Position numbers and translations under genes: made by a program. 64,000 bases of DNA from NCBI GenBank assembly GCA_040754455.1, contig JBFMCP010000001.1:128001-192000 (forward strand). The letters run 5' to 3'. Numbering within the stretch: position 1 is the first letter of the stretch; the number at the start of each line of letters is the position of its first letter. The notes under the pieces were generated by a model that made no database searches, was not told the DNA's origin, and saw nothing but the letters and a program-made list of their open reading frames with translations. The DNA is from Nitrospirota bacterium. GTDB taxonomy: Bacteria; Nitrospirota; Thermodesulfovibrionia; Thermodesulfovibrionales; Dissulfurispiraceae. Of this stretch, positions 1 to 64,000 are shown one piece after another.

Positions 1-1146
1 CCTGAGAAAAACATAGTTATCTGCGAGATAGCGGTAATCATCGTGCCCTATGAACCCTTTCTGGAGCACCATATACAATGATTTCAGCGTACTTCTCTCT
101 CTCAGGAGGGGCTCTCTCCCACCGTACAGCAGCTGAAAGATCTGAATGAAGAATTCGATCTCCCGTATGCCGCCGTAGCCCCGCTTTATATCCCTGCTCA
201 ACGTCACCGGTTTTATCTGCTCCACCTGGGATTTCATCCTCCGGATTTCATCAATGGCATCAAAGCCGAGATACTTTCGATAGACAAAGGGCGCGACCAT
301 TTTCAGGAATTCGTTTCCAAGGGTCTGATCACCCGCAACCGTTCTTGTCCTGAGCAGCGCCGCCCGCTCCCAGATCTGCCCCCAGGATTCATAGTATTCT
401 TCATATCCCCGCAATGAGAGGGCAAGGCTCCCCCACTGTCCCTGCGGACGCAGCCGCAGATCAACCCGGTAGGCAAAGCCGTCACCGGTATTAGAGGAGA
501 GGAATTTCGTATATTCCTCGACCAGCTTCGTGTAATACTCAAGCACGGAAATCCTGTTCATAGTGACGCCCTGCACCGTCGGCACGCCGCTGGTTTCCCC
601 CTCATCCCGATAGACAAAGATGATATCCACATCGGAGCTGTAGTTGAGCTCCTGCGCTCCCAATTTACCGAGTCCCATGACCGCCAGCGCATTGTCCACC
701 GGTACGCCGAAGCGCTGCCTGAGATGCGTATCGACAAAGGTGAGCGACTCTTCAAGAATGGCGTCGGCGAGCGTACTCAGGTCCAGCACCAGCTCCTGGA
801 ACTCTGCTTTCTTGAGGATATCCTTAAGGGTGGTGATCAGGAGCTTCTCCTTCTTGAACAGGCGGACAGCCTTCATCCCTTCAGCAAGCGTACTGCAGGA
901 CTGAAAGGAAAGCCGTAGTTCTTTGCAGAGCACTTCATAGTCAAAAGGCGCTCCCATCGCTTCCAGTGCGTGAAACAATGACTCAGGGTGATAAATACAA
1001 TAATTTGCAAGGAACTGGCTGTGAGAAAAAAGCAACGCGCTCTGCTCGAGAGCACTTTTAAGTTTTTCAGCGTAGCCGGGATTTTCGGTGAGAAAGGCTT
1101 CTATGTTCCTTTGAGCCCGCTCGGGGTCAGGACAAAAAGAGAACAC
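1..1146 (-). CDS. glnE: Glutamine synthetase adenylyltransferase (5' part; runs off the window)
   Basis: Hand translation: GTG at 1146 gives (M)FSFCPDPERAQRNIEAF..., in frame with AVRLFKKEKLL...LSTLADAIL and the GlnE motif GYGGIREIEFFIQIFQLLYGG near 120-185. Missing from the ORF track because no stop lies in the window. Confidence 0.88.
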   Translation of the reverse strand, partial: MFSFCPDPERAQRNIEAFLTENPGYAEKLKSALEQSALLFSHSQFLANYCIYHPESLFHALEAMGAPFDYEVLCKELRLSFQSCSTLAEGMKAVRLFKKEKLLITTLKDILKKAEFQELVLDLSTLADAILEESLTFVDTHLRQRFGVPVDNALAVMGLGKLGAQELNYSSDVDIIFVYRDEGETSGVPTVQGVTMNRISVLEYYTKLVEEYTKFLSSNTGDGFAYRVDLRLRPQGQWGSLALSLRGYEEYYESWGQIWERAALLRTRTVAGDQTLGNEFLKMVAPFVYRKYLGFDAIDEIRRMKSQVEQIKPVTLSRDIKRGYGGIREIEFFIQIFQLLYGGREPLLRERSTLKSLYMVLQKGFIGHDDYRYLADNYVFLR

Positions 1147-1152
1147 TTTTCC

Positions 1153-1995
1153 TTATCTCTCACTCTGCCATAGACGTGGATCAAGGGCATCTCTCAAACC
1201 CTCTCCCACCAGATTATAACTCAGCACAGTGACCAGAATGGCAAGGCCGGGGAAGAGCGAGAGCCACCAGGCAACGGTGATGTTGTCTTTGCCCGCAGTG
1301 AGAATATTCCCCCAGCTGGGTTCGGGGGGTTGTACACCGAGCCCGAGAAATGACAATCCTGATTCGGTAAGGATCGCTCCGGCAATACCAAAGGTGGCCG
1401 CTACAAACACGGGAGAAAGCGCATTCGGAATGATATGCCGCACCATAATGCGAAAATCTCCGGCGCCGATTGCCCTGGCTGCCAGAACAAAATCGCGCTC
1501 CTTCAAGGTAAGGAATTCAGCACGTACGAGTCGGGAAACATCCATCCAGCCGGTGAGACCAATGACGATCATAATCGTCGAGATGCTCGGCTCGACAACA
1601 GCGATCACGGCGAGGATTAAAAAGAAGGTCGGAAAAGCGAGCATAATATCGACAAAACGCATAAGCAGTGCATCGATCTTTCCTCCGTAGTAACCGGCGA
1701 GGGCCCCGAGCATAGTGCCGATGGAAATGGCAATGCCGACCGCGATAAAGCCCACTTTGAGCGATGCGCGGCTGCCCCAGATCATGCGAGAAAGCACATC
1801 CCTCCCCAGCTCGTCCGTACCGAAGAGGTGGGAGGCACTGGGAGGAGAGAGGACATTATAGACATTAATCGCTGTCGGCGTATAAGGTGCAATAATCGGC
1901 GCAAGGAGGGCAATTGAGGCAAGCACCAGAATAATCACAAGCCCCGCTACTGCAAGTGAATTTTTTTTGAACCGTTTCCAGATTAAATGCAGCAT
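1153..1995 (-). CDS. oppC: Oligopeptide ABC transporter permease (OppC/DppC type)
   Basis: HLFGTDELGRDVLSR, EFLTLKERDFVLAARAIGA loop, GLRDALDPR C-terminus. Confidence 0.9.
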   Translation of the reverse strand: MLHLIWKRFKKNSLAVAGLVIILVLASIALLAPIIAPYTPTAINVYNVLSPPSASHLFGTDELGRDVLSRMIWGSRASLKVGFIAVGIAISIGTMLGALAGYYGGKIDALLMRFVDIMLAFPTFFLILAVIAVVEPSISTIMIVIGLTGWMDVSRLVRAEFLTLKERDFVLAARAIGAGDFRIMVRHIIPNALSPVFVAATFGIAGAILTESGLSFLGLGVQPPEPSWGNILTAGKDNITVAWWLSLFPGLAILVTVLSYNLVGEGLRDALDPRLWQSER

Positions 1996-2970
1996 CTACT
2001 TCCTCACCCTTATCCTCGGATCGACCAACGCATACGATACATCAGCAATGAGATTGCCGATCAGCGTCAATATCGCTCCGATCACCAGTATTCCCATGAT
2101 GGTAGGATAATCCCTCGACATGGTAGATGCATAAAAGAGCTGTCCCATGCCCGGTATGGCAAAGATGGTCTCAAAGATGACCGCGCCGCCGATAAGCCCT
2201 GGGACAGCGAGACCGAGAATCGTGACAATGGGGAGGAGGGCATTCCTCACGGCATGGTGGATAATGACATCCGATTCTTTGAGCCCTTTAGCCCGCGCTG
2301 TCCGTATATAATCCTGCCTGATCACCTCGAGCATACTCGAACGGCTGTATCTGCTGAAGCCGGCGATGCCGCCGAAGGCGCTCAGCCCCACCGGCAAAAC
2401 AAGATGTTTTGCCCAGTCGAGCACCCGCTCAAAAAAACTCATGCCCGACACATCGATGCTCTGTATTCCTGAGATGGGGAGCACCCCGAGGGTAACGCCG
2501 AAGATGATCATCATAATGAGGGCGAGCCAGAAGGTCGGCGTCGAAAATCCGAGGAAGACAAAAATGGTAGTAAGCTTATCAAAGAGCGAGTATTGCCGCG
2601 TCGCCGAGAGCACGCCGATCGGGATCGCGATGCTCATGATCAGCAGCAATGACAGGACATTGATCGTAAGGGTGATCGGAATTCTCTCCTTGATCTTGTC
2701 GACCACCTTCTTACCATCGACAAAGGAAGTCCCAAAATCGAGCTTTACAAACCGCTTGAGCCAATCGAAATACTGCACATGAAGCGGCTTGTCGAGGCCA
2801 TAGAGCTTTTTGAGGTTCTCCCGTGCCTGCGCCGAAGCCTTGAGGGACATCTCGGTCTCGACCTCCACCGGTCCGCCGGGGGCGAGATGGATGACGGTAA
2901 AGGTGATAAGGGTGATACCAAAGATGAGAGGGACCATTAACAAGAGACGTTTAATGATATATGCGATCAT
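1996..2970 (-). CDS. oppB: Oligopeptide ABC transporter permease (OppB/DppB type)
   Basis: Start taken as [10 protein letters not shown] (ATG 2970); [27 protein letters not shown] motifs. Confidence 0.9.
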
Positions 2971-3039
2971 ATTTATATAATAACAAAACTGGACGGAATA
3001 ATAAGAAATCGAACCATGAGGAAACTTTGATAACAAACA

Positions 3040-3185
3040 AAGGCAGGGAGGGGTGCGGAAAGGAGCTTTCTCGCGCTTCCTTAGCTTCCACTAAGGATTC
3101 ACATTCTTGATAACTGTTCTTTGAGGCACATCTATTCCAATAAATTGCGCATGAGAAAGCTCCTTGGAGTGCCCCTCCCTGCCTT
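3040..3185 (+). ncRNA. Structured intergenic element, copy A (candidate ncRNA or miniature mobile element)
   Basis: Perfect 14-bp terminal inverted repeat (3040-3053/3172-3185), 13-bp inner stem (3060-3072/3153-3165), GCGC stem and internal hairpin CCTTAG-N6-CTAAGG; homologous to elements at 4127, 11388 and 63948. Confidence 0.55.
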
Positions 3186-3214
3186 CACCATATATGCCAT
3201 GATTGAAAATACCT

Positions 3215-4000
3215 TCAGCAGCTATATAGCTCCTGCATCTCTTCCGTATAGCTGCCGTTCTCGTTGTAGATCAGCAATGGCTTTTCCACAACAAGCCCCA
3301 GGCGCGCGCCCTTCACCGCTTCAACGAGGACCATCTTTGCCTCTGTATCCGCTTTGGAATGAACAAATCGCAGGCGCTTCGGTTCCATACCATTGCCCTG
3401 CAGAGCGCCCATGATCTCGGTCAGCCGTTCGGGGAGATGGACCATGACGAACCTTCCGTTATGTTTGAGGAGCAACGAGGCGGCCTTCGTAAGTTCCGGC
3501 AACGGCAGCCTGACCTCGTGCCGGGCAATCGCCCTCTCGTCACCGGGACTGATCTTTCCTGACGATGCCTTCCGGTAGGGAGGGTTTGAAACAACGAGAT
3601 CGTACGTACCAACTAATGCGCCGTAGTCATGGGCTGCCTCTCCCTTGGGAACCTCGTGGATCCCCTTTGATTGCAGATCCATTGCCACTGCATGCCATGC
3701 AAACAATTCCTTTATATCGGCGTTGATGACCTTTACCCTGTCTTCAAGCTTATTGATAGCGACATTCTTCTCAGCAAGCCTGGCAAGCCCCTCCTGCAGT
3801 TCGATCAGGACAACCTTCGACTCAGAATATTTTCTTGCGAGGAGAAGCCCTATAACACCGGAACCGGCACCAAGATCAGCAATCCTTTTGGCGTGGGGAA
3901 GATTAACAAAGGAGTAAACAAGCAGCGCATCTACCGAAAACCGGTAGCCGCCTTTGTACTGATAGATATGTACGTCTCTTAAAAAATCAAGCGTTGTCAT
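3215..4000 (-). CDS. tRNA1(Val) A37 N6-methyltransferase-like SAM-dependent methyltransferase
   Basis: GYRFSVDA, DLGAGSG SAM motif, NPPY catalytic motif, AIARHE, EPKRLRFVH. Confidence 0.85.
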   Translation of the reverse strand: MTTLDFLRDVHIYQYKGGYRFSVDALLVYSFVNLPHAKRIADLGAGSGVIGLLLARKYSESKVVLIELQEGLARLAEKNVAINKLEDRVKVINADIKELFAWHAVAMDLQSKGIHEVPKGEAAHDYGALVGTYDLVVSNPPYRKASSGKISPGDERAIARHEVRLPLPELTKAASLLLKHNGRFVMVHLPERLTEIMGALQGNGMEPKRLRFVHSKADTEAKMVLVEAVKGARLGLVVEKPLLIYNENGSYTEEMQELYSC

Positions 4001-4126
4001 ATCTTACAGAATGCAGGACAGATATTCCAAAAAAGTTTTAGCACTGCCAGCAATTCTGATTAAAACATACATGTTGTTTACAAAACAACCATTCAGCGTC
4101 ATTTTGAAATATACGCTGGGTAATCG

Positions 4127-4274
4127 AAGGCAGGGAGAGGTGCTTCGAAGAGACTCTCCAGTATTACCTGAGGACATTAACCACAGCTATAGTTTTATCG
4201 AATGCCACTTTGATATGTAAATAAAACTGAGGTAACCAGTGCTTTGAAAAATCTCTGAGAGGCATCTACCCTGT
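4127..4274 (+). ncRNA. Structured intergenic element, copy B (diverged)
   Basis: 5' arm AAGGCAGGGAGAGGTGC is 16/17 identical to copy A; it pairs with the 3' arm GAGGCATCTACCCTGT through G-U pairs; inner stems TTACCT/AGGTAA and AGTTTTAT/ATAAAACT. Confidence 0.45.
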
Positions 4275-4280
4275 GATGAT

Positions 4281-5333
4281 CTACGATTCCTTTATCAACG
4301 TCATCAATGCTTCGAGCAGTTCTTCCTCTTTCACCTGCTTCACCACTTCGCCCTTCCTGAAGACAAGCCCCATCCCCTTGCCGCCGGCGATGCCGAAATC
4401 AGCCTCACGTGCTTCGCCTGGCCCGTTCACCACGCATCCCATGACGGCAACGGTGATAGGCTCTTTCATGTCTTTGAGCGCGCTCTCTACCTTCTGCGCA
4501 AGCGGTCTCAGATCGATGCAGCATCTGCCGCAGGTGGGACAGGAAACGATCTCAGGCCCTCTCTGCCTCAGGCTGAGCGACTTCAGGATTTCATAGGCAA
4601 CCCGCACCTCTTCCTCCGGCTCTGCGGAGAGGGAGACGCGCATGGTATCGCCGATGCCTTCCGAGAGCAGGATGCCGAGGCCGACCGAGCTCTTGATTAT
4701 GCCGGTAAACGAAGGGCCCGCCTCGGAGATGCCGATATGGAGTGGATAATCATACCGTTCAGAAAAGATACGGTACGCCTCGATAGTCTTAACAACATTC
4801 GATGCTTTGAGCGATACTTTGATATGGGAGTAACCCAGTTCTTCGAGAATCCGTATATGACCTTCGGCGCTCTCCACCAATGCCTCTGGTGTAGGATGAC
4901 CGTATTTCTCGAGCAGCTCTTTTTCGAGAGAGCCGGCATTGACTCCGATCCTGATTGGCAGGCTGCGTTCTTTTGCCGCAACCACCACCTCTTTCACCTT
5001 CCACTGCGCGCCGATATTTCCCGGATTGAGCCTCAGGCCGTCGATACCCTGAGTGATCGCCTCGAGCGCCAGCCGCCAGTCGAAATGGATGTCGGCGATC
5101 ATCGGGATGCTTACCTCTTTTTTGATCGCCCCGAGGCTTTTTGCCGCATCCATATCAGGCACTGCAAGTCGTATAATCTCACACCCTGCAGATTCGAGAG
5201 AACGGATCTGCGCAACCGTCGATGGCACATCCCTTGTATCGGTCTTGGTCATTGATTGGACCGAGATCGGATTGCCGCCGCCGATGGCCACACTTCCGAC
5301 GTGCAGTGTTCTTGTTGTCCTTCTCTTGATCAT
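4281..5333 (-). CDS. ispG: 4-hydroxy-3-methylbut-2-en-1-yl diphosphate synthase
   Basis: VQSMT, ADIHF, RLNPGNIG, RIGVNAGS, SCPTCGRC, MGCVVNGPGE. Confidence 0.97.
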   Translation of the reverse strand: MIKRRTTRTLHVGSVAIGGGNPISVQSMTKTDTRDVPSTVAQIRSLESAGCEIIRLAVPDMDAAKSLGAIKKEVSIPMIADIHFDWRLALEAITQGIDGLRLNPGNIGAQWKVKEVVVAAKERSLPIRIGVNAGSLEKELLEKYGHPTPEALVESAEGHIRILEELGYSHIKVSLKASNVVKTIEAYRIFSERYDYPLHIGISEAGPSFTGIIKSSVGLGILLSEGIGDTMRVSLSAEPEEEVRVAYEILKSLSLRQRGPEIVSCPTCGRCCIDLRPLAQKVESALKDMKEPITVAVMGCVVNGPGEAREADFGIAGGKGMGLVFRKGEVVKQVKEEELLEALMTLIKES

Positions 5334-5339
5334 TGATGC

Positions 5340-6416
5340 TTACTTCTTTTCATTCTGGGCTACTGCAGGAGCGGCAAAGATATTTGCTCCGGATTGGGCT
5401 GCTGCTGCCTGGATGGCCCTGAATCGCTTGACCGCCTCAGCGTGCTCTTTCCAATCCCTCGAGAAATAGTGGGTACCGTTCCCCTGGGAAACAAAATAGA
5501 GGTACGGTACATTTGCAGGGTACAACGCAGCAATAATGGACTTCAGCCCCGGCGATGCAATGGGCCCCGGCGGCAATCCCTGTATCACATAGGTATTATA
5601 ATCGGTTTTGCGTTTGAGATCGTTTATCGTAATTTTCTCCTTCGAGCTTTTCACACCGTAAATTGCCGTGGGGTCTGCCTGGAGCGGCATGCGTTTCTTG
5701 ATCCTGTTGTGGTAGACCGCCGAGATGATGGGCCGCTCTTCATCGACAATAGCCTCTTTCTCGATGATCGATGCCATGGTGAGCACTTCCCGTTCACTCC
5801 ATCCCATCTTCTTTGCACGATCCTTCATTTTCGCCGTATAACTCTCTCGCAGGGTACTCACCATCATTCTCACCACCGCCTTCAGTGAAGCGCCTTTCGG
5901 AACCTTGTAGGTTTGGGGAAAGAGATATCCCTCGAGACTGGGGGCGTCGATCCCGAGCTGGCTAAGGAACGCCTGATCTTTCACAAGATCATTAAAATCA
6001 TCAACAGACCCTATCTTGTATGCAGCGAGCTTCCGGCCTATCTCCAGCAGGGTGTCTCCCTCGACGATGGTAATCTCATATTCGATAATCTTGCCCGAGA
6101 CCAACCGTTTGAAGACCTGGAAAGGGCTCATCTTTCCCAGAAAAGAGTAATAACCAGCCCGTATCTTTCTATCCAGCCCCGTGATTTTCCCTATAACAAT
6201 AAACAGCATCCTGTCACGTATAAGATTTTGCTGCTTGAGAATAGAGAGCGCCTGTTTCAAAGTCGTACCTTCGGGGATCTGCACTTCGACCTGCGGACTC
6301 CCGATGCTGCCGATATCGGAGGGCACAAAAAGCTGAACCCCGATATAGATTACGAAGATGGCAAAGATAGCCGTTACGAGTATTTTGGCGTTATTTTTAA
6401 CGGTTATTTTTTTCAT
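5340..6416 (-). CDS. mltG: Endolytic transglycosylase
   Basis: N-terminal TM helix, LEGYLFPQTY, ASIIEKE, LQADPT, YNTY..GLPPGPI. Confidence 0.95.
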   Translation of the reverse strand: MKKITVKNNAKILVTAIFAIFVIYIGVQLFVPSDIGSIGSPQVEVQIPEGTTLKQALSILKQQNLIRDRMLFIVIGKITGLDRKIRAGYYSFLGKMSPFQVFKRLVSGKIIEYEITIVEGDTLLEIGRKLAAYKIGSVDDFNDLVKDQAFLSQLGIDAPSLEGYLFPQTYKVPKGASLKAVVRMMVSTLRESYTAKMKDRAKKMGWSEREVLTMASIIEKEAIVDEERPIISAVYHNRIKKRMPLQADPTAIYGVKSSKEKITINDLKRKTDYNTYVIQGLPPGPIASPGLKSIIAALYPANVPYLYFVSQGNGTHYFSRDWKEHAEAVKRFRAIQAAAAQSGANIFAAPAVAQNEKK

Positions 6417-6519
6417 GGTCTCTTTACGTTATCGGAAAGGGGGTTGCAAAATTGAGCGAGGGCTCTTTTTTCTAATGTTAACAAATCCTTCCCTTAAACT
6501 ACAAATGCAAAGCTCCTTA

Positions 6520-6553
6520 TAAAAAAGGGGGCGATCGGATCAACCGCCCCCTT
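6520..6553 (-). terminator. Intrinsic terminator after groEL
   Basis: AAGGGGGCG..CGCCCCCTT stem with an A-run on + (U-run on -). Confidence 0.7.
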
Positions 6554-6602
6554 CCTCATTTTCATTCTGTATTCTTTATTCTGAATGCTGGCTTCTGCCT
6601 TT

Positions 6603-8237
6603 TTAGTACATGCCTTCCATGCCGCCGTGCGGCATAGCGGGCATCTTCTTCTCCTCTTCCGGCAGCTCGGTGATCATGACCTCGGTGGTAAGCATGAGGC
6701 CTGCAACGGATGCCGCATTCTGGAGCGCCGACCTCGTGACCTTGGTCGGATCAATGATGCCGGCCTTCAGCATATCGGTGAATTCCTCTTTGTAGGCATC
6801 GTAACCGTAATTAGCCTCTTTGGATGCCTTTACCTTCTCGACGATGATCGCGCTCTCGATGCCCGCATTCTGAATGATCTGCTTGATCGGCTCCTCAAGC
6901 GCCTTCTTCACAATCGCAACGCCGAGCTGCTGATCATGGTGATCGAGCTTCATCTTATCAATAGCCTTGATACACCTGAGGAGAGCCACACCTCCGCCCG
7001 GAACGATGCCCTCTTCGACCGCTGCTCTCGTTGCGTGGAGCGCATCTTCAACTCTCGCCTTCTTCTCTTTCATCTCTGCCTCGGTGGCTGCGCCGACGTT
7101 GATCACGGCAACACCGCCGACCAGCTTTGCGAGCCGTTCCTGGAGCTTCTCCCTGTCGTAATCAGAGGTGGTCTCTTCGATCTGGGCCTTGATCTGCTTT
7201 ACCCTGCCCTGTATCTTCGCGGAGTCTCCTGCACCCTCGACGATGGTGGTGTTCTCCTTATCGATGGTGATCTTCCGCGCCCTCCCGAGATCCTGGAGCT
7301 TTACATTCTCGAGCTTGAGCCCCAGGTCTTCGGAGATAACCGTACCACCAGTAAGGATGGCGATGTCCTCGAGCATTGCCTTCCTTCTGTCACCAAAGCC
7401 CGGTGCCTTGACTGCAGCAACCTGAAGGGTACCACGGAGCTTGTTCACGACGAGGGTAGCGAGCGCCTCACCTTCAACTTCCTCGGAGATGATAAGAAGG
7501 GGTTTGCCCATCTTTGCAACCTGCTCGAGAATCGGCAGGAGGTCCTTCATGCTCGATATCTTCTTATCATGAAGGAGAATGAACGCATCGTCGAGCACGC
7601 ACTCCATCCGGTCGGGGTCGGTGATGAAGTAAGGGGAGATATAGCCTCTGTCGAACTGCATACCCTCGACCACATCAAGGGTGGTAGCCATGCCCTTTGC
7701 CTCTTCAACCGTGATAACGCCGTCCTTGCCGACCTTGTCCATCGCATCAGCAATCAATTCGCCGATCGTGGGATCACTGTTGGCGGAAATGGTGCCGACC
7801 TGGGCGATCTCCTTCTTGTCAGCAACCTGCTTGCTCATTGCCTTCAATTCGGCAATGACGCTTTCTACTGCCTTGTCGATGCCTCTCTTGAGGTCAATGG
7901 CATTGGCACCGGCGGTAACGTGCTTCATACCTTCTTTATAAATTGCATAGGCGAGAACAGTTGCCGTGGTGGTGCCGTCACCGGCAACATCGGAGGTCTT
8001 TGAAGCGACCTCTCTGAGGAGCTGCGCGCCCATGTTCTCGTAGGGGTCTTTGAGCTCGATCTCCTTTGCAACAGTAACGCCGTCCTTGGTGATATTCGGC
8101 GCACCGAATTTCCTGTCAATGATAACGTTTCTGCCGCGGGGGCCGAGGGTTGCCTTGACCGCATCGGTCAGGAGAGTAATACCTTTCAACATCGATTGCC
8201 GTGCCGTTTCATCGAATAAGAGCTGCTTTGCTGCCAT
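6603..8237 (-). CDS. groL: Chaperonin GroEL
   Basis: [24 protein letters not shown]-type C-terminal tail. Confidence 0.99.
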
Positions 8238-8278
8238 ATTGTGCGATCCTCCTTTTTTCCTTTTCCGTTATCCGGTAA

Positions 8279-8542
8279 TTACTCGATAACACCTAAAACA
8301 TCTTCTTCCTTCATAATTAAATATTCCGTACCATTGAGCTTTATCTTGGAGCCCGAATATTTATCGAAGAGCACCTGATTGCCTGCCTTCAGCTCCTTCA
8401 CCTCAGATCCGACTGCCTCTACCGTGCCTTTCTGGGGTTTTTCCTTTGCCACATCCGGCACATAGAGACCGCCGGCAGTCTTCTCCGCTTCCTCTTCCAA
8501 ATACTTGATAACAACCCTGTCCTTAAGCGGTTTAATCTTCAT
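8279..8542 (-). CDS. groS: Co-chaperonin GroES
   Basis: [24 protein letters not shown]; directly upstream of groL; GGAGG RBS. Confidence 0.97.
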
Positions 8543-8636
8543 ACCGTAACAACCTCCTTATAATTTATGATGGTGTATTATTTTTTCAGCCCTCCTCGAA
8601 AATCGATTCCAGGCTGATATCCAGAAGGGCAGTTTG

Positions 8637-8663
8637 TTAGCACTCAATGCCGTTGAGTGCTAA
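8637..8663. promoter_or_regulatory. CIRCE operator (HrcA binding site)
   Basis: Exact TTAGCACTC-N9-GAGTGCTAA upstream of groES, next to a TTGCCA..TATATT promoter-like sequence on the minus strand. Confidence 0.97.
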
Positions 8664-8761
8664 TATAACCTGAAAGGGAGGGCAGTGGCAAGGCTTTCTT
8701 GAGATGGATAAGGTCGATTATTGCTGATTATCGAAGCTTTTTGGCATTTTTTTGCGATTTT

Positions 8762-9439
8762 TCATAAAAATCGCGCTCTTTTTCTTCGGGGGCGCCAGAG
8801 CTTGATCGTGAGGATTCCTGCCAGAAAGCCCCCTACATGGGCAAACCAGGCAACACCCCCCTGCTGCAAGACCCCTGCACCGAGGATACCGTTGAGGAGC
8901 TGGAGCACAATCCAGAAGCCGAGCACGATAAGAGCGGGGATGCGCACAACCTGCACGAAAAAGCCGAAAAAGATAAGCGTATGGACTCTGGCATGAGGAA
9001 AGAGCAGGAGATAGGCCCCCAGTATCCCCGAAACCGCACCGCTGGCGCCGATCATGGGGATCGTTGATTGGGGATCGGTCAAGGCATGGCCATAGGCAGC
9101 CACAACGCCGGAAAAGAGATAGAACAAAAGGAACTTGAAATGACCGAGGGAATCCTCGATATTATTGCCGAATATCCAGAGGTAGAGCATATTGCCGGCG
9201 ACATGGAGAATGCCTCCGTGAAGAAACATGGAGGTAAAGATGCTCAGCACCGGGGGAATAGGCTGTGCACCCTGAAACGTAATAATATTGTGCGGGATAG
9301 CGCCATAATAAAAAGCGATCTGTTCCGCTGCCGAAGGCGTTATGGCCTCCCAGATAAAAACAAGTATATTTATTATTATCAACCCTACGGTAATGACCGG
9401 AAATGTCTCGGTCGGATTGTCGTCCTTAAAGGGAATCAT
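8762..9439 (-). CDS. Rhomboid family intramembrane serine protease
   Basis: SMFLHGG, HVAGNM, GASGA catalytic Ser, AHVGG catalytic His. Confidence 0.95.
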   Translation of the reverse strand: MIPFKDDNPTETFPVITVGLIIINILVFIWEAITPSAAEQIAFYYGAIPHNIITFQGAQPIPPVLSIFTSMFLHGGILHVAGNMLYLWIFGNNIEDSLGHFKFLLFYLFSGVVAAYGHALTDPQSTIPMIGASGAVSGILGAYLLLFPHARVHTLIFFGFFVQVVRIPALIVLGFWIVLQLLNGILGAGVLQQGGVAWFAHVGGFLAGILTIKLWRPRRKRARFL

Positions 9440-9578
9440 GCCGTCTCCTTATGCAACTCGTCTTGCCGGGCGTGTATGCAGCATGCACCTGCTGCAGTTG
9501 AAGTCTGCGCTATATATATTACACATAAATCGGTTCCATATAATAGTATAATAGAAGATTATTCTTGGGAGGCGTTGC

Positions 9579-10361
9579 ATGATTCCCTATCCTCGGATAG
9601 ACCCTGAGATCATACGAATCGGCCCGGTTGCGGTCCGATGGTACGGCCTGATGTACCTCCTCGGCTTTGCTGCATCCTATCTCCTGGTGAAATATCAGAT
9701 CAGGAAAAAGGGGTTGCAACTCGGCAAAGACGCGGTGGAGTCTCTTTATTCATATCTCATCCTCGGCCTCCTGATCGGAGCCCGGCTCGGTTATGTGGTG
9801 TTCTATAATCTTTCTTACTATGCTCACCATCCACTGGAGATATTTGCAGTCTGGCAAGGGGGCATGTCCTTCCACGGAGGGCTGATAGGGAGCGTGCTTG
9901 CAGGATTCCTGTTCTGCAAAAAATACCGCTTCGACTTCTGGCAGCTTGCCGACCTTGTCATCGTTACTGCCCCTATCGGACTCGGCTTCGGCAGGATCGC
10001 CAACTTTATCAATGCGGAACTCTACGGCCGGCCTGCCGATGTGCCCTGGGCCATGGTCTTCCCCGGTGGCGGACCGCTCCCGCGCCACCCCTCGCAGCTC
10101 TATGAGTTTTTCCTCGAAGGCGTTGTCCTCTTTGCAATCCTCTGGATCGCGAAAGATAAGATAGCGAGGACAGGGATTCTCACAGGGCTTTTCCTTTTAT
10201 GCTATGGCATCTTCAGATTCTTCGTTGAGTTTTTCAGAGAGCCGGATCCACAGTTGGGCTTTGTGCTCGGCATGTTTACCATGGGACAGATATTGAGCTG
10301 GTTTATGGTATTCGTCGGGTTGGGGATTATCTCTATCCGCAGAAAGAGGCAGGCAGGGTAG
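9579..10361 (+). CDS. lgt: Prolipoprotein diacylglyceryl transferase
   Basis: RWYGLMY, GGMSFHGG, GRIANFINAELYG, RHPSQLYE. Confidence 0.97.
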   Translation: MIPYPRIDPEIIRIGPVAVRWYGLMYLLGFAASYLLVKYQIRKKGLQLGKDAVESLYSYLILGLLIGARLGYVVFYNLSYYAHHPLEIFAVWQGGMSFHGGLIGSVLAGFLFCKKYRFDFWQLADLVIVTAPIGLGFGRIANFINAELYGRPADVPWAMVFPGGGPLPRHPSQLYEFFLEGVVLFAILWIAKDKIARTGILTGLFLLCYGIFRFFVEFFREPDPQLGFVLGMFTMGQILSWFMVFVGLGIISIRRKRQAG

Positions 10362-10405
10362 GGGTTCAACGGCAGAAAGGAGCTTTATTGCTTCTTCTTA
10401 TCCTT

Positions 10406-11347
10406 TCACAATTCCTTCCCCTCTTTAAAAATCGTCTCGATCCGCCTCGCTGTTATAAAATCCTCTTTGACCACCAGATAATTTCCTTTTTCAACCTCCT
10501 CTTTGCCCATGCATGCGGCGGAAAGGATCTGTTCCAGAGCAAGCCCTGCCTTCTGAAGTAACTGCAGTTCGTCGAAAAACGATGCCCCGTGGCTCACTCC
10601 CTTCGAGCCGCTGTCGGTGCCGACACGGAGCACGACACCGATCGAGGCGGCATACGTGATTGATTGGAGATGGCTTTCGATGATTTTTTCTATATTCTTT
10701 TTTTCGGCAGGTGCGCTCGCCGCAGAAAGGCTCAGCAGTGCAATGATCGTCGGCACCCAGGAGACCTTTTTTTCGGCCATGACATGGAGCGTCTCCGGTG
10801 AGATGAAAAAGCCGTGTTCGATCGAGGCAACGCCTGCATCGACAGCAGCGCGAATCGCCCTATCAGAATTGGCATGACAGATGACAGAAAGATGATGCTC
10901 CCGGGCCGCTTCGATAAGGGCGACCAACTCTTCCGTTGAGAATCCCCCCTCGGTCACGAGCCCCACTCCCCGTATATCGACCATACCCGAATTGATGATC
11001 TTCAGAAAATCGGCACCGCTTGCAGCGATCTCATCCACAGCGTCCCTGAGTTCCTCTTTGCCCGAAACCGGTCTTCCCAGAAACGAGCCGTAGGTTCCTC
11101 TCCTGTAGAGTGCATACCCTGCCGACTGCACCTCCAGTGCTGCACCGAAAATCCTCTTTGCCTCCAAGCCGATACCGCTCTTGTGGCCCATGTCGCATAC
11201 CGCAAAGATGCCATTGCGCAGATAACAATCCCCGATGTTGCCGAGCCGGTCTTCTGCTATCGGTCTTCCGTCGATCAAAAAATGCATATGTCCATCCCTG
11301 AAAGGAGGAATGGTGAGAACCCTGCGTTCATCTACATTACCCATCAT
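10406..11347 (-). CDS. Metal-dependent amidohydrolase family protein
   Basis: DGHMH, CHAN, SIEHG and GTDSG metal-ligand motifs. Confidence 0.8.
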   Translation of the reverse strand: MMGNVDERRVLTIPPFRDGHMHFLIDGRPIAEDRLGNIGDCYLRNGIFAVCDMGHKSGIGLEAKRIFGAALEVQSAGYALYRRGTYGSFLGRPVSGKEELRDAVDEIAASGADFLKIINSGMVDIRGVGLVTEGGFSTEELVALIEAAREHHLSVICHANSDRAIRAAVDAGVASIEHGFFISPETLHVMAEKKVSWVPTIIALLSLSAASAPAEKKNIEKIIESHLQSITYAASIGVVLRVGTDSGSKGVSHGASFFDELQLLQKAGLALEQILSAACMGKEEVEKGNYLVVKEDFITARRIETIFKEGKEL

Positions 11348-11387
11348 GTGTGATATTATAATTTAATACAGCAAAGTACGTACTCAT

Positions 11388-11560
11388 AAGGGGAGGGGAG
11401 AGATGGCACGAAGCCTTTATCAGCGACACCTTAGAAAATTTTCATACCACCTCATTGTAATCATGACGAGGATTATACTTCAGGTGAACCTTTCCATTTC
11501 CCCATTGAACACGGTATCCTGTCGCTTTTAAAGGCTTTGGGGTAGCTCTCCCCTCCCCTT
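11388..11560 (+). ncRNA. Structured intergenic element, copy C (6S RNA-like candidate)
   Basis: 173 nt; perfect 15-bp terminal stem plus 9-bp and 7-bp stems, an asymmetric central bubble and an apical stem (CACCT/AGGTG, TGTAATC/GATTATA). Confidence 0.55.
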
Positions 11561-11626
11561 CTATGCTACGCTGATAGATACTGTTATTGTCTTATTCTTT
11601 AGAAAAGAAAGGTTGCATCATTCACT

Positions 11627-12091
11627 ATGGATGTCCAGGAGAGTTTAAATAACTTAAAAAAACATGTTTTTTTCGAGCTCCTGCAGCTCGCCGGACGTGC
11701 CTTTGTCCTTGTCAGGTTCTCTGAAGATGTCGTTCTGGGGAAGCGCGGGTTTACCGCTGAAGAAAAGGAAAACGGCATTATTCTTGTCTTCAACTCAAAA
11801 ATGAACTTCACCTGGGACGATTACGGCATAACGGCAACACTGGTCTTTGGCACTACCCCGCAGAAGTGCTTCATACCGACCGATGACATCGTGGCGGTCT
11901 ATTCCTCCGAGCTCAATGCCCAGTTCATCACCTCTTTTCAATCGACAGCCTTCCTCAACAAAAAGAACGACGGGAGCGGAAAGCGCGAAGAGAATGTATC
12001 AGAGAAACAGGACCCCGGCACCCGTCCGCAAGAAGAAGCAATGCCTTCATCCAATGTCATCAACGTCGATTTCACGAAAAAAAGAAAATAG
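11627..12091 (+). CDS. SspB-like (ClpXP specificity factor) protein
   Basis: GITATLVFG..CFIP..IVAVYS core, low-complexity linker, NVINVDF C-terminal motif. Confidence 0.7.
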   Translation: MDVQESLNNLKKHVFFELLQLAGRAFVLVRFSEDVVLGKRGFTAEEKENGIILVFNSKMNFTWDDYGITATLVFGTTPQKCFIPTDDIVAVYSSELNAQFITSFQSTAFLNKKNDGSGKREENVSEKQDPGTRPQEEAMPSSNVINVDFTKKRK

Positions 12092-12135
12092 GGCTCTTCA
12101 CTTTTTCGACCACTTGGTATAAGATAGAGGCGGCC

Positions 12136-12468
12136 ATGAACGAGAAGCTCGTACACGATTTAATCATCGATCATCTCAAGCAGCGTCTGAAAAGGGAATA
12201 CGGCGAGATCAATATCAACCCCTCAGGCCATCCTGATTTGACCCTTGCCAACCACGGCCTCGTCCTTGCCGTTGTAGAAGTGGAAACCGAGGGCAGCATA
12301 ACGCCTGAAAGCGCCGAAGCATGGAAGAGCCTGGCCCAACCGGGGACAAAGGTGATCCTCATGGTGCCCAAGAATGCACGGGTGAAGGCAATGGAGCTCC
12401 TTTGGCAGAAGGGAATCGCCGACCGGGTGAGTGTCGGCACCTATGAAATCAGCATCACCATGCCATGA
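12136..12468 (+). CDS. Hypothetical protein, possible PD-(D/E)xK-like fold
   Basis: GAGG RBS; PDL...VEVET pattern; ATGA overlap with the next gene. Confidence 0.65.
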   Translation: MNEKLVHDLIIDHLKQRLKREYGEININPSGHPDLTLANHGLVLAVVEVETEGSITPESAEAWKSLAQPGTKVILMVPKNARVKAMELLWQKGIADRVSVGTYEISITMP

Positions 12469-13829
12469 ACAAAATCCTCGTTATCGACGACGACAGGACG
12501 ATACGGCTTACCCTCAGCCAGATTCTGAATGACAGCGGCTTTATTCCCCTCGAGGCGGCCAGCGGCAGCGAGGCGATCGAGATTATAAAATATCAAGACA
12601 TCTCGGCCATTCTCCTCGACCTGAAAATGCCCGGCATGGACGGCATCACGACGATGCAGGAGCTCAAGAAAGCCAATCCCGATATCCCGGTTATTATCAT
12701 AACCGGATATGGTGATATTGAAACCGCTGTCGAAGCGATCAAGCTCGGGGCATACGATTTTATCCTCAAGCCGCCCAAGTTCGATCGCCTCATCTTCACT
12801 CTTGAAAGGGCCATCGAGAAACTGGAACTGGAGCGGGCCGTGAAACGGCTCAACACCGTTGTGGGAGTTTCACTCGAATGGCTGCTGGGCACCGGCGACC
12901 TCATAAAGAGGGTTATTGACCAGATCCATCAGGTCGCGTGGAGCGATTTCTCGGTAGTGATCCAGGGGGAGACCGGAACCGGTAAATCCACCGTCGCACG
13001 AGCCATCCATAACCTGAGTAAGAGAGCAAAAGGCCCTTTTGTCACGGTCGATATGGGCGCAATTCCGGAGTCCCTTGTCGAGAGTGAACTCTTTGGGTAT
13101 GAGAAGGGCGCCTTTACCGGGGCTGAAAAAAAAAGAAAAGGTTTTTTCGAGATATCGAACAGCGGCACCATCCTCATCGACGAGCTGGAGAACATGTCTC
13201 CCTATGTACAGAGCAAGCTCCTCAGGGCAGTTGAGGAGAGGAGGATTCTCCCGCTCGGCAGCACACAACCCGTTGATATCGATGTTCGCATTATCGCTGC
13301 AACCAATACCGATATACGCCAGGCGGTGAAGGAGAAGAAATTCCGTGAGGATCTCTTCTTTCGCCTCGGAGAATTCATTATCAATCTGCCGCCGCTCAGA
13401 GAGCGGGGCGAAGACATCCCCTTCCTTGCACAAAAGTTCTTCCGGGAGGCCGCAGCAGAGCTGAATAAACAGATGAGGGAGATCGCCGATGACGCACTCG
13501 GTATCCTCGTACGTTATCCCTGGCCCGGTAATGTCAGGGAGCTTAAAAATGTGATCAGAAGGGCGGTGCTCCTCTGCAACGGCGATACCATCAGACCCGA
13601 GCATCTGGACTTCCTCGTCGGCGACAAGTCCCCGGAACGCGCTTCCCTTCCCTTGCTGCCGCTCAAAGAGCTTTCGGCCATGGCTGTCAGGGATGTAGAG
13701 CAAAAGGCGATCAAACAAGTCCTTGAACTTACCAGCGGCAACAAGACCAGGGCAGCTTCCATGCTTCAGGTTGATTACAAAACTCTCCTTACCAAAATAA
13801 AAGAATACCAGCTCAACAGCACAAAGTAA
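12465..13829 (+). CDS. Sigma54-dependent response regulator (NtrC/AtoC family)
   Basis: REC domain (DLKMPGMDG), GETGTGKS Walker A, GAFTGA, WPGNVREL, Fis-type HTH. Confidence 0.96.
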   Translation: MNKILVIDDDRTIRLTLSQILNDSGFIPLEAASGSEAIEIIKYQDISAILLDLKMPGMDGITTMQELKKANPDIPVIIITGYGDIETAVEAIKLGAYDFILKPPKFDRLIFTLERAIEKLELERAVKRLNTVVGVSLEWLLGTGDLIKRVIDQIHQVAWSDFSVVIQGETGTGKSTVARAIHNLSKRAKGPFVTVDMGAIPESLVESELFGYEKGAFTGAEKKRKGFFEISNSGTILIDELENMSPYVQSKLLRAVEERRILPLGSTQPVDIDVRIIAATNTDIRQAVKEKKFREDLFFRLGEFIINLPPLRERGEDIPFLAQKFFREAAAELNKQMREIADDALGILVRYPWPGNVRELKNVIRRAVLLCNGDTIRPEHLDFLVGDKSPERASLPLLPLKELSAMAVRDVEQKAIKQVLELTSGNKTRAASMLQVDYKTLLTKIKEYQLNSTK

Positions 13830-13840
13830 CTACTGAAAAA

Positions 13841-13878
13841 TCTGGTACGAATTCCATAATTATGGAACCGTTTCCAGA
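13841..13878. promoter_or_regulatory. Palindromic candidate enhancer (UAS) upstream of the chemotaxis operon
   Basis: Perfect 16-bp palindrome TTCCATAATTATGGAA (13852-13867) flanked by TCTGG..CCAGA, giving two tandem TGG-N8-CCA sites. Confidence 0.5.
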
Positions 13879-13928
13879 CCCACAGCCTTTTTTTTGAAGA
13901 AAAAGCCTTATAATTCAAAGGTTCACTT

Positions 13929-13945
13929 CTGGCATCCCTTTTGAT
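13929..13945 (+). promoter_or_regulatory. Imperfect sigma54 -24/-12 promoter
   Basis: CTGGCAT-CCCT-TTTGA: correct GG-N10 spacing but GA instead of GC at -12. Confidence 0.3.
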
Positions 13946-14054
13946 AGAAGACTCCTCGGCTCTTCATTAATAAATATTTTATCCTTGGGAATTTCCAAGG
14001 CCGGCTTGACGGTATGGAGCGTTCACCCGAGGACATTGGAGCAAGGAGGACGTC

Positions 14055-14309
14055 ATGACAGAACGCATCGTTTTAGATGAGACCTTTACTATTCATGATC
14101 TCGGGCAACGTGTCCACTCTTTCAGGGATGCGGTAAGGAGCTGCTACGAGATGGTGATCGACGGCACCAGGGTGCGGGAGATCGATACTGCAGCACTGCA
14201 GATGCTCGTGGCGATCAAGAAAGAGTGCATTGAACAGGGAAGACAGTGGGTGTTTACCCCATCGGATGCTATGAAGACACTGCAATCAGTAGTGGGAATC
14301 GAGCTGTAA
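14055..14309 (+). CDS. STAS domain protein
   Basis: EIDTAALQML motif; AGGAGG RBS; first gene of the che operon. Confidence 0.85.
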   Translation: MTERIVLDETFTIHDLGQRVHSFRDAVRSCYEMVIDGTRVREIDTAALQMLVAIKKECIEQGRQWVFTPSDAMKTLQSVVGIEL

Positions 14310-14373
14310 TGAGCAATGCCCTCACGGTAAACGAGGCAGTGCGACAGCGGATTATGCATAACAGGAGCAGGTC

Positions 14374-14739
14374 ATGTCAAAAATGGTATTGATTGTCGAT
14401 GATTCAGCTTCGATGCGCCAGCTCGTCTCATTTGCGTTGAAAGACGCCGGATACGAGGTCATTGAAGCAGCGAATGGAAAGGATGCGATCAGCAAGCTTG
14501 GCAGCGCAAAGGTGGAAATGGTGATCACCGACCTGAACATGCCCGAAATGGACGGGATATCCTTCATCAAGCAGCTGCGGAACACACCGGGGTGCAAGTT
14601 CACCCCTGTCCTTATGCTGACCACCGAATCGCAGGAATCAAAAAAACAAGAAGGCAAACAGGCAGGCGCCAGCGGATGGCTCGTGAAGCCCTTCACCCCT
14701 GAGCAGCTCGTCGAGACGGTCCGGAAGTTTGTCAAATAG
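14374..14739 (+). CDS. cheY: Chemotaxis response regulator
   Basis: Stand-alone REC domain; DLNMPEMDG, LTTES, WLVKPF. Confidence 0.93.
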   Translation: MSKMVLIVDDSASMRQLVSFALKDAGYEVIEAANGKDAISKLGSAKVEMVITDLNMPEMDGISFIKQLRNTPGCKFTPVLMLTTESQESKKQEGKQAGASGWLVKPFTPEQLVETVRKFVK

Positions 14740-14801
14740 GGCGTGCGGATTACGGCAACATGCAGGATGAGCGATCAAAAGATTTTTAAAAAGGACAAGC
14801 G

Positions 14802-16901
14802 ATGGTAGATTTCAGAAAACTCTACAGTATTTTTGTTGATGAGGCAGCGGAAAAAATCGCCGAACTCGAAAGCGGACTGCTCCAGCTCGAGAAGTCCCCT
14901 GATGACAAAGAGCTCCTCAATACCATCTTCAGGGCCGCCCATACGATCAAGGGTTCCAGCGGGACGATCGGCCTGAAGGATATCTCTCATTTCACTCATG
15001 GTATGGAAGAGATCCTGGATCTCATGCGCCAAGACCGGCTCACCCCCGACAACGAGCTGGTCTCGGTGCTCCTCGAAGCTGCCGACCTTATCAGAGAGAT
15101 GGTTGAATGCGTCGCCTCTGAAGCTGCCTTTGAGTTCTCCCGCTGCGAAGCGGTAACGCAGCGCATGGAGGCGGTGAAAAAACACAGGAGCGAAGCAGTT
15201 CCCGCAGCCGGGCCGGACCAGGTCAAAAAAGAATCTCAAGATACTGCCGCAGATCTCCGCCACGTTATGATTAAGTTTGTGCCGAATGCGGACCTCTTCA
15301 AACGCGGCATCGATCCCGCCATCATCCTCAACGATATAAGGGGACTCGGCGAAGTCGTTACAATACATGCCTTCACCGACACCGTCCCCCCGCTCTCTGA
15401 TATCAATCCTGAAAACCTTTATATGCGGTGGGACATACACCTTAAAACCTCAAAGTCCGATGCAGAAATACGGAAGGTCTTCGAATTCGTCGAGGAGGGA
15501 AGTGATATAAAAATACTTCCCATTGCAGTAGCATCGGCGACCGACCTCCCCTTTATAGGGCAGCTGCTCGTGGGGGAGGGCTCGGTAAAAGCGGAAGATG
15601 TGGAGGACGCGTTAAAGAGCCAGAAGCGGTTAGGAGAGATCCTCCTCGAAAAGGGAAAGATAACCTCCAAGGACCTCGAGAAAGCGGTCGAAAAGCAGAA
15701 CCAGAAGAAGACCGAATCGCTGCGGAACGCCATCTCATCGACCATCCGGGTCGACCTCAAGAAGCTCGATCATCTCATCAACACCGTCGGAGAGATGGTC
15801 ATCATTCATTCCATGTTCCAGCAGCTGCTCCAGAACGGCTCCGAAAGGACAGCAGAGGGCATAGAGGCGCTTTTTTCCCAGCTCCAGAGGATCGGCAGGG
15901 ATATACAGGAGAGCGCTATGGCGCTGAGAATGCTCCCGGTGGGAGAAGTGTTTCACCGGTTTACCCGACTGGTAAGGGAGCTCTCGATCAGTAAGGGCAA
16001 AAACATCGAACTGGTCATCAGCGGCGAGGACACAGAGCTCGACAAAGGGGTGCTCGAAAAGATCACCGACCCTCTCGTGCATCTCATCAGAAACGCCATT
16101 GACCACGGGATCGAAACACCCGATGAAAGGGCTGCTCAGGGGAAGCCCCCGCAGGGGACCATCCACCTCAGCGCCTATCAGATGGGTGACGCCGTCTATA
16201 TAGAGATAGAGGACGACGGCAAAGGGCTCAGCAAAGAAAGGATACTCAAAAAGGCGCAGGTCATGGGAATGCTCGGGAACGACACCGACCTGACGGACGA
16301 GCAGATATATAACCTCATTTTTCTCCCGGGCCTTTCCACTGCCGACCAGGTGACCGATATCTCCGGCCGCGGTGTCGGCATGGATGTCGTCAAGAAGAAC
16401 ATCGAGAGCCTCAATGGAAAAGTGCAGATCCGCTCAAAACCGGGTATGGGGACCACCATCTCCATCAAACTCCCTCTCACCCTTGCCATTATCGACGGCC
16501 TTACGGTGCTCATCGGTAATGAGCCGTTCATCATCCCCATTACCATGGTCATCGAATCGCTCCGCCCCGAACAGAAGGATATCAAAACCCTCAACGAACG
16601 GGGAGAGGTCATCAATATCAGAGGGGAATACATTCCGCTGGTGCGCCTCTACCGGCTGCTCGGTCTGATGCCGCAGCAGGAGAATCCCTGGGAGGCGATT
16701 GTCATCGTCACGACGTATGAGGGAAGAAAATACGGTCTTCTCGTCGATGAGTTGATCGGGCAGCAGCAAATTGTCATCAAACATCTCGGCACCGCCATGC
16801 CGCGGGTCAGGGATATCGCCGGCGGCACCATTCTGGGCAACGGAAAGGTGGCGCTGGTCCTCGATATCCCCGGAATCGTTGAGCTCAGCAGGCAGCAATA
16901 A
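14802..16901 (+). CDS. cheA: Chemotaxis histidine kinase
   Basis: HPt FRAAHTIKG, HLIRNAIDHG, SGRGVGMDVV, C-terminal CheW domain. Confidence 0.97.
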   Translation: MVDFRKLYSIFVDEAAEKIAELESGLLQLEKSPDDKELLNTIFRAAHTIKGSSGTIGLKDISHFTHGMEEILDLMRQDRLTPDNELVSVLLEAADLIREMVECVASEAAFEFSRCEAVTQRMEAVKKHRSEAVPAAGPDQVKKESQDTAADLRHVMIKFVPNADLFKRGIDPAIILNDIRGLGEVVTIHAFTDTVPPLSDINPENLYMRWDIHLKTSKSDAEIRKVFEFVEEGSDIKILPIAVASATDLPFIGQLLVGEGSVKAEDVEDALKSQKRLGEILLEKGKITSKDLEKAVEKQNQKKTESLRNAISSTIRVDLKKLDHLINTVGEMVIIHSMFQQLLQNGSERTAEGIEALFSQLQRIGRDIQESAMALRMLPVGEVFHRFTRLVRELSISKGKNIELVISGEDTELDKGVLEKITDPLVHLIRNAIDHGIETPDERAAQGKPPQGTIHLSAYQMGDAVYIEIEDDGKGLSKERILKKAQVMGMLGNDTDLTDEQIYNLIFLPGLSTADQVTDISGRGVGMDVVKKNIESLNGKVQIRSKPGMGTTISIKLPLTLAIIDGLTVLIGNEPFIIPITMVIESLRPEQKDIKTLNERGEVINIRGEYIPLVRLYRLLGLMPQQENPWEAIVIVTTYEGRKYGLLVDELIGQQQIVIKHLGTAMPRVRDIAGGTILGNGKVALVLDIPGIVELSRQQ

Positions 16902-16994
16902 GCAGAGGAACAGAGCAGATTTTCATAGAGAACGTCTCATTCACGAGTGAAGGAAAACAGCGCTCATCGTGCAAATGAGCAGAAGGAGGTACGC

Positions 16995-17525
16995 GTGACT
17001 GAAGCAGCAGCGGTTAAAAGGGTTGAGGAGCAGATGGAAGGAGGCCGGCAGTATGTTACTTTTTGCCTCAACGAGGAGCTCTATGCGATTGAAGCCCTGG
17101 TCGTCCAGGAGATCATCGAGCTTGGAGCTATCACCAAAGTCCCCCATCTGCCCGACTTCTTCAAAGGCGTGATCAATCTCAGAGGCACGATCATCCCTGT
17201 TGTTGATTTGAAGATGAAATTCGCCATGCACTCCGGGGAATATAAAAAACATACCTGCGTCATTGTGACGGAGTTCTCCGGCGGCACGATCGGCCTTATC
17301 GTTGATGCGGTATCGGATGTGCTCTCACTTGCCAACGAGGACATTTCGGATACTCCTTCCTTCGGAGCGCATATCACGACCGATTTCATGAAGGGGATGT
17401 CGAGAATGGACGGGAACCTTGCCATTATTCTCGATATCGAGAAGGTCTTGTCAGAGGCCGACACCGCCTCTCTGAGCGCAATAAGGAATATGGACAATAT
17501 CAAAGCAGCCGAACCGGCAAGATAA
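16995..17525 (+). CDS. cheW: Chemotaxis coupling protein
   Basis: [18 protein letters not shown] start at 16995 follows an AGGAGG RBS. Confidence 0.95.
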
Positions 17526-17568
17526 TAATGCACACGCACGTTTCGTACGGCAGTCATACCATGGAGGC

Positions 17569-19731
17569 ATGTCATTAATGAAGAAACAGCTTAATGATTA
17601 TTCAATTGCAGTCAAGCTCTCACTCATACTCTTTCTGATTGTTTTCACCATACTGGGGCTGTTTACCCTCTTTGCAAGCGTATTCACCACCCGGTCGCTC
17701 GACGAAAAGAGCCTTGATGACCTCAGGTCCAAAACAAAGCTGATCACCGATATGGTAGAGGTCTACGACAGCAGTCTGCGGCAGAATGCAGAGAAACTGA
17801 GCAACATCTTCGTCTCCTATTTCCCCGGTACGTTCGCGCTCGACCCTGCTGCCGTCGTCAAGATCGGAGATACCGACACCCCTGTGCTCAAGGCGGGAGG
17901 GACCGCGTTAAACCTCAATTTCTCCCTTCCCGACCGGTTCACCGGAGTAACCGGGGGGGTCGCGACGGTCTTTGCGAAGAAAGGAGACGACTTCGTGCGG
18001 ATCACGACCTCTCTGAAGAAAGAGGACGGTACCAGGGCCATCGGCACCCTGCTCGACAGGGCGCACCCTGCCTACCCTCTCCTGCTCAAGGGAGAGCCTT
18101 ACGTGGGAAAGGCAACCCTCTTCGGAAGGGAGTACATGACGAAGTACGTTCCAATAAAGGATAACGGAGGAAGGATCGTGGGATCGCTCTTCATCGGGCT
18201 CGATTTCACCGAGGGACTGAAAGCATTAAAGAGCAAGATCAAGTCGATCAAGGTAGGCGAGACAGGGTATGTTTATGTGCTCGATGCAAAGGAGGGGCCG
18301 ACGTACGGGACCCTTGTCGTCCATCCCGCTCAGGAAGGAAAGAATATCCTCGCTGCAAAGGACGGCAGCGGCAGGGAGTTCATCAAGGATATCCTCGAGA
18401 AAAAGGAAGGCGTTATCCGCTATCCCTGGATCAACAAGGAGCTGGGAGAGACCAGCGCGCGTGAAAAAATCGTGGTCTTTTCCTTCTACAAGAACTGGAA
18501 TTGGGTGATCGGCGCCGGTAGTTATACCAATGAGTTTCACAAGGCGAGTACTATACTGCGACGGTATTTAATCACGGTGAGCATCATAGCAGTCGTTGTG
18601 CTGGCGGCATTGCTCTACAGCGCGGTCATCAAGTTCGTTTCCCGCCCTCTCAAGGATTCCGTTGCGGTCGCACAACAGATTGCGCAGGGAGATCTAACCG
18701 TTACCGTTGCCGACAGACCCAAAGATGAGATCGGCCAGCTCTTTGCCGCAATGAGAAACATGGTCAATGATCTGAAGAGGATCGTACGGCAGACGAAGGA
18801 GGCATCGGGGCAGGTGTCGGCGGCAGCGGACCAGATCGCCGAAGCCAACCAGAGCTTCTCGCAGAGGATCACCGAGCAGGCGGCATCGGTGGAGGAGACC
18901 TCGGCCACCATGGAAGAGATGGCGGCCTCAATCCGGCATACCGCGGAAAACGCACGGGAGGCCAACAAGCTCGCCCAGGGCACCAAGACCATTGCCGAAT
19001 CGGGCAGTGTGGTCATGAACGATACGATCAAGGCAATGGACGAGATCAACAAGTCCTCATCGAAGATCGCCAACATCTCCAATGTAATCGAGGAGATCGC
19101 CTTTCAGACCAACCTTCTTGCCTTAAATGCAGCGGTTGAGGCGGCCAGGGCAGGAGAGCACGGCAAGGGCTTTGCCGTTGTGGCCTCGGAGATACGGAAC
19201 CTCGCGCAGCGGACGGCGCAGTCTGCCAAAGAGATCACGGGGCTGATCGAGGACAGTACGGAGAAGACCTCCCGTGGCGTACAGCTCGCCCAGGAGCTGA
19301 GCGGCAAGCTGGGCGAGATCGAGGTGAGTGTGAAGAAAGTAGTCGACCTTATGGACGAGGTGGCAGCAGCGGCCGGGGAGCAGGCGTCGGGCATCAACCA
19401 GGTCAATACGGCAATGGTGCAGATCGACCAGGCGACCCAGCAGAATGCCTCCTTCGTGGAGGAAGCAGCAGCAACCGCAGAAGAGCTTGCAGCGCAGGCG
19501 AAGGAGCTGACGGACCTTATTGCCTTTTTTAAATCTAACGATGACATGACAGCTCATCGCGCCGAGAGGCGGGAGCATTCCGGCGCTGCACATCAGTGGA
19601 GCTCAAAGAGCACACTGAAAGCATCGGCTCCAGAAAGCACACTACCGCGCCCCGCCGCCGTCACGCTCATCTATGGAAACGGAAGCACTGCTCAGCACAA
19701 GGAAGGTAAGAATGGATTCGAAGAATTCTAA
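17569..19731 (+). CDS. Methyl-accepting chemotaxis protein with Cache-type sensor
   Basis: TM-Cache ([15 protein letters not shown])-TM-HAMP-signalling domain; C-terminal GFEEF pentapeptide. Confidence 0.95.
18781..19470 (+). repeat. 690-bp direct repeat, copy 1 (MCP signalling domain)
   Basis: Identical by eye to 20551-21240 (offset 1770). Confidence 0.92.
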
Positions 19732-19794
19732 GCACCGGAGCACGGCACAAAGAAACAACGATCTTCATTTAAATGACAGAAGGGGGGAACTACA

Positions 19795-21483
19795 ATGATG
19801 AGAATGACCATCGCGAAAAAGCTGTACATCGGCATCGGGATCCTCGTTGCAGTGCTCATAGGACTCACGGTCTTCTTCCAGACCACTATCAGGAGTACAA
19901 AGGCCGACCTTGAGATGCTTCAGAAGTATAGAGAGCTCCAGGGACTCATGGCGCCGCGGATCATCGATCATCTGAAGTGGGCGGAAAATCTCGCCGTCGG
20001 TACGATCATGTTCGGAAAAGATTTTACGGGGCAGCTCGACCATACCCAATGCAACCTCGGCAAGTGGTACTATGATTTCAAGCCGCCGCAAGAGGTCTCG
20101 GAAGAATTCAAGAAGATCGACGAGCCGCACCGGAGGGTCCATGCTTCGGCACCCAAGATCCTGGCCGCATTAAAGGAAGGAAAGCTCGACCTGGCAAAAA
20201 AGATCTACCTTGAGGAGACCACTCCCGCGCTCCTGATGACACAGGAGGCGCTCACCGAGATGAGGAACGCAGTGAAAAAGATGGTCGACCGGGAGGTGCA
20301 GAAGGCGGCAGTAAAACAGGACAGAATCGGGCACATCTCGTTGGGCGTTTATGTCGTTACAATAGCGGGGGTGCTGCTGGTAACGATCTTTTTCGTCTAT
20401 AAGCCATTCAGAAATGAAATTACCGGCATCTCTGATTGGGCGAATAAAGTGAAGACAGGCGATCTTACGCAGAACCCCGATACCAGCACCGGAACCGAGA
20501 TCGCCGCCCTCGCTTCGAGTCTTCAGATAATGCTTGGACGAGTAAAGGACATCGTACGGCAGACGAAGGAGGCATCGGGGCAGGTGTCGGCGGCAGCGGA
20601 CCAGATCGCCGAAGCCAACCAGAGCTTCTCGCAGAGGATCACCGAGCAGGCGGCATCGGTGGAGGAGACCTCGGCCACCATGGAAGAGATGGCGGCCTCA
20701 ATCCGGCATACCGCGGAAAACGCACGGGAGGCCAACAAGCTCGCCCAGGGCACCAAGACCATTGCCGAATCGGGCAGTGTGGTCATGAACGATACGATCA
20801 AGGCAATGGACGAGATCAACAAGTCCTCATCGAAGATCGCCAACATCTCCAATGTAATCGAGGAGATCGCCTTTCAGACCAACCTTCTTGCCTTAAATGC
20901 AGCGGTTGAGGCGGCCAGGGCAGGAGAGCACGGCAAGGGCTTTGCCGTTGTGGCCTCGGAGATACGGAACCTCGCGCAGCGGACGGCGCAGTCTGCCAAA
21001 GAGATCACGGGGCTGATCGAGGACAGTACGGAGAAGACCTCCCGTGGCGTACAGCTCGCCCAGGAGCTGAGCGGCAAGCTGGGCGAGATCGAGGTGAGTG
21101 TGAAGAAAGTAGTCGACCTTATGGACGAGGTGGCAGCAGCGGCCGGGGAGCAGGCGTCGGGCATCAACCAGGTCAATACGGCAATGGTGCAGATCGACCA
21201 GGCGACCCAGCAGAATGCCTCCTTCGTGGAGGAAGCAGCATCGGCTGCAGAAGAGCTTGCAGCGCAGGCGAAGGAATTGATGAGCGTTATCTCTTTCTTC
21301 AAAGTGGATGATACAGCTGCGTCCCAGGGAAACGGCACTAAGGGGATTACCTTTGCTGCAGACAGACACAGAGCCCCTGTCCTCCCTGCAGCGACACCGG
21401 TAAAAGCCCTTGCCGCCAAGCACGAGGTGCCTACGATACAGGGACAGGAAGGAAACGGGAATGGGGGATTTGAAGAGTTTTAG
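19795..21483 (+). CDS. Methyl-accepting chemotaxis protein with CZB zinc-binding sensor
   Basis: [21 protein letters not shown] between two hydrophobic helices; C-terminal GFEEF. Confidence 0.92.
20551..21240 (+). repeat. 690-bp direct repeat, copy 2
   Basis: Identical by eye to 18781-19470. Confidence 0.92.
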
Positions 21484-22360
21484 TCTCGAAGGACATACGG
21501 TTCCTGCTTGCACTTCAGCCCCCCCCTTCCCTGAGCACCTGAGCGATGAGGAGTTCTCCCTCTTCGCCGATCTCATCTACAGTGTTTCAGGCATCTGGCT
21601 GAGCAGCAGCAAGAAGGGACTGCTCATTTCGAGACTTTCAAAGCGGCTCAAATGCAGCGGGTGCAAAAGCTTTTATGAGTACTATCAGAACATAAAACAT
21701 GACAATAAAGAATTGATCGAAATGCTCAACTGCATTTCGACCAATACGACGAAGTTCTTCCGGGAAAACTACCACTTTGAGTACCTGAAAAAGACGGTTA
21801 TCCCTTGGCTCATCAGCGATAAAGCCGCTGAAAAACGTATCAGGATCTGGAGCGCCGGCTGCTCCACCGGGGAAGAGCCGTACTCCATTGCCATCACCGT
21901 ACTCGAGGCCTTCAGGGCCGGTGCAGCCGATCCGGCCTCCTGGGATATCAAGGTGCTCGCCACCGACATATCGACGAGAGTGCTGGAGACGGCCCAGGCC
22001 GGCATATACGAATGCGAGCAGCTTCCCGAAGACATTCAGTCCGACATGGTAAGCAGATATTTCCTGAAAGGAACGGGAGAGTATACGGGGAAGATAAAGG
22101 TGAAGGAGTGCGTCAGGGAGCTGATACGTTTCAGAAGGCTCAACCTTAAAGACGAGCGTTATCCCTTTCAGAGTCCCTTTGACGTTATCTTTTGCAGAAA
22201 TGTCATGATCTATTTTGATGAGGGAATGAGGAGGCACGTACTCTCGCGGTTCCATGCGCATTTGATAAAGAACGGTTACCTTTTTCTCGGCCATTCAGAG
22301 GCGATGTTTGATAAAGAGCAATTCACTCCCGTCCACATCACGGTGTACCGAAAAAATTGA
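21461..22360 (+). CDS. cheR: Chemotaxis methyltransferase (start uncertain)
   Basis: [34 protein letters not shown]. Confidence 0.95.
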
Positions 22361-22812
22361 GAAAGATTGTTCTGCAGCCCGGCGATATTATCGTGTCCAA
22401 GGAGCCCGCGGTGCTCGAAACAATTCTCGGCTCCTGTGTTTCCGTATGCCTGTGGGATGACTCCATAAGAGCGGGCGGGATGAACCATTTCGTATTACCC
22501 GAATGCGCAGAGGGCTCCAAAGACTCCTCTTCCCGCTTCGGACGCGAATCCATCGAGCGGCTCATCAGCGATTGCTGCGGCATCGGCATGGAGATGCACA
22601 GGGTAAAGGCAAAGATCTTCGGCGGCGGCAGGGTTATTGAACCGTTCTCCTCTGCCTTTGATATAGGTGAAAAGAATATTATGATAGCACGAAAGGTTCT
22701 GCGGCACTACAATATACCGATCATCAAAGAATTTACCGGGCCCGATCATGGGTTAAAGATCGTATTCTATACGGCAACGGGAAAGGCCTTTGTCAAAAAA
22801 TTAGGGGAGTAA
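22357..22812 (+). CDS. cheD: Chemoreceptor glutamine deamidase
   Basis: LGSCVSVCL, GGMNHFVLP, KIFGG, IGEKN. Confidence 0.93.
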   Translation: MRKIVLQPGDIIVSKEPAVLETILGSCVSVCLWDDSIRAGGMNHFVLPECAEGSKDSSSRFGRESIERLISDCCGIGMEMHRVKAKIFGGGRVIEPFSSAFDIGEKNIMIARKVLRHYNIPIIKEFTGPDHGLKIVFYTATGKAFVKKLGE

Positions 22813-22817
22813 CAACC

Positions 22818-23903
22818 ATGACGCATAATAAAATCAAGGTTCTGATCATCGATGATTCCGCGGTACTACGGCACCTCCTCGCTGAGATACTCAGTCAAAC
22901 CGATGATATCGAGGTGGTGGGCACCGCGCAGGATCCCCTTTTTGCCATGAGCAAGATCACCAGCCTCGAGCCGGATGTCATCACCCTTGATGTTGAGATG
23001 CCGAGAATGGACGGCCTCTCCTTTCTGGAGCAGCTGATGAGGACCCATCCTGTTCCCGTCATTATGATAAGTGCCCTCACGCAAAGAGGGGGAGAAACGA
23101 CCCTTAAAGCGCTTGAGCTGGGGGCGGTCGATTATGTGACGAAGCCCGGGATTGGCATTGCCGACGGCATTGCACGGCTCGGCGAAGAGATCGTCCATAA
23201 GATAAGGATTGCGGCACGCGCAAAAGTAAAAAGGAGGCCCTTCCGCTCCCCCACAGGTCAGCATGAGCAGCCCCCTCCGGCGCCCTTGCGCCCTGAACGG
23301 CCCTCCGCATTCGATACCCGATGTATGGCGACCACGGACCGTATCATTGCCATAGGCGCCTCAACCGGAGGAACACAGGCCATCACCGAGATCATCACCG
23401 AACTGCCGGAAGACATCCCGGGCATTGTGATCGTTCAGCACATGCCGCCCCTCTTTACTCGTTCTTTTGCCGAACGGCTCAATACGCTGTCGCGGCTCGA
23501 TGTGAGGGAGGCAAAGAGCGGCGACAGGATTTTACGCGGTGCGGTATTGATTGCGCCCGGAAACAAGCATATGACGATTCAGCGTGACGGTGCCCTGTAC
23601 TATGTGGAAGTGACCGACGGCCCCATGGTGAATTTCGTACGCCCCTCGGTGGATGTACTCTTCAGGTCAGTGGCCCGATATGCGGGCAAAAATGCGATTG
23701 GTGTCATACTGACCGGGATGGGAGAGGACGGTGCGCGGGGCCTGCTCGAGATGCAGCGTGCAGGAGCGTTGACGATTGCCCAGGATGAAAGCTCCTCGAC
23801 CGTCTTTGGCATGCCGAAAAGGGCCATCGAGATGCACGCGGTCGATAGGATCACACCGCTCCATGAGATAGCATCACTCCTGGCAGGCAGCAGCAGGCAC
23901 TAA
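22818..23903 (+). CDS. cheB: Chemotaxis methylesterase
   Basis: REC domain plus GASTGG, VQHMP, RPSVD, LTGMGEDGA. Confidence 0.97.
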   Translation: MTHNKIKVLIIDDSAVLRHLLAEILSQTDDIEVVGTAQDPLFAMSKITSLEPDVITLDVEMPRMDGLSFLEQLMRTHPVPVIMISALTQRGGETTLKALELGAVDYVTKPGIGIADGIARLGEEIVHKIRIAARAKVKRRPFRSPTGQHEQPPPAPLRPERPSAFDTRCMATTDRIIAIGASTGGTQAITEIITELPEDIPGIVIVQHMPPLFTRSFAERLNTLSRLDVREAKSGDRILRGAVLIAPGNKHMTIQRDGALYYVEVTDGPMVNFVRPSVDVLFRSVARYAGKNAIGVILTGMGEDGARGLLEMQRAGALTIAQDESSSTVFGMPKRAIEMHAVDRITPLHEIASLLAGSSRH

Positions 23904-23943
23904 ACAGCAAGAACCTTTACGGCACGTACCTTATTTATACTTA

Positions 23944-24612
23944 TTATTTGCCCTCCTGAGGAAAGGCCATGTGCCGTATGATCTTGCCCGCAACGAGATA
24001 GATCACCATCTCGGCGATATTGGTGGCGTGGTCGGCAATGCGCTCAAGATACTGTGCGACAAAACTTATCTTCATCGCCCTCGATGCCGTGGTCGGATCC
24101 TGCACCATAAAGAACAGCAGTTCCCTCAGGACCTCGTGCTTCAGATCGTCCACTTCATCGTCTCTCATGATGACATCTATCGCCAGCTTCTTGTCTCTCT
24201 TAACAAAGGCATCGAGGGCATCGCGTGTCATTCCCTGCGCAAGCTGGCTCATTCTCGGGATATCGATATAGGGCTTGAGGATCGGCTCCTCGTTAAGTTC
24301 CAGTGCGCGTTCGGCGATGTTCACCGCGAGGTCGCCCATTCGTTCGAGGTCGGTCGTTATCTTCATTGCCGTAGTGATAAAGCGCAGGTCGCCTGCCTTG
24401 GGCTGCCGGAGCGCGATGAGCTTGATGGACTCATCGTCGATCTCCACGTCGAGCGCATTGATCTGGTGGTCATGTTCGATCACCTTTCTGGCGAGCTCAT
24501 TGTTCCTGTCCACGAGGGAATGCACCGAATCCCTGATGGCGACCTCGACCATTGCCCCCATCTTGAGGACCTTTCCTTTAAGCTGCATCAACTCTTCATC
24601 AAAGACCGACAT
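23944..24612 (-). CDS. phoU: Phosphate signalling protein PhoU
   Basis: RQPKAGDLR, DLERMGD, LERIADHATNIAE. Confidence 0.97.
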   Translation of the reverse strand: MSVFDEELMQLKGKVLKMGAMVEVAIRDSVHSLVDRNNELARKVIEHDHQINALDVEIDDESIKLIALRQPKAGDLRFITTAMKITTDLERMGDLAVNIAERALELNEEPILKPYIDIPRMSQLAQGMTRDALDAFVKRDKKLAIDVIMRDDEVDDLKHEVLRELLFFMVQDPTTASRAMKISFVAQYLERIADHATNIAEMVIYLVAGKIIRHMAFPQEGK

Positions 24613-25376
24613 TATCCGAACCTCCCCGTGATGTAGTCCTCTGTCAGCTTCTCTGAGGGGGCCGTGAATATCCTATCCGTTTTATCGAATTCGATCAGCT
24701 CCCCGAGCATCATGAAACCTGTCCAGTCTGATATGCGTGCTGCCTGCTGCATGTTATGAGTGACGATGAGGATGGTCACATTGTTCTTCAGTTGCACAAT
24801 GAGCTCTTCAATCTTCCCCGTCGATATCGGATCGAGCGCGGACGTTGGCTCATCAAAAAGCAGCACGTGGGGCTCGACAGCGAGTGCCCGCGCAATAACC
24901 AGCCGTTGCTGCTGCCCGCCCGAGAGCTCGTAGGCGCTGACATTGAGTTTGTCCTTGACCTCGTCCCAGAGCGCCGCATTCTTGAGCGCCCGCTCCACCC
25001 TCTCAGCAAGCTCCGACCTCTTCTTGATGCCCTTCAACCTGAGGCCGTAGGCAATATTGTCGAAGATGGTCATAGGGAACGGCGTCGGCTTCTGAAAGAC
25101 CATGCCGATGCTGCTCCTCAGCCGTATGAGATCAATGTCATGGGAGAGAATGTTCTTCCCCTCAAAAAGAATTTCTCCCTCATACCTGTTTTTCGGATAG
25201 AGATCGTGCATCCGGTTAAAACACCTGAGCAGCGTCGTCTTCCCGCAGCCCGACGGGCCGATCAGTGCGGTGACGCTTTTTTCAAAGGCAGAAAAATTGA
25301 TCCGCTTGAGGGCATGGACATTCCCTGCATAGTAAAAGTCCAGGTTCTTTGCCTCAAGCTCCACTGCTCCGGCCAC
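24612..25376 (-). CDS. pstB: Phosphate ABC transporter ATPase
   Basis: [31 protein letters not shown]. Confidence 0.97.
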
Positions 25377-26215
25377 TACTTATACCTCCACTTGATGATA
25401 AGTCTCCCCAGTATGGTAATTAATAATATTACCACGGTAATCATAAATGATGCAGCCCATGCCTGCACATGCCACTCATCGTAGGGTCCCATAGCATATT
25501 GAAAGATAGTAACGGTCAGCGAGGATATGGGGCCCTTCATGTCCATTGAGAAAAAGGCATTGTTGAAAGAGGTAAACAGAAGCGGCGCCGTCTCACCGGC
25601 AACACGGGCAATGGAAAGCAGAATACCCGTAAAAATTCCCGCAGCTGCACCTCGATACACCACCTGTATGATCACCTTGTAGTAAGGGGCGCCAAGGGCG
25701 AATGCCGCCTCCCGTAATGTCCAGGGGACAAGCGAGAGCATATCCTCGGTCGTTCTCAGCACGACGGGGATCATGATCACGGCGAGGGCGACGGCACCAG
25801 CCCAGCCGCTGAAATGTCCGAGGGGTCTTACCAGCAATGCGTAGATGAACGTGCCGATGACAATAGACGGCACACTGACCATAATATCGGCAAGAATGCT
25901 TATGCTGCGGGCGACCTTTGTCCCTCGTGCATATTCGGCGAGAAATGTCCCTCCGAGGATGCCGACAGGAACACCGATGAGAGTGGCAAAAACAGTAATG
26001 AGCACCTGTCCGACAAAGGCGTTTCTCAGCCCCCCTCCGCTTACCCCGGGAGGGGCAGGATCATTGAGGAACAAGCCGGGGTGCAGGGCACCGATGCCGT
26101 GAATGAGAACATCGCCGAGAATAAAAACCAGCCAGAAAAGACCAAACACCGCGGCGAGCGTGCTCAGCAGGAGCGCAATGGAGCTCTCGAGCTTTCTCTT
26201 CTTTTCGACATTCAT
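25376..26215 (-). CDS. pstA: Phosphate ABC transporter permease
   Basis: [20 protein letters not shown]; operon position. Confidence 0.95.
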
Positions 26216-27153
26216 CGCGAATACCTCCGTTCAGCCTTGAGAAGAAAGAACTTTGCTATAGCAAGGACGACAAAGCTCAAGGCAAAGAGTACCAGCGCCA
26301 GGTTGAAAAGGGACGAGAGATACATATCGGTGTCGGCCTCGGTAAACTCGTTGGCGAGGGTCACGGTAATCGTCGCTGCAGCATCAAAAAGCGATGAGGT
26401 GATCTGGTGGTTGTTGCCCAGGACAAAGGCCACCGCCATGGTCTCGCCAAGCGCCCTTCCCAGGGAGAGCGCGATGCCGCCGAAAACGCCGAGTTTCGAA
26501 TAGGGCAGTACAACATCCTTAATCACTTCCCACTTCGTTGCGCCTACCGCATAGGCCGATTCCTTTACTATCCCCGGCGTTAAGTTAAAGGAGTCTCTCG
26601 AGATACTCGCGGTAAACGGAATAATCATGATGCTCAAGATGACACTCGCCGTGAAAAGGTCTATTCCCATAGGCGTCCCCTGAAACAGCGCTCCGACCAC
26701 AGGGAGTTTTCCTACACTTTTCTGGAGCGCCGGCTCGACATATCTGGCCATCAGAGGGGCGAGAGTGAAAAGCCCCCACATGCCATAGATGATGCTGGGG
26801 ATTGCGGCAAGCAGCTCAATGGCGATCCCGATGGGCCCTTTCAGAAAATCCGGCGCGATCTCGGTGACGAACACTGCGATACCGATCGCCACGGGAATTG
26901 CAATGATAAGAGCAATGCAGGTAGTAACAAACGTGCCGTACACCGCAGTTGCGGCACCGAATTCGTTGTTAACAGGATTCCATTCAGTTGACAGCAGAAA
27001 ATCGAAAAGACCGAACTTGCCTATCGCGAGCGACGACTCCCGTAACAGCACGATAAAAATACCGCCCACCAGAAATAGTATGGTGAGCGCCGCGAGGGCG
27101 GTAACCAGCGAGAACGAAAAATCAACCGGATTTTTTCTCTTTAGTATCGGCAA
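26212..27153 (-). CDS. pstC: Phosphate ABC transporter permease
   Basis: ELLAAIPSIIYGMWG, GRALGETMAV. Confidence 0.95.
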   Translation of the reverse strand: MPILKRKNPVDFSFSLVTALAALTILFLVGGIFIVLLRESSLAIGKFGLFDFLLSTEWNPVNNEFGAATAVYGTFVTTCIALIIAIPVAIGIAVFVTEIAPDFLKGPIGIAIELLAAIPSIIYGMWGLFTLAPLMARYVEPALQKSVGKLPVVGALFQGTPMGIDLFTASVILSIMIIPFTASISRDSFNLTPGIVKESAYAVGATKWEVIKDVVLPYSKLGVFGGIALSLGRALGETMAVAFVLGNNHQITSSLFDAAATITVTLANEFTEADTDMYLSSLFNLALVLFALSFVVLAIAKFFLLKAERRYSR

Positions 27154-27213
27154 TCGATCCTCTCATATTTGAAGGCCGGACATAGGGAATGTCGAGGAAC
27201 CTAACCCCGACGA

Positions 27214-28224
27214 TCAGTAGACTCCATTCGTCTTCCAGTACGCCCTTACCTTATCCTTCAGAGTCGTGGGAAGTGGAACATAGGTAAGGCTTTTGGCCGT
27301 CGTATCCCCGTTTTTGAAGGCCCAGTCAAAAAACTTAACTGTTTTTATATTCGCATCCTTTTTGTCCTTTGCAAGGAGGATGAAAGTAGCGCCGGCTATC
27401 GGCCAGGAGTTTTTGCCGGGGGTATTGGTTAGCCATGTAGAGAAATCCTTTTTAGGATCAAAATCGCCTGCCGCAGCGGCGTCCTCAAAGGAATCGAACC
27501 CGGGCTCGACAAAGTTGCCCGCCTTATTCTTGAGCTGCGTATGGGCAAGCTTGCTCTGCTTTGCATACGCAAACTCAACGTAGCCGATGGAGTGGGGTGT
27601 TCTTTTTACGTAATTGGCAACGCCTTCGTTCCCTTTCCCTCCGATGCCGACAGGCCATTTGACCGCCTTGCCCTCTCCTACCTTCGACTTCCACACAGGA
27701 CATGTTGCACTGAGATAATTCGTAAAGAGCGCGGTCGTTCCCGATCCGTCGGAGCGGTGGACAACCGTAATTTCATTATGCGGAAGCTTGGCCTGGGTGT
27801 TGAGCCCTTTGATTTTGGCATCGTCCCAGTACTTGATCTCACCGAGAAATATCTTGCAGAGCGCTTCAGCATCGAGCTTGAGCTCACCTGCTTTCATTCC
27901 GGGGACATTGACGATAGGGACGACACCGCCGATAACAGCCGGGAATTGGAGGAGATTGTCTTTCTTGAGCTGTTCCGGCTTTATCGGATCGTCGGAAGCA
28001 CCGAAATCCACCGTCCTGCTGACAATCTGACGGACGCCTCCTCCAGAACCGATAGACTGATAGTTAAGCCGCGCACCGGTCGCCTTGTTATATTCGTATG
28101 CCCATGCCTGGTACACCGGAGCAGGGAACGAGGCACCCGCACCGTTCAGTATCTCCTCTGCCATTGCGTGGGAAGACAGCGCAGCAAGTGTCGCTATAGC
28201 CAATATAAGTATTATTTTTTTCAT
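27214..28224 (-). CDS. pstS: Phosphate-binding periplasmic protein
   Basis: Signal peptide, GAGASFP, GSGGG, DFGASD, RSDGSGTT. Confidence 0.97.
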   Translation of the reverse strand: MKKIILILAIATLAALSSHAMAEEILNGAGASFPAPVYQAWAYEYNKATGARLNYQSIGSGGGVRQIVSRTVDFGASDDPIKPEQLKKDNLLQFPAVIGGVVPIVNVPGMKAGELKLDAEALCKIFLGEIKYWDDAKIKGLNTQAKLPHNEITVVHRSDGSGTTALFTNYLSATCPVWKSKVGEGKAVKWPVGIGGKGNEGVANYVKRTPHSIGYVEFAYAKQSKLAHTQLKNKAGNFVEPGFDSFEDAAAAGDFDPKKDFSTWLTNTPGKNSWPIAGATFILLAKDKKDANIKTVKFFDWAFKNGDTTAKSLTYVPLPTTLKDKVRAYWKTNGVY

Positions 28225-28268
28225 TGTTTACCTCCTTCTACCGTTTTTCATAGCATATGATACAAATG

Positions 28269-28306
28269 TTACAACAGTATTACAGGTGCCTTACATCTTT
28301 ATGACA
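28269..28306 (-). promoter_or_regulatory. Pho-box array upstream of pstS
   Basis: TTACA/TTACA/TTACA/TGACA at 28269, 28280, 28291, 28302 (exact 11-bp period; TGTAA/TGTCA on the minus strand). Confidence 0.8.
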
Positions 28307-28385
28307 ACCACCTCCTTTACCCGGGGATACGGCGGCATTGAGATGCGTTCCGGTACTCCAGTGCTGCAGTTTAAAACAGAGATAG

Positions 28386-28423
28386 TTACCGGAATATGAA
28401 CGGAGGGTTACATTTCGATTACG
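28386..28423 (-). promoter_or_regulatory. Second, degenerate Pho-box-like array
   Basis: TTACC/TGAAC/TTACA/TTACG at 28386, 28397, 28408, 28419 (11-bp period). Confidence 0.45.
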
Positions 28424-28478
28424 GAGATGACATCAGTAAAGCGAGACAAGGAGCGACTTAGAACAGCGATAAAGCGGG

Positions 28479-29471
28479 CTATGAAAAACGTAAGGCAGTC
28501 TTACAGATCACCCAGGCAAGAACGCCACAGGAGGGGATCGTCAGAATCCACGCCAGAATAATATTCCCTCCTACTCCCCACCGTACTGCCGAGAGTCGTT
28601 TCGATGCGCCGACCCCCATAATGGTCGAAGAGATAACATGCGTCGTCGACAGAGGGAGTCCTATCCTCGAAGCGATTTCGATGAGGGTTGCCGCAGACGT
28701 CTCGGCGGCAAACCCGTGTATAGGGCGGAGATGGACAAGACGGACTCCCAATGTCTTAATAATTCGCCATCCGCCTGCAGCAGTTCCAAAGGCCATGGCA
28801 GTAGCGCAGAGGACGACAACCCACAGAGGAACATGGAAGTCAGGAAGTTTGTAATAACTTACCAGTGCCATAGTGATAATGCCCATCGTCTTCTGTGCAT
28901 CGTTGTTACCATGGCTGAAGGCCATGTAGGCAGCCGATACGACCTGGAGCTTGTTGAAGAGAACGTTAACCGTCGCGGGTGCCGTGTTTCTGAATATCCG
29001 TACGAGGATCACCATGAAAAGGTAGCCGAGGAGCAGGGCAAGCACAGGGGAGAGGAACAAGCCAAGGAGGACCTTATACACTCCTTTTGAGATAATAACG
29101 TCCGCTCCCGCAGTCGCGATCGCCGCCCCGACAATGCTCGATATAAGCGCATGGCTCGAGGAAGTAGGGAGTCCGAAATACCAGGTAATGATATCCCAAA
29201 CAATAGCGGCAATAAGGGCGGAAATGATAGTGATTTGCGTAACACTGTAGGCTTCTACAATGCCCGCTCCGATCGTCTTGGCAACGGCGGTGCCCGAGAG
29301 CGCTCCGAGCATATTGAGCACTGCCGCCATCAGCACTGCCGCTTTCGGTGATACGACCCTCGTCGATACCGAAGTGGCTATTGCATTGGCGGTATCGTGA
29401 AAGCCGTTGATGAAATCGAAGATGACAGCAAGGACTATAACCGCAACAAGCAGAACGTAAGTCTCATGCAT
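28479..29471 (-). CDS. pit: PiT family inorganic phosphate transporter
   Basis: NGFHDTANAIAT, GLPTSSSH, HGNNDAQK, PLSTTH. Confidence 0.95.
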   Translation of the reverse strand: MHETYVLLVAVIVLAVIFDFINGFHDTANAIATSVSTRVVSPKAAVLMAAVLNMLGALSGTAVAKTIGAGIVEAYSVTQITIISALIAAIVWDIITWYFGLPTSSSHALISSIVGAAIATAGADVIISKGVYKVLLGLFLSPVLALLLGYLFMVILVRIFRNTAPATVNVLFNKLQVVSAAYMAFSHGNNDAQKTMGIITMALVSYYKLPDFHVPLWVVVLCATAMAFGTAAGGWRIIKTLGVRLVHLRPIHGFAAETSAATLIEIASRIGLPLSTTHVISSTIMGVGASKRLSAVRWGVGGNIILAWILTIPSCGVLAWVICKTALRFS

Positions 29472-30087
29472 GTTTGAGGACTATGGCTTCCAGAATATTT
29501 GCAACATCTTCGCAGCGGTCGGAGGCATCCTCAAGATGCTCGTAAATCTCTTTCCACTTAATGATGAGGATCGGATCTTTCACCTCGTCAAAGAGTTTCC
29601 CCAGAGCATCCCTGAAGTCACGGTCGATCCTGTTCTCAAGCCTGTTGATCTCGATGCAGAACTCCTGCACATGGGGGTAGTTCTTCTCCTTGAGCTTCCG
29701 TATGGTTTTGTGGATCACCTCGGTAATCATGAGGAGGTCCTTTGACATGGAGATCGCTTCCTTTGTGGTTTTCTTTATTCTAAAAACGACTATCCTGTCC
29801 ACAGCGCTCCAGATGAGGTCGATGACATCATCCAGGCGCGAGGCAAGCGCGTAGAGGTCTTCCCTGTCGATAGGGGTAATGAAGGTCTTGTTCAGCTTCT
29901 TGATAATATCATGGGTCAGCAGGTCCCCTTCCTGCTCGACCTCATAAATTTCCTTGGAGCGGACCTCGACATTATCGAAGTTTTCCATAAGGGCAACAAG
30001 GAGGGATGCACCTTTGGCAACATTCGCAGCAGCATTATCGAACAGCTCGAAGAAATCTGTTTCTTTGGGGAATAACTTTCTGATCAT
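29464..30087 (-). CDS. DUF47 phosphate transport regulator (PhoU-like)
   Basis: TFITPIDREDL, WKEIYEHLEDASD; start taken at MIRKLFP; coupled to pit. Confidence 0.9.
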   Translation of the reverse strand: MIRKLFPKETDFFELFDNAAANVAKGASLLVALMENFDNVEVRSKEIYEVEQEGDLLTHDIIKKLNKTFITPIDREDLYALASRLDDVIDLIWSAVDRIVVFRIKKTTKEAISMSKDLLMITEVIHKTIRKLKEKNYPHVQEFCIEINRLENRIDRDFRDALGKLFDEVKDPILIIKWKEIYEHLEDASDRCEDVANILEAIVLKHA

Positions 30088-30189
30088 ACGTTCCGCCGGA
30101 TAGAATATAAAAAGTAAGAGCGCGATGTCAAATACCACGAGAGGACTGTTTACCGTGACCCATCGAACGCAAACGTGGTATAGTTTCAC

Positions 30190-30993
30190 ATGATCGCATG
30201 CAGACCGTTTATCTCCCTGTTCCGAAGGATTTTCCGGTTATCTGCCTTCATCCTACTCACTACATTCTTCCTCTTTTTAGGCTCCTTCTTGAGGATATAC
30301 CCCTTTGATAACGCCAAGAGCTTGCGCCTGAGGGCGCGGTGTGCCCAGTGGTGGGCTGGGTTAAGCTGCTCTCTTCTCGGGATACATTGCACCTCTACCG
30401 GATCCTTTGAGCACGGTACGGCTTATTTTATGGTGAGCAATCACTGCAGCTATCTCGATATTCTCGTTATCGGCTGTTGTTCGCCTTCGGTCTTTATTTC
30501 CAAAAAAGAAGTTGCCTCATGGCCGCTCTTCGGATGGCTTACCAGGTTGGGGGGAACGGTCTTTGTCGACAGAGCCTCCAAAGTTGCATCGGTCAAATCA
30601 TTTCAGGAGATCAAAAAGAGGCTTAACAACAACATCAGCGTCGTTCTCTTTCCGGAGGGGACCACCAATGACGGGATCACCGTTATGGATTTTAAAAGCG
30701 CCTTTTTCAATGTGCCGATCGAAACCGCCACTCCCATCCTGCCGATCAGCCTCAGCTACTCCCATATCAACCGCGAGCCGGTGACACCGGATACCATTGA
30801 TACGATTGCATGGCACGGCGAAATGCCGCTTCTGCCGCATTTCTGGAACCTCCTCGGCCTGAAAAGGATTGACGTAAGTGTTCATTTTCATCCTGCCCTC
30901 ACGGATGTTATTCAAGACAGGAAAGAGCTCTCTTGGATAACCTGCAAAACGGTCAGGGCAGGATGTCTGTCGCTAAGGAGCAAGATACCATAG
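30190..30993 (+). CDS. Lysophospholipid acyltransferase (PlsC family)
   Basis: NHCSYLD (HxxxxD), FVDR, FPEGT. Confidence 0.9.
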   Translation: MIACRPFISLFRRIFRLSAFILLTTFFLFLGSFLRIYPFDNAKSLRLRARCAQWWAGLSCSLLGIHCTSTGSFEHGTAYFMVSNHCSYLDILVIGCCSPSVFISKKEVASWPLFGWLTRLGGTVFVDRASKVASVKSFQEIKKRLNNNISVVLFPEGTTNDGITVMDFKSAFFNVPIETATPILPISLSYSHINREPVTPDTIDTIAWHGEMPLLPHFWNLLGLKRIDVSVHFHPALTDVIQDRKELSWITCKTVRAGCLSLRSKIP

Positions 30994-31055
30994 AATTGAG
31001 CGAGGAGTATGCAGGAGAAAAGGCCCCCTCACCATATACGGCTCAGGAGCTATGC

Positions 31056-31277
31056 TCAACAATCCGTTTTTTCCAGATGAGCTTCAGCAGGCTTTGACCT
31101 TTTCGTCAACGCTAATAAACCGCAAAGATAGAGGGGGCACGACTCATAATGCCTGCTCATGCATATCTTGATATCGGTATCTTTATGGTCCTTGATAAAG
31201 CCGTTTGCCATGTTGCACTGCGCTCCCTCCGCGCTCCCTTTGAGATTCGGACACACGATAATATGGTATGAAGCCAT
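31056..31277 (-). CDS. Small Cys-rich hypothetical protein
   Basis: Strong AAGGAGG RBS, 6 Cys, its own promoter and Pho-box-like array. Confidence 0.7.
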   Translation of the reverse strand: MASYHIIVCPNLKGSAEGAQCNMANGFIKDHKDTDIKICMSRHYESCPLYLCGLLALTKRSKPAEAHLEKTDC

Positions 31278-31314
31278 GGTACCCTCCTTTTGCCATTACC
31301 ATAGCATCCAGCAG

Positions 31315-31352
31315 TTACACCAGTATTAAAGAATTGTTACATGAATGTTACA
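31315..31352 (-). promoter_or_regulatory. Pho-box-like array upstream of the 73-aa ORF
   Basis: TTACA/TTAAA/TTACA/TTACA at 31315, 31326, 31337, 31348 (11-bp period), followed on the minus strand by TGCTATGGT (extended -10). Confidence 0.7.
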
Positions 31353-31502
31353 GCCTTTGTGCAACAACAGTAGCATTGATGCAATAAAAATTGTTTTCAT
31401 TGGTAATTTTTGATCGCCATTATATTCCCCCATAGCGCTATAAGAAATTATGATAGAGAATTTTTCTTCATCGCGCTTGCACAACAGCAGTGTACCGCAG
31501 AA

Positions 31503-33764
31503 TCAAAGAGAAGCAGCGTTTTGGTAAAGGCTGCGCCGGGCATTCCGGAACATTTCGGCAAGGGCCTCAAAACGCTTGTCGGAGAGGATCTGCTCGAGTG
31601 AGAGCGGCGTCTTCTGCATCCAGTTGGGATACTCATCGGTCGTACCCGGCAGGTTCTGCTGGTCCATGGTGCCGATGATATCGTCAAGGCTTACCGCAAT
31701 CAGCTTGCAGGGGGTAGCGGCGAGATAACGGTAGATGGCGAGGCACAGCTCCTCGGTCATTGCACGGATCATGTCCGGGCTTACGGGAAAACTCTCAGGA
31801 AGAATACCCCTGGATTTGAGCGCATTCAGAAGGAGGCCCCTGTCCCTTTCCCGATCATGCACATACCGTTGCCACTGCTCATCATCCCTAAACAGGTTGA
31901 GCTGCTTTTTTACTGCAAGGTCCCTGCCTGCCCAATAACCATAAAGAGTCGGCAGGTCATGCGTCGTCACTGCACAGAGGGCGATATCGGGATAGTGCTC
32001 AGGTGCGGTAAAAGAAGGATCAGGGTAGTTCCGCTCGAAATAGAGGAGCCGGTACGAGAGCATTCGGAAGCGGTGCAGTGTTGCACGGACATTTTCACCG
32101 ACGGTGCCGAGGTCTTCGGCAATGATCATCGTCTTGTACCGTACACTTTCGAGGGCGATGATGCGCAGAAGGTCTTCCACCGGATAGGTCACATACGCTC
32201 CCTCCGCTGCCGGCATACCTGAGGGTATCCAGAAGAGCCTGAACATGCCAAGGGCGTGATCAATGCGGAGTGCCCCGTTGTGTTTTATATTTTTCCGTAT
32301 GATATCGGTAAAAAACTCATAGCCCGTCTCCCTCAGCCGTTCAGGAACGACCGGGGGGAAATTCCAGTTCTGGCCGTTGATGTTGAACTCATCCGGGGGC
32401 GCACCGACGTTGATTGCGCCCGCCACGAGATTCTGGTAGCTCCAGCCGTTGCTGCCGCCCCCTATTGAGCCTATAGCGAGGTCATGGTAAATGCCCACCG
32501 GCAGCTCAAGTGCAGCGGCGAGTTCCGCGCACTCCCGGTGCTGGACCTCGACAAGCCACTGGATGTACTTGTAGAAAAGGATATCCCGCTCGTTGTCGTC
32601 TCTGAACTTCTGCACCGCGCTGCTCTGGGGATTATGGTACTCTGCGGGCCAGTCCTGCCACACATACACCTTCAACCTCGTATTCATATGCTCCCAGAGC
32701 GCCTGGAAGAGGGCATACGCATCAAGCGGCGCACCCTCATACCGCACATACTCTTGGAACGCCCTGCCCCGTTCGGTATTCTTCAGGTAGTGGCGCTCAT
32801 AAAAATGCTCAAAGGCATAGGCAAGTATGCTTTTCTTTAAGAAGGCGATCTTTTTATAATCGATCATCGCTTCATGCTTCACTTCCTGCAGCTCTTTTTT
32901 AAAGACCTCGGAATCGAGGATTTTCTGCGCCTCTTCCGATTCAGCGACATCGGGAATATTGTCCATATCGAGGTAGATAAAATTCTTGTAGAGCCTGCTG
33001 ATGGGTGAATAGGGGCTTATACCATAGGGCTTCTTGTTTGGAATGGCATGGAGGGGATTAATGCCCACAAAGCCGCCTTTTAATCTCCCGGTCAGCCCGA
33101 TCAATCCTTTCAGATCGGTAAAATCTCCGACACCCCAGTTCCGGGCCGACCTGACGGCATAGAGATTGGCATAGATTCCCCAGGTCTTTCCCTCCTCCAG
33201 CGGTGGTGGAATATAGCATTGGTCAGGGGTAATGATGACCCTCGATTTCTTCTGAAGGATATTCTGTTCTCCAGGAAAGATGCGTTCCGGATGTTCGCAT
33301 GAAATAGTGATGAAGTAATACCCGATCTCCCTTTGTCCCTTGTCCTTAAGCGGGATCTTTACATAGCGGGTGCCATCTATCCATTGCTGGTCCGTAATGC
33401 CGATAGCGGCTCCGGAGAGCGTGAAGTCCTGCCTGTTCCTCTCTTCGTCCTCCACCGACCAGGAGATGGTAAGCTTCTGTTCATCTCCCTCCCTGAACGG
33501 CAGGTAAAGGGGAAGCTCGAAGGGTTGCTCGTTCACCGAGATGACGATCACCGGCTCGGTGACGCGGTTCCAGGGCCTGTTCCTCTGCTGCCTGATCTCT
33601 TGCTCTATGCTCTCGACAGAGCCAATATCCATTCCCATTGCCTGAAGAATGGCCTTCTTCGTCTCGATCGAAGCGATATGCTGCGTGCCGAAGGAATCCC
33701 AGTACTCAGGGACGATCCCGCACAGTCCTGCAAGCTCATGGATCAGTTCTTCATAGTGGTGCAT
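31503..33764 (-). CDS. malQ: 4-alpha-glucanotransferase (GH77)
   Basis: WGVGDFTDL, SPYSPISR, GAPPDEF, RIDHALG, EDLG, TTHD. Confidence 0.95.
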   Translation of the reverse strand: MHHYEELIHELAGLCGIVPEYWDSFGTQHIASIETKKAILQAMGMDIGSVESIEQEIRQQRNRPWNRVTEPVIVISVNEQPFELPLYLPFREGDEQKLTISWSVEDEERNRQDFTLSGAAIGITDQQWIDGTRYVKIPLKDKGQREIGYYFITISCEHPERIFPGEQNILQKKSRVIITPDQCYIPPPLEEGKTWGIYANLYAVRSARNWGVGDFTDLKGLIGLTGRLKGGFVGINPLHAIPNKKPYGISPYSPISRLYKNFIYLDMDNIPDVAESEEAQKILDSEVFKKELQEVKHEAMIDYKKIAFLKKSILAYAFEHFYERHYLKNTERGRAFQEYVRYEGAPLDAYALFQALWEHMNTRLKVYVWQDWPAEYHNPQSSAVQKFRDDNERDILFYKYIQWLVEVQHRECAELAAALELPVGIYHDLAIGSIGGGSNGWSYQNLVAGAINVGAPPDEFNINGQNWNFPPVVPERLRETGYEFFTDIIRKNIKHNGALRIDHALGMFRLFWIPSGMPAAEGAYVTYPVEDLLRIIALESVRYKTMIIAEDLGTVGENVRATLHRFRMLSYRLLYFERNYPDPSFTAPEHYPDIALCAVTTHDLPTLYGYWAGRDLAVKKQLNLFRDDEQWQRYVHDRERDRGLLLNALKSRGILPESFPVSPDMIRAMTEELCLAIYRYLAATPCKLIAVSLDDIIGTMDQQNLPGTTDEYPNWMQKTPLSLEQILSDKRFEALAEMFRNARRSLYQNAASL

Positions 33765-33948
33765 AGCAGACGATCTCTGGGCATTTCTAGAAATTAATAA
33801 GGATTACGAACAAAGATCGGAAGCCAACCGAAGCCAACCATAGTAAAGTGTATCAGATTATGCTTATCCAGTTAAGCTCTTTTATGTTATCGGCAAAGAG
33901 CCGGCCCTCTTGAGGGCAGCCGTTGTACCCATCGCTTCGAGCAGAAAC

Positions 33949-33973
33949 AAAAAGGGCCTGGTAGGCCCTTTTT
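33949..33973. terminator. Intrinsic terminator (bidirectional shape)
   Basis: AAAAAGGGCCT-GGT-AGGCCCTTTTT. Confidence 0.8.
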
Positions 33974-34005
33974 GCTTCTGTCTGAGTTCCCTCTGCTCTC
34001 TATAA

Positions 34006-34527
34006 TTAATGCTTGTGCTCTTCGCTCTTTTTCGGGGCCTCTTTCTTCGGCTCCTCTTGTGCCGGTGCTCCGTGCATCATGCCCCCCATCGGGCCTCCCA
34101 TCATGCCGCCCATCGGCATGCTCTGCATGGCGGTCATCATCTTGTCCATTCTCTCCATCATGGTCGACAGCTCCTGGGCCATCTTTTTCTTCTCGCCCTC
34201 AGGAACCCCCTTCAGCATGCGTTCCTGTATTCTCATCATGTCCTTCATCATATGCATCAGTTCCTGCTGCTGCATCATTCTTTGGCCCATCATTCCCTGT
34301 TGCATCATCTGCTGGCACATCTGCATCATGGGCATTTGCTGATCGCCACCGCCCATCATACCGCCTCTCATACCACCCATCATTCCTTGTCCGCCCATCA
34401 TGCCGCCGCCACCCATCATTCCCTGCTGACCCTGCTGCTGACCGGCTTTCTGATCTCCTGCAGTCTGTGCCCATGCCATAATACTTAAAGCAAAGAGAAA
34501 TACGATTGCAAAAAATACCTTCTTCAT
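34006..34527 (-). CDS. Exported Met/Gly/Gln-rich protein (putative metal binder)
   Basis: Signal peptide ending AWA; about 40 Met in 173 aa; located in the copper island. Confidence 0.8.
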   Translation of the reverse strand: MKKVFFAIVFLFALSIMAWAQTAGDQKAGQQQGQQGMMGGGGMMGGQGMMGGMRGGMMGGGDQQMPMMQMCQQMMQQGMMGQRMMQQQELMHMMKDMMRIQERMLKGVPEGEKKKMAQELSTMMERMDKMMTAMQSMPMGGMMGGPMGGMMHGAPAQEEPKKEAPKKSEEHKH

Positions 34528-34604
34528 GGTTCCACTTCCTCCGATATATTTTTTACATTATACAAAAAACAGTCTTCTTTTTTAAGGGGCAGAGTACAGC
34601 ACGT

Positions 34605-34814
34605 TTAACGTTTTTGCGTTACCTCCTCGCGGCTCTTTATTTTTCTCTTCCATCCCTGCAGTTCCTCTTCAGGGATGTCCCGTTCATTATGTGTTTTCGC
34701 ATGAATACGTGCGAGTTTCAGTACCTCTTCGTCGGTCTCACCTTCTGAAATGTAATCACAGAAAGGGCCCATTTCTCCTGCATCCCTGCATCTGAGGAAT
34801 TTTCTTTTTGCCAT
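34605..34814 (-). CDS. DUF1059-like small metal-binding protein
   Basis: CRDAG..CDY..GETDEEVL..HAKTH pattern; AGGAGG RBS. Confidence 0.75.
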   Translation of the reverse strand: MAKRKFLRCRDAGEMGPFCDYISEGETDEEVLKLARIHAKTHNERDIPEEELQGWKRKIKSREEVTQKR

Positions 34815-34948
34815 TGCACACCTCCTGATGGCTATTGTGGATTATGAGCATCGCTCATACGTTCGAAAGTCGACGAACAGGACACGTTGTTACTCAAAGT
34901 ATAGCTTCGATCTCCTCACACGGCAACATGCATCTTACGCTCTGCACG

Positions 34949-37024
34949 CTATACTTTCCTGATCTTCAGGAATTTCGCATTGATCGCCACAATAACGGTA
35001 CTGAGGGACATGAGAACAGCGCCCAGGGCAGGACTGAGGAGGATGCCGTAATTATAGAGGACACCTGCAGCAAGGGGGATGGCAAAAGCGTTATACCCTG
35101 TGGCCCAGGCAAGGTTCTGGATCATTTTCCGGTATGTTGCACGGGCGAGACCTATGATCGCCACCGCATCGAGCGGGTTGCTCCGTACCAGCACAATGTC
35201 TGCGGTCTCAACGGCAACGTCCGTCCCCGCGCCGATAGCAATGCCGACGTCAGCCTGGGCGAGGGCAGGTGCGTCGTTTACCCCGTCGCCGATCATCGCT
35301 ACGATGAGCTTTCTGGATTGCACCTCCTTCACCTTTGCCGATTTGTCCTGAGGCAACACCTCGGCGAAGTAATCATCAAGCTTCAGCTCCTCAGCTACCC
35401 ACTTCGCCACCAGACGGTTGTCGCCGGTGAGCATCATGCATTGTATCCCCATCTCTTTCAAGAGCGACACCGCCCGTTTCGACTCAGGCCGTATGATGTC
35501 GGCAAGGGCGATGGCGCCCTTCATTGTTCCGTCGATGACGACAAAGACAACCGTTTTCCCTTGCAAGGAGAGCCGCTCTATTCTCTCATCGGATATCGGC
35601 ACGCCCTGCGCCTTCAGGTATCCCGGGCTCACCACTTTCACTTCTCTCCCGCCTGCCGTTCCTTCTGCTCCCTTGCCCGGGATCGCCCTGAATCCCTCAA
35701 CAGGATAGGTTTCGGGAAATGAGGCAACGATGCCTTTTGCAATGGGATGTTCCGAATGCGTCTCTATCGATGCAGCGTATTTGACAAGCTCTTTTTCGCT
35801 GATATCGTTTGCAAATACAAGGATGTCAGTGACACCGAAACGTCCCTCGGTAAGGGTACCGGTCTTATCGAAGATGATCGCTTGGATGTTCCGTGCCCGC
35901 TCAAAAGCGGCACGGTCGCGTATCAGCAGCCCGTTCGACGCCGAAAGCGCTGTCGAGACGGCAACCACAAGCGGAACCGCCAGTCCGAGCGCATGAGGAC
36001 AGGCGATGACCATAACCGTGACGGTCCTCTCCAGCGAAAAGGCAAGGTCCCTGCCCATGAGTCCGAACCATGCGAAGAGCGTCACTGCTCCACCACCCAA
36101 GGCGATGATCGTCAACCAGAAGGCTGCGCGATTTGCAATGTCCTGGGTCCTCGACTTACTCTCCTGCGCCTGCCGGACCAGCTCCATTACCTGCGAGAGG
36201 AAAGAATCCTTTCCGGTCCTTTTGATCTCGACCGTGATCGACCCCTCACCGTTGATCGCACCCCCGATAACCTTGCTGCCTGCTGTTTTATGTACGGGTT
36301 TGGATTCGCCGGTCAGCATCGCTTCACTCACGGAGGTCTCACCTTCGACCACTTCTCCGTCGGCGGGGACCTTTTCACCCGGCTTCACCAGAACCTTGTC
36401 GCCGACAGCGAGCGTCGCAAGGGGCACATCACGGGTGCTGCCGTCGGGCATGATCCTATGCGCTTCTGCAGGCATGAGACGAGCAAGCTCTTCGAGGGCG
36501 CGCGAGGCGCCCATTACCGACCGCATCTCGAGCCAGTGTCCGAGGAGCATGATGTCCACCAGCGTGGCGAGCTCCCAGAAAAAGTCCATGCCGGGGAGCC
36601 CGAAAACGACGGCGCTACTGTAGACATATGCCGCAGTGATCGCAACAGCGACCAGGGTCATCATTCCGGGCCGCTTCTCTTTCACCTCATCGAAAAGCCC
36701 CCTCAGGAAAGGATACCCTCCGTAGAAGAACACGAACGATGAGAGGGCAAACAGCACGTAGAGATCGCCGGGGAAGCGGAGACTGTCGCCCAGCCCGAGG
36801 AACTGCTGGATCATGTGCGAGAGGGCGAGGATAGGGATGGTAACGAGTAATGAGATCCGGAACCGCCTTTTGAAATCCTCGACCATGTGCGCGTGATGCG
36901 TAGCATGACCTTTGTGCTCGACGGCACGATGCTCGCCGTGCATCGCATGGCCCTCATGCGCATTGCGCATCATTCCGTCATGCCTGTGTTCTGTATGGTG
37001 CGATTCCTGATTACTGTGCTCCAT
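34949..37024 (-). CDS. copB: Copper-translocating P1B-3 (CopB-type) ATPase
   Basis: His-rich N-terminus, TGES, CPH, DKTGT, HP, GDGVNDAP, YN..P and MSLST. Confidence 0.93.
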   Translation of the reverse strand: MEHSNQESHHTEHRHDGMMRNAHEGHAMHGEHRAVEHKGHATHHAHMVEDFKRRFRISLLVTIPILALSHMIQQFLGLGDSLRFPGDLYVLFALSSFVFFYGGYPFLRGLFDEVKEKRPGMMTLVAVAITAAYVYSSAVVFGLPGMDFFWELATLVDIMLLGHWLEMRSVMGASRALEELARLMPAEAHRIMPDGSTRDVPLATLAVGDKVLVKPGEKVPADGEVVEGETSVSEAMLTGESKPVHKTAGSKVIGGAINGEGSITVEIKRTGKDSFLSQVMELVRQAQESKSRTQDIANRAAFWLTIIALGGGAVTLFAWFGLMGRDLAFSLERTVTVMVIACPHALGLAVPLVVAVSTALSASNGLLIRDRAAFERARNIQAIIFDKTGTLTEGRFGVTDILVFANDISEKELVKYAASIETHSEHPIAKGIVASFPETYPVEGFRAIPGKGAEGTAGGREVKVVSPGYLKAQGVPISDERIERLSLQGKTVVFVVIDGTMKGAIALADIIRPESKRAVSLLKEMGIQCMMLTGDNRLVAKWVAEELKLDDYFAEVLPQDKSAKVKEVQSRKLIVAMIGDGVNDAPALAQADVGIAIGAGTDVAVETADIVLVRSNPLDAVAIIGLARATYRKMIQNLAWATGYNAFAIPLAAGVLYNYGILLSPALGAVLMSLSTVIVAINAKFLKIRKV

Positions 37025-37036
37025 GGCTGCTCTCTC

Positions 37037-37267
37037 CTACTGAATATCTTTCTTCTTTTCCTCGAACTCCTCTTTGCTTATCTCGCCTTTCGCGTACCGT
37101 TTCTTGAGGATATCGAGAGGCGTCTCGTCCTCACGCCCCCTCCCCCTTCCCGTGCCGGCAATCGTCTTCACGAGATAAACGATGCCGACGATTACCAATA
37201 TCCAGAAGACGACCATAAGCAATCCCCTCCCCCACCACCAGCCGTAGTAATCCCAGCCCCAATGCAT
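37037..37267 (-). CDS. Small membrane protein with SHOCT domain
   Basis: TM helix plus [19 protein letters not shown]. Confidence 0.88.
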   Translation of the reverse strand: MHWGWDYYGWWWGRGLLMVVFWILVIVGIVYLVKTIAGTGRGRGREDETPLDILKKRYAKGEISKEEFEEKKKDIQ

Positions 37268-37389
37268 AGCCCTTACCTCCTTACCCCAAAGATATCACAA
37301 AATCCATGCCGCTGAAAGCGCGGGAAACATGCAGCTGCAATGCCTGTTCCTAGCCTCTGTACGCATTCCGGTTGTGATAAGATACCTCA

Positions 37390-38460
37390 ATGGATGCACT
37401 CGCCTATCTGCAGACAGGTCAAGTAACATGCCATGATACATTCGGCCGTGAGATCCCCTGTACCGGCAGCGGACAGGATGCGGAATTCAAACGAGGCATA
37501 TCCTGGCCGGTGCCGAGATTCGAACAGAAAGACGAGATGGTTTTAGACCGTCTCACAGGCCTGATATGGACACAGGATGCCAACCCCGCTGTATTCCCTG
37601 TGACCTGGCAGGAGGCCTTGGATTACATTGCTGATATGAACAGGGAGAGGACCTTCGGCTACTCCGACTGGCGGCTCCCCAACCGCCGTGAGCTCCGGAG
37701 CCTCATGAGCCATCAGACCAGGAAGCCCGCCCTGCCGGAGGGACATCCTTTCAGGAATGTCTTTTCTGGATGGTACTGGACTTCGACCACTGCTGCGATA
37801 AACACCGCCTATGCCTGGTACATCCATACGGAGGGGGCGCGGATGTTCTACGGCAACAAGGAGCAGTTTTTTCTGCTTTGGCCGGTGCGTGGTGAAGGAT
37901 ACAACATTCTACCTGCTACCGGCCAGACACAGTGTTACGATTCAGCCGGACGTCTTATCCCCTGTGCAGGCTCAGGCCAGGACGGAGAGTTCCGTATCGG
38001 GCTCGTATGGCCAGAGCCCCGCTTTGATGTTATAGGCGATGCCGTCATCGACCGCCTTACCAACCTCTGCTGGCTCAGAGAGGCAGATATTACAAAAGGA
38101 AGACCGGTAACGTGGAGCGATGCTCTCTCAGCCATAGCGCAGCTCAATCAAAGTTCTAAAGCATGCTGGCGATTGCCGAATATCAATGAGCTCGAATCTC
38201 TGGTTGACTGCAGCACTCATAGTCCTGCGTTACCAGACGGACATCCATTCAGCGGAACTAAAGAAGCATACTGGTCTTCAACCACGAGCATGTTCGAGCC
38301 TGACTGGGCATGGGCATTGTATCTCACTAAGGGCGCTGTAGGCGTCGGCCAGAAGTGGGGTGCTCATTTCCATGTATGGGCAGTGTGCGATGCTGCCGAC
38401 TGCAGACCCGGAGAAATATACGATTTGAATGCCCGTAATTCCAGCCATCCTCTTTGTTGA
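37390..38460 (+). CDS. DUF1566 (Lcl C-terminal) tandem-domain protein
   Basis: Two repeats of TGQ..C..GQD..WP.PRF..DRLT.L.W..WRLPN..EL.SL..YW.ST. Confidence 0.85.
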   Translation: MDALAYLQTGQVTCHDTFGREIPCTGSGQDAEFKRGISWPVPRFEQKDEMVLDRLTGLIWTQDANPAVFPVTWQEALDYIADMNRERTFGYSDWRLPNRRELRSLMSHQTRKPALPEGHPFRNVFSGWYWTSTTAAINTAYAWYIHTEGARMFYGNKEQFFLLWPVRGEGYNILPATGQTQCYDSAGRLIPCAGSGQDGEFRIGLVWPEPRFDVIGDAVIDRLTNLCWLREADITKGRPVTWSDALSAIAQLNQSSKACWRLPNINELESLVDCSTHSPALPDGHPFSGTKEAYWSSTTSMFEPDWAWALYLTKGAVGVGQKWGAHFHVWAVCDAADCRPGEIYDLNARNSSHPLC

Positions 38461-38618
38461 TGCAACTCTCTTTTGCATTTATACTTTTCTTATAGCAGAG
38501 AGATGGATACTCATCGATAAGCTGCCTGCCCCGATTTTCTCCTATCGGGGACTCTGAACAGTTGTGTAGCAGCGCTGTAGTGGGAAACAGAAATCCTGAG
38601 GCTTAAAGGAGGGTTGCA

Positions 38619-39233
38619 ATGAGAGGCGCAAACATAGTGCTTACGCTGCTGTGTCTGATAACCAGCCTGCTTCTAGCCGCAGTAGTCCTTGCAGGGGGGT
38701 ATATCTATCCGCCGTGGGAAGCCTCACCTGAAGGGGGAGTTGAATTCACGGTCCCGGGCATCGATAACATTCCGGACCTTTACGGAGATATCATCAATCC
38801 CGACCTGGTGGTCTTCTTCGGCGGCAACGAGTTCATGGTGATGCCCGAAATCATCCAAGCTTTTCAAAAAGCCTTTCCACAGTATAGAAAAATCTTCTAT
38901 GAAACCCTGCCGCCGGGTATCATCGAAGAGCAGGTGCGAAAAGGCAGTCTGGTGATCGGCAATCTGCTAATAGCATTGCGGCCAGACGTGTTCACCGGCG
39001 GGAAAGAAAAGATCAAAGAGCTCGAGACCGAAGGATGGTTTGACGAGACAGTGTCGTATGCAGGAAACCGCCTTGCCCTTATGGTGCGCAGGGGAAATCC
39101 CAAGAAGATACGGACCATTGGCGATTTAGGAAGGGATGATGTCAATGTCAGCATGCCAAACCCCGAAATAGAAGACATCGCAAAAAAGATCACTGCGCTC
39201 ACCTTCCTTCCTGCCGCTGTTATGCTTCCATAG
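38619..39233 (+). pseudogene. 3'-truncated ModA-like substrate-binding protein
   Basis: Signal peptide, YAGNRLALMVRRGNPKKI, MPNP; the frame runs into an unrelated antisense fragment near 39190, at about two-thirds of the expected length. Confidence 0.65.
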
Positions 39234-39578
39234 TGCGTTGAAGTGAAGACGGTGCAGAAGATAGCTCTTTGGGAACGGCATCTTTGACGCGATGAGTTTC
39301 AGGGTCGTATCAAGGCCGTTGGTGCCTTTTCCCGTCAGGAATTCCACGCCGGCTGCAACGGCGAATGCAGGAACATACACCGATTCGGTATTGAAATTAT
39401 AAAGGGCTTCGAGGTTTATATCGCCGCTCCTGCTCCTGTCGGCATCGCCGATGAAGAACGAGGAGGTGAGAGTCGCCTGCCAGTTGCAGGCGAACCCGTA
39501 CTCCAGGCGGGGTTGCAGCACAAAGCGGTCTTCACTGTCGTCGGTCCGTTCGTAGCAGAAGAACTCCGGCATAATCAA
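39190..39578 (-). pseudogene. Internal fragment of a probable outer-membrane beta-barrel protein
   Basis: RLEYGF..NWQ..SGDINLEALYNFN..PAFAV..RLHFN alternating beta pattern; no signal peptide and no native C-terminus. Confidence 0.5.
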
Positions 39579-39599
39579 CCCTCGCCTATTAGGAATGGC

Positions 39600-39944
39600 T
39601 CAACTCCTCGTCAGATCATCCTTAATCTTCTTGAAATCCTCCTTGCTTATCTCTCCCCTGGCGTACCGTTTCTTGAGGATATCGAGCGCCGTCCCTTCTC
39701 CCTTAGCGCGGCCGAGCGGGCCTGCTGACGAGGCGAGCCATCGTATGAGGAGGATAAGTCCCACAATCACCGCGATCCAAAAAACGATCATGATGACCGT
39801 CCAGAACCACCCCATACCCCACCACATCATTCCAGGGCCCATCATGCCGGGACCCATGCCATAGCCATCATCTGGGCCATGTGCGGCCACAACGAGCGGG
39901 GCAAATACGACTGCTGAGACTAACAATCTGACTGCCGTTTCCAT
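39600..39944 (-). CDS. SHOCT-domain membrane protein with GMGPGMM linker
   Basis: Signal-like N-terminus, TM helix, [18 protein letters not shown]; shares a 26-bp exact match (39661-39686) with 37092-37117. Confidence 0.88.
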
Positions 39945-40016
39945 ATCCTTGCACCTCCATCAGGTGTACTGTGCTTTGGGAGATTCCCCATTGGCTTTTC
40001 CCCAACTCTTTAGCGG

Positions 40017-40382
40017 CTACAGCTCTGCCATTTGTCTACATGAGTCAGCACACGTACGACACATATCGGCACAGGCCTTCGTCTGCTCATCATCGCCAAA
40101 CTGGTCGCAGCTCGAGGCGCGCCGGTCATTCACCTGGGCGCAGAGGCTGCATATCTGGCTGATGAATTCCGAGTTGCTCAACATATAATCTGCGCTTATG
40201 CGACAAATATCATAACAATTGAAAAGCAGTGCAATATGTGCCGGATCTGCGTGCTTTCCACCCATGTTAAGGCAATAGGTCGCCGTTTCTACGCAGATAT
40301 TACTACATGCAGTGCAATTGTCAATACATTGCTTCACCTTCGGCTCTTTTGCCGTTAGCACCGCCTGAGGCATAGTATTCAC
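40017..40382 (-). CDS. Four-helix-bundle copper storage protein (Csp3/DUF326-like)
   Basis: Repeated CxxxC/CxxC motifs, no signal peptide, AAGGAGG RBS. Confidence 0.85.
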   Translation of the reverse strand: MNTMPQAVLTAKEPKVKQCIDNCTACSNICVETATYCLNMGGKHADPAHIALLFNCYDICRISADYMLSNSEFISQICSLCAQVNDRRASSCDQFGDDEQTKACADMCRTCADSCRQMAEL

Positions 40383-40530
40383 CTCCTTGAAAGCTAAGAC
40401 GTGCGGCAGGGAGTTTGATAGTACACTTCGGCCAATGGGGAATGTTTCTCGGGGTAGATGGGTGATCGTCTCTAAATAAAGTTTAGCACAATGTGGAGGT
40501 GCGTCAAATCAGGCTGCCACAACAAAAAAG

Positions 40531-40570
40531 AGGAAGGATCCTTCGGAGGGGGCTTCCTGAGATCCTTCCT
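40531..40570 (-). terminator. Hairpin/terminator after the 4-gene metal module
   Basis: AGGAAGGATC..GATCCTTCCT 10-bp stem preceded by an A-run on +. Confidence 0.55.
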
Positions 40571-40643
40571 TCGCCCTCTTGCAACATGAGGAGAGGAAAA
40601 CTATAGCGAATTTATTCGCGTGCTGTAGCTGCTTTACCAGACC

Positions 40644-41102
40644 TTATTGGACAGCATTAAAACGCTTCATGGTATCGTTTATTTTCATATGCAGCTCGTG
40701 CATGTCCTGTTCGGTGGCAAAGCTTTTAAACATCATTTCAGACATAGCCGCCATTTCCGACGAGAGGTCATCCATCATCTCTGCCATGGTTTTCATTCGC
40801 TCAGGGCTCATATTCTTGTTCTCAGTCATCATATGGACGAGCTTCTGGGTCATCCCGTTTATGCTCTGCATCATGGGAACCAGATGCTTCGACATGCCGC
40901 TGTCCCATTGCTTAAGATCGTCGCCTCCCCCATGCGCCTCGTGCGTTCCTGCGGCAGCGTGGTCGTGCATGCCGCTCTGATGGCCCTGATGCATCATGGA
41001 ATGCCCTCCATCGTGGGAGCCGTGGTCTGCTGCACGCACGGAGAAAGCCCCTCCGAAAAGAATAGCTGCAGCGATGCCCCCGAATACCAAAAACTTTTTC
41101 AT
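40644..41102 (-). CDS. Exported His/Met-rich protein
   Basis: Signal peptide, His-rich N-terminal arm, Met-rich helical domain. Confidence 0.8.
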   Translation of the reverse strand: MKKFLVFGGIAAAILFGGAFSVRAADHGSHDGGHSMMHQGHQSGMHDHAAAGTHEAHGGGDDLKQWDSGMSKHLVPMMQSINGMTQKLVHMMTENKNMSPERMKTMAEMMDDLSSEMAAMSEMMFKSFATEQDMHELHMKINDTMKRFNAVQ

Positions 41103-41169
41103 GGTACCTCCTCGTCTAGTGCTATTTGCTCAGCACGATTCCTGCTTTTATGTGTCCGCAACATCGTTT

Positions 41170-42027
41170 TTAACCGTCTGACGGCCTCAGATCACGGACT
41201 CCACTGCTCTCACTGCCTCCACTGCTCTGATGTTGAGGCTCTTCATAAACATTTACGACAAGGTCAACCTTTCGTACGATGCCGTTATGTTTAAATTCAG
41301 CAAAAATCGCATGTTTGCCGGGTCGCATGAAGACAAAGCTCACGGCGACTTCAGGGCCTCCGAGATTTTGCTTCGAAGTGGCATAAATGAATTCCTTGAG
41401 GTCCTCATCCCAGGCGGCAACTTGCATGTCAGTGCCCCCGATCTTTTCAAGTCCTTTGATCGGAGTGCCGTTATAGCTCAACTCATAGAGGACAGTAACC
41501 ACGTGCTCGGCATAAATTTTTCGGGGGATGAGCTTGGCTTTGACGCTGTATCCCTTATCGTCCTCGTGTCCGAACGCCTCATGGCCGGCTCTGCGGCCTT
41601 TAACATTGATATCTTTTCTCAGATTGATCCAGCCATTTCCTGCATTGAATACCGCCTCGATCCTGTATTTGCCTGCCCATGGCGCATTATAGACAAACCT
41701 GTACCGGCCGTTATTGAATTCAGGTTTGATATGCTTGTAGGCATGAAGCTCTTTATCAGTGATGAAAACATGGAGATCTCCTATCGCCTCTCCTGATTTC
41801 GAATTAATTGAGAATCCGAAGTCGGCAGGTTCTCCTGCGAGTGGCTGACCGGGCTCCAGAATAAGTTCATACTCGTGGGGATTTACCTGCACATTCCAAA
41901 TATACGGCTTCTCGTTATGGGTATCAGGAATCACCAGCACTTCCTGTCCGAAATCAAGTTCCGCTTGTGCATCAAAGGAGGCCGCGAGCAACAATAAAAA
42001 TACCATAAGAATCTTCTTTAAATTCAT
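41170..42027 (-). CDS. Exported two-domain beta protein, putative metal-binding
   Basis: Signal peptide (AQA); LHVFI..HAYKHIKP and PGKHAIFAEFKHNG motifs; internally duplicated architecture. Confidence 0.7.
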   Translation of the reverse strand: MNLKKILMVFLLLLAASFDAQAELDFGQEVLVIPDTHNEKPYIWNVQVNPHEYELILEPGQPLAGEPADFGFSINSKSGEAIGDLHVFITDKELHAYKHIKPEFNNGRYRFVYNAPWAGKYRIEAVFNAGNGWINLRKDINVKGRRAGHEAFGHEDDKGYSVKAKLIPRKIYAEHVVTVLYELSYNGTPIKGLEKIGGTDMQVAAWDEDLKEFIYATSKQNLGGPEVAVSFVFMRPGKHAIFAEFKHNGIVRKVDLVVNVYEEPQHQSSGGSESSGVRDLRPSDG

Positions 42028-42034
42028 AATTACC

Positions 42035-44089
42035 TCAATGTGTATGCCTCAGCGTCATGGGCTGACCGAGGATAAATGCGTTTACCATCATGAAAAATAC
42101 GGCGAGCACAGCCATAGGGATAAATGCTCGTAAAGCCTTATCCCCGTAGTGTCTGACCGCTATCCGGTATCCCGCGTAGAGGGAGAATATATTCAGTATC
42201 ATGAGTATCGCCATCTGGAGCCAGAATATGGATTCATTTCCCATTAACGGAACCACATTCCAATCAGGTTCGGCCATCTCCAGGCCGGTATAAGTGATAA
42301 GAACCCGCTGGATAGCAGGGATAATGCCGGGCCCCTCCTTAAACAGGTGTGAAATGTTGTGGGCAAGATGCATCGCAAGCCCTACGGGAATGAACATATA
42401 GGCGAACTGGATAAATGTAGCCTTCAGTCCGAGAGGTGATGCAGAACCGGTCGACTTTCTTACAATACCACTTGCTGCAAGGAGCAGGAGAGCTGGAACA
42501 ACAAGCGAGCCGATCGTCATTACAATCGGGACTATCGCTTTCTCGGCTCCCGCGTGGTCGGTTATGCCCAGAAGGCTCAAGGGGAGTGCTTTTCCTATCG
42601 CATCCATCCAGCGGTGCGAAGGCTCCACCATTTCACCAGTGACGACGATCGATACCCCCAGAATCACCAGTGCCAGATACGCCTCATCCATATACCCCCT
42701 TGCCGAGCCCCAGAGGTCCTTTGCGAAGCTCCTGAACCTGATGACGATATTATCCTGAGAGCAGGATTTGACGCACTCGCTGCAGAAGTTGCAGTAATTA
42801 TTCCGGTCGAGGGTCATCGGTGTCTCAAACATGGGACAGGGGCGGCCGGGGGCATTCCCCTTCATGCATTCTTTCACCCGATGACCCCTGCAGGTCTCGA
42901 TGCAGCGGTTCCTGAGTTCCACCGGACTGAACATGGAGTAGATACCGATAAGTCCCCCGATCGGGCACACGTATCGACAAAATGATCTTCCTTTGAAAAC
43001 AAACGCCATACCAACAGCTGCAGCGAAGAAGCCGAGAAGGAGGAAGGCAGTGAGCGCGGGCTTGTTCACGATGCCGCTGTAACTGTCCCACAAGGTAAGG
43101 CCGAAAAAGAGGAAGCTCGAGAGCCAGATGTTCCTGAGCGGTTTCGGGAAGCTGCGGTTGAGACGTGCGAACCTCCCGATCCAGTCCTGCACCGCACCAA
43201 AGGGACACATCATGCACCATACTCTTCCCACAAAAACAAAGGTGAAGATGATGGCTGCCCACCAGATCGTCCACATGAGCAGTGTGGCAATGTTACGGTC
43301 GCCCTGCTGTACATCAAAAAGTCCGGCGAAGATGATTATGGTAAAGAAGATAAACGCCGGTATCTGAAAGACGGGCTGGAACCATGCCGACTTCATGAAC
43401 CGTTTTATCCAGGGGATATCGAGTATGTTCAGCTTTTGTCCACGGGCAATGCTTGCTGATTTTCGCTGCGAGAGTATCCAGACGCCAAAGATGCCGCTAA
43501 GAAAAATAATCCCGATGACAAAGAGCATCCGGTAAAAGGGGATCTGAGAAGCTCTGACGTAAGTTATCTTGCCGCCGACGAGGAGCGGCTTTTCGAACTG
43601 CCCCTCTCCAAACGAGCGAATGGCAAGAGTATAGATATACTCTCCCTCTTCGTGGAGGTGATAGAGAGCAGAATAATTTCCCGCTTTTTGCTGTGGGACA
43701 AGTCGCTTATACGCAGAGAGATCAACAGATGAAGGCATCTCCATAGGCACAACATCGCCGAAATCAAGGCCCTCACCCTGCGCCGATGTGCTGTTGGATA
43801 TAGAAGAAGGCGTGTGCCCTTCATGCGCGCTGTTCTGTCCCGCCTTTTCGATGAGAATGTAGACTTCTGCATCCAGAATAGGGTTCTTTGTAGCAAGATC
43901 GGTTAAAGAAATCACTACTTCCGGCGCTTTCCCTTCCGTGTAGGATTCTGGATGAAGCGTTAGCTGTACATGCGCTTTATCAACATGAAACTCGCCAAAG
44001 AAAGCTTTTTCATGGCCCTCGCTTCCGAGGACGCTGTTGGCAAGGCCGAACGATACTAGCGCTGTGAGTAAAAGCAAAATCTTTTTCAT
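42035..44089 (-). CDS. Membrane 4Fe-4S-binding protein (NosR/NapH/RdxA-like) with periplasmic N-terminal domain
   Basis: GRVWCMMCPFG, RSFCRYVCPIGG, CNFCSECVKSC; many TM helices; signal peptide. Confidence 0.85.
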   Translation of the reverse strand: MKKILLLLTALVSFGLANSVLGSEGHEKAFFGEFHVDKAHVQLTLHPESYTEGKAPEVVISLTDLATKNPILDAEVYILIEKAGQNSAHEGHTPSSISNSTSAQGEGLDFGDVVPMEMPSSVDLSAYKRLVPQQKAGNYSALYHLHEEGEYIYTLAIRSFGEGQFEKPLLVGGKITYVRASQIPFYRMLFVIGIIFLSGIFGVWILSQRKSASIARGQKLNILDIPWIKRFMKSAWFQPVFQIPAFIFFTIIIFAGLFDVQQGDRNIATLLMWTIWWAAIIFTFVFVGRVWCMMCPFGAVQDWIGRFARLNRSFPKPLRNIWLSSFLFFGLTLWDSYSGIVNKPALTAFLLLGFFAAAVGMAFVFKGRSFCRYVCPIGGLIGIYSMFSPVELRNRCIETCRGHRVKECMKGNAPGRPCPMFETPMTLDRNNYCNFCSECVKSCSQDNIVIRFRSFAKDLWGSARGYMDEAYLALVILGVSIVVTGEMVEPSHRWMDAIGKALPLSLLGITDHAGAEKAIVPIVMTIGSLVVPALLLLAASGIVRKSTGSASPLGLKATFIQFAYMFIPVGLAMHLAHNISHLFKEGPGIIPAIQRVLITYTGLEMAEPDWNVVPLMGNESIFWLQMAILMILNIFSLYAGYRIAVRHYGDKALRAFIPMAVLAVFFMMVNAFILGQPMTLRHTH

Positions 44090-44685
44090 TTTCTCTTAAA
44101 AAGCTCGTTAATAATGAGCACTCCTCTCCGTGCTCCCGAAGCAATAGCCTGGGCAGGCTTTTCCTTGCCGGACGGAGCGGTAATATCAGCACCGACCTTG
44201 AAGGGATCGGAGGCCTTTTTGCCTTCGAACTGTTTGAGAAATGCCTGATTCGTGACCTTTTCCGATTCCTTGTTCTCAAAAATATATACTTTTTGAATAG
44301 CACCTTTGCCGCCTACAACAACGCCGATCTCTATTTTTCCTTCCTCGCCATAGGCATCGATAAACATTATTGCCGATGCTTTGCGGGGCGGCGCCCCCGG
44401 ATTGCCCCTTATCACGGCAAGGTAGATCGAAGGTTTCACATCCTCCTCAGGCAGCGTGCTGCCGAGCGCCTTCTCGATATGCAGTCGCTGCTCATCAGAG
44501 ATATACAAGTTCTTTTGCTCAAATGATTCAGCCTGCGGGACCATCGTCTTGAGTTTTTCTCCCGGCCAGACAAGGTCATGGGCAAGAATAGTTGTTGCAG
44601 AAACGAGTAGGAGCATAAGAGAAGAGAGAAATAAAAGGCTTTCTCTCCGATATCCTTTTGTATAGCACAGGTATTGCTCGATCAT
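44086..44685 (-). CDS. FMN-bind-like exported protein
   Basis: GEEGKIEIGVVV..E..FLKQFEGK pattern; lacks the canonical [S/T]GA[S/T] flavinylation motif. Confidence 0.65.
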   Translation of the reverse strand: MIEQYLCYTKGYRRESLLFLSSLMLLLVSATTILAHDLVWPGEKLKTMVPQAESFEQKNLYISDEQRLHIEKALGSTLPEEDVKPSIYLAVIRGNPGAPPRKASAIMFIDAYGEEGKIEIGVVVGGKGAIQKVYIFENKESEKVTNQAFLKQFEGKKASDPFKVGADITAPSGKEKPAQAIASGARRGVLIINELFKRK

Positions 44686-44934
44686 ATCCCCTCCATAAGT
44701 AATCTTGTTTATAGCAAAACCGAAAAAGATAAAAAAGTGCGAGAAATGTTTTCTCTACGAGACGCAGGAGGTGCTTTCGGCTTGTTTTGCATGGACCTAC
44801 GTTACCAAACAATTTTGAAGGAAATATGAATGAAAGCTATTGACGGCTGTTTCGGCCGATTACCGGTGGGTGGGATTAGTTTTCTATAACGGTTTGATTA
44901 AGGTTATAGCAGAGGACATCATTGCCCAAAGCAA

Positions 44935-45049
44935 GAGATCGCTTCGGCGCCTCCGACAGATCGCAATGCCGGTATCTGCAACCGAAGACAAATCAAATGC
45001 TGGCATCGACTCGTCATCATTGCGAAGAGAGAGGTTTCGAAGCAATTTC
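44935..45049. repeat. Degenerate REP-like inverted repeat pair
   Basis: GAGATCGCTTCG..TCGCAATG inverted against CATTGCGA..CGAAGCAATTTC. Confidence 0.55.
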
Positions 45050-45288
45050 ATCTCTGAGAAGCTATGAGCTATGCGCTGTTTTGAAAAAAAAGCAGGCAAT
45101 ACACATACGCGACTCTACCGTGTTGCCGCACAAAAAAATCGCTCCTGCTCACATCAAACTGGCTATCGCTGTAACGGCGAATCCGATACCCATCAGCAGA
45201 AGCGCCCGCAGTACCAGGGCTTTGGTCAGAGTCGTCTGTTTATCGGGCATCGCACGGCTTCCTCTTCTGTTGCTTGTAGGTACGGTGT

Positions 45289-46284
45289 TTACCCTGCAGT
45301 GCCTGCAAAGGTATCCTTCAGCAGTGAGGCCTCTCCTGATGCAGCGGCCGGACTATCCAGCGGTACCTTTGTCGACGGATCCCTCTGCGCGCTCCACTTG
45401 AGCTTTGCGGAACCTCCGCTGTTCTGTTTCATACTGCCTTCGATGCGATTGCCTTTTACCTTTCCGACAAACTCCAACGGATCAGTGCTCCCTGCTCTTA
45501 TATGCGCAGCAGTAAACCGGATATGGTCTCCTGTCAGCCGCACGTTGCTGAGCACAGCTTCTGAATTACCGGAGCGGAGTGTACCCGAGACCTTCTGGAA
45601 CTTCTGTCTGAGCCGGAGGGTATACTGCTTTTCACCCTTGCCGTCGGACATGCTCCATTTCCAGGTGCCCGATACGTTCGCAGGAATGACCCAGTAGTAT
45701 ACGGTATGCCCGTTCACCTCCTTTTGCCGGTCAGGTGTCCAGTCGTCCATATCAAAATCATGCGATACGATCCGCGTCCCGGGTTTTAATTCCCTGAAAA
45801 GCTTGGTCCGCAGCTTCATGTTAATGGATGAAAGCAGATACATTGTCACAACACTGGCCTTGCTGATATCCATGCTGAAGAGGTCTTTCTTAAGGAATTG
45901 GACCTTGTCGGTCACCCCGGCTTTGCGGGCGTTTTCGTTGCTCTCCCTTATTCTTTGCGGATCGATATCCACTCCAACGCCCCTGACGCCCAGCATTTTC
46001 GCTGCAGTGATGACAATACGACCGTCCCCGCAGCCGAGGTCATAGAGCATATCGCTGCTCTTCACTCCGGCGATGTGAAGCATTTCCCGTACCACCTCAT
46101 GCGGTGTCGGCACATATGGCACATCGAGCTTCGGAGCTGAGGGGTCCTCATTCCAGGAGAGCCCCGGAAGCGCTACAGAAGGAAGCCGGCTGCTCCCGGG
46201 CAATTCTCCTCTTCCTACAGATATTCCCCAAAAAGTGAGTACTACAACGACCGCCACACCGTACATCAATCGCTTTTTCATCAC
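45289..46284 (-). CDS. Class I SAM-dependent methyltransferase with signal/TM segment and C-terminal beta domain
   Basis: DVPYVPTP, DLGCGDGR, PGTRIVSHDF. Confidence 0.88.
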   Translation of the reverse strand: MMKKRLMYGVAVVVVLTFWGISVGRGELPGSSRLPSVALPGLSWNEDPSAPKLDVPYVPTPHEVVREMLHIAGVKSSDMLYDLGCGDGRIVITAAKMLGVRGVGVDIDPQRIRESNENARKAGVTDKVQFLKKDLFSMDISKASVVTMYLLSSINMKLRTKLFRELKPGTRIVSHDFDMDDWTPDRQKEVNGHTVYYWVIPANVSGTWKWSMSDGKGEKQYTLRLRQKFQKVSGTLRSGNSEAVLSNVRLTGDHIRFTAAHIRAGSTDPLEFVGKVKGNRIEGSMKQNSGGSAKLKWSAQRDPSTKVPLDSPAAASGEASLLKDTFAGTAG

Positions 46285-47663
46285 TACCCTCCTTTTTGTG
46301 CCTGTTGTCGCTCATGCAAGCGCACTGCAAAGAGCAGGGGGATGCCGGCAAGCAGTACGCCGACTCCTCCCAGAGCACCGATACCGGTATACGAAAGGCT
46401 CGACTGCAACATATAACTGCAGAGTCCGCAGAACACCAGCGGCGTCGCAGGATAGAGGGGCACACGAAACGGCCTGAACATATCGGGCTCCTTTCTTCGC
46501 AGAATGAACAGAGAAACTCCCACCAGAAGAAAGAAGAACCAGAACACAGGGGCGGTATACTCGACCATCGTCGCAAAACCATTGCGCGTCACCGTACCGA
46601 GAATGATCAGCCCCAATGCAATGCCGGCCTGTACCGTCAGGGCATTCACCGGCGTGCTCGCCCGCTCGTTCCATTTTCCGAGAAAGCTGAAAAGGGCAAC
46701 ATCCCTTCCCAGGGCATAGCCTGTACGCGCTCCGGTGATGATCGCGGCATTCCCTGTGCTCAATGCCGCAAGAATAATGAGTATACTGATGAACTGAGCC
46801 CCCTGCTCTCCCGATACACGGCGCATGAAATCGGCAGCGACTGCCGGTGATGCGGCAGTCGCTGCCAGCCCGAGCACTTTTAAAAAGACATAGTTGGCAG
46901 CAAGATAAAGGACAGTAATAATGCTTATCCCAGAGAGGAGCACCCGCGCCATGTTCCGCTGCGTATCGCGTACCTCGGACGAGAGGTATGCAGCCTCATT
47001 CCAGCCGCCGTAGGTCAGCAGCACAAAGATCATCGCCTTGCCAAAGGCGGAATCTTGTAGAGGAAGTGCAATTGCGGAAGAGGCCGGCGGTGCAATCATC
47101 GAGAACCCGAGTCCCACCACCGCCAGCAGCCCTATAATCATAATGATGGTGAGCATGTTCTGCACCCATTTACCCTGACGTATGCCGGCGATATTAAGAG
47201 CGGTAAGAAAGATAATAATGAGCGCAGCGTAGAGTGATGCAGAGTAACGGCCGAGGCTGAAGACCTCTGAAGCGTAATCGCCGACCAGAAACGCCCCCAT
47301 AGCGATCGACCCTGTCTGGATAACGGTAATACGGGCCCAGGCAAAGAGAAAGGCGAGCTCGCTGCCGAAAGCCCGGCTGATATAGTGGTAGTCGCCGCCG
47401 GCGTGCGGGTAAGTCGACGTGAGCTCTGCATAGCAGAGGGCGCCGATGAGCGACAGCACCCCTCCCAACAGCCAGAAGAGCAATGCAGATTCCTCATTGA
47501 TAGAGCTGGCAGCGACGAGAGAGGGCGTCTTGAAGATTCCAGCCCCAATGACCGTGCCGACCACAAGGGCGACGGCATCGAACATTGAAAGGGTCTGCTT
47601 CGGCGCTGTTCCGGGAAAAGAACGACTATTGCGGGAGAACGACTTAACGCCCATATGTTGCAT
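46284..47663 (-). CDS. APC-family amino acid permease
   Basis: IGAGIF, CYAEL, AGGDY, YGGWNE, RPFRVPLYP. Confidence 0.93.
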   Translation of the reverse strand: MQHMGVKSFSRNSRSFPGTAPKQTLSMFDAVALVVGTVIGAGIFKTPSLVAASSINEESALLFWLLGGVLSLIGALCYAELTSTYPHAGGDYHYISRAFGSELAFLFAWARITVIQTGSIAMGAFLVGDYASEVFSLGRYSASLYAALIIIFLTALNIAGIRQGKWVQNMLTIIMIIGLLAVVGLGFSMIAPPASSAIALPLQDSAFGKAMIFVLLTYGGWNEAAYLSSEVRDTQRNMARVLLSGISIITVLYLAANYVFLKVLGLAATAASPAVAADFMRRVSGEQGAQFISILIILAALSTGNAAIITGARTGYALGRDVALFSFLGKWNERASTPVNALTVQAGIALGLIILGTVTRNGFATMVEYTAPVFWFFFLLVGVSLFILRRKEPDMFRPFRVPLYPATPLVFCGLCSYMLQSSLSYTGIGALGGVGVLLAGIPLLFAVRLHERQQAQKGG

Positions 47664-47847
47664 CCCTGATAACGGAACGAAAATGTTTGGAAGGTGGTTA
47701 AAGGAACAACGTGGTCCGCAGCGTACATCCTGTACTTAAACCATAGCACACAACCTGAGATGTGTGAAGTCAGTGCCGGAATATGCTAATGAGAGCGGCC
47801 GCTCGGGATGATGGAAATACCCGGAACTGCTTGGATTACCTGCCCTG

Positions 47848-48285
47848 CTATTTCTTCTCGGTTACCTCGACAAGCTCCAGGTCAAAGGTGAGGTCCTGCC
47901 CGGCGAGGGGATGGTTGGCATCGAGGGTAACGCTCTTTTCATCAAGGTCGGTGACGACGACGGTGATATCCCTTCCGTCGGGCTGTTTGACCCGAAGGCT
48001 CATACCTGTTTCAAGGTTGATCTCCGGAGGGATCTGATCCCTGCTGATACAGACCACCAGATCGTCACGGTGGGGGCCGTACGCATCATCCGCAGGAATA
48101 GTGACCGTCTTGTGCTCTCCCACCGACATCTCCGATACCGCCTTCTCAAATCCGGGAATAAGGTCTTTTTCACCGTAAACGAATTCAATCGGATCACTGC
48201 CTCTTGATGAGTCAAAGACGGTGCCATCGCTCAATTTCCCGGTATAATGCACCTTTACTTTACTTCCTTCAGCGATCTGTCCCAT
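47848..48285 (-). CDS. FKBP-type peptidyl-prolyl isomerase (SlyD/SlpA-like)
   Basis: VHYTGKL.DG.VFDSS, LIPGFE, DANHPLAG. Confidence 0.93.
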   Translation of the reverse strand: MGQIAEGSKVKVHYTGKLSDGTVFDSSRGSDPIEFVYGEKDLIPGFEKAVSEMSVGEHKTVTIPADDAYGPHRDDLVVCISRDQIPPEINLETGMSLRVKQPDGRDITVVVTDLDEKSVTLDANHPLAGQDLTFDLELVEVTEKK

Positions 48286-48539
48286 AGTGTCCTCCTTTTG
48301 AGCTGACCGACGACATCAGCTGGTATGTTTTTAGAATACCCGATCGTGTGGGAAAATACACTCCCCTGCCCATGCCCGGCCCTTCGTGAATTGCACAACA
48401 GTACCCGGACACCCACGTCCTGTATAATACATAATAACAGTATTCGTATATTCGCTACACCCGTGGCCTCTTTCATCTTGAATCGGCCCTTGGGCATGGG
48501 GTATTATGAACATTTGAGAGATTGCAAGCGGAGGTTCTT

Positions 48540-49949
48540 TTGAGTACTACCGTAAGGGTTAGATTCGCACCGAGTCCGACAGGGCACCTGCATATCGGCG
48601 GTGCGCGCACCGCATTGTTCAACTGGCTGTTTGCGCGGCACCACAAGGGAACGTTCATCCTCAGGATCGAGGATACCGATACCACCCGTTCGACAGAGGA
48701 GTATATCGAAGCCATCATCGAAGGGATGCGCTGGCTGAAGCTCGATTGGGACGAAGGGCCCTTCCGACAGACCTCCCGTTTTGACATCTACCGGAGTTAT
48801 GTCGATCGCCTGATCAAAGAGGACAAGGCCTACTATTGCTATTGTACGCCCGAGGAACTGGAGCAGCGGCGGCAGGAGGCCCTTGCACAAGGCAGGCAGC
48901 CGAGATACGACGGCAGGTGCAGGCTCCGCACAGAACCGATTCCCGGCAGGCCGGCAGCAGTGCGGTTCAAGATGCCCCAGGAGGGCACGACGGTGGTCAA
49001 TGATCTGATCAAGGGCGTTATTGAATTCGACAACAGCGTCCTGGAAGATATGGTGATCCTCAGGTCCGACGGTACGCCGACCTATAACTTCGTCGTCGTT
49101 GTCGACGATATCGATATGAAGATAACCCACGTAATACGTGGTGATGATCATGTCAACAATACGCCGAAACAGATACATATCTATAAGGCGTTCGGCTGGG
49201 AGGTGCCCCAGTTCGCCCATCTGCCCATGATACTCGGCGCTGATAAGACAAGACTCAGCAAGCGGCACGGCGCCACATCGGTCATGGCATATAAGGAAAT
49301 GGGCTACCTCCCCGATGCCCTCGTCAACTATCTCGTGCGCCTCGGATGGTCTTACGGCGACCAGGAAGTGTTCACGAGGGAAGAGCTGATCAAGTACTTT
49401 TCCCTCGAAAATGTGGGGTCATCGGCAGCGGTCTTCAACCCCGAGAAACTTCTCTGGCTCAACAGCCAGTATATCAACCGGTCCTCTGCCGAAGAGCTCG
49501 CTGCACTGGTGCCGCCGTTCCTCGTAAAGGAAGGAATCATCGCCGAAGGACAAAAGCTCGATATGCAGTGGCTTGCAAAAGCAGTCCAGTCGCTCAAGGA
49601 GAGGAGCAAAACGCTCGTTGAGCTTGCGCAGTCCCTGAGATACTATATTCTCGACTACGTTGACATCGACCCGAAGGCCCGGGAGAAATTCCTGAAACCT
49701 GAAAATATAGCTCTCCTGTCAGAGCTGCACGCAACGCTTTCCGGTGTTACCGATTTTACCGCAACGGAGATCGAGAAGGCGGTTCACACACTCGCAGAAC
49801 GACTCGGGGTGAAGCTCGGCGCCATTGCCCAGCCCGCACGGGTCGCAATCACCGGCGGCACGGCGAGCCCCGGGATATTCGAGGTGATCGAGATCGTGGG
49901 GAAAGAGAAAGTACTGAAGCGGTTGGAAAAGGTCATCTCAGGAGGATAA
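48540..49949 (+). CDS. gltX: Glutamate-tRNA ligase
   Basis: [22 protein letters not shown] start after GGAGG. Confidence 0.97.
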
Positions 49950-50120
49950 ATGGCACTCAGCAAGGAACTGCTCGATGTACTGGCCTGTCCGAAATGCAAG
50001 GGCGACCTGATCTACAAGGAAGCGGAGAACGGCTTGCTCTGCCCTACCTGCAGGCTCATGTACCCGGTCAAGGACGATATCCCCATCATGATCATCGAGG
50101 AAGCAACAAAACTACCGTGA
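49950..50120 (+). CDS. Trm112/YcaR-family protein (56 aa)
   Basis: Hand translation MALSKELLDVLACPKCKGDL..CPTCRLMYPVKDDIPIM; shorter than any ORF listed in the track. Confidence 0.92.
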   Translation: MALSKELLDVLACPKCKGDLIYKEAENGLLCPTCRLMYPVKDDIPIMIIEEATKLP

Positions 50121-50124
50121 CGCG

Positions 50125-51168
50125 TTACGGCTTTTCGATCTCTTTTACCCGCTTTTGGACATAATCAAGAGAGGGGTCGCTCAATGGCGCATACTTAAGC
50201 ACGTTCCTGTACGCCTCCGCAGCTTCTGCCAGGAGCCCTGCCTGCTCACAGGCAAGTCCTTTATTCAGAAAGGTCCGGTAGTTGAGCGGATCGATCTGCA
50301 GCGCCTTGTTGTAATCAGCAATCGCCTGATCATACTGCCCCCTTTTGTAATACACGAGCCCCCTGTTGTTGTACGGCTCTGCGCGGTTCGGATCGAGCTC
50401 TATGGTTTTGTTGTAGTCTGACAGCGCACGTTCATAAGAGCCTATCTGATTGTAGATGTCACCCCTGAGATAGTAGATTCCCGGCTGGTTCGGATCCAGT
50501 TCCAGCGCCCTACTGTAATCGGCAATCGCCTGCTCGTAGCGTCCCTTTTTGCTGCAGACGCTCCCTCTGCTGAAATAGGTGAGCGCATCCTTCGGGTTGA
50601 TCTCTATCGCCTTTGAGTAGTCCTGCAGGGCCTGGTCATACTGGCCAGTGCGAACATATGTGTTGCCCCGCAATACGTAGGCTCGGTCATTCTTGGGATT
50701 TATTTCTATCGCCTTGCTGTAATCCGCACGAGCACGCTCAAAATCCCCCTTCATAGAGAAGGCGAATCCCCTGTTCTCATAGGCGTTCGCGTAACGCGAG
50801 TCGACACTGATCGCTTTGGTATAGTCATCAACGGCCTGATCATACTGTCCTTTCAGGTAGTAAATCAGTCCACGGCTGTTATATGCCTTGGCAAAGGTGG
50901 GGTGGAGCTCAAGCACCCTGTTGAAGTCGAGGAGGGCACGGTCGTAAAGTTCCTTGTCAAAATAGGCACGTCCCCTGTTATAAAGGGCCGATACATACTG
51001 AGGATCGAGCTCGAGCGCCTTATCGTACTCCGCAATCGCCTCATCGAAGCGTCCGCCTTGCTGATAAGAGACTCCCCGGTCATTGAGATTCACAACGGAC
51101 TTGCCCACGGTTGTTGCGCATCCCGCCAAAAGGATCATAAGGCCTGCTGCTAAACTTCTCTTCATCAT
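50125..51168 (-). CDS. TPR-repeat lipoprotein
   Basis: LAGC lipobox followed by about nine 34-aa TPRs. Confidence 0.92.
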   Translation of the reverse strand: MMKRSLAAGLMILLAGCATTVGKSVVNLNDRGVSYQQGGRFDEAIAEYDKALELDPQYVSALYNRGRAYFDKELYDRALLDFNRVLELHPTFAKAYNSRGLIYYLKGQYDQAVDDYTKAISVDSRYANAYENRGFAFSMKGDFERARADYSKAIEINPKNDRAYVLRGNTYVRTGQYDQALQDYSKAIEINPKDALTYFSRGSVCSKKGRYEQAIADYSRALELDPNQPGIYYLRGDIYNQIGSYERALSDYNKTIELDPNRAEPYNNRGLVYYKRGQYDQAIADYNKALQIDPLNYRTFLNKGLACEQAGLLAEAAEAYRNVLKYAPLSDPSLDYVQKRVKEIEKP

Positions 51169-51564
51169 TGCTCCTGCTCCTGCAAAATATTCTTATGCGC
51201 AGTACGTCCCAGAACCAGCGATACGCAGCTCTGTCCATCGTGAGAATGCCTTACAGCAGAAGCAGAAAGGGATACGAAGAGGAGCAGGAGAACGGCATCA
51301 AGAACAGCAGGGCGAAACAGCAATGGCAATTGTCTGAAAACGATCCTATACTTCACACTGCTTAACGGCACGTTACGTATCACTGCATTCAAAGCAACTA
51401 CTCCACACAAAGTGCATTATTATACCACAAGCTATTGAGAGGAATTGAGGAAGTCTTCGGGAACGCCGTCAGGCAGGGTCGCTATCTATCCAAATCAAAA
51501 GAGCACGCTTGACAATCGCATATTTATAATACATGCTAATGCATATCAATAGAAGGAGGCGCCG

Positions 51565-51763
51565 TTGAGAACGACATTAAATATAGAAGATGATCTGCTT
51601 GAGAAGGCGGCAAAGTTGACGGGGATTAAGGAAAAAAACTTCACTCGTGAGGCTCGGGCTCGAAGCGCTTATAGCACAAGAAAGCGGCAAAAGACTTGCA
51701 AAAATGGGGGGCACTGAAAGGAAACTGGAGGCAATACCCCGCAGGAGAGCTGCAGACAGGTAA
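51565..51763 (+). pseudogene. vapB: Frameshifted VapB-type antitoxin
   Basis: MRTTLNIEDDLL.. joins TSLVRLGLEALI.. only if one A is removed from the A7 run at 51632-51638. Confidence 0.8.
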
Positions 51764-51764
51764 A

Positions 51765-52119
51765 ATGGTCCTTGTCGATACTTCAGTTTGGGTTGCGCAC
51801 TGACGAGATGGAAACGTTGGCTTGAAACACTGTTGAATAATGGTCAAGTCGTCTGTCACCCCTTTATCGTCGGTGAGCTCGCTTGTGGCAATCTTAGAAA
51901 CAGGGCTGAGATACTCTCTCTCCTGCAGGCGCTCCCGATGGCAAGCTTTACCGAACATGAAGAAGTGATCCAGTTCATAGGGCATTATACGCTTATGGGA
52001 AAGGTCTAGGGCACATAGATATGCATTTGCTTGCTTCAGCCCTGTTGACTGGCATTCCACTATGGACACTCGACAGGAGACCCCATGAGACATCTTCAAA
52101 ACTGGGGATAGGGTATTGA
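51765..52119 (+). pseudogene. vapC: Disrupted VapC PIN toxin
   Basis: MVLVDTSVWVAH then an in-frame TGA; CHPFIVGELACG and IDMHLLASALL..LWTLD lie in shifted frames. Confidence 0.85.
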
Positions 52120-52127
52120 TTCCCCTC

Positions 52128-52955
52128 TTACATATCCGGCGCAATAAACTCAACTTCTTTTTTCTTATAGGGACAAACGAATTTCAGTGAGACAGCGGTA
52201 AGCCTCATTCCTTCAATGTTCTTGTTCCCCCTTCCGTACTTCGGATCTCCCATTACCGGAAACCCGATCATGTCGAAATGGCGGCGTATTTGATGGAGCC
52301 GTCCCGTTTTGATTGTTACATTAACGATCGATATATTGCGCTCCGGATCGTACCGCTCCACTTCGTATTCGGTCAATGCGGATTTGCCGTCGAGCGGCAG
52401 GTCTATGGTGCCCGTTTTCCCCTTCTCAGCCGGATTGCCGAGCACCTCAATTCGATAGCGCTTAACAATCCGGTTGTCCCTGAAGAGTTCGGAAAGCTTT
52501 GCCGCAGCGTCTTTGCTGTGGACGAGGAGCATTATTCCCGATGCCTCGCGGTCAAGACGGTGAATGAGAAAAACCGGCCGTTTGGATTGAAAAAAGAGCT
52601 CGGCCTGCCGCATCAATGAGCAGTGATCGCCGTACATAGTGCCCTGGGTCATGAGGCCTGCTGGCTTGTACCAGACACTGTAGTGGCCCTGGTCGCTCAG
52701 GCACTTCGCCTCTGGCGGCTTCAGGGAGAGCAGGTGCTTGTCGTAATAGAATTCTATATGATCTCCCGCACTGAGCAGCGCCGTGGCCTTGCGCACTCTC
52801 TTGAGGCTGCCCTTCCCTTTTCGTATCCACACCGTGCCTTTGTTCATTGCATCTTTGACTTTGCTCTTGGAAAGCCCTGTCTCTGCAGCAAGAAAATCAC
52901 TGATTGTCGCGGAAGGGGCAGAACGAAGCGTCGTTTTAAAAACAGCCTTTTCCAT
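52128..52955 (-). CDS. RluA-family pseudouridine synthase
   Basis: YKPAG, HRLDREASG, TGRLHQIR, GDPKYG. Confidence 0.93.
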   Translation of the reverse strand: MEKAVFKTTLRSAPSATISDFLAAETGLSKSKVKDAMNKGTVWIRKGKGSLKRVRKATALLSAGDHIEFYYDKHLLSLKPPEAKCLSDQGHYSVWYKPAGLMTQGTMYGDHCSLMRQAELFFQSKRPVFLIHRLDREASGIMLLVHSKDAAAKLSELFRDNRIVKRYRIEVLGNPAEKGKTGTIDLPLDGKSALTEYEVERYDPERNISIVNVTIKTGRLHQIRRHFDMIGFPVMGDPKYGRGNKNIEGMRLTAVSLKFVCPYKKKEVEFIAPDM

Positions 52956-53168
52956 ACTCTATTGTACCATCTGCCGGCTTCTGATAATGCGCTCTGACCT
53001 GCATAATTCCAAATGTCGGACCACGAGAGGCCAGGGCACAGTGCTTCTACTTGTTCTCTCACCATTTGTGAATTATCGAGGCCAAGTACATATCTTTTCC
53101 ATGGAAGTATAAGATGATACACTTTATAATAAAAGCGCTGTTCATCATTTCTGCAAGGAGCAATTCTA

Positions 53169-53831
53169 ATGTATTCAAACCTTTATCACACCATCAGGAC
53201 GAACGTTTCCCTATGGAGCGTTCTCATTTTCATCATCTCCGCACTCCCTTCGACCGGCTGGGCGGGAGAGCCGACAGAGCAGGTACGGCAGTCGATAGAG
53301 TCGATACGAAGCGTCTTCAGGAATAAAGAGCTCAGCAAGCCGGAGAACAGGAAAGAAAGAAACGCGCAATTGCGCAGGATCGTCGAAGACCGGTTTGATT
53401 TCGAGGAGATGTCGAAGCGCTCTCTCGGCATTCATTGGAAGAAGAGGACGCCGGAGGAGCAGAAGGAGTTCGTTTCCCTATATAAAGACCTGCTCGAAGA
53501 TGTCTATCTGCGCAAGCTGGAGCGGCATGAGAGCGAAATAAAGGAGCATGTTGAGGACAGAGTAGTATACCTGAATGAGCGTATTGAGGATTCTTATGCT
53601 CTCGTGCAGACCCAGGTGATTACCAAAGACAGCAAGGAGGTGCGCCTCGACTACCGCCTCCTCAAGAGAAACGGGAAGTGGGAGGTGTACGATGTGTACA
53701 TCGAGGGGGTAAGCCTGGTAAATAATTACCGGAAGCAGTTCAGCCAGATTATACGGTCCGGTTCCTATGAGGAGCTCGTAAAACGGCTGAAAGAAAAGAA
53801 ATTCAAATCGCCCGAGGAGAAATCAAAATAA
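53169..53831 (+). CDS. MlaC/Ttg2D-family periplasmic lipid-binding protein
   Basis: FDFEEMSKRSLG..W, WEVYDVYIEGVSLVNNYR.QF. Confidence 0.88.
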   Translation: MYSNLYHTIRTNVSLWSVLIFIISALPSTGWAGEPTEQVRQSIESIRSVFRNKELSKPENRKERNAQLRRIVEDRFDFEEMSKRSLGIHWKKRTPEEQKEFVSLYKDLLEDVYLRKLERHESEIKEHVEDRVVYLNERIEDSYALVQTQVITKDSKEVRLDYRLLKRNGKWEVYDVYIEGVSLVNNYRKQFSQIIRSGSYEELVKRLKEKKFKSPEEKSK

Positions 53832-53899
53832 CCTTTCAACTTGTCTCTTTACTACTTAACAACCTAATTACAATCAATGACTACCACTACCTTGCCGGG

Positions 53900-54457
53900 T
53901 TAGTGCTCCCTTTCCAGCCCCTCTATGCATTTCCTGGTAATCGAGGTGATCGGTTCGAAATTCCTGCTCATGCACCAGCCGATAGGCCTCTTCGTCCTTG
54001 CGTAGTAGAGCGAGTAGAGCTGGATTCCCATTTTCGCGTAATCGCCCTTTTTCATCATCCTCCAGTTACGTCGCTCCTCGAAGAGAATGCAGAGGAGACA
54101 GCACAGATCGGCCCCCTGCTGCAGAATCGCGGGGTCTCCCCGCTCGAAGCCCTGGATATAGTAATCGGTGACATAGTAGCTGTCGATCCTCCTTGAGAGG
54201 GTCTCGCTCAGGAGGTGCGATACGTACAGCCCGCAGCGGAACAAATCTGCATTGATGAGCTTATGCTCGATAATGAATGAGCCGATCTTCGCCTTCAACA
54301 TGTTCTCGAAATCGACATTCATCAGAAATACGCCGTTTACCTCCGTTCCCAGTGACTCCCTCCCGATTTCGACCACATCTTTGAGGACCTCGGTGAAGTC
54401 GCTTTCGAGTGAGGTGTTCTTTTTTTCCTTGCGCCTGAATGGAACAATCTCTCCCAT
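53900..54457 (-). CDS. Hypothetical protein
   Basis: Long ORF with AAGGAG RBS before MGEIVPF; GADLCCLLCILF..YAKMG pattern; no function recognised. Confidence 0.7.
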   Translation of the reverse strand: MGEIVPFRRKEKKNTSLESDFTEVLKDVVEIGRESLGTEVNGVFLMNVDFENMLKAKIGSFIIEHKLINADLFRCGLYVSHLLSETLSRRIDSYYVTDYYIQGFERGDPAILQQGADLCCLLCILFEERRNWRMMKKGDYAKMGIQLYSLYYARTKRPIGWCMSRNFEPITSITRKCIEGLEREH

Positions 54458-54646
54458 AGGTACTCCTTTCAAAAACCGTCCGTTTCCGGACCCCTCATCA
54501 GGGAACGCTCATTATTGATGCACGACATTCGACAGTGTTGCGTAGTATAGTTATCGGGGACCCATCACGAACCTTCATATCAGCAGTATGCACAAAAGCT
54601 ATAAGATGATACTTCCCCTTGCTATAATTGTAATAGAAAGGCGAGC

Positions 54647-55225
54647 ATGGATACCACAGCAGAACGAAAAGAGACTGATATGCCTCAAAAAAAGCTCGAA
54701 AAGGCAACCTTTGCCGGCGGCTGCTTCTGGTGCATGGAATCCCCCTTTGATAAGCTCAGAGGAGTGATATCCACCACCGTCGGCTACACCGGCGGCCATA
54801 CCGAGAATCCCACTTATGAGGAGGTTTCAACAGGAACAACGGGGCACGCCGAAGCCATAGAAATCGTCTACGATCCTGCTCAGGTGCCCTATACCGAGCT
54901 GCTCGATGCCTTCTGGAAGCTTATCGATCCCACGACCCGGAACCAGCAATTTGCCGACAGGGGGAGCCAGTACCGGACCGCCATTTTTTATCATAACGAG
55001 GAACAGAGAAGACTGGCCGAAGCATCAAAGGAGCGGCTCGAAAAATCAGGCAAATTCAACAGACCTATCGTCACTGAAATCGTTCCGGCATCAAAATTCT
55101 ATCCCGCTGAAGAATATCACCAGGACTACTACAGAAAGAACCCCTTTCAGTATAAAATGTATCTCTCCGGATCGGGAAGAGAGGAATTCATATTCAGGAC
55201 ATGGGGAAAGGATGCAGCGAAATGA
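54647..55225 (+). CDS. msrA: Peptide methionine sulfoxide reductase A
   Basis: AGGCFWC, GHAEA, QYRTAIF, AEEYHQDYY. Confidence 0.95.
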   Translation: MDTTAERKETDMPQKKLEKATFAGGCFWCMESPFDKLRGVISTTVGYTGGHTENPTYEEVSTGTTGHAEAIEIVYDPAQVPYTELLDAFWKLIDPTTRNQQFADRGSQYRTAIFYHNEEQRRLAEASKERLEKSGKFNRPIVTEIVPASKFYPAEEYHQDYYRKNPFQYKMYLSGSGREEFIFRTWGKDAAK

Positions 55226-55261
55226 ATATTCTGGTATAGTATTCGGAACATGGATGACTGT

Positions 55262-55582
55262 ATGAAAATATATGCAACATTGCTCGTACAACTCGCCGTT
55301 ATGCTGTCAGTCGCCACTGTGGCCGGTGCCGTCCCTGTCGGGCGGGACCTCGAATGGGCATCCGGCAGCAGCACGATCGTGTTCAGCGGCGCCCTTCATG
55401 CCGACAAAGGATATACCTGCAATGATTGCCACCCGGTGCCCTTCCTCATGAAAAAGACCGCCGGTAAAATGAAAATGGCGGAGATCAATGCCGGACAGTA
55501 TTGCGGCGCCTGCCACGACGGAGAGAAGGCCTTCAGTTCGAAAAAGCTCGAAAACTGCATCAAGTGCCACACCTGGAAGTAG
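55262..55582 (+). CDS. Triheme c7-type periplasmic cytochrome
   Basis: Signal peptide; three CxxCH motifs (CNDCH, CGACH, CIKCH). Confidence 0.88.
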   Translation: MKIYATLLVQLAVMLSVATVAGAVPVGRDLEWASGSSTIVFSGALHADKGYTCNDCHPVPFLMKKTAGKMKMAEINAGQYCGACHDGEKAFSSKKLENCIKCHTWK

Positions 55583-55636
55583 GGAACGCCCATCCCTGCC
55601 GTTGACCACCTCTGACTGATCCGGTAACCAGCGCTT

Positions 55637-57370
55637 TTATTTCTTCCCTGTCTTCTGCAGCTTCGCCCACTCATCCTTTAATGTCACGGTCCTGTTGAAG
55701 ACCGGCCTTTCGGGCGAAGAGTCGATGCTATCGACACAAAAATAGCCCAGGCGTTCGAACTGGAATTTGTCTCCCGGCTTTGCCTCTTTGAGGCTCGGCT
55801 CCAGGCGGCATGACTGCAGCACCTCGAGCGATTTGGGGTTCAGATAGTCGGTAAAGTCCTTTCCTTCCTCTACATCGTTGGGGTTTTCTTTCGTGAAAAG
55901 CGTGTCGTAGAGACGCACTTCCGCCTCGATCGCATGCGAAGCCGAGACCCAGTGCAGCGTTGCCTTGACCTTGCGGCCGTCAGGGGCGTCGCCGCCCCGT
56001 GTCGCGGGATCGTACGTACAGTGCAGTTCAACAATATTCCCATTTGCATCTTTCACTACACTCCCGCATTTGACGAAGTAGGCATATCGCAGGCGCACCT
56101 CGCGTCCCGGCGCCAGACGGAAGAACTGCTTCGGCGGGGCCTCCATGAAGTCATCCCGCTCGATATACAGCTCCCGCGAAAAAGGGACTTTCCTCGTCCC
56201 TGCGTTCGGGTCTTCAGGGTTGTTGATGGCGTCCAGATATTCGACCCGGCCTTCGGGATAGTTGTCGATGACCACCTTGAGCGGCCGCAGCACCCCCATC
56301 ACCCGTGGGGCCCGTTTGTTCAGATCCTCGCGGATACAGAATTCGAGCAGTGCCATATCGACAAGGCTCTCCTTCTTGCCTACCCCGATCCGCTCGCAGA
56401 AGTTCCTGATCGCCTCAGGCGTATAGCCGCGCCGCCGGATGCCTGCAAGGGTGGGCATCCGGGGATCGTTCCAGCCCGTGACATACTTCTCATTCACCAG
56501 TTTAAGGAGCTTCCGTTTGCTCAGCACCGTATGGCTCAGATTGAGGCGTGCGAACTCGATCTGCTGCGGGTGATAGATATTCAATGCATCAAGAAACCAG
56601 TCGTAGAGCGGCCGGTGGTCCTCATACTCCATAGTACAGATAGAATGGGTGATCCCCTCAATAGAATCGGAGATGCCGTGGGCATAATCGTACATAGGAT
56701 AGATGCACCACGTAGTGCCGGTCCGGTGATGCTCATCTTTTTTTATCCTGTACATGACGGGATCGCGCATATTAATGTTGCCCGAGGCCATATCGATCTT
56801 GGCCCTGAGGACGCAGGTGCCTTCATCGAACTCGCCGTTCCTCATGCGCTCGAAGAGGTCGAGGTTCTCCTCCACCGAGCGGTTACGGTAAGGGCTCTCT
56901 TTACCCGGTGCGGTCAGGGTGCCGCGATACTCTCTGATCTGGTCAGCAGACAGATCGCAGACATAGGCCTTGCCCATTTTGATGAGCGCAACGGCATATT
57001 CATAAAGCTTGCCGAAATAGTCCGAGGCATAGTAGAGCCGGCCACCCCAGTCGAATCCCAGCCAGCGGACATCCTCCATAATGGATTCCACATACTCCAT
57101 CTCCTCTTTGCTCGGATTGGTGTCGTCGAAGCGGAGGTTGCAGAGTCCCCCGAACTCGGCAGCCAGGCCGAAGTTGAGGCATATTGATTTGGCGTGGCCG
57201 ATGTGCAAATAACCGTTCGGCTCCGGCGGGAACCGCGTCATGAGCCTGCCGCCGAATTTGCCGGTCTCCATGTCCTCGGCGATGATCGCCCGGATGAAAT
57301 TGGGTGCCGGGACAGCAGCCTTTTCGTCCTTCTTTTCGTCTATTTTCTTATCAGGTTTCGGTAGTTCCAT
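55637..57370 (-). CDS. glnS: Glutamine-tRNA ligase
   Basis: [29 protein letters not shown]. Confidence 0.97.
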
Positions 57371-57487
57371 GCGTGCTTCCTTTTATGTTGATGTGCTCGG
57401 AGCAATAGCTTTCCTTTGCCCGCTCTTTATTTTAACACATTGGATATTCTCATAGAATGAGACGTTATGGTACAATAAGTATTGGTT

Positions 57488-57574
57488 GCCGAAGTGGCGG
57501 AACTGGCAGACGCGCTAGGTTCAGGGTCTAGTGGTCGCAAGGCCGTGCGGGTTCGAGTCCCGCCTTCGGCACCA
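57488..57574 (+). tRNA. tRNA-Leu (CAG)
   Basis: GCCGAAG/CTTCGGC acceptor stem, anticodon loop TTCAGGG, long variable arm, GGTTCGAG T-loop, encoded CCA. Confidence 0.97.
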
Positions 57575-57749
57575 TTTTCTTCATCTCTCCAAATGCTTAC
57601 CTTCCTGACAAAAAGTCAGATGTATACCGGCTTCTGCATGATACCGGCCGTTCCATTACGCCGAATCCTGCGGTCTCGTTGCTGTTAAAATTGATTTTAT
57701 ATCGTAAGCCTAATATAATGTACTACTTCACAGGGCTCAAGGGAGGAAT

Positions 57750-59027
57750 ATGGGAGAGAGGGATAACAAGCACCGGGGTGACGCACCATCGAAGCTCACT
57801 AAAATACCGGTCGCCGTGGACCGTCTCTTTTTGGGCCTCAGAATCCCTTTCGATGTGTTCCTCAAACAGGAAAACAAGTATGTCCATCTTTTCACAAAAT
57901 GGACTCATTTTGACGAAGCCACCAAAGCGATTCTGGATGAGAAAGGGATACGACATGTTTATATAGAGGGTACCGCATCCACGATCGAAGCGTACTTCAA
58001 GCATGCAGCCGATATTAAACCGGCAGGAGTAGATCCAAAAAAGTTCTATGAGTATTCACGCAGGAAAGAAGAGCTCCACCATATAGATAAAACCATACTG
58101 GTCGATAAAAACCTCTTCGTGACCGGTACAACAATCAATTTCAGCATTTTCGCAATCAATAATATGGCCTTCGAAATGTTAGTCGAGGCATCGGAAAACG
58201 CTCCCGTTGCAATACCCAAAAGAGTGCTCACCGTCAAAGGGGACCTGGCGATAAAGGTGACTGATGTCCCGCTCTATCAGGACTATCTCAACAGAATTCT
58301 CAGCGCTCCGGACATTCCCGAAACGTTAAAACAGAAAGGCAAGGCTATTTCCTTAAAAGAAAATTCAAAGATCCTTATTAGGGATGTCCTTGCAAACCCC
58401 CAGGAGAAAGGAAAGATCGAGGAACTGGGCGGTCTCGTCAATACAATGATCGATTCGGTCATAAATATGAATGTCACCGCTGCTGATCTTATGTCGCTGA
58501 AGAACCATGACCTCTATACCTATACGCATTCGGTCAATGTAACGGTCATGTCGATCACTCTCGGCATTGCGGTAGGGTTCGATAGGAATAAAATAGAGAA
58601 GCTGGCCCTTGGCGCGATACTGCATGACATAGGGAAAAGCAGGATATCTCCTGACATCCTGAACAAGCAGGGGGAGCTCACCGATCAGGAGTTCTCTATC
58701 ATGAAGACCCATGTGGCTGAGGGCGTAAGGATACTGGATGACAACACGCAGATTCCGCGGGAGGCTCTTATCCCTGTCCTTCAGCATCACGAGAGGCTCT
58801 CGGGCAGGGGATATCCCTTCGGGCTGAGCGGCAAGGCGATCAAACCCTTCGGGAGAATAGCCGCTATTGCCGATTGCTATGACTACCTGACGACGCCCCG
58901 CCCCTATCGCTATGCCTATACGCCGTACATGACTCTCTCTCTCCTCGCCAAGGAGACAAAGGGGAAAGGAGATTTCGATCAGGAGTACTTGAAAGCGTTC
59001 ATACAAACACTCGCTATTATTTCTTAG
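57750..59027 (+). CDS. HD-GYP domain phosphodiesterase
   Basis: HSVNV, LHDIGK, HHERLSGRGYP, RPYR. Confidence 0.92.
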   Translation: MGERDNKHRGDAPSKLTKIPVAVDRLFLGLRIPFDVFLKQENKYVHLFTKWTHFDEATKAILDEKGIRHVYIEGTASTIEAYFKHAADIKPAGVDPKKFYEYSRRKEELHHIDKTILVDKNLFVTGTTINFSIFAINNMAFEMLVEASENAPVAIPKRVLTVKGDLAIKVTDVPLYQDYLNRILSAPDIPETLKQKGKAISLKENSKILIRDVLANPQEKGKIEELGGLVNTMIDSVINMNVTAADLMSLKNHDLYTYTHSVNVTVMSITLGIAVGFDRNKIEKLALGAILHDIGKSRISPDILNKQGELTDQEFSIMKTHVAEGVRILDDNTQIPREALIPVLQHHERLSGRGYPFGLSGKAIKPFGRIAAIADCYDYLTTPRPYRYAYTPYMTLSLLAKETKGKGDFDQEYLKAFIQTLAIIS

Positions 59028-59272
59028 TACAGCCTCCACACCACCTGCACGGCGGTAGAAATAGAGAGGCGGGAGATATCATTTCCGGTAGCCAGGTCGC
59101 TCAGGGGTTCTCTCCAGAAGGCGCCTTGCGCGGAGCATTGAGCGGAGCATTGACATGTAGAACATTTTGTGATAATTCTTAGGTATACTATTGCAACTTT
59201 CAATTCTTGATACGTTCGGTATCCCGGACTAGCGCACCATCAATTTAAGATTCCGAAAAGGAGGCAGGAGAA

Positions 59273-59659
59273 ATGAATTCATTCATGAAGTCAGTAGCGT
59301 GGTATCTCGTTGTGGCGATGTTTATCATCGGCATCGCTCCCCGTGTCGATGCAGCATTCTCTCCCTCTCAGGCGATCGCGCTTGCACAGGCCGACAGGGC
59401 GGCCGATCTCCAGAAAGTCCAGAACGTGCTCGAGATGAAGATGGTGAAGGACAGGCTCGAAAAACTCGGCTACACCCAGGAGGAGATACAGCAGCGCCTC
59501 AGCCAGCTCAGCGACCAGCAACTGCATCAGCTTGCATTGAATCTCGATGAGCTGAAGGTCGGCGGCGATGCGCTGGGGGTTATTATTGCGCTCCTCGTTA
59601 TTGCCATCCTCGTTGTCATCTTCTTGCAGCTTACGGGGCACAAGGTCATTATCAAGTAA
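59273..59659 (+). CDS. PA2779-family-like protein
   Basis: Signal peptide, RL..LG..RLSQLSD..L.QLA core, GG motif, then a hydrophobic C-terminal helix. Confidence 0.7.
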   Translation: MNSFMKSVAWYLVVAMFIIGIAPRVDAAFSPSQAIALAQADRAADLQKVQNVLEMKMVKDRLEKLGYTQEEIQQRLSQLSDQQLHQLALNLDELKVGGDALGVIIALLVIAILVVIFLQLTGHKVIIK

Positions 59660-59680
59660 GGCACTTTTCCTGTTGAAGCA

Positions 59681-59717
59681 AAAAACGGGGAGGGGCCATG
59701 CCCTCCCCGTTTTTTTT
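59681..59717 (+). terminator. Intrinsic terminator
   Basis: AAAAACGGGGAGGG..CCCTCCCCGTTTTTTT. Confidence 0.88.
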
Positions 59718-59760
59718 GCTTCCCCTCACCCGGTATGATCAACAGGGTCAGTTCAGAATT

Positions 59761-60885
59761 ATGGCACCTGATATCATCAGCCCCCCATCGTTAGCAGAGC
59801 ACTTTACCGATAAAGAGATCGCATCGCTGCTGGATCGGAAACTGCTGCATGCCCTCTCTTATGACGGGATCGATATGGTGAGGCTCTCCCAGGATTACAA
59901 GAGCTATCCGAGAGGCACGGTGTTTCATGGGCATACCGTTATCCCGGGATATCCAGCGATCATGAGGGTCCTCCACCTTAAAAACGGCATTGAGCATTAC
60001 TTCGAAGATACCTTTTATATCGAAGAAAAAGTGGACGGCTATAACGTAAGGGTGGCAATGATCAACGGCACCCCCCTCGCCTTTACCAGAGGCGGCTTTG
60101 TCTGTCCCTTCACCACTGATCGGCTCCCTGATCTGATCGACCTCACTTTTTTTGATTACTACCCGCAGTATACGCTCTGCGGGGAGATCGTCGGTCCGGG
60201 GAACCCTTATAATACTGAGGTTATCCCTTATATCAAGGACGATGTTGTCTTCTTTGTCTTTGACTTCCTGGATGAGCAGGGAAGACAGATTGCCATAACT
60301 GAACGGTACGCCCTTCTTGAGTGCTTTCATATGCACCAAGTAGCACGCTGGGGTGAGTTCAGCCTATCGGATATTCCTGCGGTAAAGGAGATCATTCTCG
60401 AGCTGGACAGAACCGGCAGAGAGGGAATCGTGGTCAAGCCGACAGGCAGCGGCAGGATGATAAAGTATGTCACCCCGTCGTCCTGCCTAAGGGACCTCCA
60501 ATCGACCACTAACCTTATGGCAGAGATTCCGGCAGGTTACTATATTCAGCGAATACTCAGGGCGGTCTTCTTCTCACATGAATTCGGCATTCCGCTGAGC
60601 GAAGACTATCTTGTTGCATCGGCAAAAGCGCTCTACAGTATCCCCGGTCTGGCAGTGGAGCAGATAGCCAACGGCGGCAGCATAAAAGAAACGTTCGAGA
60701 TAAAGGTGCGACATAAGGAGGCTATAGATAAGCTACTCGCCCATTTGAACAGGGCAGGAGTGCGGACAGAGCTCGTTTCGCTGGAGCAAATGGATGGCTA
60801 TTTCAAGGTAAAATTCTATAAAATCTATACAAAAATGACCAAGGAGCTCCGGCACCGACTTGCAGGAAAGGGCTTTTACGACTAA
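59761..60885 (+). CDS. ATP-dependent RNA ligase, Pab1020/Rnl3 family (start uncertain)
   Basis: Motif I EKVDGYNVR, TRGGFVCPFTT, LCGEIVGP.NPY, FFVFD, GREGIVVK, KYVT, C-terminal dimerisation region. Confidence 0.9.
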   Translation: MAPDIISPPSLAEHFTDKEIASLLDRKLLHALSYDGIDMVRLSQDYKSYPRGTVFHGHTVIPGYPAIMRVLHLKNGIEHYFEDTFYIEEKVDGYNVRVAMINGTPLAFTRGGFVCPFTTDRLPDLIDLTFFDYYPQYTLCGEIVGPGNPYNTEVIPYIKDDVVFFVFDFLDEQGRQIAITERYALLECFHMHQVARWGEFSLSDIPAVKEIILELDRTGREGIVVKPTGSGRMIKYVTPSSCLRDLQSTTNLMAEIPAGYYIQRILRAVFFSHEFGIPLSEDYLVASAKALYSIPGLAVEQIANGGSIKETFEIKVRHKEAIDKLLAHLNRAGVRTELVSLEQMDGYFKVKFYKIYTKMTKELRHRLAGKGFYD

Positions 60886-60951
60886 ACATCCCGATAATCA
60901 AGCGCCACATTCCAAAAATTATTTATTATTCGAAATTCGGGACGTGGAATT

Positions 60952-61662
60952 CTATTCTTTTTGCCTTTTTGCGAGGAGTTCCGTCCTTTTGATGGCGCTC
61001 ATCAGGTACTCTTTGAATTTTTCGGGGAAGAGCCATTGTATCCCGAGCTTTTCCGCCCACTTTACCAATCCCTGGTCAGCGGTGATCAGCAGGGCATTGA
61101 GCTCTAGAGCGAGGAGCAGAAGATCGACATCCTCCTTGCTGTCGATAATCCCCTCGCGCAATGCCTCGCGGTACTTTTTTCTCAGATCCTGGATGATCTC
61201 ATCAGCCCTCTTGTGCTCTGCGCTCCGCACCGCTTTCTCGGCGAGCCGCAGCCCCTTATTGATCCTCTCCCGTATATCTTCGATCAGCTCATAGAGGAGG
61301 AATCCGGGGCACTGGATCTCATGTCTCTTGGGCGGCTTTTGGTGGAGGATCAGGAGCAGGTCTGCCGGAATCTTGTCGCGCTCGACGAAGTGGAGCAGCT
61401 CCTCAAAAATAGAGGGGGGCATATAGAATTCGAGGATATGTATCTGCGCCGCCATAAAGAGAAAATTCTCGAGCGCCTCGGTGGGAGAAGCGCCGAGACT
61501 GGTCCGCACGTCAGGATTAACGAAGAGACTTGTGTCAAGGACCACATTTAAGGGAGATGTGCGGGAACGCGGACGCGCAGAGGTCTTTTTCGCGGCTTTT
61601 TTTTCTTCAGAGCTTCCGTTCTTCTGCTCTTCCGGACTGCTTTTACGCTTTGCAGGACTCAT
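60952..61662 (-). CDS. Protein-only RNase P (HARP; PIN-like 'RNA ligase partner' family)
   Basis: VLDTS, FYMPPS, RERINKGLR, YREALREGIIDSKEDVD, TADQG: the HARP signature with its Asp set. Confidence 0.9.
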   Translation of the reverse strand: MSPAKRKSSPEEQKNGSSEEKKAAKKTSARPRSRTSPLNVVLDTSLFVNPDVRTSLGASPTEALENFLFMAAQIHILEFYMPPSIFEELLHFVERDKIPADLLLILHQKPPKRHEIQCPGFLLYELIEDIRERINKGLRLAEKAVRSAEHKRADEIIQDLRKKYREALREGIIDSKEDVDLLLLALELNALLITADQGLVKWAEKLGIQWLFPEKFKEYLMSAIKRTELLAKRQKE

Positions 61663-62956
61663 AAAGATCGAGTTTGTAGGTGTTCCATTCGTTGCAGTTG
61701 AGGCATCTTCCCGACCAGCTGGGGGCTTTGAAGCCGCAGACCGAGCAACAGTAGGTATCGATAACGAATTTCCTTATACCGCAGGCGCGCCTGAACTCAT
61801 TCACCGCAGCAGAAACCTGATTTCTCTTCATGTACAGGTCGCCTTTCAGGCTGAAGAGCTCGGGAGGGGAAAAGATGCTTGTATCGATTGAGTTGAGCGT
61901 TGCAAGGGCATCATCGATCATCTCGAGCCGGTAGTAAAGCTTTCCGAGCAGGAACTTGAGCCCGCTGTCCTGGGGATTTCTGGAGACGGCGTTCTTGTAA
62001 AAGCGTATCAGCCTGCCTGGCTCACCGACACTGATGAGCAGGTCTTCGAGACGGGCGAGGAGGATGACGGAGTTTAACTGTTCATAGCTCTTTTCGAGGA
62101 AGTTGATGACCTCCTCCGTTTCTCCTTTGGTCAGGAGCACCTCGGCCATGCCGAGGTAGGCGGGGATAAAGGTGCTCTCCATTTTGAGCAGCGTCCTGAA
62201 GGCCTTTTCGGCTTTTTCGAGGTTGCCGTTCTCAAGGCTCGCACGGGCATATTCGTATTTATACCCCAGCAGGCGGTGCTCCTCTTTCTGCCGGTCCTTT
62301 TCATTCTGTTCAAGCTTGATAATCGCCTTCTGCAGTGAGAGCAGGTCGTCCCACTCCTCTTTTCTTTCGAGGAGCGCACGTTTGCGATAGAGTGCAGTGA
62401 GATTTTCGGCATCGATATCGAGGATGTCTTCAAGATATCTGAGGGCGTCCTCGTGCCGCTGCGTCCGCTCCATCACAAGCTCCAGCGAAAGGAGGGCCTG
62501 CAGATTTCTTGGATCGATATCGCGGGCCTTCTTATAGTACTCGAGGGCGGTCTTATAATCCTCGTTGTTGAGGGCGATATCCCCCATTCTGAGCAGCGCG
62601 TCGACGTATTCGGGATCTTCCTTCAGGATCCCCCCGAGTGCCTCCCGGGCGTCTTCGTCCTTGTTGCCCATGATCGCGTTGAGGGCCTTTGAATAGTAGG
62701 CATCGATGCGGGCGTCACGTTTCTGTTTTTTCTGGTACTGCATATTGTCGATAAGTCGTTTCGTGTCCCGGATGAAGAAGATGACAAGAATAAGGAGCGC
62801 TCCGACAGTCGTCGCGAGGAGCATGAGCGCGATCTTCGGGAGCTCGTAAAGGTTCCCGAAGGGGACTTTCACGGTCACCATCCCTTTATTTTCCATAGCG
62901 AAGAGGCCGAGAGCTGCAAGAAAGATCAGGAATATAAGGATTGCCAGCTTTCCCAT
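61643..62956 (-). CDS. LapA/LapB-like TPR membrane protein
   Basis: Two N-terminal TM helices, TPRs, C-terminal CSVCGF..W..CLNC.EW rubredoxin-like motif. Confidence 0.8.
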   Translation of the reverse strand: MGKLAILIFLIFLAALGLFAMENKGMVTVKVPFGNLYELPKIALMLLATTVGALLILVIFFIRDTKRLIDNMQYQKKQKRDARIDAYYSKALNAIMGNKDEDAREALGGILKEDPEYVDALLRMGDIALNNEDYKTALEYYKKARDIDPRNLQALLSLELVMERTQRHEDALRYLEDILDIDAENLTALYRKRALLERKEEWDDLLSLQKAIIKLEQNEKDRQKEEHRLLGYKYEYARASLENGNLEKAEKAFRTLLKMESTFIPAYLGMAEVLLTKGETEEVINFLEKSYEQLNSVILLARLEDLLISVGEPGRLIRFYKNAVSRNPQDSGLKFLLGKLYYRLEMIDDALATLNSIDTSIFSPPELFSLKGDLYMKRNQVSAAVNEFRRACGIRKFVIDTYCCSVCGFKAPSWSGRCLNCNEWNTYKLDLYESCKA

Positions 62957-63393
62957 CAGTGGTGATACCCCCTTCCTTCGCGTATCATCAGCGACCGGTA
63001 GAGCTGCTCAAGAAAAATGAGCCGTGCCATCTCGTGGGTAAAGGTCATTTTTGAGAGTGCGATGATATCTGCTGCGTTGTCCCGTACCTCGTCGGAAACG
63101 CCGTAGGGCCCTCCGATAACAAATTCCATTTTGGTCCTGTCCTTAAAAAGGCCGGCAAATTCCACCGAGGTAAATTCCCTTCCCCTCTGGTCGAGCAGGA
63201 TATACGAGTCTGCCTGTTTCACTATCTTTCTGCCTTCTGCCGAAAGGGAACTCTCCACGCTCTTCCCCTTTTCCTCTTTTATTTCCACAACCGAGATATC
63301 CGCCATGGGACGCAGCCGCTTGAGGTAGTGCTCAATCCCCTCGCTGAGATACCGCTCTCTTGTCTTCCCTACCCAGAGGATCCGTATCCTCAT
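62956..63393 (-). CDS. rlmH: 23S rRNA (pseudouridine1915-N3)-methyltransferase
   Basis: VGKT, FVIGGPYG, LSKMTFTHEMARL, EQLYR, YHH. Confidence 0.95.
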   Translation of the reverse strand: MRIRILWVGKTRERYLSEGIEHYLKRLRPMADISVVEIKEEKGKSVESSLSAEGRKIVKQADSYILLDQRGREFTSVEFAGLFKDRTKMEFVIGGPYGVSDEVRDNAADIIALSKMTFTHEMARLIFLEQLYRSLMIREGRGYHH

Positions 63394-63416
63394 GGCAAGT
63401 TAGAGGGAGGAACTAA

Positions 63417-63494
63417 GAAGTGAGAAGTATAAACTCAAATACTTTCTTTTTGTTTTTCTCACTTCTCACTTTTCACGTGTAACTTCTTACTTTC
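63417..63494. repeat. Heptamer (AGTGAGA/TCTCACT-like) inverted micro-repeat
   Basis: AGAAGTGAGAA inverted against TTCTCACTTCTCACTTTTCAC; overlaps the rsfS stop region. Confidence 0.55.
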
Positions 63495-63833
63495 CTCTAT
63501 CGGTATGCGCGGTGCATCCAACCAGAATTTTTCGAGCTCGTAGAACGCCCTGGTTTCCTCTTCGAAGACATGGACGATAACATCGCCGTAATCCATAAGA
63601 ATCCAGTGGGCATACTCTGCCCCCTCGATGCCCTGCGGCTTTATCCCCTGCTGGCGCAATACCTCTTCTATATGATCGGCGATTGCTTTAACTTGCGTAG
63701 TGCTCTCACCTGAGCAGATGACGAAATAGTCGGCGATGACCGTGAGCCCTTTTAATTCGAGGATGAGCGTTTCCGTCGCTTTTTTGTCAAGGGCGGCGTT
63801 GGCGACCTTTATCGCTTTTGTCTTGCTTTCTAT
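63459..63833 (-). CDS. rsfS: Ribosome silencing factor (non-canonical ATA start proposed)
   Basis: ALDKKA..IADYFVICSG.ST.QVKAIAD..WILMDYGDVIVHVF..R.FYELEKFW; upstream of rlmH. Confidence 0.92.
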   Translation of the reverse strand: MESKTKAIKVANAALDKKATETLILELKGLTVIADYFVICSGESTTQVKAIADHIEEVLRQQGIKPQGIEGAEYAHWILMDYGDVIVHVFEEETRAFYELEKFWLDAPRIPIEESKKLHVKSEK

Positions 63834-63895
63834 GGGAAATACTCCTTTCTCTGCTGCTTATTATAGCAGAATTCAAAAGCGGAGAGTACAATTAA

Positions 63896-63927
63896 AAATC
63901 CGAAATCCCAAACTCGAAATTCTAAAT
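63896..63927. repeat. Tandem heptamer repeat
   Basis: AAATCCG AAATCCC AAACTCG AAATTCT AAAT. Confidence 0.65.
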
Positions 63928-63947
63928 AACACAAGGGAGGCGAGAAT

Positions 63948-64000
63948 GGGTGCGGCAAGTAGCTTTTGAGCGCTTCCTTATACTTCCACTAAGGTTTCAA
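63948..64000 (+). ncRNA. Structured intergenic element, copy D (5' part; cut by the window end)
   Basis: GGGTGCGGCAAGTAGCTTTTGAGCGCTTCCTTATACTTCCACTAAGGTTTCA aligns with copy A 3051-3101. Confidence 0.55.

Follow-up and report, generated by a model that had tools for sequence, protein, structure and literature searches.

The question of why a protein-only RNase P should exist beside, or instead of, a ribozyme that is nearly universal is still open, and few cultured models carry only the protein enzyme HARP. The pairing of HARP with an Rnl3 RNA ligase, and the convergent orientation of the two genes, has already been published by Seshadri & Gopalan (2025, mBio; PMC12153264), who report the ligase in 89% of HARP-positive genomes overall and whose Table S1 lists Dissulfurispira thermophila T55J, an isolate of the Thermodesulfovibrionia, with a co-localised convergent pair; the supplement to that study does not tabulate rnpA or rnpB (neither ‘rnpA’ nor ‘RNase P RNA’ occurs in it), and a look for later literature on the combination of HARP and Rnl3, or on Thermodesulfovibrionales RNase P, brought up that paper alone. 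Passages of two other papers mention HARP-only Nitrospirae (PMC6380272, PMC8266387), whilst extracts of two more describe HARP-only Aquifex, in which A occupies position -1 of 38 of the 44 tRNA genes (PMC12439589), and Thermodesulfatator indicus, a bacterium with both types of RNase P (PMC9945441). Membership of the HARP family is no guarantee of activity, since four recombinant bacterial HARPs did not cleave pre-tRNA in vitro (PMC12153264).

Here we describe a convergent HARP–Rnl3 pair within a window of 64,000 nucleotides from the genome of an uncultured Nitrospirota bacterium, and set it against 151 sampled species genomes from the order Thermodesulfovibrionales. We conclude that HARP is probably the cell’s only RNase P, and as such its housekeeping enzyme for tRNA 5'-end processing, with the ligase a co-inherited but dispensable accessory. 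The initial annotation was right about the identities, motifs and spacing of the two genes, and about their being known genomic partners; its emphasis shifts, with HARP coming first as the probable sole RNase P rather than as an auxiliary ‘archaeal-type’ nuclease. New to this work are the absence of rnpA and rnpB from the genome, the order-wide distribution of the enzymes, a clean loss of the ligase within one genus, the congruence of the HARP and ligase trees and the lack of an A(-1) signature.

Identity of the two genes and layout of the locus

The HARP gene is intact, and its protein matches the PIN_5 profile (PF08745) over positions 2–202 of 205 (E = 2e-59; 200.9 bits against a cut-off of 27) as well as TIGR03875, ‘RNA ligase partner protein’ (E = 7.9e-60; 201.8 bits, cut-off 95.3). 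Solved chains described as ‘RNA-free ribonuclease P’ are matched with E-values from 2e-64 to 7.5e-41: residues 38/39 to 225/226 align almost without gaps to 7e8k_A (no gap, E = 2e-64) and 7e8j_A (two short gaps, E = 1e-61), with five further HARP structures also matched; judged from these alignments, the protein appears both to carry the inserted spike-helix domain and to resemble the solved HARPs from end to end. The three motifs picked out in the initial annotation are all present—VLDTS (residues 41–45), GIIDSKEDVD (171–180) and ADQG (195–198)—and the four aspartates D43, D174, D178 and D196 within them do not vary in two alignments, of 21 and of 94 relatives; at D43 the larger has D in 86 rows, with gaps in the 8 that are truncated. 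By motif order, rather than by direct alignment to Aq880, residues D43, D174, D178 and D196 would be the counterparts of the catalytic aspartates D7, D138, D142 and D161 given for that enzyme in an extract of PMC8266387. The 39 amino acids ahead of the PIN core abound in S, K, R, P and E, in line with the Lys/Ser-rich extension of about 35 noted in the initial annotation; the usual N-terminal length in the order is 10 amino acids, and here the start peptide (M-x-P-A-K/R) is retained, with some 29 extra residues of low complexity after it.

The reading frame of the ligase is open from 59698; we chose the ATG at 59761, the point at which the alignments of its relatives start (query residues 1–8). 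The product scores above the cut-offs for RNA_ligase (PF09414; E = 2e-19, 70.8 bits, cut-off 27), Lig_C (PF18330; E = 1.6e-17, 64 bits, cut-off 25) and TIGR01209 (324.3 bits, cut-off 136.9), and with both proteins far above their family cut-offs the identities of the two genes are established. Motif I reads K90-V-D92-G93; its residues K90, D92 and G93, together with the downstream nucleotidyltransferase motifs E221-G222 (EGIVVK) and K235 (KYVT), are invariant in 16/16 aligned ligases, amongst which 65 positions are invariant. The protein matches Pab1020 (PDB: 2vug) with an E-value of 8.4e-71, in keeping with the intact Pab1020-type ligase first called here; its activity is likely to be the ATP-dependent sealing or circularisation of RNAs with 5'-P/3'-OH ends.

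Table 1. Features of the locus (coordinates are positions in the window)
Feature	Position	Strand	Remarks
Rnl3 / Pab1020-type ATP-dependent RNA ligase	59761..60885	+	374 aa; nucleotidyltransferase domain (K90xD92G93) and C-terminal Lig_C domain
Spacer between the convergent stop codons of ligase and HARP	60886..60951	.	66 bp
HARP (protein-only RNase P family, PIN_5)	60952..61662	-	236 aa; D43, D174, D178, D196 conserved
HARP N-terminal 39 codons	61546..61662	-	Conserved start peptide MSPAKRK, then S/K/R/E-rich low-complexity insert of ~29 aa, lineage-specific
LapB-like membrane-anchored TPR protein, C-terminal Zn ribbon	61643..62956	-	Last 20 nt overlap HARP start
rlmH (23S rRNA pseudouridine-1915 N3-methyltransferase)	62956..63393	-	Same operon run as LapB-like gene
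rsfS (ribosome silencing factor)	63459..63840	-	5' limit approximate

The spacer, of the length first noted, has a minimum free energy of folding of -9.3 kcal/mol (z = 0.2 relative to shuffled sequences), and neither a bidirectional terminator nor a structured RNA was seen in it. At the other end of the gene, the ATG of HARP (61662) lies 20 nt within the 3' end of the LapB-like gene that closes the rsfS–rlmH run, an overlap that the initial annotation had also recognised. HARP occupies the 3' end of rsfS-(rlmH)-lapB in 58 of 80 related loci, and relatives with only the RNA-based enzyme (RNP-only) have the same operon without HARP. The pair is also found together in other genomic contexts (nine loci; G137); at least two of the contexts in which it stays together are unrelated. 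We considered, and rejected, a conserved third partner between HARP and ligase: the wider gaps of some relatives hold unrelated inserted open reading frames (of 187 aa in locus L048 and 146 aa in L046).

RNA-based RNase P in this genome and across the order

Searches of the genome with RF00010, RF00011 and RF00373, and with RnpA (PF00825), gave no match; completeness is 100% by marker genes, in an assembly of 92 contigs from which RNA genes can go unassembled. An order-specific profile built from four rnpB genes also found nothing here (best E = 7.4). RNP-bearing relatives score 169–340 bits with the same RNase P RNA model, so that divergence within the order does not pose a detection problem. 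The gene for the protein subunit is cleanly missing: an RNP-bearing relative has the order rpmH-rnpA-yidD-yidC, and here rpmH (C12:55512-55643) is followed directly by yidD (aligned from 55668) and then yidC, all on one contig. The check on rnpB and rnpA that the initial annotation had suggested thus comes up empty for both genes, here and in all 24 other genomes searched in the same family (f1); a profile for PRORP (PF16953) gave no match in this genome, nor in the control genomes. With no RNA-based RNase P in the genome, tRNA 5'-end processing most likely falls to HARP alone.

Across the 151 genomes we find HARP in 104, rnpA in 56 and rnpB in 56; cross-tabulated, 90 genomes are HARP-only, 44 are RNP-only, 14 have both (meaning HARP with rnpA and/or rnpB) and three have neither. 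Family f1, to which the present genome belongs, has HARP in 15/15 surveyed genomes, with rnpA and rnpB each in 0/15, and the HARP-only pattern is seen also in the single-contig genomes G008, G045, G098 and G135.

The ligase and its link to HARP

Ligase genes are confined to a subset of these genomes: 32 of the 104 with HARP (8 of the 14 with both enzymes; 24 of the 90 that are HARP-only) and 0 of the 44 that are RNP-only, the sole match outside HARP genomes being a fragment in G087 (89% complete, no HARP or RNP found). Synteny and co-inheritance are observed directly. The ligase is adjacent and convergent to HARP in 27 of the 32 genomes, and in 16/16 ligase-bearing related loci; ligase and HARP distances are correlated (Mantel r = 0.87; 0/2000 permutations) and the main clades of the two trees agree, so that the phylogenies are congruent and the linkage conserved. 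Such congruence may reflect shared vertical descent instead of functional coupling. Family f12 is mostly RNP-only, with HARP in 2/14 genomes and the ligase in these two only; in both the pair sits elsewhere than at the customary lapB site, and one of them is without RNP.

Tentatively, HARP–Rnl3 could be seen as a mobile unit of two genes that on arrival prepares the ground for RNA-based RNase P's replacement, every stage of which would be preserved within the order; the ligase would then mark an ancestral, non-tRNA job of HARP, decaying once HARP had become housekeeping, and the takeover would have proceeded without co-evolution of A(-1). The stages, so read, would be the RNP-only (44), both-enzyme (14) and HARP-only (90) genomes, and f12 with its two relocated HARP–ligase carriers.

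A cut-and-seal arrangement, which we think rather doubtful, would have HARP trim particular RNAs, either non-tRNA or derived from tRNAs, at their 5' ends, with Rnl3 circularising or repairing the same molecules, this being the reason for the linkage of the two genes; it is also one hypothesis of Seshadri & Gopalan (2025; PMC12153264). The restriction of the ligase to genomes with HARP (32/33 ligase matches, none in RNP-only genomes), the adjacent and convergent arrangement just described, its retention in unrelated genomic contexts, and a ligase restricted within f12 to the two genomes with HARP count in its favour. The end chemistry of PIN nucleases and of Rnl3 (5'-P/3'-OH) would, moreover, be compatible between the two. 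It is less easily squared with the 72 of 104 HARP-positive genomes, a same-genus relative included, that have no ligase, from which it follows that the main job of HARP is independent of the ligase; nor with the different pace of the two proteins, HARP being slow-evolving (mean p-distance 0.19 against 0.46 over 21 paired loci) and the ligase some 2.4 times faster. Being convergent, the genes are not co-transcribed; no candidate substrate RNA was found; and the known substrates of Rnl3 in archaea, the C/D-box sRNAs, are lacking in bacteria (PMC12153264). Cutting and sealing by the pair can hold in addition to a housekeeping role for HARP.

Nor does it seem likely that the linkage is historical only, with the ligase a passenger that was acquired along with HARP and is now independent (in general RNA repair) or decaying, without functional tie in this lineage. 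Several observations do point that way: mapped onto the 94-row HARP tree, ligase presence changes at least 13 times, at least six of these being forced by well-supported branches; the same-genus relative G001 has PA2779-HARP, from which the ligase has disappeared without trace; the copy in G074 is split; and divergence amongst the ligases is high. The ligase of the present locus is nevertheless intact with all of its motifs, and 65 positions do not vary over the 16 ligases; bar the G087 fragment the ligase never occurs without HARP, though sister families that are RNP-only have habitat and ancestry in common, and the pair is still adjacent after relocation.

tRNA leaders and the remaining alternatives

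Position -1 of the tRNA genes in this genome is U in 29/45 and A in 8/45. Counts for A at -1 are 9/34 in G008, 9/36 in G033 and 4/23, 4/20 and 10/32 in RNP-bearing relatives; in the latter U prevails as it does here (17/23, 12/20 and 15/32). The A(-1) leader signature was not found in the tRNA genes of this genome, although A(-1) is a reported trait of Aquifex and no formal criterion for HARP-only bacteria. The 3'-CCA is encoded in 30/45 of the tRNA genes, and for one HARP the cleavage of pre-tRNAs with CCA is reported to be some 10-fold slower (PMC12153264). The U(-1)-type leaders and encoded CCA count against HARP as the sole RNase P here.

Since both features resemble the substrates of classical RNP, they would suit a hidden and highly divergent RNA-based RNase P, or some other enzyme, that matures tRNA 5' ends and leaves HARP with a different job; we regard this as very improbable in a genome where three Rfam models and the order-specific profile find nothing (against the 169–340 bits of RNP-bearing relatives), where RnpA is cleanly deleted from a conserved operon, and in an order where HARP and RNP are nearly mutually exclusive, only three of 151 genomes having neither. 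Least credible of all is a toxin–antitoxin system in which HARP, as a PIN toxin, would be countered by a ligase repairing or masking its damage, for although HARP falls in the VapC-like PIN_5 cluster and the idea is discussed in PMC12153264, HARP is alone in 72/104 genomes, where nothing points to a substitute antitoxin, forms part of a housekeeping operon, is convergent to the ligase with no shared operon, and knockout of the ligase in Thermococcus kodakarensis caused no growth defect (PMC12153264); the type II (VapBC-like) form of this reading we rejected on distribution and gene orientation.

Taking HARP as the probable sole RNase P, we envisage a homo-oligomeric PIN-type metallonuclease that would take off tRNA 5' leaders, and would be expressed from the tail of a housekeeping nadD-rsfS-rlmH-lapB-like operon, where its start overlaps the stop of the lapB-like gene. 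The invariant aspartates of HARP, its slow evolution and its place in this operon speak for such a role. The classical enzyme, made up of rnpB RNA and RnpA, would have been lost from this lineage and from most of the Thermodesulfovibrionales; the convergent Rnl3 ligase would be an accessory partner that arrived, or was inherited, with HARP as a two-gene unit, found only where HARP occurs and presumably dispensable, with repeated loss.

The locus itself is ordinary for its lineage; it is the lineage that is useful, 90 of the 151 sampled species being HARP-only and some having both enzymes. The presence or absence of the ligase amongst close relatives, even within one genus, offers a natural comparison for its role, and the order also allows one to ask which changes, its tRNA leaders apparently not among them, a genome has to make in giving up the ribozyme.

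Comparison with known systems

This genome shares the HARP-only genotype of Aquifex; it differs in its tRNA leaders, with A(-1) in 8/45 genes as against the 38/44 stated in an extract of PMC12439589, and its HARP differs from Aq880 in the 39-aa N-terminus with a low-complexity insert and in the location of its gene in an rsfS-rlmH-lapB operon. Thermodesulfatator indicus, as described in part of PMC9945441, has its counterpart in the 14/151 genomes of the order with both enzymes, unlike the present genome, which is without both RNP genes. The ligase resembles Pab1020 (the Rnl3 of Pyrococcus abyssi, PDB: 2vug) and the solved ligases 8uce and 3qwu over its full length (E = 8.4e-71 to 3.6e-73), sharing with them KxDG and the C-terminal Lig_C domain; unlike Pab1020 it resides in a bacterial host, which has none of the C/D-box sRNAs documented as substrates in archaea (PMC12153264). 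Also close are the pairs of Seshadri & Gopalan (2025; PMC12153264), in whose data 1/9 Thermodesulfovibrionales isolates have the ligase, compared with 32/104 HARP-positive genomes here: as in those pairs, a PIN_5 HARP and a TIGR01209/PF18330 ligase are convergent and abutting, in the same bacterial class as strain T55J.

HARP and its convergent ligase neighbour

The initial annotation described a protein-only RNase P gene (HARP) convergent with that of an Rnl3/Pab1020-type RNA ligase; this is correct, both genes being real and intact, with full reading frames, profile scores above cut-off and matches to solved structures. HARP scores 201 bits against PIN_5 (PF08745; cut-off 27) and also matches TIGR03875—a family named ‘RNA ligase partner protein’ by NCBI—as well as seven distinct solved sequences described as ‘RNA-free ribonuclease P’ (E 2e-64 to 7.5e-41). 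All of the motifs cited earlier are found in its frame; D43, D174, D178 and D196 (in LDTS, DSKEDVD and TADQG) are invariant among HARP relatives and, by motif order, parallel D7, D138, D142 and D161, the catalytic residues of Aq880 according to PMC8266387. The ligase matches Pfam RNA_ligase (2e-19) and Lig_C, the Pab1020 C-terminal domain (1.6e-17), along with NCBIfam TIGR01209 (324 bits; cut-off 137); solved Rnl3-type ligases align with it end to end (Pab1020, 2vug, E 8.4e-71) and its motif I reads K90-V-D-G93. Its length is counted from the ATG at 59761, the point where the alignments of relatives begin. The genome holds a single copy of each gene.

The facing stop codons are separated by 66 bp, a spacer that folds no better than shuffled sequence and that tolerates insertions, as unrelated ORFs lie between HARP and ligase at two related loci (L048 and L046). 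On the far side of the ligase, the HD-GYP-type and PA2779-family genes together resemble an insertion: GlnRS directly follows the ligase in two relatives (L029, L030), and the same-genus genome G001 has the PA2779-family gene alone in this interval, the HD-GYP-type gene being unmatched. The tRNA-Leu(CAG) gene located here carries U at −1 and encodes its CCA; a 68-aa ORF overlapping it is spurious.

On the HARP side the genes run rsfS, rlmH, lapB-like (encoding a LapB-like membrane-anchored TPR/zinc-ribbon protein) and then HARP, whose ATG falls 20 nt within the 3′ end of the lapB-like gene, matching the overlap and order first annotated. The rsfS frame is open for ~130 codons, its first ATG/GTG/TTG yielding 66 aa only; translation may really begin at a non-canonical codon. 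Across the order the usual HARP start peptide, M-x-P/S-A/V-K/R, stands 10 codons before LDTS (18 loci, strict pattern). The window's HARP and those of nine close relatives have this peptide 37–53 codons upstream of LDTS and, after it, a variable insert of low complexity in which S, K, E and R abound. As the start peptide is shared with or without the insert, the N-terminal extension noted initially is a real feature, specific to this lineage and quick to evolve, and the conserved start is the codon that overlaps lapB. We might guess at a flexible, basic RNA-binding tail.

Coordinates of features in the window, elsewhere in its genome (contigs C) and in relatives (G074; HARP loci L)
Feature	Position	Strand	Remark
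Spurious ORF	57482-57688		68 aa
tRNA-Leu(CAG)	57488-57574 (C1:185488-185574)	+	between GlnRS and HD-GYP-like genes
HD-GYP-type (PF13487) and PA2779-family/DUF6627 genes	57750-59659	+	between GlnRS and ligase
Rnl3 ligase ORF	59698/59761..60885	+	374 aa from ATG 59761
HARP ORF	60952..61662	-	236 aa
rsfS frame	63459-63840	-	
rpmH	C12:55512-55643		
yidD	C12, aligned from 55668		
tRNA-Cys(GCA)	C21:54195-54289	-	95 nt
tRNA-Leu(CAA) x3	C43:40-125; C66:7798-7883; C74:3176-3261		close to contig ends
Split ligase	G074:C10:6886-8074		
ORF between HARP and ligase	L048:684-1247		187 aa
ORF between HARP and ligase	L046:1414-1854		146 aa

RNase P types across the order

The search for rnpB and rnpA proposed initially returned neither from the genome (92 contigs totalling 3.27 Mb; completeness 100, contamination 2.05): the RNase P RNA models for archaea and for bacterial types A and B all fail to match, as does RnpA, and a profile built from four same-order rnpB genes reaches a best E of 7.4. 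Nor is the absence of rnpA an assembly gap, since rpmH, yidD and yidC follow each other directly on one contig; a relative bearing the RNA-based enzyme (RNP) reads rpmH-rnpA-yidD-yidC. The genome is HARP-only.

Among species genomes, the 80 HARP loci closest to that of the window come almost entirely from metagenome-assembled genomes of Nitrospirota/Thermodesulfovibrionales. Within a first survey of 41 genomes (this one, 24 from its family and 16 from its order), HARP is found in 33, and rnpB and rnpA each in the same seven; the 24 genomes from the family have neither. Evenly sampled, 151 Thermodesulfovibrionales species genomes give HARP in 104, rnpA in 56, rnpB in 56 and at least one RNP gene in 58, or 90 HARP-only, 44 RNP-only, 14 with both and three with neither; kin being non-independent, these order-wide counts are descriptive rather than tests. 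Twelve of the 14 ‘both’ genomes belong to one family (f8), the others being G100 and G036. Entire families are HARP-only, with HARP in 15/15 (f1, that of the window), 11/11 (f3), 12/12 (f5), 14/15 (f6), 5/6 (f9), 14/14 (f10) and 14/14 (f11) genomes and no RNP match in any of them, as are four single-contig genomes (G008, G045, G098, G135). A ribozyme RNase P hidden from these searches is unlikely, the distribution counting against it.

Distribution and co-inheritance of the ligase

The 151-genome survey finds the ligase in 33 genomes (31 above cut-off): 32 of the 104 HARP-positive against 0 of the 44 RNP-only, the 33rd match being a 35-bit fragment in an 89%-complete genome (G087) where HARP was not found. 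In 27 of these 32 genomes it converges on HARP from less than 700 bp away, and in four it is on a separate contig; that of G074, 32 kb from HARP, consists of two overlapping pieces with one in-frame TGA and is probably a decaying copy. Among the 80 related loci a convergent ligase is present in 16 and absent from 51 with at least 1300 nt downstream of HARP, 13 being too short to score. G001 keeps the gene order of the window (GlnRS, PA2779-family, HARP) but lacks the ligase, of which no remnant is detectable. The higher ligase share in ‘both’ (8/14) than in HARP-only genomes (24/90) is suggestive only. In this order the ligase is an accessory that depends on HARP and is carried by a minority. 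That the two families are genomic partners, as first annotated, is in print: PMC12153264 reports their linkage, orientation and 89% co-occurrence overall, its table including nine HARP-positive Thermodesulfovibrionales isolates, one with a ligase, co-localised and convergent. A reading of the two genes as a toxin–antitoxin pair is improbable on these distribution data.

HARP directly follows the lapB-like gene in 58/80 related loci (rsfS upstream in 58). Five genomes that are RNP-only, spread over four families, share the nadD-rsfS-(rlmH)-lapB run, and nothing resembling HARP follows it there. Nine ligase-bearing loci place the HARP–ligase pair in other housekeeping neighbourhoods; of the two annotated, one lies among miaA, a NUDIX gene, a SurA-like gene, a HIT gene and topA, the other beside flavin reductase and purine biosynthesis genes. 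Family f12 is RNP-only in 12/14 members; in its HARP carriers, G137 and G100, lapB is followed by leuS, as in their RNP-only kin, and HARP sits elsewhere, abutting the ligase in G137. By gene order, this placement would fit a pair that was acquired secondarily, or relocated, as one unit.

In a HARP tree of 94 rows (two scored ‘ligase-negative’ have the gene on a different contig, and not every locus is long enough to score) the ligase label requires at least 13 changes, at least six of them forced by well-supported branches, yet it is clustered, with 0/500 shuffles as low. The comparison of phylogenies suggested initially, run over 21 loci with both genes (23 minus two identical duplicates), recovers the main clades of the HARP tree in the ligase tree; pairwise distances correlate (Mantel r = 0.87, reached by 0/2000 permutations), with the ligase 2.4 times more divergent (0.46 versus 0.19).

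tRNA leaders and 3′-CCA

A at −1 is reported to favour cleavage by HARP (Davydov et al. 2025, PMC12439589); the same paper gives, for Aquifex, A(−1) in 38/44 tRNA genes and an acceptor stem without G-C extension. We called tRNA genes with ARAGORN, setting the 5′ end by demanding T at position 8 and excluding tRNA-His, tRNA-SeC and any call that had a poor acceptor stem or was at least 96 nt long.

Leader and 3′-end features of tRNA genes; comparator counts (all but G000, the window's genome) are samples, among the matches listed (52/202 Rfam tRNA matches not included)
Genome	RNase P	U(−1)	A(−1)	G-C extensions	CCA encoded
G000	HARP-only	29/45	8/45	0	30/45
G008	HARP-only	22/34	9/34	0	21/34
G033	HARP-only	22/36	9/36	0	1/36
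G036	both	17/23	4/23	1	21/23
G030	RNP-only	12/20	4/20	0	19/20
G039	RNP-only	15/32	10/32	2	13/32

The Aquifex-type A(−1) signature is not found in the three HARP-only genomes (comparators among the matches listed), and the lineage of the window retains classical U(−1) leaders. Either this signature is thus not general to HARP reliance or the preference of HARP differs here; it is the main result at odds with a long-standing housekeeping role for HARP.

Encoded 3′-CCA does not follow RNase P type among the matches listed for the comparators, G033 (family f10) having 1/36 against 30/45, 21/34, 21/23 and 19/20. Besides a normal 75-nt tRNA-Cys, the window's genome has a 95-nt ARAGORN call of tRNA-Cys(GCA), which suggests a long variable arm or SeC-like shape. 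Its three tRNA-Leu(CAA) copies, identical over the stretches compared (first and last 8 nt and 10-nt 3′ flank), represent either a repeated element or assembly duplication.

Discussion

The mechanism we consider most likely, and hold to be probable, is one in which HARP is the sole RNase P, Rnl3 an accessory sealing enzyme, and the ligase co-inherited but expendable. As the last gene of the rsfS-rlmH-lapB operon, HARP would yield a protein that oligomerises and, being the cell's sole RNase P, cuts the 5′ leaders off tRNAs; the ligase would seal or circularise 5′-P/3′-OH RNAs, passing down together with HARP whilst remaining dispensable. The two enzymes might share RNA molecules as substrates. 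The ligase's strict dependence on the presence of HARP, and an adjacency that relocation has not broken, speak for a functional tie; frequent clean losses suggest that any such tie is conditional.

Published work already covers the linkage and orientation of the pair and its occurrence in this bacterial class. Added here are a HARP-only genome, a graded order, a minority HARP-dependent ligase and the lack of the Aquifex leader signature (A(−1) 8/45, against 38/44 reported for Aquifex). HARP as the only RNase P in some Nitrospirae is likewise in print (PMC6380272, PMC8266387); against the ‘a few genera’ of that literature, our 151-genome survey finds a larger extent. The order is a large, graded natural experiment in replacement of the RNase P ribozyme.
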